Shown piece after piece: positions 1-64,000 of a DNA stretch of 64,000 nucleotides. The stretch's first letter is position 1, and every line of letters starts with the position of its first letter. The notes under the pieces are model-generated. The model did not search any database. It was not told where the DNA came from and was given only the letters and a program-made list of their open reading frames with translations. The stretch comes from Chloropicon primus (Eukaryota): positions 620,001-684,000 of the forward strand of contig CP060761.1 of the NCBI GenBank assembly GCA_023205875.1. The letters run 5' to 3'. Made by a program: the position numbers and the translations under genes.

Positions 1-1367
1 ACCTCGTCGTGCTCTTGGATCTCGTCGTAGCCCCACGAAGGATCGATGGGGCTCTCCCTCAGGGTCTCGCAATTTGCCAGGCACCACGGCTCGAAACTGT
101 CGAAGCCCGACATCTCGTGGAGCGTCTTGTCCCTCAACCTCCCCTCGTCGTACTCCTTTTGAATCCTCTGAACCAGCGGCGAGTCCAGAAGGCACGACCG
201 GAGGTCCTCCTTGGTTTCCACGTCCGGATCGCACCCCGCGCTCTCCGTCGCGAATTCCTTGCAGTACAACCCAAAGTCCGTTTCGTGGCAAACGTCCACG
301 AACTTGTCAAAGGTGGACGGATACAACGAGTTGGAGCTCACCGCCCACGACCTTTCGTGATTGTACACGGCGTGGAGCGTCGCGGGAGGCAAGTAAATGA
401 AATCGCCGCCGACGAGGGTTCCCTCGTGTACCGTAACGTCCGCCAAGTCTGGAAAAGCTTCGAGGTCAGGATTCCATACTTCCAATTGCCTCGTCTCCTC
501 CTCCCCGGGCCCCTTCGAGCGGATCGTCGTGCTGGGCCTGTCTTGATCCTCGTAGAAAGACAGAGCCTGCGAGCTTCTCGTCTCGTTGTACAAGATGGTC
601 CTAAAGGTTTTCTTGCCCTCGTAGACAACCATCCAGAAAGGAATCAGCATCGAGTCCATGTGGAGCTCGCTCTTCGTTCCTGCGGGGCCGATGAAAACCT
701 CGGGCTGGCCTTGCTGCAGGTACTTGGCTTCACCGCCTTCGGTTGCGTTGTTGTAGACCTGGTCCACGGGGATGAGCGCGGACGACACGAAGCTGGGGAT
801 TTTGGCAAAGTGATCCAGCGGAGGACACAATTCGGGAATTCCGACGCCGCCCGAAGCATACCTGAGTTCCTCCTCTCCACCGCCACCAGAGAGCACGTGC
901 CTCTCAATGTATGTGGCCAGCTTCATCTTCTTTGTGTCCTCAAGGCCAGCCCAATCCGCAGCCGTCTCGCTGTACGTCGTCGTCTCGATCGTGCTTCCGC
1001 CACACAGGTCTTTCAGCCCCTGCCACCCCAGCCCGAACGCCGGGTGGCTTCGTGCTTCCCCCTCAACGATGACCACCTCGTCTCCGTGCTTGTCGAAGAA
1101 CTCCTTCACGCTGATCGAGCCCGCAGGGATCCTGGTGATTGGGACGATATGGAGCCCATCCCTCCGCTGCACCTCGCCAGGAGATCCCTCGCCGCTGTCC
1201 GTGGGGGTGTCATCACCCCTGATCAGACCCGAAAGCCTCCTCGGTGGAGGGCGGGCCCCACGATACCACCTCAAGGAACACAGTGATGCCAAGGCGAACA
1301 CCGATAGAGCAACGATGATGATGTTGATCCTCCCACCGGACCTTTGCCTCGCATACGGCACCCCCAT
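1..1367 (-). CDS. JmjC/cupin-8 Fe(II)/2-oxoglutarate oxygenase with N-terminal membrane anchor; 3' end lies outside the window
   Basis: Missing from the ORF track because there is no stop in the window. Manual translation from ATG 1367 gives MGVPYARQRSGGRINIIIVALSVFALASLC (hydrophobic anchor), then VFIGPAGTKSELHMDS..FWMVVYEGKKTF..GGDFIYLPPATLHAVYN (HxD...H JmjC triad). The frame stays open to the window edge. Confidence 0.8.
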   Translation of the reverse strand, partial: MGVPYARQRSGGRINIIIVALSVFALASLCSLRWYRGARPPPRRLSGLIRGDDTPTDSGEGSPGEVQRRDGLHIVPITRIPAGSISVKEFFDKHGDEVVIVEGEARSHPAFGLGWQGLKDLCGGSTIETTTYSETAADWAGLEDTKKMKLATYIERHVLSGGGGEEELRYASGGVGIPELCPPLDHFAKIPSFVSSALIPVDQVYNNATEGGEAKYLQQGQPEVFIGPAGTKSELHMDSMLIPFWMVVYEGKKTFRTILYNETRSSQALSFYEDQDRPSTTIRSKGPGEEETRQLEVWNPDLEAFPDLADVTVHEGTLVGGDFIYLPPATLHAVYNHERSWAVSSNSLYPSTFDKFVDVCHETDFGLYCKEFATESAGCDPDVETKEDLRSCLLDSPLVQRIQKEYDEGRLRDKTLHEMSGFDSFEPWCLANCETLRESPIDPSWGYDEIQEHDE

Positions 1368-1664
1368 GGCTTCTCCCAGATCCGATGCACCCCTAAGCAA
1401 GCATTGAGGCCATGGCAAGGAAGGATCACCATTCGCCTCACCACTTCATCGCCCTCCCACCCAGAGCTCCTTTCTCTCCTACCTCCTGGTCCACCTCCTT
1501 TGCCTGTCAAGCAAGATATTACTTGGAGCACGAGCACGCTCTGGAGTCCACCAAGGGTGAAAGGTAGCGAGAACGGTGGATCACCACTCGCCTCACCACC
1601 TCATCGCAATGAAGCCCTCCCCTCCACCGCCTCCCTCTCTCCCACCTCCTCCTGATGCCCTGCT

Positions 1665-1856
1665 GACCAGCAGCTGGAGAGACCTCCCAGGAGGCTCGAA
1701 AGATGTTCCTCAAAACGGGCCAAGCGAGGGGTCAAACGAAAGGTCTCGAGGTCTAGTTTCGCTCCACGGGGTCAGACAAGAGTTTCACGCGCTCTGTTCG
1801 CCTCTGCTTCACCCTTTGTGCTGCCAAAGATGGGATCTTGGGTTGGATCTTGCTGA
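1665..1856. repeat. Dispersed intergenic repeat A, copy 1 (inverted copy at ~13490-13680)
   Basis: ccagcagctggagagacctcccaggaggctc..cccttgtgctgccaaagatgggatcttgggttg matches the reverse complement of 13490-13680 with scattered substitutions. Confidence 0.9.
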
Positions 1857-1878
1857 ATTCTGTCCATCTGGAGCTTTG

Positions 1879-2093
1879 AAATACGACAGACGAAAGTCCA
1901 TCGAGGCCAAGGCGGTCGAGAGGGAGAGAGAGGGTAAGTTATCGATAAGATGGACGCACGAAGTGGAGAGGGGAACAAGAGAGAGGGTGATGGATGGAAA
2001 GATCATCTCGCGCTCTTTCGAAAGAGCCCTCTCTCAAAAGGAATGGCGTCCTGTGGTGGTTTTGGTGTACTGATCAAGTTTGTTTTCGGGTTT
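1879..2093. repeat. Dispersed intergenic repeat B, copy 1 (near-identical inverted copy at ~23368-23583)
   Basis: aaatacgacagacgaaagtcc..gctctttcgaaagagc..gtttgttttcgggttt matches the reverse complement of 23368-23583. The ORF-track peptides at 1809 and 23455 begin with the same sequence. Confidence 0.92.
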
Positions 2094-2119
2094 GACTATG
2101 CAGAGAGAGGAGAGGCAAG

Positions 2120-3874
2120 ATGGACGGCGGAGGCTTAGGGATGACGAACCTGATCACTCCCTACGAGGCGGAGCACAAGATTGAAGGCCTCTGCAACTTG
2201 GGGATAGAGCTCGTCGGCAGCACGAAGTACATGCAGCAAGTGAGGACTGTGGAAGAGTTGAACCTTCAAGCTCACCACAACGCCCTGAATCACTCGGATG
2301 AGTTTGTCTCTGACCTCTTGGTCACCCTGGACAAGATCCCGACCCTGATTCACGAGCTCCTGGTCATCGAGGTCTGGAAGATGAAAGTTTTGCCTCACCT
2401 GGAGGAAACTCTCACGTCCTCGTCCATGTCTGTGCCCGTTTACCTCATACTCCAGCACGAGCTTCAAGTGATAAACTTGCTCGAGTGCACGCTGTACCAC
2501 AAGCAAGCGGTGGAGTCCACTGGCGGCGATGCGATTGTGGAGCTGGTGGATTACTGCTACAGGAAGCTCGTGTACTTGAACACGGAGGCGAGGGAATACG
2601 CAGAGTCGACGAACTTGGACAAGGACCTGTCGGTCAAGGACGTGATGAACACGACGTCGGAACAGGAGCTGAAGAAGAAGATGGACGAGACCAAATTCGC
2701 GTGCTCCATGTGCAGCCTCGCCGTGCTGAGGTACCTCACCGACCACCTCGGTGGCCTGGATCCCGGCGTCATGGCGAGGCTGCTGGACACGCACGACGTT
2801 TGCATGTCTCTCATCCCCTTGCTGGAGGATCCTCCGTGGTGGAGGGTCAGCAACAGGACGAGGCAGATCGAGAGCTACGAGGACAACGCCTGGAAAGCGC
2901 TCAAGGGGGACGAAAGGCTTCGAGTGAACAAGCACGCCGCTCAGATCTGGCTGGCCCTCAACAACCTTGTCGTGGATCCGGAATGCAGGAAGAAGTACAC
3001 TTGGACGAATTACAGCATCGAGCAGGCGTCTCACTTGAAGAAGTACTTCAACGAGCTCTTGTTCGACCAGCTCCCAGTTCTGAAAGACCTGGCGAGGGTC
3101 GTGGACGAGATCATCCTTGGAGCAAGCTACCGGACCGAGGAGGTGATGAAGAGCTCGTTGATTCTCGAGCAGATTCCAGAAATCTTCGACTCCCTCGTGT
3201 CCCGAACCCGTGAGAACTTTGTGAGCATCGCCCAAAGGCAAGCCAAAGATTACTTTGATCCCGAGGACGGCGAAGCCATCAAGTCCACCAAGTCGCAGCT
3301 GGAATCGATGCTGAAGAGCTTCGAGTTCCTCGCGAACTTGGAGGACGAGACCAAGAAGCAGGGCAAGGTCGGGAACGACAAGGACAATGCGGCGGGGGAG
3401 AGTGATCACGTGAATGTGCAGATCTACAAGAACCTCAAGGAGAAGGGAGAGGAGTGGGAACAAGTGATCGACCTGTCGCTCAAGAGGAACGCCAAGAAGG
3501 ACCCCGAGGAGGTCGAGCAGCCGGCCAAGGAGCTCGGGATAACGATCAAGGGCCTGCGGTGCCGTCTCAAAGTGAGCAAGAAGAGCAAGACGGGCACGAA
3601 CCTGCCCCTGCCGAGCAAGGGGAAGATCACCGTGTCTCACAAGTCCAACACGGCGACTTCCACGTACGAGATTCCAGAGAGCGGAGCCTCAAAAGTGTTT
3701 TGGATCTCTGTGGGCAACCTCGGAGTCAACCAGTTCGCGCTGCAGCTGAAGAGCAAGCTCACCGAATCCATCAACGACGACGGCGGGGTGCCAACCTACG
3801 TCCCCGAAGGCGGGGCTCTCACTGTGCGAATGGAGGGCCAAACGAATTTTGTCGTCCCAGCCGGTGGGCAGTAG
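2120..3874 (+). CDS. ZMYND10: ZMYND10 (BLU)-like dynein assembly factor homolog lacking a recognisable MYND finger
   Basis: The N-terminal ~400 aa follow the ZMYND10 pattern (EAEHKIEGL..LNLQAHHNA..DKIPTLIHELLVIEVWK..HELQVINLLEC..LVDYCYRKL..QIWLALNNL..LFDQLPVLKDL). Intronless, 584 aa. Confidence 0.75.
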   Translation: MDGGGLGMTNLITPYEAEHKIEGLCNLGIELVGSTKYMQQVRTVEELNLQAHHNALNHSDEFVSDLLVTLDKIPTLIHELLVIEVWKMKVLPHLEETLTSSSMSVPVYLILQHELQVINLLECTLYHKQAVESTGGDAIVELVDYCYRKLVYLNTEAREYAESTNLDKDLSVKDVMNTTSEQELKKKMDETKFACSMCSLAVLRYLTDHLGGLDPGVMARLLDTHDVCMSLIPLLEDPPWWRVSNRTRQIESYEDNAWKALKGDERLRVNKHAAQIWLALNNLVVDPECRKKYTWTNYSIEQASHLKKYFNELLFDQLPVLKDLARVVDEIILGASYRTEEVMKSSLILEQIPEIFDSLVSRTRENFVSIAQRQAKDYFDPEDGEAIKSTKSQLESMLKSFEFLANLEDETKKQGKVGNDKDNAAGESDHVNVQIYKNLKEKGEEWEQVIDLSLKRNAKKDPEEVEQPAKELGITIKGLRCRLKVSKKSKTGTNLPLPSKGKITVSHKSNTATSTYEIPESGASKVFWISVGNLGVNQFALQLKSKLTESINDDGGVPTYVPEGGALTVRMEGQTNFVVPAGGQ

Positions 3875-3958
3875 GAGGTTTGCACGCCTCCCCCCGTCCC
3901 TGTACATTATGATCATAACTTTAATCCTAATCTCGCTGCGCAAAAGATTTTGCCTTTC

Positions 3959-5608
3959 TCAAGTCGGCGAGCCTTGCTGCTGGTCCAGTCCCAACTCTTT
4001 CCATTCCTGCTCCACGTCCTCCCCGCTCACTTTCCCCAAGAACTCGAATGGAGACCCTTTCTCGATGAAGGATTCCTGCGAGCTCGACAACGACGATTCC
4101 AACTGCAAGGCTTCCTCCACCACCTCGGTGGGATCTTGCATGTACTCCCACCGCTGCAAGCTCAAGCCCTTCTCCTCCGAGACGCACAACCCGAAGCTTT
4201 GCACGCCGTCCTCAGCGGCGCTGCCCTCGTTGAACTGCAGCACGAGGGGCTTGGGAAAGGAGAAAGCGTTCCACCTCGTGGATGTCAGCACGCCGTTTTT
4301 CCCCGAGCGGCACATCTCGTAGTCCGCCTCGCTCTGCTCCTTGCTTGACTTCATGCCCTGGACGCAAAAGTTGCTCCCGTCGAGGACAAAGGAACTCTTG
4401 ATGTCAAGCTCGAACCCTTCCCCGTGCACGAGGTCCCCCTCCCCCTGCCCATCCTCCTCCGGCTCCGCCGCTAATTCCCGGCCATGGCGTATATCGGCAT
4501 TCTTCACCTTCACCAAGATGATTTTGACAACCTCCTGAGACGGCTCCTTGTTCTTAAGGGCGTCCCCCGGGAACCAACTCGCGACAGGATACGCGTAGTA
4601 CTCGTCGAAACCGTCACCGTCGTCGTCATTCCTTTGTGGAAACTCCCCGTGCATCTCAGGCACCGAGTACATTTCGGTCGGCTTGTGGTACATGTAGACG
4701 TCCGCGAGGTCAAGGAAGAGCCTTCCGTCCCCTGATTCCTCCCTGCTCCTCACGAGAAAGTCGACGTCGGACGACAAGGCAAAGACTTGATGCCCGGGGA
4801 ACTTCTCCTTGTGAACCCGGACATCCTCGCCGCCTCCCCTCCACGAGTAACCCTCTGGCAAAGCGCTGTACCCTCTCAACATGTCTTCGCTGTCCGCAGG
4901 AACAGCAGGGACGTAATCCCGCGACTCGAGCTCGGCGTTCTTCTCCAAGTCAAAGTGAGTGCTGATGGACCTCATCGCCGGATCCACCGGGGCACTCACG
5001 AGCTCTGCGTCGCCAAAGAGGGGCTTCCCGAGAGGGCCGAGGCCCATGCTCCCCTCGTCAAAGCCACCGGAACCGTCGCCAAAGTTGCCCCCCGCGGTGC
5101 TCTGCACGTCGTCCCACGTCGAGAAGAACGCGTTGGCATCCCCCGAACCGCCCTGCTCCATGGCCAGGCTCTGGTTCGGCGCCGAGGCGGAAAGGAGCCT
5201 GTCGATGAGAACGGCCTTCCTGCCACTCACGGGGAGGCCGAGAGTCCTCAACCTCTCCTTCAGCTCGGACACCGTGAGCTTCTGAAACTCGGCCTCCCCC
5301 TTCTGCTCCCTCGCCTTTCCCTCTCCCTGGCCGTCCGAGGCGTCGGAAGAGGAAGCCGGCGCAAACTTCTCCTCGCCAGGGCTGCGCTTCCTCTCCTCGT
5401 CCTCAAGCTCGCGCATCAGCTTGTCGATCTCATCCCAATCGTCGCTCCCGTCCTCCTCGACCCCGGAAGCCCTCACCCCCCAGTCCCTCGCCTTCCTCCC
5501 GGGCCTCCTCCCCGCTCCAACCCTCTCCGCCAGCGCGGGCACCGGTCGAGCACCAACAGGCCCCGCAGTCCTCCACCCTCCAGCCACTCGCCTCAAGGCC
5601 CTTGCCAT
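3959..5608 (-). CDS. SAP-domain protein with probable plastid transit peptide
   Basis: LTVSELKERLRTLGLPVSGRKAVLIDRLL is a SAP motif. The Arg/Ala-rich N-terminus MARALRRVAGG..GVRAS resembles a transit peptide. First ATG at 5608. Confidence 0.75.
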   Translation of the reverse strand: MARALRRVAGGWRTAGPVGARPVPALAERVGAGRRPGRKARDWGVRASGVEEDGSDDWDEIDKLMRELEDEERKRSPGEEKFAPASSSDASDGQGEGKAREQKGEAEFQKLTVSELKERLRTLGLPVSGRKAVLIDRLLSASAPNQSLAMEQGGSGDANAFFSTWDDVQSTAGGNFGDGSGGFDEGSMGLGPLGKPLFGDAELVSAPVDPAMRSISTHFDLEKNAELESRDYVPAVPADSEDMLRGYSALPEGYSWRGGGEDVRVHKEKFPGHQVFALSSDVDFLVRSREESGDGRLFLDLADVYMYHKPTEMYSVPEMHGEFPQRNDDDGDGFDEYYAYPVASWFPGDALKNKEPSQEVVKIILVKVKNADIRHGRELAAEPEEDGQGEGDLVHGEGFELDIKSSFVLDGSNFCVQGMKSSKEQSEADYEMCRSGKNGVLTSTRWNAFSFPKPLVLQFNEGSAAEDGVQSFGLCVSEEKGLSLQRWEYMQDPTEVVEEALQLESSLSSSQESFIEKGSPFEFLGKVSGEDVEQEWKELGLDQQQGSPT

Positions 5609-5733
5609 CTCCTCGTCTCGGGTGACAATCGTGGTGACCAGCAGGAACCACCCTTCCAACGCTCCCCCTCCCTCTGCAACCTTTGCTCTCCCGGACCCTT
5701 CCTCCTCCCCTCGTGAGCCACCTCGAGCGAACG

Positions 5734-6396
5734 GGGGTCGTGTGACGCACCAATCGAAAGATCACGAGATGAAGCTTCCGCCTGGCGATCCTCTCTTTCA
5801 CTCCTTCCTCGTTCTCGTCGCTGAATTCCTCACTGATTGCGCTTGACTCCTCCCCTTCCCTCGCCAGGAATCAGCCAATCTCGTTCACAAGGCGAGTCAA
5901 TCCTTTGCCGATGCCGTCGACCAAGGTATCAATGGAAAGATCTCAAGAAGCACTTTCGTGTGGTGCCCTCGCCTTGCGCTTCCTCTCTCGTCCTCGTCGT
6001 CAACTCTCGTCACAAAAGTGTCGTTTCTCGTTTCGCCGCCGTGGGCTCCAAACTGGATAAGAAAAAGCGTCAAGCCAGAGCCTATCAATCAGAGGTTTGG
6101 GAGGAGTGGACCGCAATCAGCGAGGAGTTTCGCAACGAGGACGACCGAGGAAGCGCAAGGCGAGTTGATCATACGAAAGTGCTTCTTGAGATCTTTCCAT
6201 TGATACCTTGGTCGACGGCATCGGCAAAGGATTGACCCGCCGTGTGAACGATTGGCTGATTCCTGACGAGGGAAGGGGAGGACTCAAGCGCAAGCAGCGA
6301 GGCATTTGACGACGAGGACGGGGGAGGAGTGAAGAGCAAGGTCGCCAGGCAGAATCATCGTCTCGCGATCTTTCGATTGGTGCGTGACACGACCCC
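5734..6396. repeat. Long imperfect inverted repeat (foldback/MITE-like element), copy 1
   Basis: Left arm ~5734-5995 (ggggtcgtgtgacgcaccaatcgaaagatc..tttgccgatgccgtcgaccaaggtatcaatggaaagatctcaagaagcactttcgt) is mirrored by the right arm ~6140-6396. No TSD or transposase was seen. Confidence 0.88.
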
Positions 6397-6474
6397 ATTG
6401 GACGGACGGAGTTGTGAAGGGAAGGTCTGAAGGACAATTGCAGGAGGAAGCAGAGCTCGAGGGATTGGTTGACG

Positions 6475-7530
6475 ATGGGAGGAGAGAGTAGAAGTGAGTA
6501 CGTGTTCAAGGGGGAGGGGGAGGAAATTAGCCTGGATGATGTGTACGCCGCGAGGGAGATCGTGTCCAAGCACGCGAAGCGGACTCCGGTGTTCACCAAC
6601 GAGACGATAAGCTCTCTGGCGGAGAGGGAACTGTCCTTCAAGATGGAAGTGTTTCAGAAGACTGGAAGCTTCAAGATCCGCGGGGCGCTGAATGCGATCT
6701 TCTCCCTCTCGGACGAGGAGGCTGCGAACGGCGTGGTGACTCACTCGAGCGGGAACCACGCCCAGGCCACGGCCCTCGCCGCAAAGCTGAGAGGCATACC
6801 GGCGTACATCGTGGTGCCCGAGAACGCTCCCAAGGTGAAGGTTAAGGCGATTAGGGGGTACGGTGGGCAGATAACCTTCTGCGGTCTCACGATGCAGGAC
6901 AGGGAGGATGCCTGCAACAAGATCCAGAGCGAGAAGGGGTGCACCTTCGTGGCGCCTTTCAACCAGAAGGAGACCATCTGCGGTCAGGCCACGATCGGTC
7001 TGGAGCTCATGGAGCAAACGGACTGCGGGCTCGATGCCATCGTTGTCCCGATCTCTGGAGGGGGGATGACCTCTGGAATCGCCATCGCGGCCAAGTCCCT
7101 CAACCCGAACATAAAAATCATTGCCGCCGAGCCCAGGGGGGTGAACGATGCCGCCGATGTGCACAAGAGCAAGTGTGCTGGAGAACTTCAGGTGGACGCG
7201 GCCAAGCCCAAGACGCTCGCCGATGGCTTGCAGGCGAAGATGGGCAACCTGACGTGGGCAGTGGTCAAGGAGCTCGTCGATGACGTCATCGTGGTCTCCG
7301 AGGAGGAGATCGTGCAAGCCATGCAGCTGATTTACGAGAGGATGAAAGTTGTCGTCGAACCCTCCGCTGCGGTGGGCGTGGCCGCGACCCTGTCCGAGGA
7401 AATGAGACAAAAGTTCGACAAGAGCGAATACAGAAACGTTGGCGTCATCCTTTGCGGCGGGAACGCGGACTTCTCCGCCGTCGGCTTCTGGGACGCGTGG
7501 ACCAAGCGCTGGAAGTCATTCGCTTCGTGA
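6475..7530 (+). CDS. SRR: Serine racemase / serine-threonine dehydratase (PLP fold type II)
   Basis: FKMEVFQKTGSFKIRGA (PLP lysine), HSSGNHAQA, VPISGGGM, TLADGL, VVEPSAAVG and CGGN motifs. No ACT domain. ATG at 6475. Confidence 0.88.
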   Translation: MGGESRSEYVFKGEGEEISLDDVYAAREIVSKHAKRTPVFTNETISSLAERELSFKMEVFQKTGSFKIRGALNAIFSLSDEEAANGVVTHSSGNHAQATALAAKLRGIPAYIVVPENAPKVKVKAIRGYGGQITFCGLTMQDREDACNKIQSEKGCTFVAPFNQKETICGQATIGLELMEQTDCGLDAIVVPISGGGMTSGIAIAAKSLNPNIKIIAAEPRGVNDAADVHKSKCAGELQVDAAKPKTLADGLQAKMGNLTWAVVKELVDDVIVVSEEEIVQAMQLIYERMKVVVEPSAAVGVAATLSEEMRQKFDKSEYRNVGVILCGGNADFSAVGFWDAWTKRWKSFAS

Positions 7531-7544
7531 ATACATAACTTGGG

Positions 7545-7955
7545 TTACGAAACTTGGTGTTGCTCCATATATTTATCCGTGATTGATTTGCAGATCAAGT
7601 TCGTTAGAACGTCCAACTCCTCCTGGGGAAAGGAAGTCTTCACGTTCCAGCTGCTCACGACAGGTATCCCTAGCTTCTTGCAGAGCCTCATCGATATCTT
7701 TTCACCCAAAGCGTTGAACCTGTTCCCAAAGAGAGTCGTGACGCTCTCGGAACCCCCGCCGGCGCGGCCGCCTTTGGATCCAATCGCAAAATGCATGCTC
7801 TCCAGCAGGGGGTTGGCCTTGTCCCCGATCCAGACGAACATCTGGTGCTCCAGCAAGAGCATCGATACGCTTGCTCTCGCCGTCCCTAGCTCCTCCGGCA
7901 GAGCCACCACGAACTCCACACTCCTGATGCCCTCCCTCCCTTCCCCTTCCTGCAT
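7545..7955 (-). CDS. Proteasome assembly chaperone 4 (PSMG4/PAC4)-like small protein
   Basis: 136 aa from ATG 7955. QMFVWIG..MHFAI..SVTTLFG..ISMRLCKKLGIPVVSSWNV resembles the PAC4 pattern. Confidence 0.6.
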   Translation of the reverse strand: MQEGEGREGIRSVEFVVALPEELGTARASVSMLLLEHQMFVWIGDKANPLLESMHFAIGSKGGRAGGGSESVTTLFGNRFNALGEKISMRLCKKLGIPVVSSWNVKTSFPQEELDVLTNLICKSITDKYMEQHQVS

Positions 7956-8161
7956 TGCGTCCAGTCGGTCGACCAGCGGATCAATCCAAAGCTCTCGAGA
8001 AGACGTTTTGCGATGTGATGCACCTGAAGCCCCTACCCCCTCGCCCTCCCCGCCAACTTCCTTCCTCAGCCTTATCCTGTTCTGTTCCTCTCCCTCCACC
8101 AGTCACTGCACCAAAGTCTCCTCGATCTCGAGCACACCTCGGGTCGATCCGGTGCAGCCAA

Positions 8162-8821
8162 GGCACCAATCGAAAGCTCACGAGATGAAGATTCTGATTG
8201 ACGACCTTGCTCTTCGCCCCTCTCTCGTCCTCGTCGCTGAATTCCTCGCTGATTCCGCTGCACTCCTCCCCTTCCCTCGTCAGGAATCAACCAATCGTTC
8301 ACACGGCGGGTCACTCCTTTGCCGATGCCGTCGACCAAGGTATCAATGGAAAGATCTCGAGGCGCACTTTCGTATGATCAACTCGCCTTGCGCTTCTTCG
8401 GTCGTCCTCGTTGCGAAACTCCTCGCTGATTGCGGTCCACTCCTCCCAACCCGTGATCTCCTCCGAGGGACCCATTCTGGAGAGACCAGGACGAGAGGCG
8501 ATGGGAACAACAGGAACATCGCACCTTTGTCGAGGACAGTGGCGACGTCAGAGGAGAGGAAAGCGCAAGGCGAGGGCACCACACGAAAGTGCGCCTTGAG
8601 ATCTTTCCATTGATACCTTGGTCGACGGCATCGGCAAAGGAGTGACCCGCCGGAACGAGATTGGCTGATTCCTGACGAGGGAAGGGGAGGAGTGCAGCGC
8701 AATCAGCGAGGAATTCAGCGACGAGGACGGGGGAGGAGTGAAAGAGAGGATCGCCAGGCGGAAGCTTCATCTCACGGTCTTTCCATTGGTACCTTGGTCG
8801 AAGGCATCGTCAAAGGATTGA
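8162..8821. repeat. Foldback/MITE-like element, copy 2 (inverted relative to copy 1)
   Basis: Same arms as 5734-6396. The inner block tatgatcaactcgccttgcgc..ctcctcgctgattgcggtccactcctccca (8373-8448) is the reverse complement of ~6098-6173. Confidence 0.88.
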
Positions 8822-8855
8822 GTCGGATCGAGTCGAACAGCTTGTTGTTGTTGGG

Positions 8856-10607
8856 ATGGCGGTGGAGGGGGAGAAGGACTTTGTGGTGGATTACGTGGTG
8901 AGGGCGGAGACGGAGGAGGAGGCGAGGCAGCAGGCTGGGAAGATAGCGCACGAGCAGACGGTGGAGCTTCCTGAGGCATATGTCAGAGACACTTATCCAG
9001 AGATCTCGGAAACGGTGGTTGGCAAACTGGTGGGGCTTGAGAGGGTGAGCAACGAGGATCGGTTGTGGAGGCTGTCGATCGCCTACCACGAGGACACGAC
9101 CGGCTTCGAGCTCCCGCAGTTCCTCAACGTTGTGTTCGGCAACACGAGCATCAAGGCGAACGTGCAAGTGGAAGATATCAAGTTGAGTAAGGGGCTTGCT
9201 GATGCGTTCCCGGGTCCGAGGTTTGGGACCGAGGGCTTGCACAAGCTCGTTGGGGTTGCTTTGGGCGAGCCGCTCGTGATGACGGCGCTCAAGCCCATGG
9301 GCCTCTCTGTCGAGGCTCTCGCGCACCAGACGTACTGCTTCGCAAAGGGTGGGATCGATATCATCAAGGACGATCACGGGCTCTCGAACCAGTCGTGGGC
9401 GCCCTTCGAGGAGAGGGTGAAAGCCTGCGTGGCCGCAGTGAAGAAGGCGAACGCGGAGACCGGGAGGAACTCCCTGTACGCACCGACGCTGAGCGGTCCC
9501 ATCGACAAGCTCTTCAGGATGGCGAGGTTCGTGAAGGAAGCTGGCGCGGGAGCGGTGTTGATGCTGCCAGGCATCACAGGGTTCGACTCCATGAGGGCTC
9601 TTGCGGCGGATGACTCGTTCAATCTCCCGATACTGTGCCACCCGGCCCTTATGGGCTGCATGCTGGGAGGAAGCCTGACGCCGGGGAACCTTCACGGCTT
9701 TGCCTTCGACGTGGCTCTCTCGCTGATTCCTCAAATCAGCGGCGCGGACGCCACCATCTTCCCGAACGTCGGCGGGAGGTTCGGATTCACCTTGAAGGAG
9801 TGCCAGTCCATCGTGGAGAGGTGCAGGAGCACGGAGGGGCCGTACAAGCCCATCGCAGCGACGCCGGGCGGCGGAATGACGTTGGATCGAATTCCCGAAA
9901 TCTTGGAGATCCTTGGGAGGGACATCACCCTCCTCGTCGGCGGCAGCGTCTTCGCGAGATCCCCTGACCTCGAGGGCAACTCAAGGGCATTCGTTTCGTC
10001 CACCGGAAGGAAGATGGAGAACTTTTCTGTTTCCCTGTCCAGCAGCAACGGCCACGTTCCGTCTCAAGAGCAGCTGGAACAGATCAGGAAACTTAGGGCT
10101 TTGAAGTACCCCGCGGTCAAGGGGAACCACGGGAAGTTCCTCGAGTTCAAGAAAAACTTCTCGGGGAGTGGGGTGATGGGCGAGGATGACTCGAGCCACT
10201 GGTTGAACGTTGCCCTGGAGATGTACAAGCCCGAGGCTGGGAACAAGAGCTGGGGCGGAGTCACCAGAACCGAGCTGATCGGAAAAAGGGATGAATCAAC
10301 CAAGTTCCATGTCAGGTACTTTGAGGTGTCCCCGGGCGGGCACAGCTCCCTGGAGAAGCACGAGCACGAGCACGTGGTGATATGCATCAAGGGAGAGGGG
10401 AAGTGCACGGTGGGCCAGCGCGTTTGGGACATGTCTTTCGGTGACATTTGCTACACCTCGCCATGGGACGTCCACCAATTCTGGTGCCCCGAAGACAAGA
10501 AGGAAACCTTTGCTTTCTTCTGCATCGTCAATGCCGAGAGGGATAAGCCCGTTCTCGTGGATCCGACCGGACTGGAGCTGGCTGACATGCCGAGCAGCTG
10601 CGGATGA
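8856..10607 (+). CDS. RuBisCO-like protein (form IV, DeepYkr type) fused to a C-terminal cupin domain
   Basis: RLP motifs IAHEQTVE, QFLNVVFGNTS, FPGPRFG, ALKPMGLS, GGIDIIKDDHGL, FPNVGGRF, PGGGM and LLVGG (~8856-10010). Cupin WGGVTRTELIG..FHVRYFEVSPGGHSSLEKHEHEHVVICIKGEG..GDICY..HQF (~10190-10560). One intronless ORF of 583 aa. Confidence 0.92.
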   Translation: MAVEGEKDFVVDYVVRAETEEEARQQAGKIAHEQTVELPEAYVRDTYPEISETVVGKLVGLERVSNEDRLWRLSIAYHEDTTGFELPQFLNVVFGNTSIKANVQVEDIKLSKGLADAFPGPRFGTEGLHKLVGVALGEPLVMTALKPMGLSVEALAHQTYCFAKGGIDIIKDDHGLSNQSWAPFEERVKACVAAVKKANAETGRNSLYAPTLSGPIDKLFRMARFVKEAGAGAVLMLPGITGFDSMRALAADDSFNLPILCHPALMGCMLGGSLTPGNLHGFAFDVALSLIPQISGADATIFPNVGGRFGFTLKECQSIVERCRSTEGPYKPIAATPGGGMTLDRIPEILEILGRDITLLVGGSVFARSPDLEGNSRAFVSSTGRKMENFSVSLSSSNGHVPSQEQLEQIRKLRALKYPAVKGNHGKFLEFKKNFSGSGVMGEDDSSHWLNVALEMYKPEAGNKSWGGVTRTELIGKRDESTKFHVRYFEVSPGGHSSLEKHEHEHVVICIKGEGKCTVGQRVWDMSFGDICYTSPWDVHQFWCPEDKKETFAFFCIVNAERDKPVLVDPTGLELADMPSSCG

Positions 10608-10963
10608 GACCACGTGATGATATCCTATCGTATCAAAGTTATTAATAAACAAACACTTATCCAATTCTTGGAGTTTTTTTGGAAAGCGTTTGAGCGTTTG
10701 AAAATAATTCTCATTGGCCCCTCAAGGACAAGGGGGCCATCCAATCTCAGTAACGGACGTTCGAACAGGGGAGGGAGAAGGCGAAGGGAAGCGAAGAGGA
10801 GGACGGACGTTTGGTCGACGGAGGACGCGACAAGCGGAAGCACCGTCTCTTCCTCTTTCGTGAGAGCCCTCGCACGAAGGAAACGGCGGTCTGGCGAGGA
10901 TTTGAGGACGAGAAGAAGTGAGAGAACGTAACGCTCGAGGAGGAGAAAGTGAGACATAGTAGG

Positions 10964-13276
10964 ATGAAGGAGACGGAAGAGAACAAGAGGCAGAGGACGG
11001 AGGCCCCCCCAAAACACGCACTGGATGTGCTGCCAGAGGTTCTGTGGAACATCGTCGGCAAGCATGTGGCCGAGTACGACCGCCTCGCCTTTGGGTTGAC
11101 CTGCAAGACGTTCCTCGAGGCGGTGGCGGCGGTGAACCCTGACCTGAAGAAGGGTAACAAGGTTGTCCTGAAGACGGCCCTGGGACGCGTGTTGTTGTTC
11201 GAGGAGATGCCTTGCTTCAGCATGGGTTGGTTCCAGTGGGTGTTTCGCTCGTTCAAAAGGAAGAAGGGAGCGATCGCGATCGGTGGGAGGTGTGGACGGT
11301 ACTCCGACCACTTGTGCGACGCCGACCTGATGTTGCTCGCTGCTTTCCAGGGCAGCAAGGGGGTTCTGGAGTGGTTGGTGGTGAACCAAGGGATCCCTTT
11401 GAATATCAAGTATATGCATGGCGAAGAGGTAGCAGCTGGAGGTGCTGCTGCAGGAGGTCACATCGATGTGCTGGAATGGCTGAGGAGCGAGGGGTGCAAG
11501 TTCAATTGCTGGACCTGTTCTTATGCAGCTTTTGGAGGTCACCTTGGTGTTCTGCAGTGGCTTCGAAGTCAGGACTCGCCTTGTGATTGGGACGACAAGA
11601 CTTGTGATTATGCAGCTAAAGGAGGTCACCTTGATGTCCTGCAGTGGGCTCGAAGCCAGGATCCGCCTTGCCCTTGGAACGACAAGACTTGCTCAGTGGC
11701 AGCTTATGGAGGCCATCTCGAAGTTCTGCAGTGGCTTCGAAGCCAGGATCCGCCTTGCCCTTGGCACTGGGATACTTGTGATTATGCAGCTAAAGGAGGT
11801 CACCTTCATGTTCTGCAGTGGCTTCGAAGCCAGGATCCACCTTGCCCTTGTGACCAGTGGGCTTGTGCTCAAGCAGCTACACGAGGTCACCTTCATGTTC
11901 TGCAGTGGCTTCGAAGCCAGGACCCGCCTTGTGATTGGGACGAGAGGACTTGTGAAGGGGCAGCTATATATGGTCACCTTGATGTTCTCAAGTGGGCTCG
12001 AAGCCAGGACCCGCCTTGCCCTTGGGACGAGAAGACTTGTGTTAAGGCAGCTGAAGGAGGTCACATTGATGTTCTCAAGTGGGCTCGAAGCCAGGACCCG
12101 CCTTGCCCTTGGAACGAGATAATTTGTTGTTGGGCAGCTAAAGGAGGTCACCTTGATGTTCTCAAGTGGGCTCGAAGCCAGGATCCACCTTGCCCTTGGA
12201 ACGAGAGAACTTGTAAATATGCAGCTAAAGCAGGTCACCTCGAAATTCTGCAGTGGGCTCGAAGCCAAAACCCGCCTTGCCCTTGGAACGAGAAGGTTTG
12301 TGAGGTTGCAGCTAAATATGATCACCTCGAAATTCTGAAGTGGCTTCGAAGTCAGGACCCGCCTTGCCCTTGGAACCTGTGGACTTTTTCTCGTGCAGCT
12401 AAAGCAGGTCACCTGCATGTTCTGCAGTGGGTCCGAGGCCAGGATCCGCCTTGGCCTTGGGACATGTGGACTTGTTGCGGTGCAGCTGAAGGAGGCCATC
12501 TTCATATCCTGCAGTGGGCTCGAAGTCAGAATCCACCTTGTGATTGGAACGAGAACACTTGTACTGAGGCAGCTCGAGGAGGTCACCTCTATGTTCTGCA
12601 GTGGCTTCGAATCCAGGATCCGCCTTGCCCTTGGAACGAGGAGACTTGTTCTAAGGCAGCTTATGAAGGTCACCTCCACGTTCTGCAGTGGGCTCGAAGT
12701 GAGGACCCGCCTTGCCCGTGGGACATCTGGACTTGTGCTGGTGCAGCTAGAGGGGGTCATCTTCATATTCTGCAGTGGGTTCGAAGCCAGAATCCACCTT
12801 GCCCTTGGGACGAGTACACTTGTCTTTGTGCAGCTGAAGGAGGTCACCTTGATGTCCTCAAGTGGGCTCGAAGCCAGGACCCGCCTTGCCCTTGGAACGA
12901 GGGGGCTTGTGAATATGCAGCTAAAGGAGGTCACCTTGATGTTCTGCAGTGGGCTCGAAGCCAGGATCCGCCTTGCCCTTGGAACGAGGGGACTTGTTTT
13001 GAGGCAGCTAAATATGGTCACCTTGATGTCCTGCAGTGGGTTCGAAGCCAAAACCCGCCTTGCCCTTGGAACGAGGGAGCTTGTCTTGTCGCAGCTCAAT
13101 GTGGTCGTTTCCACGTTATACAGTGGCTTCTTCGTCAGGATCCGCCTTGCCCTTGGGACCCAGTTGCTTGCAGAGCTGCAGCAGAGCAGAATGGCTACCA
13201 GGACGTCGTCGCGGAGATCGATACATTCCTTGGAGTGAGGTTGATCGAAGAAATGTTCGCCGTCCAGGGATGGTAA
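10964..13276 (+). CDS. Ankyrin-like tandem-repeat protein (29-aa 'PCPW' repeats) with N-terminal F-box-like motif
   Basis: ATG at 10964. LDVLPEVLWNIVGKHVAEYDRLAFGLTCKTF is F-box-like. It is followed by 20 units of GHLxVLxWxRSQDPPCPWxxxTCxxAAxx. Confidence 0.88.
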   Translation: MKETEENKRQRTEAPPKHALDVLPEVLWNIVGKHVAEYDRLAFGLTCKTFLEAVAAVNPDLKKGNKVVLKTALGRVLLFEEMPCFSMGWFQWVFRSFKRKKGAIAIGGRCGRYSDHLCDADLMLLAAFQGSKGVLEWLVVNQGIPLNIKYMHGEEVAAGGAAAGGHIDVLEWLRSEGCKFNCWTCSYAAFGGHLGVLQWLRSQDSPCDWDDKTCDYAAKGGHLDVLQWARSQDPPCPWNDKTCSVAAYGGHLEVLQWLRSQDPPCPWHWDTCDYAAKGGHLHVLQWLRSQDPPCPCDQWACAQAATRGHLHVLQWLRSQDPPCDWDERTCEGAAIYGHLDVLKWARSQDPPCPWDEKTCVKAAEGGHIDVLKWARSQDPPCPWNEIICCWAAKGGHLDVLKWARSQDPPCPWNERTCKYAAKAGHLEILQWARSQNPPCPWNEKVCEVAAKYDHLEILKWLRSQDPPCPWNLWTFSRAAKAGHLHVLQWVRGQDPPWPWDMWTCCGAAEGGHLHILQWARSQNPPCDWNENTCTEAARGGHLYVLQWLRIQDPPCPWNEETCSKAAYEGHLHVLQWARSEDPPCPWDIWTCAGAARGGHLHILQWVRSQNPPCPWDEYTCLCAAEGGHLDVLKWARSQDPPCPWNEGACEYAAKGGHLDVLQWARSQDPPCPWNEGTCFEAAKYGHLDVLQWVRSQNPPCPWNEGACLVAAQCGRFHVIQWLLRQDPPCPWDPVACRAAAEQNGYQDVVAEIDTFLGVRLIEEMFAVQGW
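11453..13190 (+). repeat. Coding tandem array of 87-bp units (19 x 29 aa plus one 27-aa unit)
   Basis: The unit ggtcacctt..ctgcagtgggctcgaagccaggatccgccttgcccttgg..acttgt(N6)gcagct(N6) recurs every 87 nt. Confidence 0.95.
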
Positions 13277-13489
13277 TCCATAGATAATAGTTTTCCTCTC
13301 CTCGCAAACCACGCGTGGAGGAGGAGAGAGGATCCGCAACAAGCCCGACCAAAAGGTGGTGGCAGTGCACTACCCCCTCTGCCCCCTCTCCTCACCAGAG
13401 GAGTCCAGCGGTGATAACGGCAGAGATGTCTTTCAGAAGAAGAGATATTGTATTCAAATCGTGAAGGATGATTGTTCCAGAAGCTTATT

Positions 13490-13680
13490 AGTGCAAGATA
13501 CAACCCAAGATCCCATCTTTGGCAGCACAAAGGGTGAAGCAGGGGGAGTGAGAGGCCAAAAGACTCTTCTCTGACCCCGTGGAGCGCAACTAGACCTCGA
13601 GACCTTTCGTTTGACCCCTCGCTTGCCCGTTTTGAGGAACATCTTTGGAGCCTCCTGGGAGGTCTCTCCAGCTGCTGGCC
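13490..13680. repeat. Dispersed intergenic repeat A, copy 2
   Basis: Reverse complement of 1665-1856. Ends ~75 bp before the DNAAF1 ATG. Confidence 0.9.
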
Positions 13681-13753
13681 AAAGCAAAGGCTAAAGAGGG
13701 AGAGAAGAGAGGCCTTGAAGTGGCGGACAAGGGGTGAAGCGACGAGGGCAAAC

Positions 13754-15475
13754 ATGGCATTTGAGATGTCAACGGAGTCCCTGAGGAAGCACTGCAGGAA
13801 GCTCAACCTGTACAGCAGCAGGCTTGACTTGAATGAGATTTTGCACTTGCAGTGCAAAGGCATCACAAAGATCCAGGGCTTGGAGGAGTTTACCGGGCTT
13901 ACGACGCTGTACTTGGAGTCAAACGCTATATCAGACATCGAGGGCCTGGAGCCCGTGCTGAAGCTGACGAGCCTTTACCTTGCCAAGAACTTCTTGAGCA
14001 GCACCGTGGGACTCAGCATCTTGGTGAACCTGCAGGTGCTGGACTTGGCTGACAACAACCTGTCCGAGTTGCAGGAGCTGGGAGAGCTAAAACAGCTCCG
14101 GACGCTTAACATCTCCGGCAACAAACTGATGAGCCTTGAGAGTATGGCAGAGATCAAGAAACTTCCTGAGCTGATCTCGCTTGACTTGTCGAACAACCGC
14201 TTGGGCAAGCGAGCGGGCGGCGAGAACGGCGACGGCAAGGAAGGAGAGGCTGAGAAGGACGATGAACTGATGGCTTTCTTTTGCACGCTCAAGCTCAAGT
14301 GGCTCAGGCTCGTGGGCAACCCGTTCTTGAGGAGGGTCAGGGGTTACAGAAAGATTCTCATTGGACGGATGCCGACCTTGAACTACCTGGACGACCAACC
14401 GGCCTTTCCCAAAGATAGAAGGCTGGCTTTGGCTTACTTGAGCGGCGGCATCGAAGGAGAGAGGGAGGAGAGGAAGAAGATCAACCAAGAGGAGAAGCAG
14501 AAGAGGGAGGACAGATCGAAGGAATTCGACAGAATGATTGCCGAAGCGAGGGAGCGCGCAAAGACGAATCCAGTCAAACACGACCCAAGCATCTTCAGGG
14601 CCAAGGAACCGGAGCCGGAGCCGGAGCCGGAGCCATCCATCGCAGAGGTCGAAGACTCTGACGATGGCGGCAGTGGTGAGGCCGAGTCCACCGCCGCAGA
14701 GCCGGAAGGAGGCCACGGTGGAGAGCAGTCGGAAGCTGCGGATGGGGCTTGTGATGACGATGGTGGCGGTGATGATGACGCCGAGGAGGAGGAAGAGGGT
14801 CCTTCCACTTCTGATCCAATGCTGGAGAGCCACCCGCTGACCGGCTGCGCGGACGGCCACGTGGAGCTCGACGGGGCGAGCAGCCAAGGCAACGACGTTC
14901 CGGCAGGCCACTTTGTGTTGCAGAGCCACCTCACCGACATCACGAGTTTAGACAAAGAGGAGCTGAAGGAGAGGCAAGCGCAACACAGGACCAAGATCTT
15001 GCAAAGGGAGTTCGACCGAGCGACCCTGAGCATCCAACAAAGGACCGAGCAGCAGCAGCAAGCCTCCTCTACGTACAAGCGACCGGTGATCTGGGGGACG
15101 GACAGATACAAGCAGCTGTTCGCGATGGCCGCCAGCATGCCAGACCCCAAGCCAGAAGAGAGGGAGGACCCACCTGGACGGGAGGGAGCTCAGGATCCCG
15201 AGCACGAGGAGCCAGACTCCATCGGCGCGCAGTACAGGGCAATGCTTGACCAAAGCCGCGACCTCACGGGTGCTCTGTCCGAGTTGGAGTCCGAGACCGA
15301 GAGCAGCAGCTTCGACCCCATGGACGAATACACGGTGACAAACCACCAGCACCAGCACCAGCAACACCACGAGGTGATCCTTGCACGGGATCTCGGGCGC
15401 GAGGAAGGGGAGGACAGCGACGAGGGCATCGAAGTCATCGAAAGGGAAGTCATCGATTTCGAGGCCATGGACTAA
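13754..15475 (+). CDS. DNAAF1: Dynein axonemal assembly factor 1 (ODA7/LRRC50) homolog
   Basis: MSTESLRKHCRKLNLY..LNEILHLQCKGITKIQGLEEFTGLTTLYLESNAI (SDS22-type LRRs), LRRcap GNPFLRRVRGYRK..LNYLDDQPAFPKDR..GGIEGEREER, then an acidic low-complexity tail. Confidence 0.85.
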   Translation: MAFEMSTESLRKHCRKLNLYSSRLDLNEILHLQCKGITKIQGLEEFTGLTTLYLESNAISDIEGLEPVLKLTSLYLAKNFLSSTVGLSILVNLQVLDLADNNLSELQELGELKQLRTLNISGNKLMSLESMAEIKKLPELISLDLSNNRLGKRAGGENGDGKEGEAEKDDELMAFFCTLKLKWLRLVGNPFLRRVRGYRKILIGRMPTLNYLDDQPAFPKDRRLALAYLSGGIEGEREERKKINQEEKQKREDRSKEFDRMIAEARERAKTNPVKHDPSIFRAKEPEPEPEPEPSIAEVEDSDDGGSGEAESTAAEPEGGHGGEQSEAADGACDDDGGGDDDAEEEEEGPSTSDPMLESHPLTGCADGHVELDGASSQGNDVPAGHFVLQSHLTDITSLDKEELKERQAQHRTKILQREFDRATLSIQQRTEQQQQASSTYKRPVIWGTDRYKQLFAMAASMPDPKPEEREDPPGREGAQDPEHEEPDSIGAQYRAMLDQSRDLTGALSELESETESSSFDPMDEYTVTNHQHQHQQHHEVILARDLGREEGEDSDEGIEVIEREVIDFEAMD

Positions 15476-15690
15476 TGCATCCATCCACTTGGGGGCATGA
15501 GCAAGGACACGAGAGGACGGGACAATGACCGGGAGATCCAAGTCACCGGAGGGGGAGTAAAGGAAAGGAAAGGGGGATGCACCACCTAAATGGTTTCCCT
15601 CTCAATCCCCTCGCTTAAACCCCCCCCACACCGGAGGATGTTTCAGTTTTGTGATCAAAAAAATTTTTCATGTTCATTCATATTTTTGTC

Positions 15691-17179
15691 ATGGAAGGGA
15701 CCAAGCCAACAACCTCGCAAGCGGCAGACGTGCAGCGCGAGCACTGGAGGGGAGCGGTGAGTCAAACGCACACCCTTCACCCGACCCAAGCGACGAACCT
15801 TCCTCTCTCTCTCTCTCTCTGTTTCTCTCTCTCTCTCTTCCACGTGACTGACTTGTCTCTCTCTTTTGGGGGTTTGATTTGATTTGGTTTGTGTCCAGGT
15901 TGCTCTGAAGCTCGAGCTTCATCCGGATGAGGTCACGACCGTGCCACCTCCAGCTCCTCTCTTCGTAAGTCTCACTCACGCTCTCTGCTTTGCTTTGCGT
16001 TTCTTCTTCTTCTTCCTCCTCGTTTCACAAATCCTTCCTCTGCTGCTGCTCTTGCTTGAGTGACTGACTGACTTCTCTTTTGCTTTTCTGGGTTTCAGGT
16101 TTTGGCTCCGAGGTTAGGTTACTTGCCACAGGTCGCGCAGCAAGCTTTGGAACATTTTGGGGTGCGTCACACTCGACACTGCCACGCTGCTCTCCTCATC
16201 TCTCTTCTCATCTCATCTCATCTCTTCTGTTCTGTTCTGCTCTGTTCTGACTTGTGGCTTGCTTCTTGTGCGTGGGACAAACACCGCGGGTGCAGAGTGT
16301 GCTTCCTCCTGGAGAGAATGAGATCTGGTTCGAGTACCAAGGGGTGCCACTCAAGTGGCACATACCCACAGGAAGCTTATTTGATTTGTTGTCGGAAGGC
16401 GACGGGCAGTATCCTTGGTGTCTCACGGTGAGTCCACGGCATACGCCGGGTGCGCGCGCGCGTGTTGGGTGACAAGGGGCTGACTCGAGCATCTGCACCT
16501 TCTCTCTCTCTCTCTCTCTCTCTGTCTTCGTTGCTGCCTCGATGAAAGGTTCACTTCCGGTCGTACCCGAGGAATATCTTGCAGCAGGTCACGGGGGACA
16601 GTATGCAAGCAAGCTACTTCAACTCGCTCAAGGAATCCGCGTACGTACTCACGGGGAGCAGCAATTCTGTGATGTCGCTGACGAAGAAGTCTCAGCAGGA
16701 GCTTTGGCAGAACGTCCTACAGAGCCAGGACGTCGAGTTCTTCGCCAACATGCAAAAGATGGACCTCGCGAAGCCCACGGTAAGCTTCGTTTCTTCCTGA
16801 CCAATGCTCCTTCAGCTGATGGGCTGGACTGACGGTTTGCGTTGCGGTTGCCGCCTCTCTCGTCTCGTCCCTGCTGCAGAGGTCCAGAATTCCGATTCGA
16901 GTGTATCATAGGGAGAAGGTCTTTGACTCGTTCACGGGATGGAAGTCGATTGATTACCTGTCGAAGTCGTTTGACATTGATGCAGAGAAGGACGAGCTAA
17001 CGGCCAGGCACCTCTTCAGAGATTGCCTCAAGAGCCACAGCGAAGAAGAGCTCGGCAAAGTGAAGCTAGTTGTCGCGGGGGTCGAGCTGAGCCTAGACGT
17101 GAATGTTGGTGACATGTACTCCCACCTGAAGAACGCGGATAATTGGCTGTATTTGGTCCTCAAACCCGCGACCTCGTGA
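15691..17179 (+). CDS. ATG5: Autophagy protein 5, six exons (15691-15756, 15899-15964, 16099-16161, 16296-16427, 16549-16779, 16880-17179; 285 aa)
   Basis: GT-AG splicing gives one frame containing LAPRLGYLP, IWFEYQGVPLKWHIPTGSLFDLL, PWCLTVHFRSYP, YFNSLKESAY (conjugation Lys), RIPIRVY and LKNADNWLYLV. Confidence 0.93.
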
Positions 17180-17250
17180 TAACTTAAATATTGTTTGTTT
17201 GTACCAAAAAGCCTTACATCAGCATCGTACCTCACACGCAAGATGGTGGA

Positions 17251-18373
17251 TCACGCCCCCTTCAAAGCTGCGGTGAACGAGGCATTCAGGATCTGGAAGT
17301 TCTCGTTCAGGCGGCTCTGGATGGCATCCCTCTCGCCCTCCTTGAGCTTGCTTCCATACTTTCCCATGAACTTGTCCGGGTGCCACCGCAAAGCGCAGTG
17401 CTTGTATGCTGATTTCACCTTGGCCTTGTAGTTTTGGGACTCGGGCTGCTTCTGCGTCGCCCACTGGAGCAGCTTCTCTGAGTGTGGAGGCCAAGGTATG
17501 GACGCCATGGGGATCACTTCCAACTCCACGAAACTCGCCCACTTGGTCTCGTACTCGTTCCACTGGCCGGACTGACCCTGCGTCATCGCAGCATCGACTG
17601 GGTTCCTCCTCCTCTCCGCATCCCTCTCTTGCCTCGCTCTTGCTTCCTCGGCACGCTGCTCGGGCGTTTTCTCGGCGCTCTGCTTCTGCCTCTCCGCGTT
17701 CTTTCTCTGTCTCTCTTCGGCTTCCCTCACCTCCCTCTCCCTTTGCTCCATCAGGAACCTAAACCATTGGTCTTCATCCTCCTCGAGCTGCTTCCTCGCG
17801 TGAGCGACCTTTTCATCGATGACCTTGCGTTGACTCGCACGCTCCTTTTGGGCAAGGTTCTTGCGCGCCTGCGTGGTCGCCCGAACCGTCTTGTTCTTCA
17901 TCGTCATCGCCGTGAGGTCCTGCTGCAGCTTGTCCTGCTCCGACAGAAAGTCGAACGGCTTCGATGATGATGCAGACGACCCCGAGGGAGGTGGAGGGGG
18001 ATCTCTGGGGGGAGGGGGCTTGGACCCTCCGCTGTTGAATGACGGGCGCCTCCCAAAACCTCCCTGCTGCGCTCCACCACTGCCATCATCATCATCATCA
18101 TTGCTGGAGCGTGAGTACACACCCTTGTTGTCCGCGGTCGTTGTGGTGAACTTGCTGACGTTTCTGTTGCTTGCCTTGGCCGCACCTCCTCCTTTCTCTC
18201 CGCTGTCCATCCACTTCACAGGGAGAGGAGAAAAGAAGCGAAGCAGACCCGGGAAGCAGTGCCTCGGAGTCAGTAACAACAGGACAAGGAAACCTTGCAA
18301 CCTTGCACAGCATCCATTTGTGGGCTCGAGCACTGGTTTGGCTTACCTGGAAAGCGGGATTGAATCCGCTCAT
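17251..18373 (-). CDS. Coiled-coil protein with C-terminal J-domain-like HPD motif (NFKBIL1 C-terminus-like); exons 18373-18347 and 18213-17251
   Basis: MSGFNPAFQ|gtaagc..aag|WMDSG splices in frame. C-terminus IPWPP..VKSAYKHCALRWHPDKFMGKYG. TGTAA on the minus strand at ~17214-17218. Confidence 0.7.
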
Positions 18374-19265
18374 GATGTGTGGAGATTGATCCTCCCTCGG
18401 TTGCAAGGGCTTGCCTCAACCCAACTGGAACCTTGCCCGTCTTTGACGACGAGTCCTTCCTGCGAAGTGGGGTCTCCCTGTCCACCTAAGATTGCACAAG
18501 ATGGTCCTCCACTCGTCCCAACAAAGGGTGCCGAATGGAATTAAAGTAGTTTTGAAGCCCGCTCACCGGTCCTGAAGCGCTCCCCTCGCGCCTGCGCCAA
18601 TCCCTTGGGATGCAAACCACTCGCCCCTTCCCTCCTTACCTTCCACAACACCCCTCACCTTCTATTCCACTTGAACAGATCCTTCAGAGCGCCAAACAAG
18701 TCAACCGAGGTATCAATCGAAAGCCCGTGAAACAACGTTTCGTTTAATCGACACCTCCTGTGCTGCTTCAGCCGCTCTCTCCCTCCACTGGCTCCCAAAA
18801 AGACGGCTCCTCCTCCTTCCCTAATGATGGGGCCCGATACTTACGATTGAGGAACACGTGACAGATTGCAGACCGTTGACGACAGAGGCGAGGGCAGAGG
18901 TGAGTTTTGTGACGACATTGTGGACGAGGGCGAGGACGAGGGCGAAGGAAAGGTCCAAAGGTAGAATCTTTGTCTCGTTATCTTTCAATAGACCCCTCGG
19001 TGGACCAAGTCGACGTCCTGGTGAAGATTTGAGCGACTGAACCGTGTGTCGTCTTGGCAGTTTCGACTGGCTTGTGAAGGGGAAGGCGACTGGGCTGGAG
19101 ACAAAGGGAGTCGGTCGAGCAGAGTCGTAACGCTCGACGAAAGGTGTTATCTTTTTGACGGGTTCCTTGCATTGCAGTGAATCCCGCCAGGAGGAGGAGG
19201 AGGAGGAGGAGTGCTTTGGTTGGTTCTGAGTTGCAGAGAAGAGAGACAGCAGGAGGACGGGCCCT

Positions 19266-20340
19266 ATGACTTGTGCTGTGGCGGAGACTGGAGGGAGGCA
19301 GTGCGGCTGCGTGGCGGAGCCCACGGCTTGCCTTGCGGACGCCTTCAAGGAATTCCGAGAGAAGAAGCTCTTGGAGAAGAAGAAGCTCAAGGAGCTCAAG
19401 AAGAAGGCCAACGAGAAGAAAAGGTAAGTGGGAGAGGCGCCGAGTTTAGTCTGCCCTCTCGAGTGTTGTCGTTCCTTTTGCTGACACGCCTTTCGCTCCA
19501 CGGGGTGAAACCAGGACGCAATCTTTCAAGGACCACCTCAGGAGAAAGTTCGTGGAGCAAGCAAGGCACTACCTTGGTGTACCCTATGGCAAACGCTTCC
19601 ATAACGTCGAGGACGAGGCCGCTTGCGAGTGCGAAGGCTGCAAGGAGGCAGGAAGGCAACTCCGAGACGATCCCATGTTCTTGGTACGATCAAAGCCGCT
19701 TGTACTACGCCACCCATTCCCCTCAGACACGGAGGACCAAAATCTGATGGATTCCCTCACTCTGCTCTCTGCTCTCTTTGCTCTCTGCTCTCTCTCTGCA
19801 GGATTGCTGCGCGCTAGTGAGGAAGTGTGTCCACGATCTTCGGGAGGACTTCGGTTTTGTGCTGGGCGCCGGGAACCAGGCTTTCCAGTTCGACACGCTG
19901 CCTATGCGAGTGGACTCTGTGGACGGCCTCGAGCCCGGTGACCTCATCTTCTTCAGCGGCGAGTACTATAGCGACAAGTGCAGAGAGCAGAAGCACGACA
20001 TGGTGCACGTTGAGATTTTCGTGGGCGGCGAAACAGGCAAGGCGGTCATCGGCTCCCGTGAGAAGCAAAAGTGGGTGAAAGAATACGACACGTACGAGTT
20101 TGACTCCAAGTCGTGGAAGCTGAAAGAGCTCTTCTTCGTCAAGATTGATACGGTAAGTCGTTGGTCGATTCTTCCCCCCTGTGCTCGCCGTTCGTCTAAC
20201 GCTTTCGCTTCCGTTTTCCCTTTCAGTGGCTCAACGGTGAGCTTAAGTCCCACTGCAAGGAGCACAACTGGGCCAACTTCCTTCAACCAAAGCATTCCTC
20301 GAGGAACTCTCTCTTCTTTGTCGAGGAGACGGAGGAGTAA
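19266..20340 (+). CDS. NlpC/P60-like papain-fold hydrolase, four exons (19266-19423, 19515-19683, 19802-20152, 20227-20340; 263 aa)
   Basis: The spliced frame reads ARHYLGVPY..FLDCCALVR..LEPGDLIFF..DMVHVEIFVG, matching the NlpC/P60 Cys-His arrangement. TGTAA at ~20387. Confidence 0.72.
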
Positions 20341-20428
20341 GCGAGGTGGATGGCGCGGAAACAATGAAGCCCCTCTCTCGTTCGCCTGTAATCTATATAA
20401 AAGTATACTTTTCAACGATGCTGGTGTT

Positions 20429-23158
20429 CTAGTTTAAGTGCCTCCTTTTCGTGGAATAGAACGCTTTTGCCATGTGAGAAGGCTTCCTGTTGTCCTGCGA
20501 TTTGAGAGCCGCGAGACCCCGAGAGAGGCCGGGAGGGGCGCCCAAACCCGGAGGCGGGCACATCATGACCGGCTCCTGCTCCGGCACCTTGTGCTCCTTC
20601 TCGACCGCCTTGGTCTTCTCGACCGCCTTGGTCTTCTCGACCCTCGGCTTTCTCGAGTTCCTTGAAGCGTCTCTCGCCTTCTTGCCCGCAACAGCTGACT
20701 GAGCATCGCTTTGAACCGCTTGCAAGTTCAGAGATGGTGGCACGCTGGAGTTTCTCCTCCTCCTTCTCCCCCTCGACAGGCTCCTCGATTTCTTGTGCTT
20801 CTGAGCCTGCTGCTCCCCCCCATTGGATCCGCCAGCTTTATCGCTGCATTCACTTCCCCTCTGCGCAGAAAAGCTTCTCTGGTATTTGTTCTTGCTCCTG
20901 TGCCTCGTCGCGCTCCTTCCTCTCTTGGAATGCGGAACCCTCTCGTTGGACTTCACTTCCGACCGCAAGAGCTCCAACTCCTTTCGGAGAGATGCCAACT
21001 CTTCCCTGAGCTGACTGGATTCGCTTGCAGAGGCAGCGGCCGTTATCTTCTTCTTCTTCTCATTCGATTCGGCCTCGACTGCATCGGCCCAGTTCGACAC
21101 CGGGGTGACGTTGAGGGAGACAGGAGACACGGCAGCGGCACTCTTTTGCTCTTGGCTCGTGCTGGTCTTCGTGACATTGGAGGGAGTCTTCTCCTCCACC
21201 GCTGGCTTAGCCTTAGCCTGCTTCTTCGAGCACAAGTGCTTCCTCCAAGCGGTCTGAATCATGACGGATGAAATCGTCTTTCTTGCAGACAGAAGGATGC
21301 CCTCTGACTTGCGCTCCAGCAGCTTCCTCCTCCACATGGTTTGGATGACTATGGAAGCCCTCTCGAGCTCTTGGTGCTTCTTGTAAGCCTTTTGGTATTT
21401 CTTGGCCTTCTCGTTGCTGTCCACAACTGCCTGGATTGCGCACTCCATATCGCAATGCAGCTTAACGGCTTGCCTCATTCCAGTCGCGAGCGACAACTCC
21501 GTCACAGATTCCACGACGCCCAAGTACCTCTCCTGGTAGCTCGATCCTGCCGCGCCAGAGAGCGAGGCCAGCTTCTCGTTGTCTTTCCTCAACTGGATCA
21601 TCGCTTTCATCAGCTTCCTCGACGTGAACAACATGAACGCCCTCGTGATTGTCCTCGCGGCCTCGTCCTCGGCATTCACCTGCTCAACAACAACAACCTG
21701 CTCCTCGGACTCGGAAGCCGAAGCTTCCACGGTGTTGCTGTCGACGCTAGATTCTGGGGTCTCCTTGCTAGGCGCATCGCTCGCGTCCTCCCTCTTTGGG
21801 GTCTTCAAGAACTTGTGCACAAGAGGATTCACGAACGTCATGTGCTTGTACACTTCTCTAGGCGCGCAATGCTCAGGCCCCTCGACGTCGACGACCGCTT
21901 CTGCTTCCCTCGGTGGCGGTGGCGGTGGCTTGGCCCTCACGGCGACTTGACTCTCCGCTGGCGGAGCCTCGACGTCAATCACCTCCTCTGGCGCGATGGC
22001 CACCGGAACAGCAGCGGTGGTGCCCTCCGTGCTGCCTTGCTGAATCACCGTCGAAGGAGCCTCCACGTCAACAACTTGGCATGGGACAGCAGCAGCGCAT
22101 TCAGTCTCAACGTGGATTGGGCCGCAATCATCGACGACGGTCTTCACCTCCTCCTCCGTGCCCATCGGAATCAGAGTGACGGTCTCCAAGTCTTGGAGCT
22201 CCCCTTCCTCCTCTGCGCCGTTCACGGTCATCTGAAAGTCTGGAGCGGCTGGCGGGGCCTCAACATCAAGCACAGTGCTTCTGTTCTGGAGAAACGTGGG
22301 CGTGGGAAATTTGATCTCTTCCTCTTCGCCCCCCTTTCCGCTCTTGATGGTCACGATGGAGGCGTCCCTGGCGATGGCGGCGAACTTGTTCGCAGGGAAG
22401 CCCTCCTTCTTCAAGGCCTTCTCCTTGGCGGCCATCTTCTTGGGCATTGTCGAGAACTTGGATTCGGGCAGAGCATCGAACTTCTCACCGTCGTCGGTGT
22501 TGCTGAAGAGCTTCTCCTTCATGTAAGCCTGCTCCCTCATGTACTCCTCGTGGAGCATCCTTTCCTTCTCCTCTTCTTGCACGGAGAGCGCGAGCGTCAT
22601 GTTCAAGGGCCACAACGGGACTTGAAGCTGGTAGCTCCAAGGCGACTTGGCCGATTCGGCGTTCTGCACTTGTATCCTGTGCTCGGGCGAGCCAACCGCC
22701 GCGGCGAACTGACGGACCGGTGCGTCCTCCATCGAAGCTTTCATTCCATCTGATGGACGAGGCGGTCCCCCGAGAAAGTTTTCGTTCTGACTCGGTTTGC
22801 CACCGCCCTTCTTCTTCTCGAGAAACTTTTTGAAAGTCTCCATCCCGAGCTCGCCAGCTTTGCTCTTCGACACCTTGTGGAAGTTCCAAGTCGACTGCAT
22901 GTGCTCGTTGATGCTCTTGCTCTCCTCCTCTCGGTTCGAGAGGTCACCAAAAGGAGCCCTCTTGGTTCCCGCGTGCCCCTTGAACGGAGACCCGACGCCA
23001 ACCGTATGGTCCAAGTTCAAAGCCGTCGCTGTCGCCATACCGAGACTCATTCCTCCCAGGGATCCCATGCCAACCCCGCCGCCCTTCTTCATTGGGGACG
23101 CGAAGGGAGACGCTTGGGCGCTCCTCCCACCCCTGCGTCGAAGGCCACTCTTGTCCAT
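20429..23158 (-). CDS. Large low-complexity protein with IQ-like calmodulin-binding motifs and coiled coils
   Basis: 909-aa intronless ORF with host-like codon use. IQ-like motifs ARTITRAF, IVIQTMWRR and VMIQTAWRK. Internal VDVEAP repeats. Confidence 0.75.
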   Translation of the reverse strand: MDKSGLRRRGGRSAQASPFASPMKKGGGVGMGSLGGMSLGMATATALNLDHTVGVGSPFKGHAGTKRAPFGDLSNREEESKSINEHMQSTWNFHKVSKSKAGELGMETFKKFLEKKKGGGKPSQNENFLGGPPRPSDGMKASMEDAPVRQFAAAVGSPEHRIQVQNAESAKSPWSYQLQVPLWPLNMTLALSVQEEEKERMLHEEYMREQAYMKEKLFSNTDDGEKFDALPESKFSTMPKKMAAKEKALKKEGFPANKFAAIARDASIVTIKSGKGGEEEEIKFPTPTFLQNRSTVLDVEAPPAAPDFQMTVNGAEEEGELQDLETVTLIPMGTEEEVKTVVDDCGPIHVETECAAAVPCQVVDVEAPSTVIQQGSTEGTTAAVPVAIAPEEVIDVEAPPAESQVAVRAKPPPPPPREAEAVVDVEGPEHCAPREVYKHMTFVNPLVHKFLKTPKREDASDAPSKETPESSVDSNTVEASASESEEQVVVVEQVNAEDEAARTITRAFMLFTSRKLMKAMIQLRKDNEKLASLSGAAGSSYQERYLGVVESVTELSLATGMRQAVKLHCDMECAIQAVVDSNEKAKKYQKAYKKHQELERASIVIQTMWRRKLLERKSEGILLSARKTISSVMIQTAWRKHLCSKKQAKAKPAVEEKTPSNVTKTSTSQEQKSAAAVSPVSLNVTPVSNWADAVEAESNEKKKKITAAASASESSQLREELASLRKELELLRSEVKSNERVPHSKRGRSATRHRSKNKYQRSFSAQRGSECSDKAGGSNGGEQQAQKHKKSRSLSRGRRRRRNSSVPPSLNLQAVQSDAQSAVAGKKARDASRNSRKPRVEKTKAVEKTKAVEKEHKVPEQEPVMMCPPPGLGAPPGLSRGLAALKSQDNRKPSHMAKAFYSTKRRHLN

Positions 23159-23367
23159 GGCGTTTGCTGGGAAGAGACGAAAACAACTTGTGTGCTACAA
23201 CGCGGCAACGATACCTTCCCTTTCCCTTTGCGGCGTGAGAGTTGGACCAACCCAAAGATGGCAGCAAAGATTCGATCTTTCGAGCCTTTGACTCGATCCT
23301 CTGCACGCTCCGCTTCCACCTTCCTCCTCTGCAGCCGGTCACCCAAGGTTCAGGACGAAATAGAGCA

Positions 23368-23583
23368 AAACCCGAAAACAAACTTGATCAGTACACCAAA
23401 ACCACCACAGGGCGCCATTCCTTTTGAGAGAGGGCTCTTTCGAAAGAGCGCGAGATGATCTTTCCATCCATCACCCTCTCTCTTGTTCCCCTCTCCACTT
23501 CGTGCGTCCATCTTATCGATAACTTACCCTCTCTCTCCCTCTCGACCGCCTTGGCCTCGATGGACTTTCGTCTGTCGTATTTT
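23368..23583. repeat. Dispersed intergenic repeat B, copy 2
   Basis: Reverse complement of 1879-2093, upstream of the minus-strand IQ-motif gene. Confidence 0.92.
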
Positions 23584-24018
23584 GGATTCGAACGGATTTC
23601 CTCTTTTTTTCAGAGGGGAACGTTTTTTCAACGGATTGTTCTCAACGGATGTTCTAGACAGCATGCCGCAGGATCCCCTTGTGTCCAATGACCAGAGGAC
23701 GCACGTAAGTCTCCGGAAGAGCAATGGATCCTCCATCAGAGCCACGGTAAACCTTTTGCCCAAGCCATCCCAACACCAAATCAAATCGAGAGACAAGTCA
23801 GCAGCTGAGTTTCCACAACATCAACCCAAAGGTAGCCGAGCCATCGCCACGAGAGAGGAGAGAGAGAGATGAAGCAATGCCAAGACGGGAAGGTGGGAGG
23901 CGGGAGGGAGATCGTGCACCGGAAAGTGATCCCAATCTTCACCTTTCTTGAGAGACTCGTTCGAGCGCTGTAAAATTGTAATCGTACACACGGACGGACG
24001 ACCGAGAAAACTTTAAGC

Positions 24019-25170
24019 TTAGTTGACGTCGATGATCTGCGTGCCCAAGACTTTGGCTCTTCCCTTCCCGTTTCCGTCTTTGCCACAGATCTTTTGGTAG
24101 TAATCTCTGAACTCTGACTTTCCTTTGAGCTCGTCGCAGTTGAAGCTGCTCACTTTCGTGAGGTCCTGCTTGCGACCTCTCCGCTTCTCTTCCCGCCTCT
24201 GGGCCCTCCTTTTGGCGCGCCTCTCTTGTCGCTCTTTCGCTTCCACTTGCTTTCTCAGGTCGTTCTCCTCCTGGATGACGTCGATGTACACCAAGCAGGC
24301 TTGGGACGTCTCCTCGGCCCGGTGGATCTCCAGCTTGCTCGCCCTCGCGATGTTTTCGAGCTGCAACAGCCACGGCAGGTTTGCCTCGCTCACCCCCATC
24401 TGGAGCTTCTTCTCCCTCCTGTCCATGGTCTTCTTGATCGAAGCATCGGCTTGCTCGATCAGCGTCTCGGTGCAAAACACCTGCTTCTGCCCGATCGTCG
24501 CTTCCGGGTTGGCCTCCAGGTTCTGCTTCCAGTCGGAATAAAACTCCGACACCATCTTCATGGGCTGCAAGTCCACCTCGTCGTCGAGCCACCGGATCAC
24601 CATCGCGGTCGTCAGGTTGAGGGTCACCTCCTCCATCTTGGTCAGCACCGGAGCACACGTGCAGACCGCATCCATGTCCCTAAGAGTGGTGGGACAGCAC
24701 TCGAACAGTTTGGGGTCGTCTTGGTCAGCATCCATGAGGGTGTTGAGGGGCCTGAGCTCCACTCCAGGGTCCACCTCCTGCTCGAAGGCGCTCCAGCCGT
24801 CATCACCAGCACCAGCACCAGCACCAGCACCAGCGAGTTCGTCCTCCTTGTCCTCGTCCTGCTCCTCCTCGTGACCGCCAGCACCACCAGCGGCCGCGGA
24901 GGTCGGGAGAGGAGGCGTCAAACGCACCGCAGCTTGCTGCTCTTTCAGCCGTATCGTGATCCCCGCCGGCAGTCTCAGCACCAAGGGCTTGTGGCCTGAC
25001 CTCCCACCAAAGTCCAGGAGCACCAGGACGAGGAGAACGAAAAGGAGGAACAAGTTCCGGAACAAGTTCCTGCTTCTGGAGCACAACCCCTTCCTCCCCA
25101 GACAAGGGAAGAAGAAGATGGGGTTGTGCTTCTTCTTCTTCTTCTTCTTCACTTGCATCATCTGCATCAC
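24019..25170 (-). CDS. Uncharacterised type II membrane protein with C-terminal coiled coil
   Basis: 383-aa ORF with a basic N-terminus, hydrophobic LFLLFVLLVLVLL segment, Cys cluster ECCP..VCTCAP and charged coiled coil. Confidence 0.65.
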   Translation of the reverse strand: MMQMMQVKKKKKKKHNPIFFFPCLGRKGLCSRSRNLFRNLFLLFVLLVLVLLDFGGRSGHKPLVLRLPAGITIRLKEQQAAVRLTPPLPTSAAAGGAGGHEEEQDEDKEDELAGAGAGAGAGDDGWSAFEQEVDPGVELRPLNTLMDADQDDPKLFECCPTTLRDMDAVCTCAPVLTKMEEVTLNLTTAMVIRWLDDEVDLQPMKMVSEFYSDWKQNLEANPEATIGQKQVFCTETLIEQADASIKKTMDRREKKLQMGVSEANLPWLLQLENIARASKLEIHRAEETSQACLVYIDVIQEENDLRKQVEAKERQERRAKRRAQRREEKRRGRKQDLTKVSSFNCDELKGKSEFRDYYQKICGKDGNGKGRAKVLGTQIIDVN

Positions 25171-26105
25171 CGTGGTGGTGGTGGTGGCGGTGTCACCTCA
25201 TGGCAAGCCACAAGACGACGGCAAGGCGGTCGTCCGCATTCATTCCAATGCAATGCAGTCGATCCACATGCAGACACACAAACTCACACACACGTTCAGT
25301 TCAGTTTCGTGTTATGTTATGTGATGTGTTGTCCAACCTCAAGAGAAGAGAGGAAGGAAGAGAGGAAGGAAGAGAGGATGCTTTCCCGATGTCCTTGATC
25401 CGATGTCTCCTTGCTCCTTGCTCCTTGCTCCTTCTCTCTGGTGTTGTCTCTGTCTGTGTCTCTCTGTCTCTCTGACTCTGGTGTGGTGTGGATCCAAGAT
25501 ATATATACTCTATATCTAAAATCGCTTGATAATGATAACCAAAGGTGGCGTCTTGGAGGACGAAGAGAGACACAAACACAAACACAGAGAGAGAGAGAGG
25601 GAGAGGGAGGGAGAGAGGGAGAGGGAGGCTCCCTTGGTCCCTTGTCGTGGGCAAGGAACACAATGGGGCAGCCTTGAGAGGCACGGAGGAGGAGAATGCG
25701 AGGAAGGTGCAGACTTTGGAGAGAGGCCCTTGGAGTCGTTCAGTTCCCCATTCCACAGGATTCCTGGAAACATTTCCGAAATTAAATTCTAATTCCAATG
25801 TGGACGTTCTTTACTCTACTATGACTTCACATTTGAAATCATCTCAACATTTCCACCCAGCGGAATCAGTGGCTCGCGTGATCTGTCGCCGCCGGACTTC
25901 TAGAATCTGCGTATTAGATCGGCGCCCCAAGGTAAGGAGAAAGTTTTGGTTTGGTTTGGTCCGTCAACGCGTGACGACGACGACGACAACGGTGAGGGAG
26001 GTGTCGAACGAAGAGTTCGTGAGGTGTCGACCTTTCCGACGACCCTTCGCACGCCTCGAACGCCGCTCGGGTCGACGAGCACCGCCCCATTTCCCATTTC
26101 CCATT

Positions 26106-26139
<34 letters not shown>

Positions 26140-26219
26140 TGACTTTGGAATCTTCTTCGCATTGTTTTTCAGCATTAGACGAGAGAGAGAGAGAAGACGA
26201 GAGAGAGAGAGAGAACATC

Positions 26220-27398
26220 ATGGCGGAGGAGACCAGCTTTCTATTCACATCCGAGTCCGTGAACGAGGGACACCCGGACAAGCTCGCGGATCAAGTATCG
26301 GACGCCGTGCTTGACGCATGCTTGGAGCAGGACCCGGAGGCCAAGGTCGCGTGCGAGACCGCGACGAAGACGGGGATGATCATGATCTTCGGCGAGATCA
26401 CGACCAAGGCCAAGGTGGATTACGAGGCTGTGGTGCGCAAGGCCGCGAGGGACATTGGGTTCACGCACGAGGACGTGGGCCTGAACTGCGACACCATGAA
26501 GGTGATCGTGAACATCGAGGAGCAGAGCCCGGATATCGGCCAGGGCGTGCACGGCATGGGAACCAAGACCCTCGAGGAGCTCGGTGCGGGAGACCAGGGC
26601 CACATGTTCGGGTATGCCACCGACGAGACCCCTGAGCTCATGCCCCTGACCCACGTCCTCGCGACCAAGATTGGGTACGAGCTGACCAAGGTCAGGAAGA
26701 ACGGCACGTGCGCCTGGCTCAGGCCCGACGGAAAGACCCAGGTCACCGTCGAGTACGAGAAGAAGGGAGGCTTCCTGACCCCGAAGAGGGTCCACACCAT
26801 CCTGATCTCCACCCAGCACACCCCAGACGTCACGAACGACAAGATCGCCGCGGACTTGATGGAGCACGTCATCAAGCCAGTCGTCCCCGCCAAGTACTTG
26901 GACGACAAGACGATCTTCCACCTGAACCCCTCCGGGAGGTTCTGCATCGGGGGCCCCCACGGAGACGCCGGCTTGACCGGAAGGAAGATCATCATCGACA
27001 CCTACGGGGGTTGGGGAGCCCACGGAGGCGGAGCCTTCAGCGGGAAGGACCCCACCAAGGTCGACAGGTCCGCGGCCTACCTCGCCAGGCAGGTCGCCAA
27101 GTCCGTCGTCGCGGCAGGCTTGGCCGCCAGGTGCATCTTCCAAGTCTCTTACGCCATCGGCGTCCCTGAGCCCCTGTCCATCTTCGTCGACACTTACGGC
27201 ACCGGCAAGGTCCCGGACTCTGAGATCTTGGACAGGGTCAAGAAGGCCTTTGACTTCAGGCCAGGCCTGATCGCCAAGAACCTCGACTTGATGAGGGCCA
27301 CCACCGAGGGGGAGGGCAGGTACAGGAAGTCCGCGGCCTACGGCCACTTTGGCAGGGACGACGCCGACTTCACCTGGGAGAAGGTCGTGCCGCTCTAA
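26220..27398 (+). CDS. METK: S-adenosylmethionine synthetase (392 aa)
   Basis: [41 protein letters not shown] and YGHFGR motifs. ATG at 26220. TGTAA directly after the stop. Confidence 0.98.
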
Positions 27399-27608
27399 AT
27401 GTAATGAAGAGAAGGGGGGAAATGAGGAGGGTGATAATAGTAAAAGAGAAAGTATACAACATCAGAAGGATAAAAATAAAAACCGGTTTTAAGAGTAATT
27501 TTATTTGCATTTTCAAGCGAACGTCTTCTCTCCTGTGTCCATCTTGGACATCACCATCTTGGACATCTCTCAAGAGGAGGTCCTTCACCTCTAAGGTCCT
27601 TCACCACT

Positions 27609-27700
27609 TGGATCCATCCTGTCTTGGATCCATCCTGTCTTGGATCCATCCTCTCTTGGATCCATCCTGTCTTGGATCCATCCTGTCTTGGATCCATCTT
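27609..27700. repeat. 16-bp tandem repeat (ttggatccatcctgtc), about 5.5 copies
   Basis: Read directly from the sequence. Degenerate ttggacatc copies precede it at 27545-27570. Confidence 0.9.
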
Positions 27701-28022
27701 GCCAATGCTTTGAAGAAGGTGGACGATCCTCCCCCCCTGTTCACCCATCCTCGTCCTAATCCTAATCCTAATCCTAATCCTACAGTTCCCCCTCCCTCCC
27801 TCCTTCCTCCCCCCCAGGGCTCCGAAATCCTGTCCAGGGGATGGAGGTTATCCTGTCTTGGATCCATCTTGCCAATGCTTTGAAGAAGGTGGACGATCCT
27901 CCCCCCCTGTTCACCCATCCTCGTCCTAATCCTAATCCTAATCCTAATCCTAATCCAGTTCCCCCTCCCTCCCTCCTTCCTCCCCCCCAGGGCTCCGAAA
28001 TCCTGTCCAGGGGATGAAGGTT
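27680..28022. repeat. Direct tandem duplication of ~170 bp (27680-27849, 27850-28022) containing (CCTAAT)n
   Basis: Both copies read atcctgtcttggatccatcttgccaatgctttgaagaagg..(cctaat)n..ggctccgaaatcctgtccaggggatg. Confidence 0.93.
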
Positions 28023-28029
28023 CTCGAAG
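28015..28029 (+). promoter_or_regulatory. Heat shock element (nGAAnnTTCnnGAAn)
   Basis: tGAAggTTCtcGAAg, a perfect three-unit HSE ~165 bp upstream of the HSP70 ATG. Confidence 0.8.
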
Positions 28030-28189
28030 GTGAAGATCTTTCGGTTCGGCGGCCGGAGACGAAAAGAATTTGGGGAGGGAAGCGTTTTTTGCGGACGGCC
28101 AGAAAACAGCGAAGCGCGGCGCACAAGAGCGAGCGCTACGACGAGGAACGAGGACGCGAAGCAAAGGAAGGGAAGAGAACAAGATCAAG

Positions 28190-30190
28190 ATGGCCGCGGC
28201 GAACGAGGGACCAGCGATCGGTATCGACTTGGGTACGACGTACTCTTGTGTGGGTGTATGGCAGCACGACCGTGTGGAGATCATCGCGAACGATCAAGGA
28301 AACAGGACGACCCCATCGTATGTTGCTTTTACGGATAGTGAGAGGTTGATCGGTGATAGCGCGAAGAACCAGGTCGCGATGAATCCAAGGAACACCGTGT
28401 TCGATGCCAAGCGCTTGATCGGCAGGAAGTTCCAGGACTCGAGCGTCCAGTCTGACATCAAGCTCTTGCCCTACAAGCTGGTGTCCGGCAGCGGGGACAA
28501 GCCCCTGATCGAGGTGGACTTCAAGGGGGAGAGGAAGCAGTTCTCCTCGGAGGAGATCTCCTCGATGATCCTGACCAAGATGAAGGAGACCGCCGAGCAG
28601 TACTTGGGCAAGACGGTGAACAACGCCGTCGTCACCGTCCCTGCGTACTTCAACGACTCGCAGAGGCAGGCCACCAAGGACGCCGGGATCATCGCGGGGT
28701 TGAACGTCATGAGAATCATCAACGAGCCCACCGCCGCTGCGATCGCCTACGGACTCGACAAGAAGGCCTCCTCCGTGGGGGAGAAGAACATCTTGATCTT
28801 CGACTTGGGCGGCGGAACCTTCGACGTGTCCCTTTTGACCATCGAGGAGGGCATCTTCGAGGTCAAGGCCACGGCCGGTGACACCCACCTGGGAGGTGAG
28901 GACTTCGACCAGAGGCTCGTGCAGTTCTTCTGCGCGGAGTTCAAGAGGAAGTACAAGAAGGACATCCTCGCCGCCAACAACCCGAGGGCGTTGAGGAGGC
29001 TCAGGACGCAGTGCGAGAGGGCCAAGAGGACCTTGTCGTCCACCGCCCAGACCTCCGTCGAGATCGACTCCCTGTTCGAGGGAATCGACTTTTACAGCAA
29101 CATCACCAGGGCCAGGTTCGAGGAGATGAACTCGGACTTGTTCAGGAAGTGCATGGAGCCCGTCGAGAACGTCTTGCAGGCCGCCAAGATGGACAAGTCC
29201 ATGATCCACGAGGTCGTCCTGGTGGGAGGATCCACCAGAATTCCAAAGGTCCAGCAGATGCTCAGCGACTTCTTCGGGGGCAAGGAGCTCTGCAAGTCCA
29301 TCAACCCGGACGAGGCCGTCGCCTACGGAGCCGCCGTCCAGGCCGCCATCCTGAGCGGAGACACCAGCGAGAAGGTCCAGGACCTCCTGCTGCTGGACGT
29401 CACCCCGCTGAACTTGGGTCTCGAGACCGCGGGTGGGGTGATGACCGTGCTCATCCCCAGGAACACCACCGTGCCAACCAAGAAGGAGCAGGTGTTCTCC
29501 ACCTTCGAGAACAACCAGCCGGGCGTGCTCATCCAGGTGTACCAGGGCCAGAGGAGCAGGACCAAGGACAACAACCTCCTCGGAAAGTTCGAGCTCACTG
29601 GAATCCCTCCGGCGCCCAGGGGAGTCCCCCAGATCAACGTCATCTTCGACATTGACGCCAACGGTATCCTCAACGTGTCCGCCGAGGACAAGACCACCGG
29701 CATCAAGAACAAGATCACCATCACCAACGACAAGGGCAGGCTCTCGAGCGACGAGATCGAGAGGCTCGTGCAGGAGGCCGAGAAGTACAAGGCCGAGGAC
29801 GAGGCCCACAAGAAGAAGGTCGACGCCAAGAACGGCTTGGAGAACTACGCGTACAACATGAAGAACACCATCAGCGACGACAAGGTCAAGGACAAGATCG
29901 AGGCCGACGACAAGAAGAAGATCGAGGACGCCATCGAGGAGACCATCAACTGGCTCGACAACAACCAGCTCGCGGAGATCGACGAGTTCGAGGACAAGCT
30001 CAAGGAGCTCGAGGGCGTCTGCAACCCGATCATCTCCAAGCTCTACCAGGCCGCGGGAGGTGCTCCAGGTGGCATGCCAGGAGGAGGGATGCCGGGAGGC
30101 ATGCCAGACATGGGAGGCGCCGGCGGAATGCCAGACATGGGAGGAGCCGCCCCATCCGGAGCCGGACCAAAGATCGAGGAGGTCGACTAA
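28190..30190 (+). CDS. HSP70: Cytosolic heat shock protein 70 (666 aa)
   Basis: [38 protein letters not shown] repeats and C-terminal [11 protein letters not shown] at 28190. Confidence 0.99.
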
Positions 30191-30451
30191 GTTGTGGTTC
30201 GGTGCTTGAAAAGGGAGCGCAGCTATTCTTTTTTTTTGGGAGAAAACACGGTAGTAAAAGAAAGAAGAAATTGGATCCACTCTTGGGATAAATGCAAACC
30301 TGTACAATCAGAACTATTAGAAAGAATTTCTTTTGCAAGACGGAAAAAGACTCAAAGCTCTTGAGGGAAAGCAACACGTCATCACGATTGCATCGTTTCC
30401 CTTCCCCTCTCCAAAGGATAAAGATCTTCTTTCTCCTTTCCTTTGCCCACT

Positions 30452-31859
30452 TCAGCCCTCATGTGGGTACGCCGCGACGTTGATGGCGGTCACGGGAATG
30501 TACCCACCCCCCAGGGACTGCAAGGTCTGCAGCACGCCGTGGAGGGCAGGATCGGTCCCCGAAGTCGCGGCACCCGCTCCGGCGCTTCCGCCGCTGAAGT
30601 ACGGCGAGGCGATGGAGACGTCGTTACCGGAGGAGAAATCGATGGGCCTCTCGCTGTAAGGCGACCTTCCGGTGGAGAAGAAGTGAGTGTTGGCCGTCCC
30701 GTGTGGACTGTAGTTGGTGTTCACCATGTTGGCCTCGGAGTAGCTGGTGGCCTCGGTGTCATTGCCCCTGGAGGCGTCCATCGTCTGGCGGATGGTCTCC
30801 GTGTTGGCATCCCCTCTCGAGAAGGCATCGGCGTTACCGAACAATCCGGAGGAGGCGTAAGAGGCAGAGTTCGCCAAAGACCTGCAGAGGAGAGCAGATG
30901 GAGGGGGTGGCAGGGTGTCAGATCGAATCCTGTGATCGAAGCAGGGGGAGGAAGGTTTAGGGAGGAATCTCTCTCTCTTCTTTCTCTCTTCTTGCTTACC
31001 AGTCGGTTCCGAGTTGGGCGGAGGGCCTGTTGGCCTTGAACGCAATGACGCCGTTGCCCGAGCTGCTCGAAGATTGGAAGCCCTTGGAGGACACGTGGGA
31101 TCCGGCGGTGGCACGGGCAGCGAACCTCTTTGCTTTTGGGATCGACGCAAAGCCCTCCTCTTCCCCCGCGTCCAGGAGCCTCCTGCCGTGGTACAAGGGG
31201 GACACGCCCACGTCCACGGCGGAGTAAGGGAGGGCCCCGCCACCCAGGCGCCACAGGCTCTCGTACAAGCCGTGCAGGGTGGGTATCTTGTCAGCGGTTC
31301 CTGCAGAGGCGTGGGTGGATGCCCCGGCGTACTCGCCGGTCGAGATGGACACGTCGTTCCCGCTCGCGGACTGGACGGCCCGGACCGGATCGTCCGCCAT
31401 GCCGCTGAAGTGAGAGTTGGCATACCCTTTGGGGCTGTAGTGGAAGTTCTCCATCACGGCGTCCGAGTACGACTGCGCCTCCGAGTCCCTGGATCGGTCG
31501 CTGTCGTCCTCGAACACCCTGGTGAAGGCGAGGGCGCCCGAAGTGCCGTTGGCCAAGCCGTGCAGGCCAGAGTTCGTCCAGGTCGCGGAGTTCGCGATCG
31601 AGTAGTCCGCGGAATGCCGGTTCTTGTACCCGATGGCGCCATTGCCGGAGGTGACCTGGGCGTGCGGGCCGTTGGCCTGAACGTGGGACCCCCCGAACGA
31701 CGTCGAGAGCCTCGGGGGAGGCAACGGCCTGCCAGGGGTCGGGCCCTTCCCCATGCACTCGACCCCCCCTCCGAGGAGGCCCAGGCAGAGAGCACAGAGG
31801 AGAACAAGAAGGGGAGCGGAGGTGGAGCAACAACGAGTGGCAGAGCAAGTCGTCATCAT
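30452..31859 (-). CDS. Secreted Ser/Gly/Ala-rich protein with two homologous ~170-aa modules; exons 31859-31000 and 30881-30452 (429 aa)
   Basis: Signal peptide PLLVLLCALCLGLLGGGVEC. The intron gtaagc..ctgcag joins two track ORFs in frame. Both modules share SGNG, ANSA, SGL, YSPxGxANxHF, SGNDVSI, LHG and LGGG. Confidence 0.8.
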
Positions 31860-32582
31860 CTTTCTCTGATGCTGATGCTGATGCTTCGGATGCTTCGGAT
31901 GCTGATGCTGATGCTTGGCGTACAGTAAAATGTCTCCCCGCCCAGACGAGGTGTAACGTACTTTTTGGAGAACCAGAACCGAAGAAGGCGATACGGGTCG
32001 CTCAATAAATGAACTGAACCTCTCCCGGCCTCCCCCCTCCTCCTCAGACCCCAGCCAATGGATAATCACCGCGCGCCACAGCAGTTATCCATTCAGTTAT
32101 CCATTCGTTTTGCCCCTTGCAGTGGCAAAAGTTTCCACGTTGTGAAATGTCCTAGTATTACTCGAACATTTGCTCATGGAAGTCTGGGAAACGGAAACGC
32201 CTCCGTTGACTCGAAGCAGCGCAGAGAGAGAGAGAGAAGCACACAGAAGTGATCGATCGATCGCGATCGATGTGATCGCGCCCACCGAGCCGAACGATCG
32301 AGCAACCCACTCCCTACCTCCATCCCTTGGTCGTCGAGTCGAGTCGAGTCGAGTCGAGTCGAGTCGATCGATCGAAACGCTTTTCAAGCAGCAGCAGTGT
32401 TTGCAGGTGCTGCTGCGTGGGAGGGAGCAAGAGAAGAAGCGAGAGAATCGTGGCGATCACTCCACGATCACTCCGCGATCACTTCTCCTTCATCTGGCTT
32501 CACTTCACTTCACTTCACTTCACTTCGGTTGGCCTTGTGTTTTCGTAACGCCCCGGGGCGTGGATCACGATCGATCGCGAGG

Positions 32583-34330
32583 ATGATGCCTCGTCGCAAG
32601 CATGCCGTCGTCGCCGTCGTCGCCGCCGCGTGGTGGTTCGTGCTCGCGGCCGCCGCAGTCGCCGCCGCCGCGTACGACGACACCATCCGTAGGGACGACG
32701 CGGGCTTCGTGCACCGCCAAGGGAGTCACCTGTACGACGCCAGAGGAAACCCATTCTTCATCGTGGGAACCAACTCGTACTACCTCCTCGAGCACGCCAG
32801 CGAGTCCGAGTCGTGGCTGAAGCGGTCGATCGTCGACGAGACCTTCGAGGCCGCAAGGAACCTCGGCCTCAACACCGTCAGGTGAGTCGTGGAGCAAAGA
32901 GTTCGACACCACGCCGCTCCGACGCTGACCTCCTCCTCCTCTCCTCTCTTCCTCTCCTCCTCAGGACTTGGGCGTTCTACGACGGGAAGCTCCAGACTTC
33001 GCCGGGAGTCTACGACGAGGACTGGCTGGACGCCCTCGACTACGTGGTGGCGAGGGCCGGCGAGCACGGCCTCAAGCTCGTGCTGACACTGACCAACTAC
33101 TGGGACGCTTACGGGGGGATGGAGGAGTACGTCAAGTGGGCGAACGACGCGAACGAGACGGCTGGCCTCTCCATCACGGAGTTCTACACCTCGGAGGCGA
33201 TCAGGGACATGTACAGGAGCAACTTCTTGGCGCTCAAGGACAGGGTCAACACGTACACGAACTTGACGTACGCGAACGACCCCACGATTCTGGCCTGGGA
33301 GCTCGCCAACGAGCCCAGGAACCCCGGGGACTTCACCGGGGAGGTCCTGCAGGGCTGGATCGCCGAGATGAGCCAGTTCGTCAAGGACCACGCCCCGAAC
33401 CAGCTCGTCACCAGCGGCTCGGAGGGTTTCTTCGGGCCCTCCACCCTGCAGTACATGTACCTCAACGGGAACGGGACGTTCGACCACAAGCAGTACACGG
33501 CCCAGATGTGCACCGGGGTGGACTTTCTGACGAACCACGACGAGACCACGGCGATCGACTTGCCCAGCTTCCACCTGTACCCCGACCACCACGCCGAGGA
33601 GCTATGCGGCAGGGGGGCTCCGGCCAGCGACTGTGCCCTGCAGTGGGCCCGGGCCCAGACGGAGGCCAGGCTCCGGCTCGCCAGCCAAGTCTTGGGGAAG
33701 CCCCTTTACCTCGGCGAGTTCGGCAAGATGAAGCACCCCCTGATGGAGGGCACCCTCGACGCCCAGGTCGTGTACAGGAACCGCCTCTACTCCCAGGTGT
33801 ACAACATGATTCAGCAGAGCGCCGTCGACGCCTTTGATGAGGAGAGCCAGGAGTTCTCCAACGCGGTGGGGGTAGGCGGGGGGTCGACCTTCTGGATGCT
33901 GGCCAGCCCGGAGTACAAGGACTACGACAACTTCACGGTGTACTCCGGGGGTAACGGCCCGTCCCTCCCTCCCCCGTGGGTCCCCTCCATGGAGGCGGTC
34001 GCCACCCAGAGCGATTTCAGGAACTACCGGGAGGAGCAGGAGTGCGTGGCCAAGGTGCTGGGGCAGCACCCCGACTGGACGGACCACCACTGGTTCGTCG
34101 CCGGCAGGGACGCGGACGAGTGGTACGACACGGTGAGGAGGATGGAGGAGGACGACAGGGTGTACACCCGGAAGTTCACGAGCGGCCACCACCCGGAGTA
34201 CACCTTCACCTTTGACCCCGCGATCGCCGAGAAGTGGTACCTGGACGCCTCCACCGTGGCCCTCATCCAGAACCACGCGAGCAACATGAACCAGCTCGCC
34301 AGGCTGAACAAGCACAACTGGTGGGGCTAG
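32583..34330 (+). CDS. Secreted glycoside hydrolase family 5 endo-beta-1,4-mannanase; exons 32583-32881 and 32965-34330 (554 aa)
   Basis: Signal peptide, GTNSYYL, NTVR|TWAF, LTNYWDAYGGM, AWELANEPR (acid/base) and YLGEFG (nucleophile). Confidence 0.9.
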
Positions 34331-34484
34331 GGAGAGGGACGGAGGGAGCTAAAAATGCAGTAGAGTAGTATACTAAAGAAACTCGATACTAATTCTAATT
34401 TCAGATCAAAATGCATCAGACCAGGCCAGCGTACTATACCCGCGTCCTCGTCGTCTTTGTCGTCTTCCCTTCACTGTCTTCCCT

Positions 34485-35309
34485 TCACTGAGCCAAGGCC
34501 AAGGAGGTCTGCTGCTGCTGCTGCCTGAGCACCTTGGTGAGGGTGCTCAGGTCGAGCCCCCTCCTGGCGACCGCGGCGGGGGACTGCGGCAAAGTCTGCG
34601 GCAAAGTCGGACCCTTCTTGGCCTGCTGCTGCCGCAGGTGGATCGTGTTCTGGATCTCCGCCAGGACCGAGCTCACCTTCTCCTTCTCCCTGTCGCGCTG
34701 CTGGCTCGCCAGGAGCTCCACCGCGGCCACCAGCGCGCTTCCGGTCGACGCCGTGGAGAGCTGCCTGGAGAGCTCCGACAGGGCCGGCGCCGACGTCGGG
34801 GTGGCCACCCCCACCCTCTCCTGGGCCCTCACGGGGGTGGACACGAGGGCCTGGACCGCGGACATGGCCGCCTGCCCCTTGTTCGACAGGTCCACCAGCT
34901 TGTAAATCAGGTGGATGGTGTCGTCGAGGACCTCGGTCATGTTCTTCACCCTCAGGGACACGGGGTGGAAGCTCCTCAGGATGTCGATCCTCTGCCTGAT
35001 CTCCATCCTGCGCTTCTTCTCCGAGAGCGCAGCCTTCCTCACGGGCCTCCCCTCCCCAGTCTGCCTCGACATGTCCGAGCTGCTGTTCATCTGGGCGTGC
35101 TCCTCGTCCAGCCTGCGCAGGAACTCCTCCTTGTCCAACACGTGCTGGCCTGTCTTCGCCGTCGCCTGGGTCATCGTTTGGGTCATCGCCTCGCCCAGGG
35201 ACCTCTTCTCCCCGACCCTCTTCAGTGAAGTCTTCACCTCAGGGCTCGGAGGGGACAACTCCTCGTCGGACAACGTCACCACCGCCCCCCTCTCCTCGCT
35301 GCTCGTCAT
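34485..35309 (-). CDS. bHLH transcription factor
   Basis: ALSEKKRRMEIRQRIDILRSFHP..KNMTEVLDDTIHLIYKL, with a Gln-rich tail. ATG at 35309. Confidence 0.82.
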   Translation of the reverse strand: MTSSEERGAVVTLSDEELSPPSPEVKTSLKRVGEKRSLGEAMTQTMTQATAKTGQHVLDKEEFLRRLDEEHAQMNSSSDMSRQTGEGRPVRKAALSEKKRRMEIRQRIDILRSFHPVSLRVKNMTEVLDDTIHLIYKLVDLSNKGQAAMSAVQALVSTPVRAQERVGVATPTSAPALSELSRQLSTASTGSALVAAVELLASQQRDREKEKVSSVLAEIQNTIHLRQQQAKKGPTLPQTLPQSPAAVARRGLDLSTLTKVLRQQQQQTSLALAQ

Positions 35310-36086
35310 CTTCTTCTTCTTCTTCTCTCGAGACTCGAGACTATCACTACGCCGGGCGGGTAACGCACCAACGAACGTCGCGCGCGCACACACACACCAA
35401 AAGAACCACCAAAAAAAAAAGGAACGAACAACAGGCGACGACGGTCGACAACTGCAACTGACAACTACAACTACAACTCGGGGGACGACCAGATGGCCTC
35501 TCTCCCGTTTCGCCGTTCTCTGGGGCACGATTGCCGTTACTTTGCCGCTCTCTCTTGCTCTTGTTTTGCCGAAAAATTTTTGGCGGGAAGAAAAAAGTCG
35601 GAGACGAGGAGATGGAGATAGGAGGGGGGAGGGGAAGAAGCCAATAGCACTGCAGAGCGGGGCAGGAGGGGCCTTTGGCTTATTTTTTTTCGGGGGGGGT
35701 GGTGTTGGGTGGTTAGGTTTATTTTATTTTGTTCTTGGCCTTGTTTTGCTGCTCCCTGCACCCCCACAAACAACGACACACCCTGCTTGGCTTTTTTTGT
35801 GTGTCAAACATTCATTGTTTATTATTGTTGTTCATATGTTACGTTAGTTCTTGAGTTATGCTAAAGCTAATTCTCAGCAAACGGGAACGACTGGCTACTT
35901 CACGCAACGCACGTAGTCATCGTCGCTCGCGACAGCTTGGCCTTGTGTGTGCGTGTGCGTGTGTGCACACTCCCACTCCCAGCCCAACTCCCACTCCCGT
36001 GGTGGTGGCAAGAAAAAAGCAAGAAGAGAGCCCCCTGCCTGCCCCCCCTGTAGTAGCGCTCTCTCCCACTCTACCGCTCTCTCCCT

Positions 36087-37031
36087 CTACGAGTCCGCCT
36101 TGATTGGTGGGTCTCCGGTGAGGGGCTCCTTGGCGAGGTACAACGAGGTGTCGTCCTGGACGGCCTGCTGGTTGGCCGCGAACCGGAGGCCGGCCTGGGC
36201 CTGGGGCCAGGCCTGCTGCTGCTGCTGCTGGAGGTACTGGCTCAGGGCCTGGGCCTGCTGCTGCTGCTCGAGGGACATGCCGCTCACCCCGACCCCCACA
36301 CTGACGCCCGGGATGCCCGCCTGCTGCAGGCGGTTCTGCTGCATCATCGAGGTGATTTCCCCCGCGAGCCTGTAGTCCCCCTGCTGCCCCCCTGGCACAA
36401 CATGGTGCGTCGGCGCTCCCATCAGCTGGAAGCTCCCCGGAGCAGCGGCCAGCTGGAAGCTCGTCTGCCTCTGCGCGTTCTCGAGCATCGCCTTCAGGCT
36501 GTTGATCAGCAGGATGGTGTCGTCGAGCACCTCGGTCACGTTCTTGTTTCGCACGCTGTCCGGGAGCATCTCCCTAAGCGTCTCGATCCTCCTCCTGATC
36601 TCGTTCCTGCGCTTCTTCTCCGACTGCGCCGCGGTCGACGTCCCGCCCTTGGTCACCCCCAGCACGCGCTTGCCGGCCACGCACCTGCCCGGCTTCCTCT
36701 CGCTCGGGCCCGGCCCGTTCCCCTGCTGCTCCTTCTTGGCCCCCGTGGGGTGGAGCACCGCCTTGACGTTCACCGCGTCGTTCCTGCTCGAGTCCAGCAC
36801 CATCGGCACCGAGCCCGTCGGGGACGTAGGCACCTCCACCCTCGCGTCCTCCGTCTCCCTGCTGCTCGACCCTGGCGGGGACGACGCGTTCGTCTCGGCC
36901 GTCGTCGTCCCCTTGGCCGCCGTGTCCTTGGGCTTGGGCGAGGAAAGCTCCGTCGTCGTCGTCGTTGCCTTGGCGTTCGTCCCGACCGTGCCCGCAGTGG
37001 ACTCGCTCAGCTCGTTCTTCAGAGAGCACAT
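36087..37031 (-). CDS. bHLH transcription factor (paralog of the adjacent gene)
   Basis: AQSEKKRRNEIRRRIETLREMLP..KNVTEVLDDTILLINSL, with a Gln-rich tail. ATG at 37031. Confidence 0.85.
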   Translation of the reverse strand: MCSLKNELSESTAGTVGTNAKATTTTTELSSPKPKDTAAKGTTTAETNASSPPGSSSRETEDARVEVPTSPTGSVPMVLDSSRNDAVNVKAVLHPTGAKKEQQGNGPGPSERKPGRCVAGKRVLGVTKGGTSTAAQSEKKRRNEIRRRIETLREMLPDSVRNKNVTEVLDDTILLINSLKAMLENAQRQTSFQLAAAPGSFQLMGAPTHHVVPGGQQGDYRLAGEITSMMQQNRLQQAGIPGVSVGVGVSGMSLEQQQQAQALSQYLQQQQQQAWPQAQAGLRFAANQQAVQDDTSLYLAKEPLTGDPPIKADS

Positions 37032-37225
37032 CTCACAGGATGATGAAGCTGAAGATGTTCCCCTTGCCTCTTGATGCCTTCGAAAGGACTTTTTCCCCTC
37101 AAAGAGCAAGCAACCTTCCCCTTCCTCTGCGATGACGAAAGAAAGCCGAGCGAGCGAGAGAGAGGGAAGCGGAGAGCGAGACGCCTCAAAGAAAGAAAAG
37201 AAAGGAAAACGTTTGGAAAACAATC

Positions 37226-37295
37226 CCCTTTGGCTTTGGCTTCCCTTTGGCTTTGGCTTCCCTTTGGCTTTGGCTTCCCTTTGGCTTTGGCTTCC
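37226..37295. repeat. 17-bp tandem repeat (ccctttggctttggctt) x4
   Basis: Read directly from the sequence, upstream of the second bHLH gene. Confidence 0.9.
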
Positions 37296-37995
37296 TCGCC
37301 TGCGGATTTGTTTTCAAATCAAGACAAGGCGTGGGTCCCTCGTATTGACCAAGACCTCGTTGGAAAGATCTCGACAAGACGCTTCCAATGATGTCGACGC
37401 CGTTCTTGTCTCTTGGGTACTCAACCTCCCAATCGTCTTCGAGTTCCCCCGCGCGCAAGCCCCCACACAGCGCCAATGATCGCTCGGCTTTGAGAGACCT
37501 CGAGAGACCTCTTCCTCTCCGCCGTTTTCGCTGTAGAAAGTGCAGCTTAAATCGCCAAAGCCACGTGAATTCGTCGGACCGAGAGAGTGCAAAACGCATG
37601 TTAAATCTTAACCCACGTGGGAATGTGGGGGTCGCTTATTCGGTGTAATGTGAGTGTGTACACCAGAAAAAGAAAAAGAAAAAGAACATCAACAGACGAC
37701 CGACGTGGCTTCTAGACGCGGCTTCTAGGCTTGTTCTTCGGGGTGGCACTGCCACCGTGCCACGAGGAGAGGATTGTTGTTGTTTTTGTTGTTGTTCTCT
37801 CTCTGTCTCCTCTCCTCTCCTCCGGCTCTCCCCTCTGTCTCCTCCTGCCGTTCTTACTTTAGGTGTGAAGGGAGGGAGTCCACAGTGTGGGGCTGTGAGC
37901 GCCTCCTCGCAGCATGCAGCTCCCCTCGAGTTGGAATGGAAGGAGAGGATCTTCTCCTCGGGGGGGGGGGGGGTTGAGGATGGATTGGTTTTTGG

Positions 37996-38040
<45 letters not shown>

Positions 38041-38740
38041 GTCGGATCTCGGATCTCGGATCTCGGTTACACTCATGTGTAGCCTTGGCCCTCGGCGACC
38101 CCATCGAGTGGGGGGGAAACCACAAAAGTCGTAACCGACGAGAAGGCGTTACCTTGCCATCCATCCTCCGCATCGGGCTGACACAAGACCGGAACAGTGG
38201 AAAGGGGGGGGGAAAGACACATCAACCTTCCTTACCTTCCTTCCCGTGGAGCTCTTCTTCTTTTTTGTTTGTGGACGACGACGACGAAGAGAGTTCTCTC
38301 GCTCTCTCGCTCGCTCTCTGCTGTGTCTCTTGATTGACTGGACTGGATTGGGGCGCTCTTACTCGCTTTGCTCCTTTGCTTGTGGACGTCACGGACATCG
38401 CGACCACCCACTCAGCAATTGTCGTTGGCCTAGTCGTTGTCCTTCGTGGCTTCTGGACCAGCAGCAGGGGAGACGAGAGACGAGACCTCTCCTGCCTTTG
38501 ACTGCTGTGGTGGGGAGGGACGAGGAGGGAAGCCGGGGAGGACGCGACGACGCGACGGCAACGGGGCCTCCACGACCTCCTCGAAGGTTTTTCGGCGCCA
38601 ACCCGACGGAGTTGCCGTCCATCGACGCGGCTTCCTCATGCCTGCCGAGGAATACCCTAGCAGCAGCAGCAGCAGCAGGTTTAGACCACACACACACACA
38701 CACACACACCTTTGAGCTTTTGAGGCCTTGAGACGGGCAG

Positions 38741-41194
38741 ATGGACTGCGGGCCTAGCAGCAGCAGCAGGAGAGGTACCCTGGCGACGAGGACGAAGCCC
38801 CGGAACCGCGCTTCTACTTGTTGTTCTTCTTCTTTGTCGTGGGTCCAACTCACCACCACCACCACCACCACCACCCTCCTGGTCCTCCTCCTGGTCCTGG
38901 TCCTCGCCACCACACCCGCCCGAGCACAGCTGCGGCGGCGGCTCGGCGCCGCCGCAGCGGCCCCGCCCCCGCCACTGCCGAACGACACCACTGCCCACTG
39001 GATGATGACGACGACGACAGACAACAACTCGTCGTCGTCGTCGCCGCCCGTGTTCCGGATGGGCGGCGTGGCGGACGGCGCCAACGGGGGGCACTACAAC
39101 TCGATGCTCTCGGCGACGAACAACAACAACTTTCAGAACCTCACCGCGGAGGGCTTCGTCCTGGACGACGACCTGGACGTGGTCCAGCCGGACGTCGCCG
39201 AGCCCGTCATCGACGAGGGCGCCACGGACTTTGGACCCGTGGACCAGATGAGGATCCAGGGGATCCAGGAGCTCCTGAGCCAGCTGAACTTCATCGACAT
39301 GCAGCTCGACCTGGAGCTGAAGAGGAGGAGCAACTCCTCCTCGCCCTCGTCCTCCGCCTCGCCGGGGTCCTCCCTGCAGGAGCTCATCGCGTCCCCGCAG
39401 CTGTCGAGCGCCGACGGGATCCTCTCCGGCCTGGGGATCAGGACCCAGAGGGAGATCGAGACGGCCTCGGAGTTCCTCTCCAGCACGAGCTGCTACTTTC
39501 CCCTGAACGGGAGCCCGAGCGTGAGCAAGGAGGAGTGGATGTACTACCTGGCGAGCAGGGCCCAGTCGTACGAGGCCGAGGAGGGCACCGCCGTGGACTC
39601 CATCCTCAAGGAGCTGCCTTGGGCGACCTTCCCCATCCTGTGCCAGAACTCCACGTTCAACGTCCCGCAGTGGCTCGGGAAGTACGACTGGATGAACGAC
39701 ATGGTGACCAGCGTCGAGATCCCCGTGTACGCCAAGGCGGTCGGGAGGATCCCGGAGTCGATCGGCAACCTGTCCAAGCTCAGGACCCTGAGCCTCCAGG
39801 GCGGGGTCGAGGGGACCATCCCACCCTCGATCGGGGAGCTTCAGGAGCTCACGTCCCTGATGCTCCAGAACAACGATCTCATCGGGTCGATACCCCCGGA
39901 GATTGGCAACTGCACCAGCTTGGTCAAGCTCTGGGTCTTCAACAACGAGCTCACGGGGTCGATCCCGGACGACATCGCGGACCTGGACTCGCTGGAGGAG
40001 TTCTTCGCGCAGGACAACCAGCTCACCGGGCAGGTTACGCCGGCCCTCGTGGGCGTGCAGCAGAAGCTCGGCAGGAACTTCGCGATCACCGGGAACCCGA
40101 TGTGGGCGGAGACTCAGGGGGTGGCGGCGACCCGGGTGGAGGAGAGCGAGCTGGAGGGGTGGGAGATCGCGCTCATCGTGGTCGTGGCCATCGTGGCCGC
40201 GGCGTCCGCGGCGACCCTGTTGGTCTGGGCGGTGCGTAGGGGAAAGCTCGCGATGACGGCCTCCATGAGGGACCTGGCGATGAAGGAGTTCGAGGACGAC
40301 TGCGAGACCCAAGCCATGTTTTGCATCAACAGGAAGGACCTTCAACTCGTCAAGCTGGTGGGGAGGGGGACGTACGGCTCCGTCTTCGAGGCCAAGTGGA
40401 ACGGCAACCCCGTGGCGGTGAAGATCATGAACGTGATGGACTCCCAAGTGCACTCGAGGGAGGAGTCCCGCAAGTACATCAGGACTTTTGAGAAGGAGGT
40501 GGAGTTCCTGTCCCAGTTCAAGCACAGGAACGTCGTCAAGCTCTTCGGTTACTCGCTGGTCTCCCCCCACGTCTACATCGTCCAGGAGCTCCTGTCCCAG
40601 AACCTGAGCCAGGTCACGAGGTCCAAGCAGTACAAGCCGGATGACCTGAAGATCTTGAAAATCATTCAGGACATCTCCACCGGCCTGTCCTACCTCCACC
40701 CGAGGATCGTGCACTGCGACCTCAAGCCGCAGAACATCCTCCTCAGCTCCAAGGGGGAGGCGAAGATCGCAGACTTTGGGATCTCCAAGGGGAAGCAGGG
40801 AACCTTCATCCAGTTCACCAAGCACGCCCACGTGCCCGGGAGCGTCATCTACATGGCGCCCGAGTGCTTCAATTCGCCGGAGGAGGTGGGAGAGAAGTGC
40901 GACGTGTACTCCCTCGCGATGATCATCTGGGAGTGCTACACGGGGTGCGAGCCGTGGGAGGAGCTGCCGAGCCCAATTAGCGTCGTCAACGCGGTGGCCG
41001 TGCAAAACAGGAGGCCGCTGATTCCCGAGAACGTTCCTCGGGACATCACCAGGCTCATCCGCAAGTGCTGGTGCACCGAGTACCACAAGCGCCCGTCTTG
41101 CGCTGAGATCGCAAAGCTTTGCGAGCTCATGATCAAAGACAGGAAGGCCCTTAGCAAGGATCCCTCCAAGCTAATGCAATCTAGAACTCTATAA
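38741..41194 (+). CDS. Leucine-rich-repeat receptor-like kinase (signal peptide, plant-type LRRs, TM, TKL/Raf-like kinase)
   Basis: Signal LLVLLLVLVLATTPARA. About 4 LRRs of the GxIPxxIGNLxxL type. TM WEIALIVVVAIVAAASAATLLVWAV. Kinase motifs GRGTYG, VAVK, HCDLKPQN, DFG, YMAPE and DVYS. Confidence 0.92.
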   Translation: MDCGPSSSSRRGTLATRTKPRNRASTCCSSSLSWVQLTTTTTTTTLLVLLLVLVLATTPARAQLRRRLGAAAAAPPPPLPNDTTAHWMMTTTTDNNSSSSSPPVFRMGGVADGANGGHYNSMLSATNNNNFQNLTAEGFVLDDDLDVVQPDVAEPVIDEGATDFGPVDQMRIQGIQELLSQLNFIDMQLDLELKRRSNSSSPSSSASPGSSLQELIASPQLSSADGILSGLGIRTQREIETASEFLSSTSCYFPLNGSPSVSKEEWMYYLASRAQSYEAEEGTAVDSILKELPWATFPILCQNSTFNVPQWLGKYDWMNDMVTSVEIPVYAKAVGRIPESIGNLSKLRTLSLQGGVEGTIPPSIGELQELTSLMLQNNDLIGSIPPEIGNCTSLVKLWVFNNELTGSIPDDIADLDSLEEFFAQDNQLTGQVTPALVGVQQKLGRNFAITGNPMWAETQGVAATRVEESELEGWEIALIVVVAIVAAASAATLLVWAVRRGKLAMTASMRDLAMKEFEDDCETQAMFCINRKDLQLVKLVGRGTYGSVFEAKWNGNPVAVKIMNVMDSQVHSREESRKYIRTFEKEVEFLSQFKHRNVVKLFGYSLVSPHVYIVQELLSQNLSQVTRSKQYKPDDLKILKIIQDISTGLSYLHPRIVHCDLKPQNILLSSKGEAKIADFGISKGKQGTFIQFTKHAHVPGSVIYMAPECFNSPEEVGEKCDVYSLAMIIWECYTGCEPWEELPSPISVVNAVAVQNRRPLIPENVPRDITRLIRKCWCTEYHKRPSCAEIAKLCELMIKDRKALSKDPSKLMQSRTL

Positions 41195-41526
41195 TAGCAA
41201 TAGACTTAATATGACCCCCTTTCTCACTCCACAGGCCAGCATCGACCTCGACCGTTTCAATGCAAACCAGAAAAAAAAAAAACCTTCGAAACCATCAGGC
41301 AAGAAGGGGACCAAGGAAGGAACTTGTCGCGGTAGACGGCGAGGGAGGGGGGCGAGTGGGAGAGGCGAGGGGCAGGCGGAAGCACTGTCTCGCGTTCTTT
41401 CGAAAGAGCCCTCGCTTGAGAGGAATGGCGTGCTGTGGAGGATTCTGAAGCCTCTTTGTCTTGGGGGGCTTCGCGCGAGAGGAGAGGGGAGGGGAGGGGA
41501 GGTCCACCTTGGCGCCTTCGTTGAGG

Positions 41527-42645
41527 ATGGGGGAAGCCGAGGGGAGGGGTCGCGAAGAGGGAGACACATCGGCGTCGTCCACACCGTCGGCGTCGTGGAG
41601 GTTCACCATAAGGGAGAGAAGGTATTGCGTTCCAAAGGACTTTCAGCATCCGGGTGGACAGGGTTGGATGCGTCAACACACTGGGAAGGACATCAGCCAC
41701 TTGTTTCCGTCAGGGACGGACGGTGGCGTTGACGGCGAGGGATGTGGCAAGTCGGCGGTCCACTTCCACAGCAGCGCCGCGGTCCGCTTGCTCGAGAGGT
41801 TTCATCGGTTGGAGAAGGAGCAGTCGGAAAGGGGCGACGCGGAGGGGAGCGAGGTGGACAAGAAGGACGGCGCGGGGAGCAAGGTGGAGGTCGTGAACGG
41901 CGTGTCGATTGATTTGTGCAAGCCTTTGGTCTTTCAAGTGGGAAAATTGCGTGAAAATTACCAGAAGTGGGTGCACAAGCCTGAGCTGGGCAAGCCGAGA
42001 TTCTTCCGCAGCGAATTCTGCGAACAGCTGTCGAAGACGAACTGGTGGGTGGTCCCGCTGGTTTGGATTCCAGTGTCCATTTACCTGGTCTTCCTATCCC
42101 TGTGGCGGTGTGAGGGGCTTGTCGGAACGGGTGACGGCCTCGGTTCCGTCATCAACAAGAGGGGAAACTTGGCGGCAATTCTGTTGATCTGCTTCGTGTT
42201 CGGCACTCTGTTCTGGTCTCTGGTGGAGTATGCCGTCCACCGATTCATGTTCCATGTCGACACGAGCAGCTACTGGTGCAACACTCTGCACTTCATGTTC
42301 CATGGGTGCCACCACAAGTTCCCCATGGACGACATGAGGCTGGTCATGCCCCCCGCCGGGGCGCTTCCAATCGTTCTCATGGTTTACGCCGTGGAGTACC
42401 TTTTTTTCGGTGCGTACCTCGCTCCCGTGGTGCTGGCGGGCACGTTGACGGGGTACATGGTGTACGACATGATACACTACCACTGCCACTTTAGCGAATT
42501 CACAAACAGGATTGAGTGGCTGAGGCAGATCAGATCAAGTCACATGGACCATCATTACAGGGACTTCACCAAGGGCTTTGGGATCAGTACGCCCACCTGG
42601 GACTTCGTGCTAAGCACGCAGAGATCCAAGGCGTCGCTCCTGTGA
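41527..42645 (+). CDS. Sphingolipid fatty acid 2-hydroxylase (FA2H/SCS7-like) with N-terminal cytochrome b5-like domain
   Basis: HPGG..GKDISHLF..HSSAA (b5-like). His boxes EYAVHRFMFH, HGCHH, YDMIHYHCH and HMDHH, plus GFGIS. TGTAA at ~42682. Confidence 0.9.
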   Translation: MGEAEGRGREEGDTSASSTPSASWRFTIRERRYCVPKDFQHPGGQGWMRQHTGKDISHLFPSGTDGGVDGEGCGKSAVHFHSSAAVRLLERFHRLEKEQSERGDAEGSEVDKKDGAGSKVEVVNGVSIDLCKPLVFQVGKLRENYQKWVHKPELGKPRFFRSEFCEQLSKTNWWVVPLVWIPVSIYLVFLSLWRCEGLVGTGDGLGSVINKRGNLAAILLICFVFGTLFWSLVEYAVHRFMFHVDTSSYWCNTLHFMFHGCHHKFPMDDMRLVMPPAGALPIVLMVYAVEYLFFGAYLAPVVLAGTLTGYMVYDMIHYHCHFSEFTNRIEWLRQIRSSHMDHHYRDFTKGFGISTPTWDFVLSTQRSKASLL

Positions 42646-43177
42646 CGCTCGTCTTCTTTCCACGTCGTCATATGCCACGCATGTAATACACACACAGACC
42701 CAATTGACCTTGAGTCAACGACTCACAAAACAAACTTCGAGGCAGCCTTCTCTAACGCCTGTCGTCTCAAAGGGAGGACCACTCCTCTTTGCCAAACCCT
42801 TCAGCCGAGGTATCAATCGAAAGCCCTTGAGAAGTTCTTCTGTTCTTTCAACACCTCCTCCCCTTCACCGTCACCGTCCTCGCACAAAGTCCTCGACAAT
42901 TACCCTCTCTCTCCCCGTCATGCCCCCGAGCGTTAATCCGCTCTCTCCCTCCTCTCGTCATTTTGATTCGCAGGAAGGCGACGAGGAGTCCGTCGGTCGA
43001 AGGGCGAAGGGAGAGAGGGGAAGGACGGCGAAAGGGGGGAGACGGGGACGAGGAGAGTGGCGTCAGGGGAATCTACGTGTCGCGAGCTTTCGACTGATAC
43101 CTCCCTTGACGCATTTGACGTCGTGGAGGCTGAGGAGTTGGACGAGGAGTGGTGTTTTGACAGGTGGACGGCTTGGG

Positions 43178-44165
43178 ATGGCGACCACAGGGGAGGACGT
43201 GTGGGTGGCAGGGGTTCGTGGGAACGTGAGACAGGACGGGAGGGAGAACTCCGAGTACAGGAGGATTACCATCCAGAACGGAACGATAGAGCATGCGCAA
43301 GGGTCAGCATTGGTACAGATAGGAGACACCAAGTAAGTTGGACCATCAAATGGACGAGCCAGCCGCCTCGAAGACTGACGATCTCATCCTCACCTTCCAT
43401 TCTCTCTCTGTCCGTCCGTCTGTCTTTGACTTGTGCAGAGTTCTCGCTGCGGCTTCGTTGGAGATAGGAGAGCCGCGTGAGGGTCGACCAAAGAGCGGAG
43501 TCGTGCGCGTCACAGTGGACTGCACTTTGTGTTACCCTGTGGATGGGACGAACTGGCGTTCGTATGATAGGTATGGGAAAGACCTCGCGAGTCAGGTGGA
43601 GGACTTGTACAACGGGCCAAGGGGGAGCTCCAAGGGAGTCCTCGATGAGGAGAATGATCTTTGCTTGGCGGAGGGCCAAAGCGTTTGGTGCTTCACCATC
43701 GACTGCGTCGTTCTCTCTGATGACGGGTCTCTCCTGGACTGCTTGAGCCTGGCTTGCAGGTCTTGCCTCTGTGATGTGGGGATACCCAAGTTCGAGGTCC
43801 TGGAAACGAATGAGGTTGGACCGTCCGGACCAGAGATCACGATAGAAGAAGACCCGAATCAGTACTGGCAGCTTCAGTGCGCTCGGGTCCCCGTGTACGT
43901 CTCCCTGGGGCTCGTGGAGACCCTGTGGGTGTACGACTTGTGCAAAAACGAGGAGAATCACTGCAGGAGCAGGTTGACTTTCGGCGTGGATGCGAGTGGT
44001 GCGATCAAGCAGGTCGTGAGCGGGGCGAGCGGCACCTGCGTGAATTATTCTAGGAACGTGGCAAACATCATAGAAGCGGCTTGCCTTGCAGGCCGGAAGC
44101 TCTTGTCCTCTATAGACTCTGTGGACCAAGGAAAGGACCAGCACCTCTTCCACATCGGAAAGTAA
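43178..44165 (+). CDS. RRP42: Exosome complex RNase PH subunit RRP42-like; exons 43178-43332 and 43439-44165 (293 aa)
   Basis: RQDGR..YRRITI..AQGSALVQIGDTK|VLAAASLEIGEP, WCFTIDCVVLSDDGSLLD and IEEDP..VPVYVSL. Confidence 0.8.
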
Positions 44166-44485
44166 AGCGCGTAGAATCGTCAGTGTCAACAGGAACAGAC
44201 CTTTTCTTTGGCCTCACGGTCGAGAAAACGAACACACAACTCTCCTGCATCGGGGCAGGGCGTAATATGTAATAATCGACACGAGGCATTGTCCACCAAA
44301 AGCCCTGCGAGCTGAAAGTTCGTTCAACCCTGCCCCTCCAAACCAGGATCGTCAGTCCCAACACTCGACCCATTCCTCCATCGCCATCGCCATCGCCATC
44401 CTTGTCGCACAACCAGCCTACCATGGTCTGAGTCTAAAGCTGTCCTCTGCTACCTTTCCTCCTCCTCGACGAGTGCGTGAAGTTC

Positions 44486-46423
44486 ATGGCGGCCAAGCAG
44501 GGCGCACGAGTGAGGCAAAGGGTGGCGGTGAGGGGAGGCTTTGTCGCGAGAGGCTGGTTGGGATCATGCGTGAGGTCTCCTCGTGTTCGCGTCCGCCAGG
44601 AACCGTCGAGGAAACTGTCGAGACGCTCGAGGAAGGAAGAAACGAGCCGCCGAGTCGTGGTGCATGGCTTGAGCAGTGATGAAATCGATGACTTGTTGGT
44701 GTTCCAGGAGCCGGAAGAGGAGGAGGCGAAGGGCGAGTGCTACGGTTGCGGGGCTCACTTGCAGACGAGGAGCGAGAAAGCGGCGGGTTACGTCAAGAGG
44801 GAGACGTACGAGGCGAAGAAGAAGCACAGGCAGTTGAACCAGATACTCTGCTCTCGGTGTCACCTTCTCTGTAATGGGAAGATGGTGCCAGGGATTGAGG
44901 ACTGGGGCACGAGGCTCATTCGTGGTGGGCAGGAGGAGGCCGGGCCGAGTGGAAGCGGCGGAGACTTCGAGCGGGAGAGCTTGCTGACGCCGGACGAGCT
45001 CCGAAGGCAGCTGCTTGGCCTGAAGTCGAAGAGGAGTCTTGTCCTTCACTTGGTGGACCTCACAGACATTCAAGGAACGTTCTTGAGAAACATCAGGGAC
45101 CTCGTGTCGAAGAACCCTGTGATGATCATCGGGACGAAGATGGACCTCCTTCCAAAGGGCTCGAACGTGAAGGACGTGGCCGACTGGCTCCACCAGTACA
45201 TCGAAGACAAGGGGCTCAATCCCATCAGCGTGGTGCTGTGCAGCAGCAAGAGCAGGTTCGGTATAAGGCAAACGGCGAGCTTGATGAAGAAGAACAGGAA
45301 AGGCAGAGACGTCATGGTCATCGGGGCGGCAAATGTCGGCAAGTCGGCCTTCATCCGGTCCTTGCTGAATGAGATGAGCTCGATGAAGTCGGCCAATTAC
45401 GACGTCGGTGCCGCACAAATCAGGCACAAGCCCGTGGAGTCCGACATGCCGGGAACGACGCTTGGAATCATTCCGCTGAGGGCTTTCGAGAGGGGAGGGG
45501 TCCTGTTCGATACCCCGGGACTGCACTTGGAGCACAGGCTGATCCACATGATGCTGCCGAGCGAGGTGAAGTCTGTCCTGCCTCGGAGGCCCCTGTCGCC
45601 GTACATCGCCAAGACTCCGGCGAGCATCCTCTTCGAATCCAAGCTCGTGGAGCAGCAAGAGCGGGGGGAAAGGATGTCGGGTGTCGGTGATGCCGAGGAA
45701 GATGGCGGCGCAACGCCTACTGGTTACGAGGAAGATTTGCTGGACGACTTGCTCGAAAACCCTGGGGCCGTTGAAGGGGCCAGCGCGACTTACTTGTGGG
45801 GAGACGTGGCGAGGCTGGACGTCCTTAGCTGCCCAATGAGCACCCACCTCGTGTTCTGCGGCTCCAAAGCGATGAGGATCACTGCTCAGCCCCTGGTGAA
45901 GGACGCCGAAGAGGAAGAGAAAGAGGAAGAGACCGTCAACCTCTGGGGGGACGCCGCCACGACGGATGATTCCGCTGAGGCGGACGTCGGGGAGGACCTG
46001 GGTGGCCTGACCGTGCCCCTGCTGAAAGAGAGACTTCGGGACGCGGGGTTGAAGGTGGGCGGCAGGAAGGACGAGCTCATCGAAAGGCTTCTCCAGCACG
46101 AAGCCTCAGTCTCTCCCTCCCGGACTACCGATGGAAAAGAAGACGCGTCGTTGTCATCGGACGGCGAGAGCAGCGAGCACGGACTCGTCTCGGTGAGAGC
46201 TAGGGGGGGCTTGACGATGACAAAAGAGCTCGTGATCCAAACTCCAGGCTACAGCGGCAACGCAATTCAGCCGATTGTGGACATCTGCATCTCTGGCGTG
46301 CCAGGCTGGATCACAGTTTATGCCAAGAGCAGTGACGAGCCGATACGGTGCAGGGTGTACACGCCGCGCGGGATCCAGACGTTCCTCAGGGAGCCCTTTC
46401 CGATCGACGTCATCGAGTACTGA
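44486..46423 (+). CDS. NOA1: Circularly permuted GTPase NOA1/RIF1 (YqeH family), organelle-targeted, with inserted SAP motif
   Basis: CYGCG..CSRC zinc finger, G4 TKMD before G1 GAANVGKS, G2 PGTT and G3 DTPG. Arg-rich transit-peptide-like N-terminus. Confidence 0.9.
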   Translation: MAAKQGARVRQRVAVRGGFVARGWLGSCVRSPRVRVRQEPSRKLSRRSRKEETSRRVVVHGLSSDEIDDLLVFQEPEEEEAKGECYGCGAHLQTRSEKAAGYVKRETYEAKKKHRQLNQILCSRCHLLCNGKMVPGIEDWGTRLIRGGQEEAGPSGSGGDFERESLLTPDELRRQLLGLKSKRSLVLHLVDLTDIQGTFLRNIRDLVSKNPVMIIGTKMDLLPKGSNVKDVADWLHQYIEDKGLNPISVVLCSSKSRFGIRQTASLMKKNRKGRDVMVIGAANVGKSAFIRSLLNEMSSMKSANYDVGAAQIRHKPVESDMPGTTLGIIPLRAFERGGVLFDTPGLHLEHRLIHMMLPSEVKSVLPRRPLSPYIAKTPASILFESKLVEQQERGERMSGVGDAEEDGGATPTGYEEDLLDDLLENPGAVEGASATYLWGDVARLDVLSCPMSTHLVFCGSKAMRITAQPLVKDAEEEEKEEETVNLWGDAATTDDSAEADVGEDLGGLTVPLLKERLRDAGLKVGGRKDELIERLLQHEASVSPSRTTDGKEDASLSSDGESSEHGLVSVRARGGLTMTKELVIQTPGYSGNAIQPIVDICISGVPGWITVYAKSSDEPIRCRVYTPRGIQTFLREPFPIDVIEY

Positions 46424-46536
46424 GGTGATGGTGATGGTAAACAATTTCATAATCATAAATACATATGTATATATATGTGTGCATGGGGTGCAAAAGAACG
46501 TTATATTTTGTCCGTGCCCTTTCCTCACGACTCCCT

Positions 46537-47757
46537 TTAATCAGCCTTCCCTCTCAACTTTGTTTTCCCAATGAGTCCACCGTCACTCTTCGCAGTTCGA
46601 AGTGGGTTCTGAGAGCCCAGCGTCGCCTCCCCGAGGTCAATCAGTTTTATGCCGCTGCTGGACCGTGCCGGGGGCAGCGCAGGCTTGTTTGCCACCTTCT
46701 TGATCTTCTCGAAAAAGGATTCCTTCTTCTGGGTGGAGGCCGCGGATACGGAGGCCTTGGCCCCGCTGAGCTGCTTTGCCGTCTTCTTTGAGTCAAACAA
46801 GGGCGGTCTGATGACAAGCCCGTTGTCCTTGCTTGGGGACTTGGGGACGTTGGCCTTCCTCAGGGGCGAGTTGGAGGGCTTGCTGCTTCCCGCGAGCATG
46901 CCGTCATCCTTTCCCCTCTTCCGAATGAGAGCATCGCTGACCATCGCCCCGTTCGAACCTTTCTCCTCCACGACGACCGTCTTCCCACCGTTGCTCTTCA
47001 TCATCACGCTCTGCTCCCCCTTCTTCAACTGCAGGGACTCCTCCTGCTTCTTCATGATGGTTTCCACGATCCCAGAGTGGCTCAGGGAGGGCTTGAAGCT
47101 CTGCTGCTCATTCTTCGCGCCAGCCCCGCTGACACCTCCCCTGTCCATCCTTCCCCCCTCCTCGGGAAAGCCAGCCCTGCTGCCCCCTTCCCCAGGCTCC
47201 CCAGGCTCCCCAGGCTCCCCCGCAACCGTCCCGTAGTAGCTCTTCAGCTGGGTCATCGCCACGCTCATGCTTCCCTGGCTTGCTGCCACTCCCGCGCTCA
47301 CTCCGCCCAGGTTCAACCCCCCACCTCCATTTCCCACCGAAGCCTTCGACTCAGGCTTGTAGTACATCGACGGATGAAGCTTCTTCCTGGGTATCTTGAC
47401 GTGGTCTCTCGCAAAGAGGGACATGTCCGAGTGCAAACCATTCGCCCTCTTCAACTCCCCCACCTGAACGTTGTACTTGATAGCTATCCCAGCAAGCGTA
47501 TCAAGCTTACTCACCTGGCAGCAACGCGAGACAAAAGAAACGCGCAGAGGGAAACCGAAAGCACGCACGAGCACGCCAAGGACAAGTCAGCAACCGAGGC
47601 GAGAGGCTTTCCAACCTCGAAGGCGACCCACTGTCCACCTTACCTTGTGGAAGACGAAGAATTCCGTTTCCGTGATAATGCTCGAGGACGAGGACGTTGT
47701 CGCCGGGGACGACGAGTCCTTTTGCCTCGACTTTCCCGTGCCGTTCAAGGTGTCCAT
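46537..47757 (-). CDS. Intracellular LysM-domain protein; exons 47757-47644 and 47514-46537 (363 aa)
   Basis: HK|VSKLDTLAGIAIKYNVQVGELKRANGL..LFARDHVKIP is a LysM domain. No signal peptide. Confidence 0.85.
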
Positions 47758-48356
47758 CACGACCTCCGCCACCGCCGTCTGGTCCCTCCCTCTCCCTCTC
47801 TCTCTCGTACCCCTAAAAGAAGCAGCAACATGTTTCAGTCTCAGAATCCGCCACACCGCGTCATTCCCTTCGACGAAGGGGTCAAACGGAAGAGAAAGGC
47901 ACGACGCTTCGGTCCGCAACCCTTCCCCTCGCTCCCGCCCCCCCTCCCTCTCGCTCCTCAACTCACCTCTTGTCGCCCCTCGCCGTGTCGGACCGACGCA
48001 ATCGTCAATTCCTGTGGCCTCAGGAGGCGCCAGGATGTCTGCAGGACCCCAGAACCATCAATGGCCGCCCAGGTGATGGAGGGGGGGAGGAGAGGGGGGG
48101 AAGGGGAGGCAATTGGACGTGCACGACGATGGGTAGATCCCCTCTTCATCTTGTGCTTTCTCGTTTGAATCCTTCCTCGCAAGAATCGGACCGGTTTAGA
48201 GGGACTCCAGGGGACGCGATTGGGATTGGGGTGGCACAAAGGGTGGAAACGCCGCGTCTTCCTCTAGTGCCACATCAATGAATGCGATGCTGTGCTGTTC
48301 TACACAATAATTACATGGTTTGGTGAAAGCAAGTCACAACTTCTCCTTCGATGTGA

Positions 48357-50237
48357 TTACTTTGCCTTCTTCCCCTTTGCGCTTGCTTTGGTCGAGCCGG
48401 CTCTCTTCTTCGACACGGTCATCTCTGGGAACTCCATGGCGAACCTTGAGATCGTCCTCGCGGCGGCCTCGAATCGGTCCGGATCTGGAAGGGTCTCGTC
48501 AGGGGCCCGCTTCGTTTTGGTCGGATCTTCGCCCAAAGCTATCGCCTGCAGGGTCTCGTAGTGCCGTTGCAGGGAAGGGTTCGACACGTAAGTCGAATCC
48601 CAGTCCCCCTCGAGCTTCAGAGCCCCGATGAGCTCCCTCGCTTTCGCCACTTGGTCCTCGCTGGAAAAGCAAACCTCCTCCCCCTTCTTCCTCGGAATCT
48701 CTTCTGGAAACCTCATGTCGTCCGCGAAGGGCAAGAAAACCACCCACATGCCAGGCGGGTCGATCTGGTTGCCGTACTCGTCCTTGGCCTCCTGCTGGGC
48801 CACGAGGGCCACGATGTCTGCGCCGGTAGAGCTTGTCCTCGTGGACGCGAAGCTGCAAATGGCCACCTGATCCAGTTGCAACATCTTCTCGTGAAACATG
48901 AGAAACAGCTTGCACGTCCCCGGGTGTTCCTTCTCGTTGGGGTACACAAACGCAGAGGCCCTCACTTGCTGATGGGGCTTGAGGTAGCTCGCTGGCTTGA
49001 ACCCCAGAAGGTTGAATCCGGGGGGAATATCGCAGTCCTTGATGCATTTGTACTCGAGGGGGGTCGCGTGCACTTGGCGCAAGAAGGAGAAGGAGAGAAA
49101 ACGAAAGGAGCGAGGAGTGTCAGCGAACGCTCGTGATTCTTGTTCTGCGCCCCCAAGCGGCTTCGGACTCGTACCGTTCTGTCCCCTCACAGTCCAGCCC
49201 TTCAAAATCTTGTCCTCCTTCTGAAGCACCTCCCCAGTCTCATGGGAAACGTACGCGGTATGCGATTTCAGCAAGGAGTTCGTCCGGGCATCCACCGCCC
49301 TCTGCACCTTGGTTTGCTTGCTCAGCATCAGATAGTACTCCAGTTGGATCTTCACCCGGTCCCCGATTCGCAAGTGAGTTTTCAGCCACCGCTTCTTCTT
49401 GTTGATTTTCCTTCGGATCATCTCAAACTTGTCCGCCTGAATCAATTGCATCTCCTCGAGGAAGTCGCTGTCCCCCGACGAGCACGCCTCAATCACTTGG
49501 CCCCAAAACTCTGGGGAGAAGCGCTCCCCCGGCTCCCCCAGTGGGTACAACTGCAGGTCGACTTTGAGCTCTTTCAAGGCGCCCATCCGGTCCAGAGCCT
49601 GGGAGGTGGTCACCTTGTCACCGCTGCAAGGGTCGTCGTCGTCCGTGAAGATGAACACCCGCTTCTCGACGTTGTCCCTAGGAAAAGAAAAAGAAAAGAA
49701 AAGAGGAGGGAAAACGACTCTCGTCAGCAAGCAGCCCCGCAGTTGCCCAGCGCCTTCCTTTTCGGCAGGGCTCACTCACTTTTTGGAGTACTCCTTGAGC
49801 ATGTGGCTGCAAGTCCACAACGCGAGCTTCAGGGACAGTCCCCGGTGGTCTTCGCTCCCCGGGTAGCTCAAGTCCTCCACTCTCTGAAAGGCCTCCGTCA
49901 CGTCCCTGATGTACCGAGCGGACAAGCTGCCCAGCTTCTCAAGGACGTGCACGTGGTCCAAGCCATACTCGTTGCTCTGGCCGTGCGTTCCATACAAAAC
50001 GATGGCGACCTTGTCGTGGGGCGACTGGATGATACGAGACTTGAGAAAGTTCTCCAAGCAGGTCCCCACGTACTGGATACAAGTCTCACCCGAAGGCAGA
50101 ACCTGGTCCATCATGTGCTTCCTCACGTCCACTAGGAAGCACACCGCCTCGAAGGACTTCTCCTCGGCGCTCTTCAGGGCCTGCGTCGCCTCGTCGTCGT
50201 CGTCCCCATCCACCACAGAAGCATCGTAGAAGAACAT
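48357..50237 (-). CDS. KU70: Ku70 DNA end-binding protein; exons 50237-49780, 49677-49175, 49072-48357 (558 aa)
   Basis: vWA motifs FLVD, SRIIQSPHDKVAIVLYGT, ALWTC and RVFIFTDDDDP. Core LLGFKP, FVYPNE, VALVAQ, PPGMWVVFLPFADDMR, NPSLQRHY and DETLP. Splice phases are consistent. Confidence 0.93.
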
Positions 50238-50261
50238 CACTAAAACCCAAAGAAGCTTGCT

Positions 50262-50557
50262 TTTCAGTCCGCCAATCCTTTCGACCGAGGAGTCCAACGA
50301 AAGAAGAGGCCACGATGCTTCCGCCTGGCACCCACACCCTCGCGTCCTACCTCGCCCTCCTCGACCAGAGCGCCCTCCGCAACCTCTCCCCTGTCTGTCT
50401 CCCTTGGAAGAGAAAGCAATCGTTTTTCAGTCCTAAATCCTCATTCCTTGGTCATTCCTTTCGACCGAGGAGTCTAACGAAAGACAAGACCACGACGCTT
50501 CCGCCTGTCACCCACACCCTCGCGTCCTACCTCGCCCTCGCCTCCCAGAGCGCCCCC
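50262..50557. repeat. Degenerate direct repeat with 180-bp period in the Ku70/ankyrin divergent promoter
   Basis: tcctttcgaccgaggagtc/taacgaaag..gcttccgcctg..cacccacaccctcgcgtcctacctcgccctc occurs at ~50276-50378 and ~50456-50557. Confidence 0.88.
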
Positions 50558-50706
50558 AAAGACGACTCCCCCTGGGCCTCGGTCTCCTGGAGTGTACTTG
50601 CTTTTTTGCACTGATCGAGAGAGCCGAGCGTTTCATTTTTTTTTTTACCGACGACGAAAAACAAAAAAAAAGAAAACGCTCGACGAAACAAAACGCAAAA
50701 CGACGA

Positions 50707-50741
<35 letters not shown>

Positions 50742-50775
50742 GACAGAAAGAGAAAGCGAGGAAGCGTAGAGCATC

Positions 50776-50932
50776 ATGCCGTTCGACCTTATCGTAAGTC
50801 ATCGCTACCGTCACCGCTACCGTTTTTGTTGTGGAGAAACTCGCTGCCTCTCCTAACGAGTCGGAGAAGGTTTTCCTCCTCATTCTCCTCCTCCTTGTTC
50901 GGAAGCCTCCGCCGCTCCAGTGGACGAAGACC

Positions 50933-50967
<35 letters not shown>

Positions 50968-51499
50968 GTGACGCTGACTGGCTTGTTTTTTTGTTTTTTT
51001 TTTTCTGCAGAGTGGGAGGTTCATCCCTGAGAAGAGCAACATATGGAGGGACTGCGTGGACGGGTACTACGATTGGGTGAAGGAGCACATCGCAGAGGGT
51101 GCGCCAATAAATGAGGCGGATCATTGCGGGGATCCGCCTCTGTTGCTCGCCGCAGGAAACGGACACCTCGCTGTGGTGAAGCTCTTGCTGGAGGAGGGAG
51201 CCGACCTCGAGCAGAGGGGAGTCACCAAGGAGACTTCGTTGAACAGGGCTGCCCACAACGGCCACTTGCAGACGGTGAAGTTCCTCGTCGAGAAGGGTGC
51301 GGACATCAACTGCCTCGACCTCGGAGAGAACACCCCGTTGCACTGGGCTGCCATGAGAGGACACGTGGAGATCTGCAAGTACCTCCTGGACTGCGGCGCG
51401 GATAGGAACGTTAGGAACAAGCAGGACAAGCTCCCTATCGACTTGTGCAAGCCGTGCTGGAGCAACTCGTACAAGTTCTGCCAGGCCGTCCTCGCTTGA
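50776..51499 (+). CDS. Small canonical ankyrin-repeat protein; exons 50776-50793 and 51011-51499 (168 aa)
   Basis: MPFDLI|gtaagt..ctgcag|SGRF splices in frame. Repeats GDPPLLLAAGNGH, TSLNRAAHNGH and ENTPLHWAAMRGH. Confidence 0.85.
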
Positions 51500-51813
51500 G
51501 CCCCGTCACCGTGACGTCTGACCTGGAGAGACACGCTCTCTCTCGCTCTCTCTCTCACGCGCGCTGCGCTCGTGTCGTGTCGTGTGAGAAGAAGAATTTT
51601 GAGGTTGTGCGTGGCAACAAAAAAGATGAGAGAAGGGTCGTCCGTGGCTCTTTCTATAGATCTAATACACAGTCATTTACATCCACCAATGTTCGCCCTC
51701 TCGAAAAATTGATGCCGCAATTCGCAAAAAAAAATCAGTTTCGCTTTCCATTCAACGTCGAGTTCCTCGTCCTCCGCCCCCTCGCACCTCGTCCTCCGCC
51801 CCCTCGCTCCTCC

Positions 51814-53964
51814 TCACGCGTTCACGTTGGAGAGAATGCCCGCGCCAGAGCTCGACACGACGACCTGGAATCCCTTGCCCTTCTTGGCCAAGATTGGCTT
51901 GAACTTGGCCAGGTCGGACCTGTCCAGGAGCTTGTTGAGGTCCTTCTCGGAGATGTTGCAGCCTTTCACTGCCCCGTCCATCTCCATGGAATCGCTCAGG
52001 ATCTCCTTCATCTCGTCGACAGAAAAAGTGATCTTCTTGTCCATGTCGTCTTGCACGAAGGCGCCCTTCTTGATCACAAGCCTCTCCAGCTTGAGCTTGC
52101 TCTCGGCCTTGGCGAGCATTCTCTCCTCCACCGAGTTGGCCGTGATCAGCCTGAAGACGAGGACGGGCTTGGTCTGACCGATCCTGTGGCACCTGTCCAT
52201 GGCCTGCAAGTCCTGCTGCGGGTTCCAGTCCGAATCGTAGATGATCACGGTGTCCGCGGCGGCCAGGTTGATGCCCAAGCCCCCGGCCCTCGTGCTGAGG
52301 AGAAAGTAGTTGTAGGCAGGGTCGTTGTTGAACCTGGCAATGTTGTCCCTCCTTTCCAGCAACGGGACGTTGCCGTCGATCCTGCAGGCCTGCTCCCCCT
52401 TGTCCTCCAAGTACACCTCAAGGAGGTCCAGCATCTTTGTCATCTGAGAGAAGATCAGGACCTTGTGGTTCTTCTTCCTGAGCTTTGTCAGGAGTCTGTC
52501 AAGGAGCTTCATCTTGCCGCACTGCTGCACCAGCTCGTCCCCGCTTGGCAGCAAGTACGACCCGTCGTACTCCCCGGTGATTAGATCGGGGTGGTTGCAG
52601 TTCTTCCTCATCTGCATCAGGATGTTCCTCAACTTGCTCACGTTGGCGCCCTTCAAGAATTGCCTCGCCTGGACCCTGAGGTTCTTCTCCAGCGTTCTGT
52701 CCAGAAGTTGCTTGTTGATATTCTTCTGGTGATCCGTCATCGTTGGAAACAAAACGATCTCCTTCTTCATGGGGAGAGAGACGATGACGTCGGCCTTGAG
52801 CCTCCTCAAGAGAAACGGCTTGAGGATGTTGTGAAGCTTCTCGACGATCATCGTGTGCTGGGTCGCTGACTTCTCGTCCGCGTCGTTCACCTTGCTGAAG
52901 TCGAACCACCTCTCGAAATCGGCCAAGGAGGAGAAGACGTCCGGGAGCAAGAAGTTGAGAAGGGACCAAAGCTCAGAGAGGTTGTTCTGCAGCGGCGTCC
53001 CCGTGAGAAGGAGCTTGTTCGCGACATCGAAGTTCCTCAGCTCCCGAATCAGCTTGCAGTTGAAGTTCTTCAGCCTGTGGCCCTCGTCCACGACCATGTA
53101 CTTGTAGTGGTACTTTTGCAAAGGCTTTGCGTCCCTGATGGCGATCTCGTACGACGTCACGATCACGGGGAAGGTGGGGAAGCCGGGGTTGGCGAACCTC
53201 TCCAACATCCTCATCTGCGCCCTCTCCTCCGCGGTCCCGTGGTACAGGACGACAGGAATATCGGGCACCCACTTTTGGAACTCTTGGACCCAGTTGCTCA
53301 GCATGGAAAGAGGCGCAACAATGAGGAAGGGCCCCACGATGTTCTTGTCCCACAAGTGAGAAAGGAAGCCGATGGCCTGCACCGTCTTTCCCAGACCCAT
53401 CTGGTCGGCAAGGATGCCGTTAAGACCGTTCTGCCACAGGGACATCATCCACTTGACGCCCTTGATCTGGTACTCTCTCAAGATCCCCCCCTTCATCAGC
53501 GGCAGCAAAAACTCTTGCGTCGTCTCCTTGGCCTTCTTGCTGCTCTTCTCCTCCTTTCCCACGGCCTGCTCGATCTCATCCATCTGCTCCGACAGGAACT
53601 TTGAGTACAAGTTCGTCTGGTCAAGCAAGTGATTCAGCTGGACGTACTTCTTCTCGTCCAGGGTCAGGTCGCTCTCCTCCGTCCCCCTCTTCTTCTCCGC
53701 GGCGGCGCGCTCCTCCTCGCTCGGGTCGTAGTCCCCGTCCTTCTCCTCCTGAGCCTCCCTCTCCTTCCTGATCTTCTCCTCCTCCGCCACTAACCCCGCG
53801 TCCGCGTCCACCATACCGCTGTTGCTCGTGTTGTCGTCGCTCGTGCTCCCTTGCTCGAACACCGTTCGTGGAGACTCGTCCGTCCTCACCCTCTTGCTCT
53901 CCCCAGACCCCGCAGCCTTCCTCGCAGACGCCCTCGGCGGGCTTCCTCGCTTCGTTCCACCCAT
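51814..53964 (-). CDS. DDM1: SNF2-family chromatin remodeler DDM1/LSH (HELLS)
   Basis: LNHLLDQTNLYSKFL, NGILADQMGLGKT, VVDEGHRLKNFNCKL, MQMRKNCNHPDL, STRAGGLGINL and DLQAMDRCHRIGQTKPV. Confidence 0.92.
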   Translation of the reverse strand: MGGTKRGSPPRASARKAAGSGESKRVRTDESPRTVFEQGSTSDDNTSNSGMVDADAGLVAEEEKIRKEREAQEEKDGDYDPSEEERAAAEKKRGTEESDLTLDEKKYVQLNHLLDQTNLYSKFLSEQMDEIEQAVGKEEKSSKKAKETTQEFLLPLMKGGILREYQIKGVKWMMSLWQNGLNGILADQMGLGKTVQAIGFLSHLWDKNIVGPFLIVAPLSMLSNWVQEFQKWVPDIPVVLYHGTAEERAQMRMLERFANPGFPTFPVIVTSYEIAIRDAKPLQKYHYKYMVVDEGHRLKNFNCKLIRELRNFDVANKLLLTGTPLQNNLSELWSLLNFLLPDVFSSLADFERWFDFSKVNDADEKSATQHTMIVEKLHNILKPFLLRRLKADVIVSLPMKKEIVLFPTMTDHQKNINKQLLDRTLEKNLRVQARQFLKGANVSKLRNILMQMRKNCNHPDLITGEYDGSYLLPSGDELVQQCGKMKLLDRLLTKLRKKNHKVLIFSQMTKMLDLLEVYLEDKGEQACRIDGNVPLLERRDNIARFNNDPAYNYFLLSTRAGGLGINLAAADTVIIYDSDWNPQQDLQAMDRCHRIGQTKPVLVFRLITANSVEERMLAKAESKLKLERLVIKKGAFVQDDMDKKITFSVDEMKEILSDSMEMDGAVKGCNISEKDLNKLLDRSDLAKFKPILAKKGKGFQVVVSSSGAGILSNVNA

Positions 53965-54573
53965 TCTCTCTCTCGCACCCGCACCACAAGCTCGTGATCA
54001 ACCTCCTGCTGCTGTGTCCAACGCCAAACAAACAAACAAACAAACAACGATGATGACGATGATGATGATGATTTGGTGTTGATTTTGATGATGAAACATG
54101 GAAAGAGAATATCAGTCTCCCGGGTTCGATCCCCTTCGACTGAAGCGTCGTTCGAAAGAGCGGGACGAGACGGTTCCATCGATCCCGCTCCCCCCGCCCT
54201 CCGCCGCAAACTTACTCTCGTTCTTCACCGCGTTCGATCGAGGAGGATCGAGGAAAAAAACAACAAGAACAAGAACAAGATCGAATTGACGAAAAAAAAG
54301 TCTCAGCGCCAACCACCCCAGCCGCCAAATCCTTCAAGAGAGGGTTCGATCGAAAGAGCACGAGGAGACGAATCCACCGATGCCTTACCCTCACGCCCTC
54401 GTGTCCTCGTTCGTGCCCACCTTCGCGTCGAACTTACCTCGCTCCTCTCCTCGCGTCGCCGGATTCTCTGCTTTTTGTAGTTCCTGCGTCTTGAGAGGTG
54501 GACGAATGGAAAGCCACGAATTTTCGTCCCCCTCGCGCGAGGAATTTTTTGGCGGGAAACGGAGGAGGCGCTA

Positions 54574-54867
54574 GCTGGGATGGATCCTCATTGAGGGGAG
54601 GGAGGAAAGCCGAGGCCTTGATGCAAGATGGAGGAGGAGGAGGAGGCTGGGATGGATCCCCTCATTGAGGGGAGGGAGGAAAGCCGAGGCCTTGATGCAA
54701 GATGGAGGAGGAGGAGGAGGCTGGGATGGATCCCCTCATTGAGGGGAGGGAGGAAAGCCGAGGCCTTGATGCAAGATGGAGGAGGAGGAGGAGGCTGGGA
54801 TGGATCCCCTCATTGAGGGGAGGGAGGAAAGCCGAGGCCTTGATGCAAGATGGAGGAGGAGGAGGAA
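54574..54867. repeat. 74-bp tandem repeat x4 (first unit 72 bp) with internal hairpin
   Basis: Unit gctgggatggatcccctcattgaggggagggaggaaagccgaggccttgatgcaagatgg(agg)n starts at 54574, 54646, 54720 and 54794. Confidence 0.95.
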
Positions 54868-55022
54868 GCATTGATGGAGGCGTCGTCTCGTCTTCGGCAA
54901 GGACTGCTCAGTCCGGGGGAAAGCATTAAGAAAAAGGAACTAAAATTGTTATTAAACTTTTTTTTTTAGTTCGGTTAGTTATTTTGATTATGATTTTTTG
55001 TTTCAAGTTCTCTCGAACCGCC

Positions 55023-58000
55023 TCACTTGCGGGTCTTCAAGAAAGACTTGATCACGATGCGAAGCGTTCTCGTCCTGTTGCTGAGCCTTGCCATCCTGCT
55101 GATGCTGGACTGGTTGATTCCCAGGGCCTCAGCCAGAATTTCCTGCGCCCTCTCTGGAAGGGACGTCAGCGTCTCTATGGACAGGACTTGGTCGGCCGCC
55201 TTGAGCTCTCCAACGAGCTCCACGACGAGCTTCTTGTCGATCGTTCCCAGGAACTCCTGCAGGATGTCCTGGTCCTCCTGACTCACGTCTCCCTCAGCCA
55301 TCCTCGCTCTCAGCCACCGAAGAGCTTCCTCGCTCTCGTAGTCGAGCTCCTCGTCCACAGTCTCGCTCGTGGATTCTCCGCTCGAACTGGCTTCTGGTCT
55401 CCCGTTTCCATTGGCGTGGGCTGCCATCTTTTTCATCCATTTTGGTTGTGCCACCGGAATGCACCCCAAAACAGTTGTCTTTCCTCCACCACCATCTCCG
55501 GAGACGTCACCCCCGTTCTGCGCCGGGATGCACCCCAGGATCGTTGACTTGGGCGCCTGGTCTTCCCCTGCTGGAGCTGGTGCTGGCCTCAGCAAGAGCT
55601 TTTTCTTCTTTCCATACTTTCCTTTCCCGTTCTTTCCGGGCAAGAAAGCGCGGAGCCTGTCTTGGAGAATGCCACCCTCGTTGTGGTGCCACTCCACAAA
55701 TGTCTTGAAAACCGTTCTCCAGAAAGGCAGGTTTTCGAATTTGGCCGAAGGAAGCATGGTGAAGTGGTCTCCCGGAACATCCACAATCTGGAAATTGTTG
55801 CAATGCTCGTGCCATCCAATGACGTGATGGAAGTCGATGTTAAACAGATCATCAACTAGTGGTAGTCCACCTCTCACCATGGGGCGGAAGTAGAGCAGTG
55901 TCCCCCTCTCCAGTTTCGATGTCACGTTGTATTCCTGTGGTCTCAGAGCCCCAAAGTTCCACCAAGACTCCATATACTCGATGCTCTCGTGGAAAAGATC
56001 CTTTCCAAAATCTCTACCAATGATTGCGGAATAGATTTCCAAGAATTCTTCCATTCGCTGGTCCGGTGTCATATCCGGCCACGTCTTTGAAAACCTGGGC
56101 CACATGTAGTGCCTTTGTAGTACTCGCTGCATCACAAACTCGGCTTTCTCCTCAAATGGAAGCTGGGCACATGCACCAAAGTCCCGTAACTGCACAGGAT
56201 GTAAGCCGTCCATCAGAACCAACTTCTCCACGAAATAAGACTGCTGCTCCAATTTGACAGCCAAGTCATATGCTACTATTGCCCCAGCGGACCAGCCCAT
56301 GATAATGAAAGGTCCCTGCAGCTTCATAGACAGTACCTGGAACAGATACTCAGCTGCTAACTGTGCTACAGGCTTGTCAGTGCTGCCTGACAGAGTGTAA
56401 ACGCCTCTTGAAGTCCATGTCATAAATGACCTGATTTGCACAACATCCTCCTCTGAAAGACCAGGAGATATCAACAAAACAATTGGCGTGGATTCACTGA
56501 GCATGCTGTCCGACTGATAGGAAGACGCCGCCACATTCTGAATTCTGGGGACATGCTTTTGTACTGCCTTCTCTTTCACAAATTGATCATGTATGCCAAC
56601 AAGATGATCCGCTACGAGGTGAATTGATTTCAGTTTTGCTGCAATTGTGTTGATGAAGAAATGGTCTCCATCCATTTTGAATATCTTGTACACATGTGAA
56701 GTGTAATGTTGCCAACTGAGAACGTCGTTGTACCCAAGCGTAGTATCAGATTCGCCATAGAGGCACATAATTGGCATCGGCAATGGCTTCTTGTTTTTAG
56801 GTCTGTAACTCAGACACAATTTGCTATCACACAGAATGCCAGGCATGATGAAGTTGTATAAGTCATCGCTCTGGCGGAGCTTGTCGATTCCTGAAAAGAC
56901 GCTAGTCTTTTCCAATACATCTAGTACAGTGTCTTTCGGAAGCTCATCCATGTACTCCATCAGCTCTGCGATACTGGAATCAAAATCATATGAAAGATTT
57001 GTAATTCCTCTCAGATCACCTTCATCTTTACTCGCAAACATCCTTTGCACAAAGAATGGGAATACATGTGGTGCAGGACAAGCAGCTGGGAACAACGCCA
57101 TGATGTTATCTAGTTTCTCAGTTTCTCCATGGTCAACCAGCCACACTATGGTTTCGTACATAATTATGGCACCTGTTGAGAGAGCAAAGAAAGCACAAGG
57201 CTTGTCAAATGCCAAATTTGTCGCCAAATTTTCAGCTATGCTGTGAACATCAGAAGAAGCACTTTCGTGGAATCTCCTCCCATGACCAGGAAGCTCAATT
57301 GGACAAATCTGAATGCTAGCAGGTAGGTACAAAGACCATTCTGCAAATATTTGCTCACTCACTCCTCCTGCATATGCTAAACAGTACAGTCTCATTGTAG
57401 CATCCACATTGCTAGGAATGAAAAGAACTTCCTCTTTAACATCCTCTTCAATGTCAACACTCTCAATAGTCTTGATTTCACCACTAATATAAGAAGAAAC
57501 CGCATTGATGTTTGGATAATCAAACACCAAAGTAGTGGGCAATTCCACACCCATGCTCTGTTGAACCGTGTTATGAAGCTCCACAGCTCCTAAGGAGTCC
57601 AAACCTGCATCCAAGAGCGGCTCATCCCCACCAACTTCACGGCCGAGAACGTCTCCAACAACACCTGTGAGGTAAGTTTCAATCTGGGACGTGCGCTCGT
57701 TTTCTGAAAGCTTTGCAAGCTGTGCAGCAAAGCCAGTCTGACCTGAAACAGATTTGCTACCATCAGCTTCAAGCGCATCTCTTTCTACTTCACTGAAGAA
57801 AGCAGGAACAGAAGGCATCAATTTCAGGAAGCGGCCCCATGAGATTGGTGCTGCCGCTACCAAAGGCAAAGACATGCCAGCACTGACACTATCATTGGCG
57901 GATCGCAAGATACTTCCCAAAACACACAAACCTTCAACTGACGTCAAAGATTGCATGCCAACACGTTCCAGTCTCGAGGACGTAGAGGAAGACTGCAGAG

Positions 58001-61000
58001 CCATTCCTCCACCAGACCATGCTCCCCACTGAATGCTGGTGGCACAGCCTCCCTGAGACTCCATGGCGCTGGACCACGTGTCCAAGTAGGCATTGGCTGC
58101 ACTGTAGTTGGATTGACCCGCTGAGCCTAGCAACGACGCTATGGAAGAGAACAACAGTTGAGAGGAAACACTGTGACCCCAAGAGCGCGCATGCAAATGA
58201 TGCAAGGCATCCACCTTGGGTGCAAAGACAGTGCGTACACTCTGCATGCTCTGAGATCCCAAAAGCATATCAGACAGCAAGCCTCCAGCATGCATCACTT
58301 GAGCCAAAGGCATGTCAAGGCCTGGCCACGACAAAGCACTGCTGCACTCCTCCTGGGAGCCTGCATCGCATCTAATGGCACAGAACACTGCACTGCTCGA
58401 TGGATCTTGCAAACTCAACAAGGCAGACTTGGATTTGTCCATGTCAACAGGCAACCTGTAATGACCAGAACGTCCGGCAAGCCTGAGATCAGGGGTCATG
58501 TGTTGGGCAGCCCACTGACCCATAAGGGATCCAAGGGCACCCAAACCACCTGTCACAAAAGAGCAACCAGACTCCTGCATACTCAACAGGCTTGTGGTGC
58601 CAAGACCCTGGCTCACAACAACCTTGCCAACATGCTTAGCACCAGCCAGCCAACGGAGGGCAGCTTGAACGCCGTTCAGTGTATGAGAAGTACTTCTCAG
58701 CCCTGACACGGCACCCTCTGCAATACCACCAGCAAGACGGCACAGTGCCTGGTGTGTCCTGGCAGGAGGCAAGAAGTCCACCGCCAAAAGACTGTAAACC
58801 ACATCAGGACGCTCCCGGTGTACACCAGATGGACTCCAAATGTCGCGCTTACCAATCTCCACCAACTGACCACCAAGGTGCAAGCAAGATAAACTTGCTC
58901 CGACCATACCTGATGATGTCAGCGAGTTGAGAATCAAGCCCATGCCTTCCACCTGTCCATTGTAAGCCGTTTGTCCCAAATCAGCATACCTGGTCGATCG
59001 CGAACTCACAACATGTTGTACGCCCATAGATCTCAGCAAGTGCCTCTTCAAACTGCTACCTGCTGTGGCCCACATCTCGCCACCAAGGGCATGAACCACT
59101 TGACAAGCAGCCAGGCCTATGCCTCCCGCAGCGGCATGCACCAGTACAGCCTGACCTGCATTGCTTGGAAGAGATGCTGCATGGCACATGGCAACATCTA
59201 CGGTCATGAACACAGTGACCATGGTGCATGCCTCCACAAAACTAGCGGCCTTGGGAATAGGCACAACAAGCTGATGCAGAGTGTATGCGTGCGATCCCAG
59301 ACAACCAGGTGCCAAACCTGCCACCCGGATGCCAACCTGCAATGCATCTGGAGCATCATGCAGATGACGGGTGTCCCACACATCACTCACGATACCAGAC
59401 ATGTCACTTCCTGGAGGACCAGGATCTCCTGGATAAGCTCCAAGAACATTCAAGACGTCCCTGAAATTTAGACCAACAGCCATTACCTGAAGGAATACCA
59501 TGCCCTCCCCTCCCGCGTCAGAATCCAGCTTGTGTGCAGCCAAACTACTCAAAGAGCCCCTTGGGCTGGGTACAAGCTGAGAATAAGACAAAGAGGAAGA
59601 CACTCTACCATGCAGCAAACGAGACTGGAGCCAAGTGTTTTGCCTGATAGCAGCTTCCAGGTCGTGCAATGACGTTGTCAGGCTCTGTGCAGACACATCA
59701 CTTGGAGCATACATATCAAGATCCACATCATGCATTGCTTGACGTGGGCGCTCCTGAGCCAATGTACGCATCAAACCCAGCATACTTCCGAATGACCAGT
59801 TGCTGAGGGACGAGGAGCTGCTTGACCAAGCCGCAGGCAAGCATCCCAAAACAAGAGCAACAAGCTTGCTCGCGCCTGTTACACTTTCAGGAAGCTGTTG
59901 CAGTAAAGCCATTACTGCTTGAGTCACCAGCATACTGGCATTCACGCCAAGGCCAGGATGTACTTCAAAAGCAATCTCACTCTGGTCCTGCTCCAACAAA
60001 ATGGTGAAGCGAGAAAGATCATGTCCTTGCAACGAAGAAGAAGATGGCAAAACAACACTATCACATTGCCAAGAAACCTCGTACAGGAGGTCCTTCTTTT
60101 CTGTGACAGCCTGGGCCCTACCCACTGGACGGGCACCCATCTGCCTTGCCTCCAACTCACTCAGAACGGCAACAGGGGCACCGCTCTTCCTCTGGAGCAC
60201 GTGATTTGTGATCACAGACTGTGAACCAGAAGGTGGTGCCACGGACTCTGCCAAAGCATACATATGCAAGTCATGCGTCTTCTGTGGCACACTGAAAGCT
60301 CCAAAGCCGGCAGGCACATAAGCTCCTCCAGACATACCGGATGACTCCGCAGAGTCACTTCCAACGTGCATCACGGCAGCCAGCTGCAAGCAGCCATCTA
60401 AGGCAGCAGGGTGAACCATCATACCTGACTCATCGTGATCACCTGGAAGGTGCTCAGGGATACTCTTCATGCATCCTTGAGCAGCCCTACCTGTCTTCAC
60501 ACGCACATTCCATGCACCACTGAACTGGGGACCGTACTGAAGGCCCGCCAAAGCCAAACCTTGGCGCACTTGTGACCAATCCAGTGGTCCTTGGCAGAGA
60601 CTGCGGGTACAATCTATAGAAACGTTTGTGTCCGTAACAGCATCTGCGCTGACGATCTCACTGACAAGCCGAGAAGCTAGAGAACGCATGTGTACGCTGC
60701 CTCCGCTCGGGCCTGACATGCTGGATGAAGAGCCTATCTGAAGCTCGCCCGTCAAACACCAAATCTTGCTTTCCAAGTACAGAGGAGCACTTGTTGAGTC
60801 ATCTGTTGGCGAGACTGGCAGCATCAGAGGTGCAGCGATGGATGCCTGCACTGCAGCTCCAGGCAACGACCCTTGATGAGCCACCGCAACCAACGCACAG
60901 GCTGTCTCCATGAAGCCAGCTCCAGGGAAGAGCACACGGCCCATCACCCTGTGATCCCAAATCCATTGCAGACTTGGACGCATCAGTTGGCTGTATGTGC

Positions 61001-64000
61001 ACACATGAATGTCGTCGTGCAGAACGGGAACAGCGGCCAGAACCAAAGGATGGGAAACAGGTCCCACCCAGAAGCGCTGATTCTGCCAGTGCTGGCCCAC
61101 CCAACTTGAGAGCACTCCTACATTCATCATGGTGTGTCGCACCAAAGCATGAGCATTGGTTCCTTGGAACGCAAATGCACTCACACCAGAGGCATGTGTA
61201 GACTCACTCCAAGTCAAACCATTTTGCTCACGGCACAAATGACCCATGCGAGCTCCTTGCGCAGATTGAGATCCTCCCAAAATACGCGTCAGATGAGGGT
61301 TAATGTGACGCAAATGAAGCACAGGAGATGTTGTTCTATGGCATGTGCCATGAATAGCATGGATCAGGCCAACAGCTCCAGCAGCAGGCTCAGTGTGACC
61401 CACGTAGGTCTTGCCCGCCTGAACACTGAGAGGCGCAGTTCCCTCCAAATCAGCACTTCTGGATTGCAAAAGCACCGCGTGGGCTGCACCAATCTCAATA
61501 GGGTCTCCGAGCGGAGTACCCGTACCATGCATGTTAAGGATAGCCACAGAGGAGCTTGCCAAAGAAGCCCTCTGCATTGCACTGGATATAACCTTTTGTT
61601 GTGCAGGGCCGTTTGGTGCAGTCAAGGCAGATGAGCGACCATCTTGGTTCACAGCAGATCCTGCAAAGCACACCACATGGCCTCCTGTCTCAGCAGACTT
61701 GCCTTCTGCGTCAAGCAACAAAACACCACAAGCTTCTCCACGCACATATCCATCGGCATCTGCATCGAGGGTCTTGCACCTGCCATCAATGGCCAACATA
61801 CCAGCCTGCTTGAACACAACACCAGTATCAGGAGCCAAGGTCAGGTTCACACCACATGCAAGTGCCATAATGCACTCCCCAAGCAACAGACTGTCACATG
61901 CCACATGAGATCCTACTAAAGAAGAGGAGCAGGCAGTATCTGTGCTGATTGCAGGACCTTGTAAACCGTATGCATACGAAACACGACCTGCAGCAACACT
62001 CAATGCGTTACCTGTTCCTGCATAAGGACTCACATCAGTCAGGTAATGCGACATGACCTTACTGTAGTCCATGCTCGAAATTCCAACAAAAACACCCACT
62101 AAGGACGACCTTGTAGGCATTGGTGTCAAAGCTTCCCAAGCACTTTGCAGGAGAAGTCTCTGTTGAGGGTCCATAAGCATTGCTTCGCCTTGAGACATGC
62201 GTAGACATTCTGAGTCAAACATCTCAACTTGGCATATCAATGCACCGAAGTATGCCCCCATAGGACCAGCACGCCATGCAATAGATTCTGCATCTGCACG
62301 CTCATACACTGCACTGCAATCCAAACCACACGTCTCCTCAAGGGTACGCATCTTTCCTGGAGCACGACTAGACACCGATGACACATATATCAACATGTCC
62401 TCGGAGATCTTGCCACCGGGAATGCCTTGCGCAACGGTCTGCTCTTCCATTTCATACACAGCGTCTTCAGGAGCCAGTGTCTCGCTGATGAACCCTGCGA
62501 CTGCATTGATGTTTGGATAATCAAACACCAAAGTAGTGGGCAATTCCACACCCATGCTCTGTTGAACCGTGTTATGAAGCTCCACAGCTCCTAAGGAGTC
62601 CAAACCTGCATCCAAGAGCGGCTCATCCCCACCAACTTCACGGCCGAGAACGTCTCCAACAACACCTGTGAGGTAAGTTTCAATCTGGGACGTGCGCTCG
62701 TTTTCTGAAAGCTTTGCAAGCTGTGCAGCAAAGCCAGTCTGACCTGAAACAGATTTACTACCATCAGTTTCAAGCGCATCTCTTTCTACTTCACTGAAGA
62801 AAGCAGGAACAGAAGGCATCAATTTCAGGAAGCGGCCCCATGAGATTGGTGCTGCCGCTACCAAAGGCAAAGACATGCCAGCACTGACACTATCATTGGC
62901 GGATCGCAAGATACTTCCCAAAACACACAAACCTTCAACTGACGTCAAAGATTGCATGCCAACACGTTCCAGTCTCGAGGACGTAGAGGAAGACTGCAGA
63001 GCCATTCCTCCACCAGACCATGCTCCCCACTGAATGCTGGTGGCACAGCCTCCCTGAGACTCCATGGCGCTGGACCACGTGTCCAAGTAGGCATTGGCTG
63101 CACTGTAGTTGGATTGACCCGCTGAGCCTAGCAACGACGCTATGGAAGAGAACAACAGTTGAGAGGAAACACTGTGACCCCAAGAGCGCGCATGCAAATG
63201 ATGCAAGGCATCCACCTTGGGTGCAAAGACAGTGCGTACACTCTGCATGCTCTGAGATCCCAAAAGCATATCAGACAGCAAGCCTCCAGCATGCATCACT
63301 TGAGCCAAAGGCATGTCAAGGCCTGGCCACGACAAAGCACTGCTGCACTCCTCCTGGGAGCCTGCATCGCATCTAATGGCACAGAACACTGCACTGCTCG
63401 ATGGATCTTGCAAACTCAACAAGGCAGACTTGGATTTGTCCATGTCAACAGGCAACCTGTAATGACCAGAACGTCCGGCAAGCCTGAGATCAGGGGTCAT
63501 GTGTTGGGCAGCCCACTGACCCATAAGGGATCCAAGGGCACCCAAACCACCTGTCACAAAAGAGCAACCAGACTCCTGCATACTCAACAGACTTGTGGTG
63601 CCAAGACCCTGGCTCACAACAACCTTGCCAACATGCTTAGCACCAGCCAGCCAACGGAGGGCAGCTTGAACGCCGTTCAGTGTATGAGAAGTACTTCTCA
63701 GCCCTGACACGGCACCCTCTGCAATACCACCAGCAAGACGGCACAGTGCCTGGTGTGTCCTGGCAGGAGGCAAGAAGTCCACCGCCAAAAGACTGTAAAC
63801 CACATCAGGACGCTCCCGGTGTACACCAGATGGACTCCAAATGTCGCGCTTACCAATCTCCACCAACTGACCACCAAGGTGCAAGCAAGATAAACTTGCT
63901 CCGACCATACCTGATGATGTCAGCGAGTTGAGAATCAAGCCCATGCCTTCCACCTGTCCATTGTAAGCCGTTTGTCCCAAATCAGCATACCTGGTCGATC
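55023..64000 (-). CDS. Modular type I polyketide synthase, 3' part: (ER)-KR-ACP / KS-DH-ER-KR-ACP / TE-TE; 5' end lies outside the window
   Basis: KS MDPQQR, DTACSSS, HGTGT and GHTEPAAG. DH HRVMGRVLFP. ER LVHAAAGGIG. KR GGLGALG and NYSAAN. ACP GLDSLG twice. TE-like ALSTG..GDHFF and GWSAG..GDHFT. No AT motif (GHSxG). Confidence 0.96.
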   Translation of the reverse strand, partial: STRYADLGQTAYNGQVEGMGLILNSLTSSGMVGASLSCLHLGGQLVEIGKRDIWSPSGVHRERPDVVYSLLAVDFLPPARTHQALCRLAGGIAEGAVSGLRSTSHTLNGVQAALRWLAGAKHVGKVVVSQGLGTTSLLSMQESGCSFVTGGLGALGSLMGQWAAQHMTPDLRLAGRSGHYRLPVDMDKSKSALLSLQDPSSSAVFCAIRCDAGSQEECSSALSWPGLDMPLAQVMHAGGLLSDMLLGSQSMQSVRTVFAPKVDALHHLHARSWGHSVSSQLLFSSIASLLGSAGQSNYSAANAYLDTWSSAMESQGGCATSIQWGAWSGGGMALQSSSTSSRLERVGMQSLTSVEGLCVLGSILRSANDSVSAGMSLPLVAAAPISWGRFLKLMPSVPAFFSEVERDALETDGSKSVSGQTGFAAQLAKLSENERTSQIETYLTGVVGDVLGREVGGDEPLLDAGLDSLGAVELHNTVQQSMGVELPTTLVFDYPNINAVAGFISETLAPEDAVYEMEEQTVAQGIPGGKISEDMLIYVSSVSSRAPGKMRTLEETCGLDCSAVYERADAESIAWRAGPMGAYFGALICQVEMFDSECLRMSQGEAMLMDPQQRLLLQSAWEALTPMPTRSSLVGVFVGISSMDYSKVMSHYLTDVSPYAGTGNALSVAAGRVSYAYGLQGPAISTDTACSSSLVGSHVACDSLLLGECIMALACGVNLTLAPDTGVVFKQAGMLAIDGRCKTLDADADGYVRGEACGVLLLDAEGKSAETGGHVVCFAGSAVNQDGRSSALTAPNGPAQQKVISSAMQRASLASSSVAILNMHGTGTPLGDPIEIGAAHAVLLQSRSADLEGTAPLSVQAGKTYVGHTEPAAGAVGLIHAIHGTCHRTTSPVLHLRHINPHLTRILGGSQSAQGARMGHLCREQNGLTWSESTHASGVSAFAFQGTNAHALVRHTMMNVGVLSSWVGQHWQNQRFWVGPVSHPLVLAAVPVLHDDIHVCTYSQLMRPSLQWIWDHRVMGRVLFPGAGFMETACALVAVAHQGSLPGAAVQASIAAPLMLPVSPTDDSTSAPLYLESKIWCLTGELQIGSSSSMSGPSGGSVHMRSLASRLVSEIVSADAVTDTNVSIDCTRSLCQGPLDWSQVRQGLALAGLQYGPQFSGAWNVRVKTGRAAQGCMKSIPEHLPGDHDESGMMVHPAALDGCLQLAAVMHVGSDSAESSGMSGGAYVPAGFGAFSVPQKTHDLHMYALAESVAPPSGSQSVITNHVLQRKSGAPVAVLSELEARQMGARPVGRAQAVTEKKDLLYEVSWQCDSVVLPSSSSLQGHDLSRFTILLEQDQSEIAFEVHPGLGVNASMLVTQAVMALLQQLPESVTGASKLVALVLGCLPAAWSSSSSSLSNWSFGSMLGLMRTLAQERPRQAMHDVDLDMYAPSDVSAQSLTTSLHDLEAAIRQNTWLQSRLLHGRVSSSLSYSQLVPSPRGSLSSLAAHKLDSDAGGEGMVFLQVMAVGLNFRDVLNVLGAYPGDPGPPGSDMSGIVSDVWDTRHLHDAPDALQVGIRVAGLAPGCLGSHAYTLHQLVVPIPKAASFVEACTMVTVFMTVDVAMCHAASLPSNAGQAVLVHAAAGGIGLAACQVVHALGGEMWATAGSSLKRHLLRSMGVQHVVSSRSTRYADLGQTAYNGQVEGMGLILNSLTSSGMVGASLSCLHLGGQLVEIGKRDIWSPSGVHRERPDVVYSLLAVDFLPPARTHQALCRLAGGIAEGAVSGLRSTSHTLNGVQAALRWLAGAKHVGKVVVSQGLGTTSLLSMQESGCSFVTGGLGALGSLMGQWAAQHMTPDLRLAGRSGHYRLPVDMDKSKSALLSLQDPSSSAVFCAIRCDAGSQEECSSALSWPGLDMPLAQVMHAGGLLSDMLLGSQSMQSVRTVFAPKVDALHHLHARSWGHSVSSQLLFSSIASLLGSAGQSNYSAANAYLDTWSSAMESQGGCATSIQWGAWSGGGMALQSSSTSSRLERVGMQSLTSVEGLCVLGSILRSANDSVSAGMSLPLVAAAPISWGRFLKLMPSVPAFFSEVERDALEADGSKSVSGQTGFAAQLAKLSENERTSQIETYLTGVVGDVLGREVGGDEPLLDAGLDSLGAVELHNTVQQSMGVELPTTLVFDYPNINAVSSYISGEIKTIESVDIEEDVKEEVLFIPSNVDATMRLYCLAYAGGVSEQIFAEWSLYLPASIQICPIELPGHGRRFHESASSDVHSIAENLATNLAFDKPCAFFALSTGAIIMYETIVWLVDHGETEKLDNIMALFPAACPAPHVFPFFVQRMFASKDEGDLRGITNLSYDFDSSIAELMEYMDELPKDTVLDVLEKTSVFSGIDKLRQSDDLYNFIMPGILCDSKLCLSYRPKNKKPLPMPIMCLYGESDTTLGYNDVLSWQHYTSHVYKIFKMDGDHFFINTIAAKLKSIHLVADHLVGIHDQFVKEKAVQKHVPRIQNVAASSYQSDSMLSESTPIVLLISPGLSEEDVVQIRSFMTWTSRGVYTLSGSTDKPVAQLAAEYLFQVLSMKLQGPFIIMGWSAGAIVAYDLAVKLEQQSYFVEKLVLMDGLHPVQLRDFGACAQLPFEEKAEFVMQRVLQRHYMWPRFSKTWPDMTPDQRMEEFLEIYSAIIGRDFGKDLFHESIEYMESWWNFGALRPQEYNVTSKLERGTLLYFRPMVRGGLPLVDDLFNIDFHHVIGWHEHCNNFQIVDVPGDHFTMLPSAKFENLPFWRTVFKTFVEWHHNEGGILQDRLRAFLPGKNGKGKYGKKKKLLLRPAPAPAGEDQAPKSTILGCIPAQNGGDVSGDGGGGKTTVLGCIPVAQPKWMKKMAAHANGNGRPEASSSGESTSETVDEELDYESEEALRWLRARMAEGDVSQEDQDILQEFLGTIDKKLVVELVGELKAADQVLSIETLTSLPERAQEILAEALGINQSSISRMARLSNRTRTLRIVIKSFLKTRK
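57502..64000. repeat. Near-identical PKS module duplication with 5001-bp offset (57502-58999 vs 62503-64000)
   Basis: The two stretches align at a constant offset of 5001 with only a few substitutions seen. Alternative-frame track ORFs recur at the same offset (57590/62591, 58019/63020, 58679/63680). Confidence 0.95.

What the first reader, a model, noticed from the sequence alone, without database searches (positions are those of the whole stretch)
8856..10607. RuBisCO-like protein fused to a methylsulfurylase-type cupin: a possible one-gene MTA-isoprenoid shunt in an alga
Seen: a single intronless ORF joins a form IV RLP (KDDHGL at ~9366-9383, in place of RuBisCO KDDE) to a cupin with RYFEVSPGGHSSLEKHEHEH. 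No obvious transit peptide. Known: in the Rhodospirillum rubrum MTA-isoprenoid shunt, a DeepYkr-type RLP isomerises 5-methylthioribulose-1-phosphate to methylthioxylulose-5-phosphate, and a separate cupin methylsulfurylase releases methanethiol plus 1-deoxy-D-xylulose-5-phosphate (DXP). Eukaryotic RLPs are rare (one is known in Ostreococcus), and green algae make isoprenoids through DXP/MEP. Inference: a bifunctional enzyme of bacterial origin that salvages MTA sulfur, emits methanethiol and supplies DXP independently of DXS. I cannot tell whether this fusion is already reported.
Basis: partly seen in the sequence, partly recalled or inferred. Interest (0 to 1): 0.9.

Follow-up and report, generated by a model that had tools for sequence, protein, structure and literature searches.

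The report
Algal one-gene methylthio-sugar salvage shunt
This algal nuclear gene joins a non-carbon-fixing RuBisCO relative to a small metal-binding cupin domain, and it likely carries out in one protein a two-step, oxygen-free recycling route so far characterised only in bacteria, which would give several common marine algae their own source of methanethiol.

Summary
Confirmed: one 583-codon ORF (8856-10607) fuses a KDDH-type RuBisCO-like protein (RLP) to a cupin. The best solved relatives are the R. palustris RLP 3qfw and the R. rubrum methylsulfurylase Rru_A2000; four cupin histidines and the active-site-position cysteine are kept. [quoted passage not shown] It is not a one-off: 39 of 120 top homologues carry both domains, including Ostreococcus lucimarinus, Bathycoccus and Euglena proteins, and bacterial fusions exist. 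The algal RLPs form one clade whose nearest bacterial relatives mostly sit beside a transketolase-like pair rather than a cupin; diatoms fuse the same RLP to that enzyme. The fusions carry an extra tail cysteine, a predicted methylthio relay, absent from R. rubrum-type cupins. Published tables list MtnK-MtnA but no MtnB/C for Ostreococcus and Micromonas. Supply of plastid isoprenoids is doubtful: no transit peptide. This alga's other pathway genes and expression were untestable. Ten literature searches found no report of the fusion, but the primary papers were not read. The scan noted the bacterial RLP-transketolase module earlier on other DNA, not this fusion.

The parts
8856..10607 (+). Whole fusion gene, 583 aa, one uninterrupted reading frame
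   Evidence: the same 583-aa sequence is held by NCBI, UniRef and EukProt
8871..10010 (+). RuBisCO-like (form IV, KDDH-type) domain, residues about 6-385; likely methylthioribulose-1-phosphate 1,3-isomerase
   Evidence: best PDB match 3qfw, 217 bits, against 161 for the best MtnW; Foldseek rank 1 is 3qfw, TM-score 0.92 by target length
9366..9377 (+). KDDH motif (K171-H174) in place of RuBisCO/MtnW KDDE
   Evidence: H in 6 of 6 cupin-linked alphaproteobacterial RLPs, E in 3 of 3 MtnW-like rows
10011..10130 (+). Flexible linker, residues about 386-425
   Evidence: pLDDT below 50 at 389-403 and 413-425; variable in length and sequence among fusions
10131..10553 (+). Cupin domain, residues about 426-566; likely methylthioxylulose-5-phosphate methylsulfurylase
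   Evidence: best PDB match 3jzv Rru_A2000, 86.6 bits, against 28.7 for the next family; Foldseek rank 1 is 3jzv, 41% identity, rmsd 2.0
10359..10373 (+). HEHEH: predicted metal ligands H502, H504, H506 (fourth ligand H540 at 10473-10475)
   Evidence: all four invariant in 54 of 54 aligned cupins
10521..10523 (+). Cys556, aligned with the Rru_A2000 cysteine in FLCMVNAERDKP; predicted methylthio-accepting nucleophile
   Evidence: invariant in 54 of 54 and in 37 of 37 fusions with the motif; catalytic role recalled from Warlick et al. 2012, not read
10590..10604 (+). C-terminal PSSCG tail with Cys582 (10599-10601); predicted mobile second thiol
   Evidence: tail Cys motif in 32 of 37 fusions and 0 of 16 alphaproteobacterial cupins; low pLDDT

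Best explanation
The gene encodes a two-domain, likely cytosolic enzyme that likely performs both distinctive steps of the bacterial MTA-isoprenoid shunt in an alga. Shown: the fusion, the family assignment of each domain, and conservation of active-site positions. [quoted passage not shown] More speculative: the flexible tail Cys582 picks the CH3S group off Cys556 and hands it to glutathione or a thioredoxin, after which methanethiol is either recaptured into methionine or lost as gas. The likely purpose is oxygen-independent clearance of MTA and sulfur salvage in place of the MtnB/C/D route; use of the DXP for plastid isoprenoids would need an importer and is the least supported step (about 0.3).
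For: RLP domain: best solved match is the R. palustris RLP 3qfw by sequence and fold; a cupin-linked alphaproteobacterial RLP scores 410 bits against the same entry, tying 3qfw to the shunt type. At 21 of 23 positions inspected, the window has the same commonest residue as the 6 cupin-linked alphaproteobacterial RLPs (differences: M148 for Q, G338 for A), and it differs from the 3 MtnW-like rows at KDDH/KDDE and GGRF. Cupin domain: the top three PDB matches are the R. rubrum, R. palustris and H. halophila cupins; PMC4334135 and PMC4958253 (passages) name Rru_A2000 as the methylsulfurylase; 3 of 120 cupin homologues carry the source name 'S-methyl-1-thioxylulose 5-phosphate methylthiotransferase'. 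Context: mtnA in 19 and mtnK in 12 of 80 bacterial loci around close RLP relatives; RLP directly upstream of the cupin in 16 of 16 alphaproteobacterial loci; both Elusimicrobiota genomes with the cupin (2 of 201) also hold a related RLP, against 8 of 201 with any RLP match. Algae: PMC2759508 (section 7) reports an MtnA-MtnK fusion in Ostreococcus tauri, two Micromonas and Phaeodactylum; PMC4192683 (Table 1 passage) lists the MtnB/C enzyme DEP1 for Chlamydomonas, Volvox, Coccomyxa and Dunaliella but for none of 4 prasinophytes, a group that carries this fusion.
Against: No assay, expression data or genome was available for this organism, so its MtnK/P, MtnA, MtnB/C/D and sulfhydrylase genes are unknown. 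The nearest bacterial RLPs mostly pair with a transketolase-like enzyme (53 of 80 loci) and seldom with a cupin (4 of 80); none of this sub-clade is known to me to have been assayed. The nearest stand-alone cupins lie beside an RLP in only 3 of 80 metagenome loci, one of them an algal fusion, and beside mtnA, mtnK or metY in none. Identity to the characterised-type proteins is modest (32% RLP, 41% cupin by structure). DEP1 is also unlisted for Chlorella and Asterochloris in PMC4192683, so 'unlisted' is not 'absent'. PMC6302742 (section 12) warns that such enzymes are often paralogues adapted to different thiols and that methanethiol is often lost rather than salvaged.
Confidence: 0.72

Rival explanations
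1. The main substrate is 5'-deoxyadenosine from radical-SAM enzymes: the RLP would turn 5-deoxyribulose-1-phosphate straight into DXP, with the cupin needed only for occasional MTA.
For: PMC4958253 (passage) says the R. rubrum MTA phosphorylase also acts on 5'-deoxyadenosine. That the R. rubrum RLP accepts the deoxy sugar is recalled, not read. Cupin-less paralogues of the same RLP exist in the same algae: O. lucimarinus has both XP_001419378.1 (fused) and XP_001418678.1 (no cupin).
Against: The cupin cysteine is kept in 37 of 37 fusions, which argues for regular sulfur chemistry. This reading adds to the best explanation more than it replaces it.
Confidence: 0.1
2. The RLP isomerises the expected sugar, but the tail-bearing cupin transfers the CH3S group to a specific protein or small-molecule acceptor, so free methanethiol and methionine salvage are minor outcomes.
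For: 80 of 120 stand-alone cupin homologues end in CxxC plus one residue and 22 more have an N-terminal Cys motif, unlike the R. rubrum type (0 of 16); 77 of 80 loci of such cupins show no RLP nearby.
Against: Where genomes could be searched, the tailed or fused cupin came with an RLP (2 of 2); L150 and L109 have RLP and tailed cupin adjacent; a bacterial locus has cupin, O-acetylhomoserine sulfhydrylase and RLP together (L074).
Confidence: 0.12
3. The protein is an MtnW-type enolase of the canonical oxygen-dependent salvage route, or its cupin is a DMSP-lyase-like enzyme.
For: The best NCBIfam match of the RLP is the MtnW model; DddK appears among distant cupin matches.
Against: 209 bits against a cut-off of 409; MtnW-like rows form a separate branch at 100/100 and have KDDE; DddK scores 39 bits against 155 for Rru_A2000.
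Confidence: 0.04
4. The ORF is bacterial contamination or an assembly chimera.
For: The gene has no intron and both domains are of bacterial type.
Against: Host-like GC3 in both halves; eukaryotic neighbours; an independent 2,095-base record gives a protein identical over 581 residues; a relative at about 80% identity has a 109-nt GT-AG intron in the RLP domain (L155); the same fusion occurs in named algal genomes.
Confidence: 0.01

Closest known systems
MTA-isoprenoid shunt of Rhodospirillum rubrum (Rru_A1998 RLP + Rru_A2000 cupin) and Rhodopseudomonas palustris (RPA2169 + RPA2170)
   Same: Same two families; KDDH and GGRF motifs; four cupin histidines and the FxCxVN cysteine; best matches by sequence and fold.
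   Different: One polypeptide instead of two genes; eukaryotic nucleus; RLP and cupin both fall outside the alphaproteobacterial clades in my trees (AU test not significant); extra tail cysteine, absent in 16 of 16 alphaproteobacterial cupins.
Ostreococcus/Micromonas/Bathycoccus RLP-cupin proteins (XP_001419378.1, CAL6347283.1; cluster of XP_002508354.1) and Euglena gracilis EG_transcript_5818
   Same: Same domain order and motifs, 49-53% identity in the RLP and 44-55% in the cupin; one clade.
   Different: Longer linkers and one or two SACE(W) tail motifs in the Mamiellales proteins; in the records I saw they are named only 'predicted protein' or RuBisCO-like, with no function given.
Bacterial RLP plus transketolase-like module (mtnK-mtnA-TK(N)-TK(C)-RLP) and the diatom RLP-transketolase fusions
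   Same: Nearest RLP relatives; diatom RLPs lie inside the same eukaryotic clade and their fused enzyme is 43-55% identical to the bacterial partner.
   Different: A thiamine-diphosphate enzyme takes the place of the cupin; its reaction is untested.
MtnW (YkrW-type RLP enolase) of the Bacillus methionine salvage pathway
   Same: Form IV RuBisCO-like fold and a methylthio-sugar phosphate substrate.
   Different: KDDE motif, separate branch, score far below the family cut-off, oxygen-dependent downstream step, no cupin sulfurylase.
Tetrahymena MtnBD and MtnAK fusions (PMC2759508)
   Same: Eukaryotic fusion of consecutive salvage enzymes.
   Different: Canonical dioxygenase pathway, unrelated domains.

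Membership tests
DeepYkr-type RLP (MTRu-1P 1,3-isomerase) | RuBisCO large-subunit fold lacking the carboxylase residue set | tested here: met
   Model matches 3qfw at TM-score 0.92; M148, H174 and P263 stand where RuBisCO has K177, E204 and R295 (RuBisCO numbering recalled)
DeepYkr-type RLP (MTRu-1P 1,3-isomerase) | KDDH and PNxGGRF motifs shared with the cupin-linked RLPs, unlike MtnW | tested here: met
   H and GGRF in 6 of 6 cupin-linked alphaproteobacterial rows and the window; E and other residues in 3 of 3 MtnW-like rows
DeepYkr-type RLP (MTRu-1P 1,3-isomerase) | Groups with the R. palustris RLP1 type to the exclusion of MtnW | tested here: met
   61 rows against 3 MtnW-like rows at 100/100; 3qfw-like stand-ins were used because the R. 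rubrum and R. palustris sequences themselves were not in the tree; other RLP clades were not sampled
DeepYkr-type RLP (MTRu-1P 1,3-isomerase) | Sister to the cupin-linked alphaproteobacterial sub-clade | tested here: inconclusive
   Best tree places it with transketolase-linked RLPs (99/93); AU test of the alternative p = 0.072
DeepYkr-type RLP (MTRu-1P 1,3-isomerase) | Isomerises MTRu-1P to MTXu-5P | not testable with these tools
   needs an enzyme assay
MTXu-5P methylsulfurylase (Rru_A2000 family cupin) | Cupin fold closest to Rru_A2000 among solved structures | tested here: met
MTXu-5P methylsulfurylase (Rru_A2000 family cupin) | Four-histidine metal site and the FxCxVN cysteine | tested here: met
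   H502, H504, H506, H540, C556 invariant in 54 of 54; their roles are recalled, not read
MTXu-5P methylsulfurylase (Rru_A2000 family cupin) | Thiol-dependent release of DXP and a methylthio group | not testable with these tools
   needs an enzyme assay
MTA-isoprenoid shunt (whole pathway) | Upstream MtnP or MtnN/MtnK and MtnA, and downstream O-acetylhomoserine sulfhydrylase, in the same organism | not testable with these tools
   No genome held; none among the 25 window ORFs scanned with Pfam. MtnAK is reported for related prasinophytes (PMC2759508)
MTA-isoprenoid shunt (whole pathway) | DXP enters the MEP pathway | tested here: inconclusive
   No N-terminal extension, so the product would arise outside the plastid; transport untested
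MtnW (YkrW) enolase | Reaches the NF007095/TIGR03332 cut-off and keeps KDDE | tested here: not met
   209 of 409 and 154 of 514 bits; KDDH
True RuBisCO (forms I-III) | KDDE motif and full carboxylase active site | tested here: not met

The most novel reading that the evidence does not exclude
A single early transfer gave marine algae a RuBisCO-like isomerase that now anchors an oxygen-independent SAM by-product pathway across picoprasinophytes, Euglena and diatoms, with two interchangeable fused endings: a cupin with a swinging tail cysteine that makes methanethiol and DXP, and an uncharacterised transketolase-like enzyme in diatoms. In prasinophytes it has replaced the canonical MtnB/C/D route, which makes abundant phytoplankton a direct, DMSP-independent source of marine methanethiol.
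Probability: 0.3. Interest if true: 0.85.

Novelty: new variant of a known kind. Interest (0 to 1): 0.62.

Why it matters
The MTA-isoprenoid shunt is described in the papers I could read as a bacterial pathway, and eukaryotes are said to use the oxygen-dependent route (PMC5893883, PMC4958253, passages). If the fusion is active, widespread eukaryotic phytoplankton recycle MTA by a different chemistry and may emit methanethiol themselves, a gas usually credited to bacterial DMSP breakdown (established knowledge). It is directly testable in Ostreococcus or Euglena and by complementing existing R. rubrum and R. palustris mutants. The diatom RLP-transketolase fusion ties the untested thiamine enzyme physically to the RLP, and the tail cysteine offers a concrete answer to how the methylthio group leaves the cupin, a step that PMC6302742 calls still under investigation. 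A one-gene, DXS-independent DXP source would also interest terpenoid engineers.

Tried and rejected
No whole genome is held for the window, so the organism's other salvage genes could not be searched, and no transcript evidence was obtained. Viral contigs: 9 pattern matches, none a relative. A whole-genome search of 5 bacteria with transketolase-linked RLPs found no convincing cupin (1 of 5 had a weak match with an internal stop). The cupin tree (62 rows, 165 columns) is poorly resolved: no starred group holds the window protein, so a single origin of the eukaryotic fusions is not shown; bacterial fusions (P0075, P0120, L179) branch apart in both trees, which suggests repeated fusion. The RLP tree used LG+G4 without a mixture model, its bootstrap had not settled (0.983), 64 of 227 extracted RLP domains went in (223 plus 4 diatom proteins), and I labelled the unnamed 'eukaryotic' rows after seeing the first tree; bacterial rows were chosen by similarity to the query, from 21 of 64 parts of the collection. 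My notebook entry that the two Elusimicrobiota RLPs are KDDH-type was wrong: they have Q there. The Atlas search with a cupin-less paralogue gave no useful taxa. MtnW, true RuBisCO, DMSP lyase and contamination were considered and rejected (see rivals). No complex prediction was run, since I do not claim that the domains bind. Literature: 10 searches found no paper on an algal RLP-cupin or RLP-transketolase fusion; Erb 2012, Warlick 2012, Imker 2008 and Tabita 2007 were not read (seen only as citations), and they or their supplements may mention the Ostreococcus protein and its fusion. No supplements were opened.

Full report
Observation. The window holds one open frame at 8856-10607 (+) of 583 aa, with a RuBisCO large-chain domain and a Cupin_2 domain. 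KDDH begins at nt 9366 and HEHEH at nt 10359. An AlphaFold model from 13 aligned fusions gives a confident RLP domain, a disordered linker at about 389-425, a cupin barrel and a low-confidence tail (mean pLDDT 83, pTM 0.65). The upstream frame is closed and has no Met. GC3 is 0.81 and 0.80 in the two halves, like flanking genes, and the neighbours are eukaryotic nuclear genes. A metagenomic relative at about 80% identity has a 109-nt GT-AG intron inside the RLP domain (L155). The gene is real and nuclear. Its place among green-algal, euglenid and diatom proteins suggests an alga; I did not establish the species.

The RLP domain. Among solved structures the best match is 3qfw, titled as an RLP of Rhodopseudomonas palustris (217 bits; best MtnW 161; the Photo-type RLP2 90). 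That 3qfw is the shunt-type RLP1 is supported by a cupin-linked alphaproteobacterial RLP scoring 410 bits against it. The window scores 209 against a cut-off of 409 for MtnW. At 23 positions inspected it agrees with the commonest residue of six cupin-linked alphaproteobacterial RLPs at 21, and differs from three MtnW-like proteins at KDDH and GGRF.

The cupin domain. The best matches are Rru_A2000 (3jzv), and the R. palustris and H. halophila cupins, with a large gap to other cupins by sequence (86.6 against 28.7 bits; 155 against 49 with a profile) and rank 1 by fold (41% identity, rmsd 2.0). Rru_A2000 is the methylsulfurylase according to PMC4334135 and PMC4958253 (passages), and PMC5893883 (passages) shows by deletion that RLP1 and the cupin act together in R. 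palustris. H502, H504, H506, H540 and C556 are invariant in 54 of 54 aligned cupins. That an active-site cysteine takes the methylthio group is recalled from Warlick et al. 2012; PMC4334135 shows that glutathione receives it in vivo.

Distribution. Of the 120 best homologues listed (2,547 found), 39 match both domains, one of them identical to the window's protein. Named members or cluster-mates are Euglena gracilis, Ostreococcus lucimarinus XP_001419378.1, Bathycoccus prasinos and a partial Micromonas commoda record. The Atlas lists two mainly bacterial RLP-cupin clusters (53 and 81 members) and a chlorophyte one (73); a 532-aa fused frame occurs in an Elusimicrobiota genome. So the fusion is a family, held in public databases without a functional name in the records I saw. 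O. lucimarinus also has a cupin-less paralogue with six copies of an N-terminal repeat. All 12 longer homologues found (1,043-1,363 aa) carry transketolase domains after the RLP; 4 carry diatom species names and a fifth a diatom-type gene id.

Origin and context. In a 64-row tree the 21 rows I class as eukaryotic form one clade (100/98), nested among bacterial RLPs (99/93) and apart from the cupin-linked alphaproteobacterial clade. An AU test did not reject grouping them with that clade (p = 0.072), so the donor is not settled; the caveats on sampling and labelling are under Tried and rejected. Around 80 close bacterial RLPs, 53 loci have a transketolase-like gene or pair, 19 mtnA, 12 mtnK, 4 O-acetylhomoserine sulfhydrylase and 4 a cupin (representatives confirmed; many loci are short). 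This supports MTRu-1P as substrate and shows two alternative partners. The diatom transketolase part is 43-55% identical to the bacterial partner. By contrast 16 of 401 alphaproteobacterial genomes have the cupin, each with an RLP directly upstream. The stand-alone cupins nearest the window's are near an RLP in only 3 of 80 metagenome loci, though both Elusimicrobiota genomes with such a cupin hold a related RLP. The cupin tree is unresolved.

The tail cysteine. The protein ends in PSSCG. A Cys motif follows the cupin in 32 of 37 fusions (many are related prasinophyte proteins, so not independent), 80 of 120 stand-alone homologues end in CxxC plus one residue, 5 have another tail Cys motif, 22 have an N-terminal one, 10 none and 3 are truncated; 0 of 16 alphaproteobacterial cupins have a tail Cys, while the H. 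halophila cupin has one. A mobile thiol beside an enzyme that forms a methyl disulfide is most simply a relay to glutathione or thioredoxin. This is inference; metal binding by CxxC is an alternative for the bacterial forms.

Pathway fit in algae. PMC2759508 (passage and section 7) reports MtnA-MtnK fusions in Ostreococcus tauri, two Micromonas and Phaeodactylum. PMC4192683 (passages with Table 1) lists the MtnB/C enzyme DEP1 for four core chlorophytes and for none of four prasinophytes, but also not for Chlorella or Asterochloris. This fits replacement of the canonical route but does not prove it, and it concerns relatives rather than this organism. With no transit peptide the DXP would form outside the plastid, so the isoprenoid link is open. 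PMC10663253 (passages) treats the shunt in bacteria only.

Prior report. Ten searches of the open library found no description of the fusion or of a eukaryotic shunt. PMC4017328 and PMC4938576 (passages) were irrelevant. The scan's earlier notes hold no look-alike of this sequence but describe the bacterial RLP-transketolase module several times, which I had already seen.

Verdict. Interest 0.62.

Noticed in passing
P0336-P0347 (diatom proteins, e.g. Thalassiosira profunda ACHAXT_005888, Skeletonema marinoi): The same RLP is fused to a full transketolase/DXS-like enzyme (1,043-1,363 aa) that is 43-55% identical to the partner in bacterial mtnK-mtnA-TK-RLP operons; two RLP-cupin fusions (P0033, P0037) fall in the same branch. 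Deserves its own study.
   Followed up: partly
P0040-P0064, P0106, P0432 (O. lucimarinus XP_001418678.1): Cupin-less RLP paralogues with 1-7 copies of an N-terminal F-x-x-M-F-x-x-S-P-x-x-L repeat; one copy also lies in the linker of Bathycoccus-type fusions. It may be a docking or scaffolding motif; unexplained.
   Followed up: partly
window 8151-8840 and 5749-6383: A roughly 650-690 nt non-coding element with nested inverted repeats fills the gap directly upstream of the gene; an inverted copy at 84.5% identity fills the next divergent intergenic gap, and there is no further copy in the window. MITE-like element or shared bidirectional promoter.
   Followed up: partly
P0068 (Tetraselmis striata), P0065, P0008: Algal RLPs with KDDD for KDDH; P0068 and P0065 also lose the conserved Asn and alter GGRF and lack a cupin, which suggests a changed or lost activity.
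   Followed up: no
P0013, P0014, P0018: Fusions with two cupins; the second has Trp in place of the conserved cysteine but ends in a Cys tail.
   Followed up: no
P0297, P0305, P0308: Stand-alone cupins of this family, two from eukaryotic transcriptome sources, with a hydrophobic N-terminal segment and an SACE tail; possibly membrane-anchored.
   Followed up: no
window 25821-27395 (+): S-adenosylmethionine synthetase gene 15 kb downstream; probably coincidence.
   Followed up: no
window 55026-63944 (-): Large type I polyketide synthase frame (KR, ACP, KS, DH, ER, TE domains), at least 2,973 aa, GC3 0.50 against about 0.8 for most genes, probably cut by the window end.
   Followed up: no
window 10949-13276 (+): Ankyrin-like repeat protein with many SQ(D/N)PPC(P/D)W units and low GC3 (0.52), directly downstream.
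   Followed up: no
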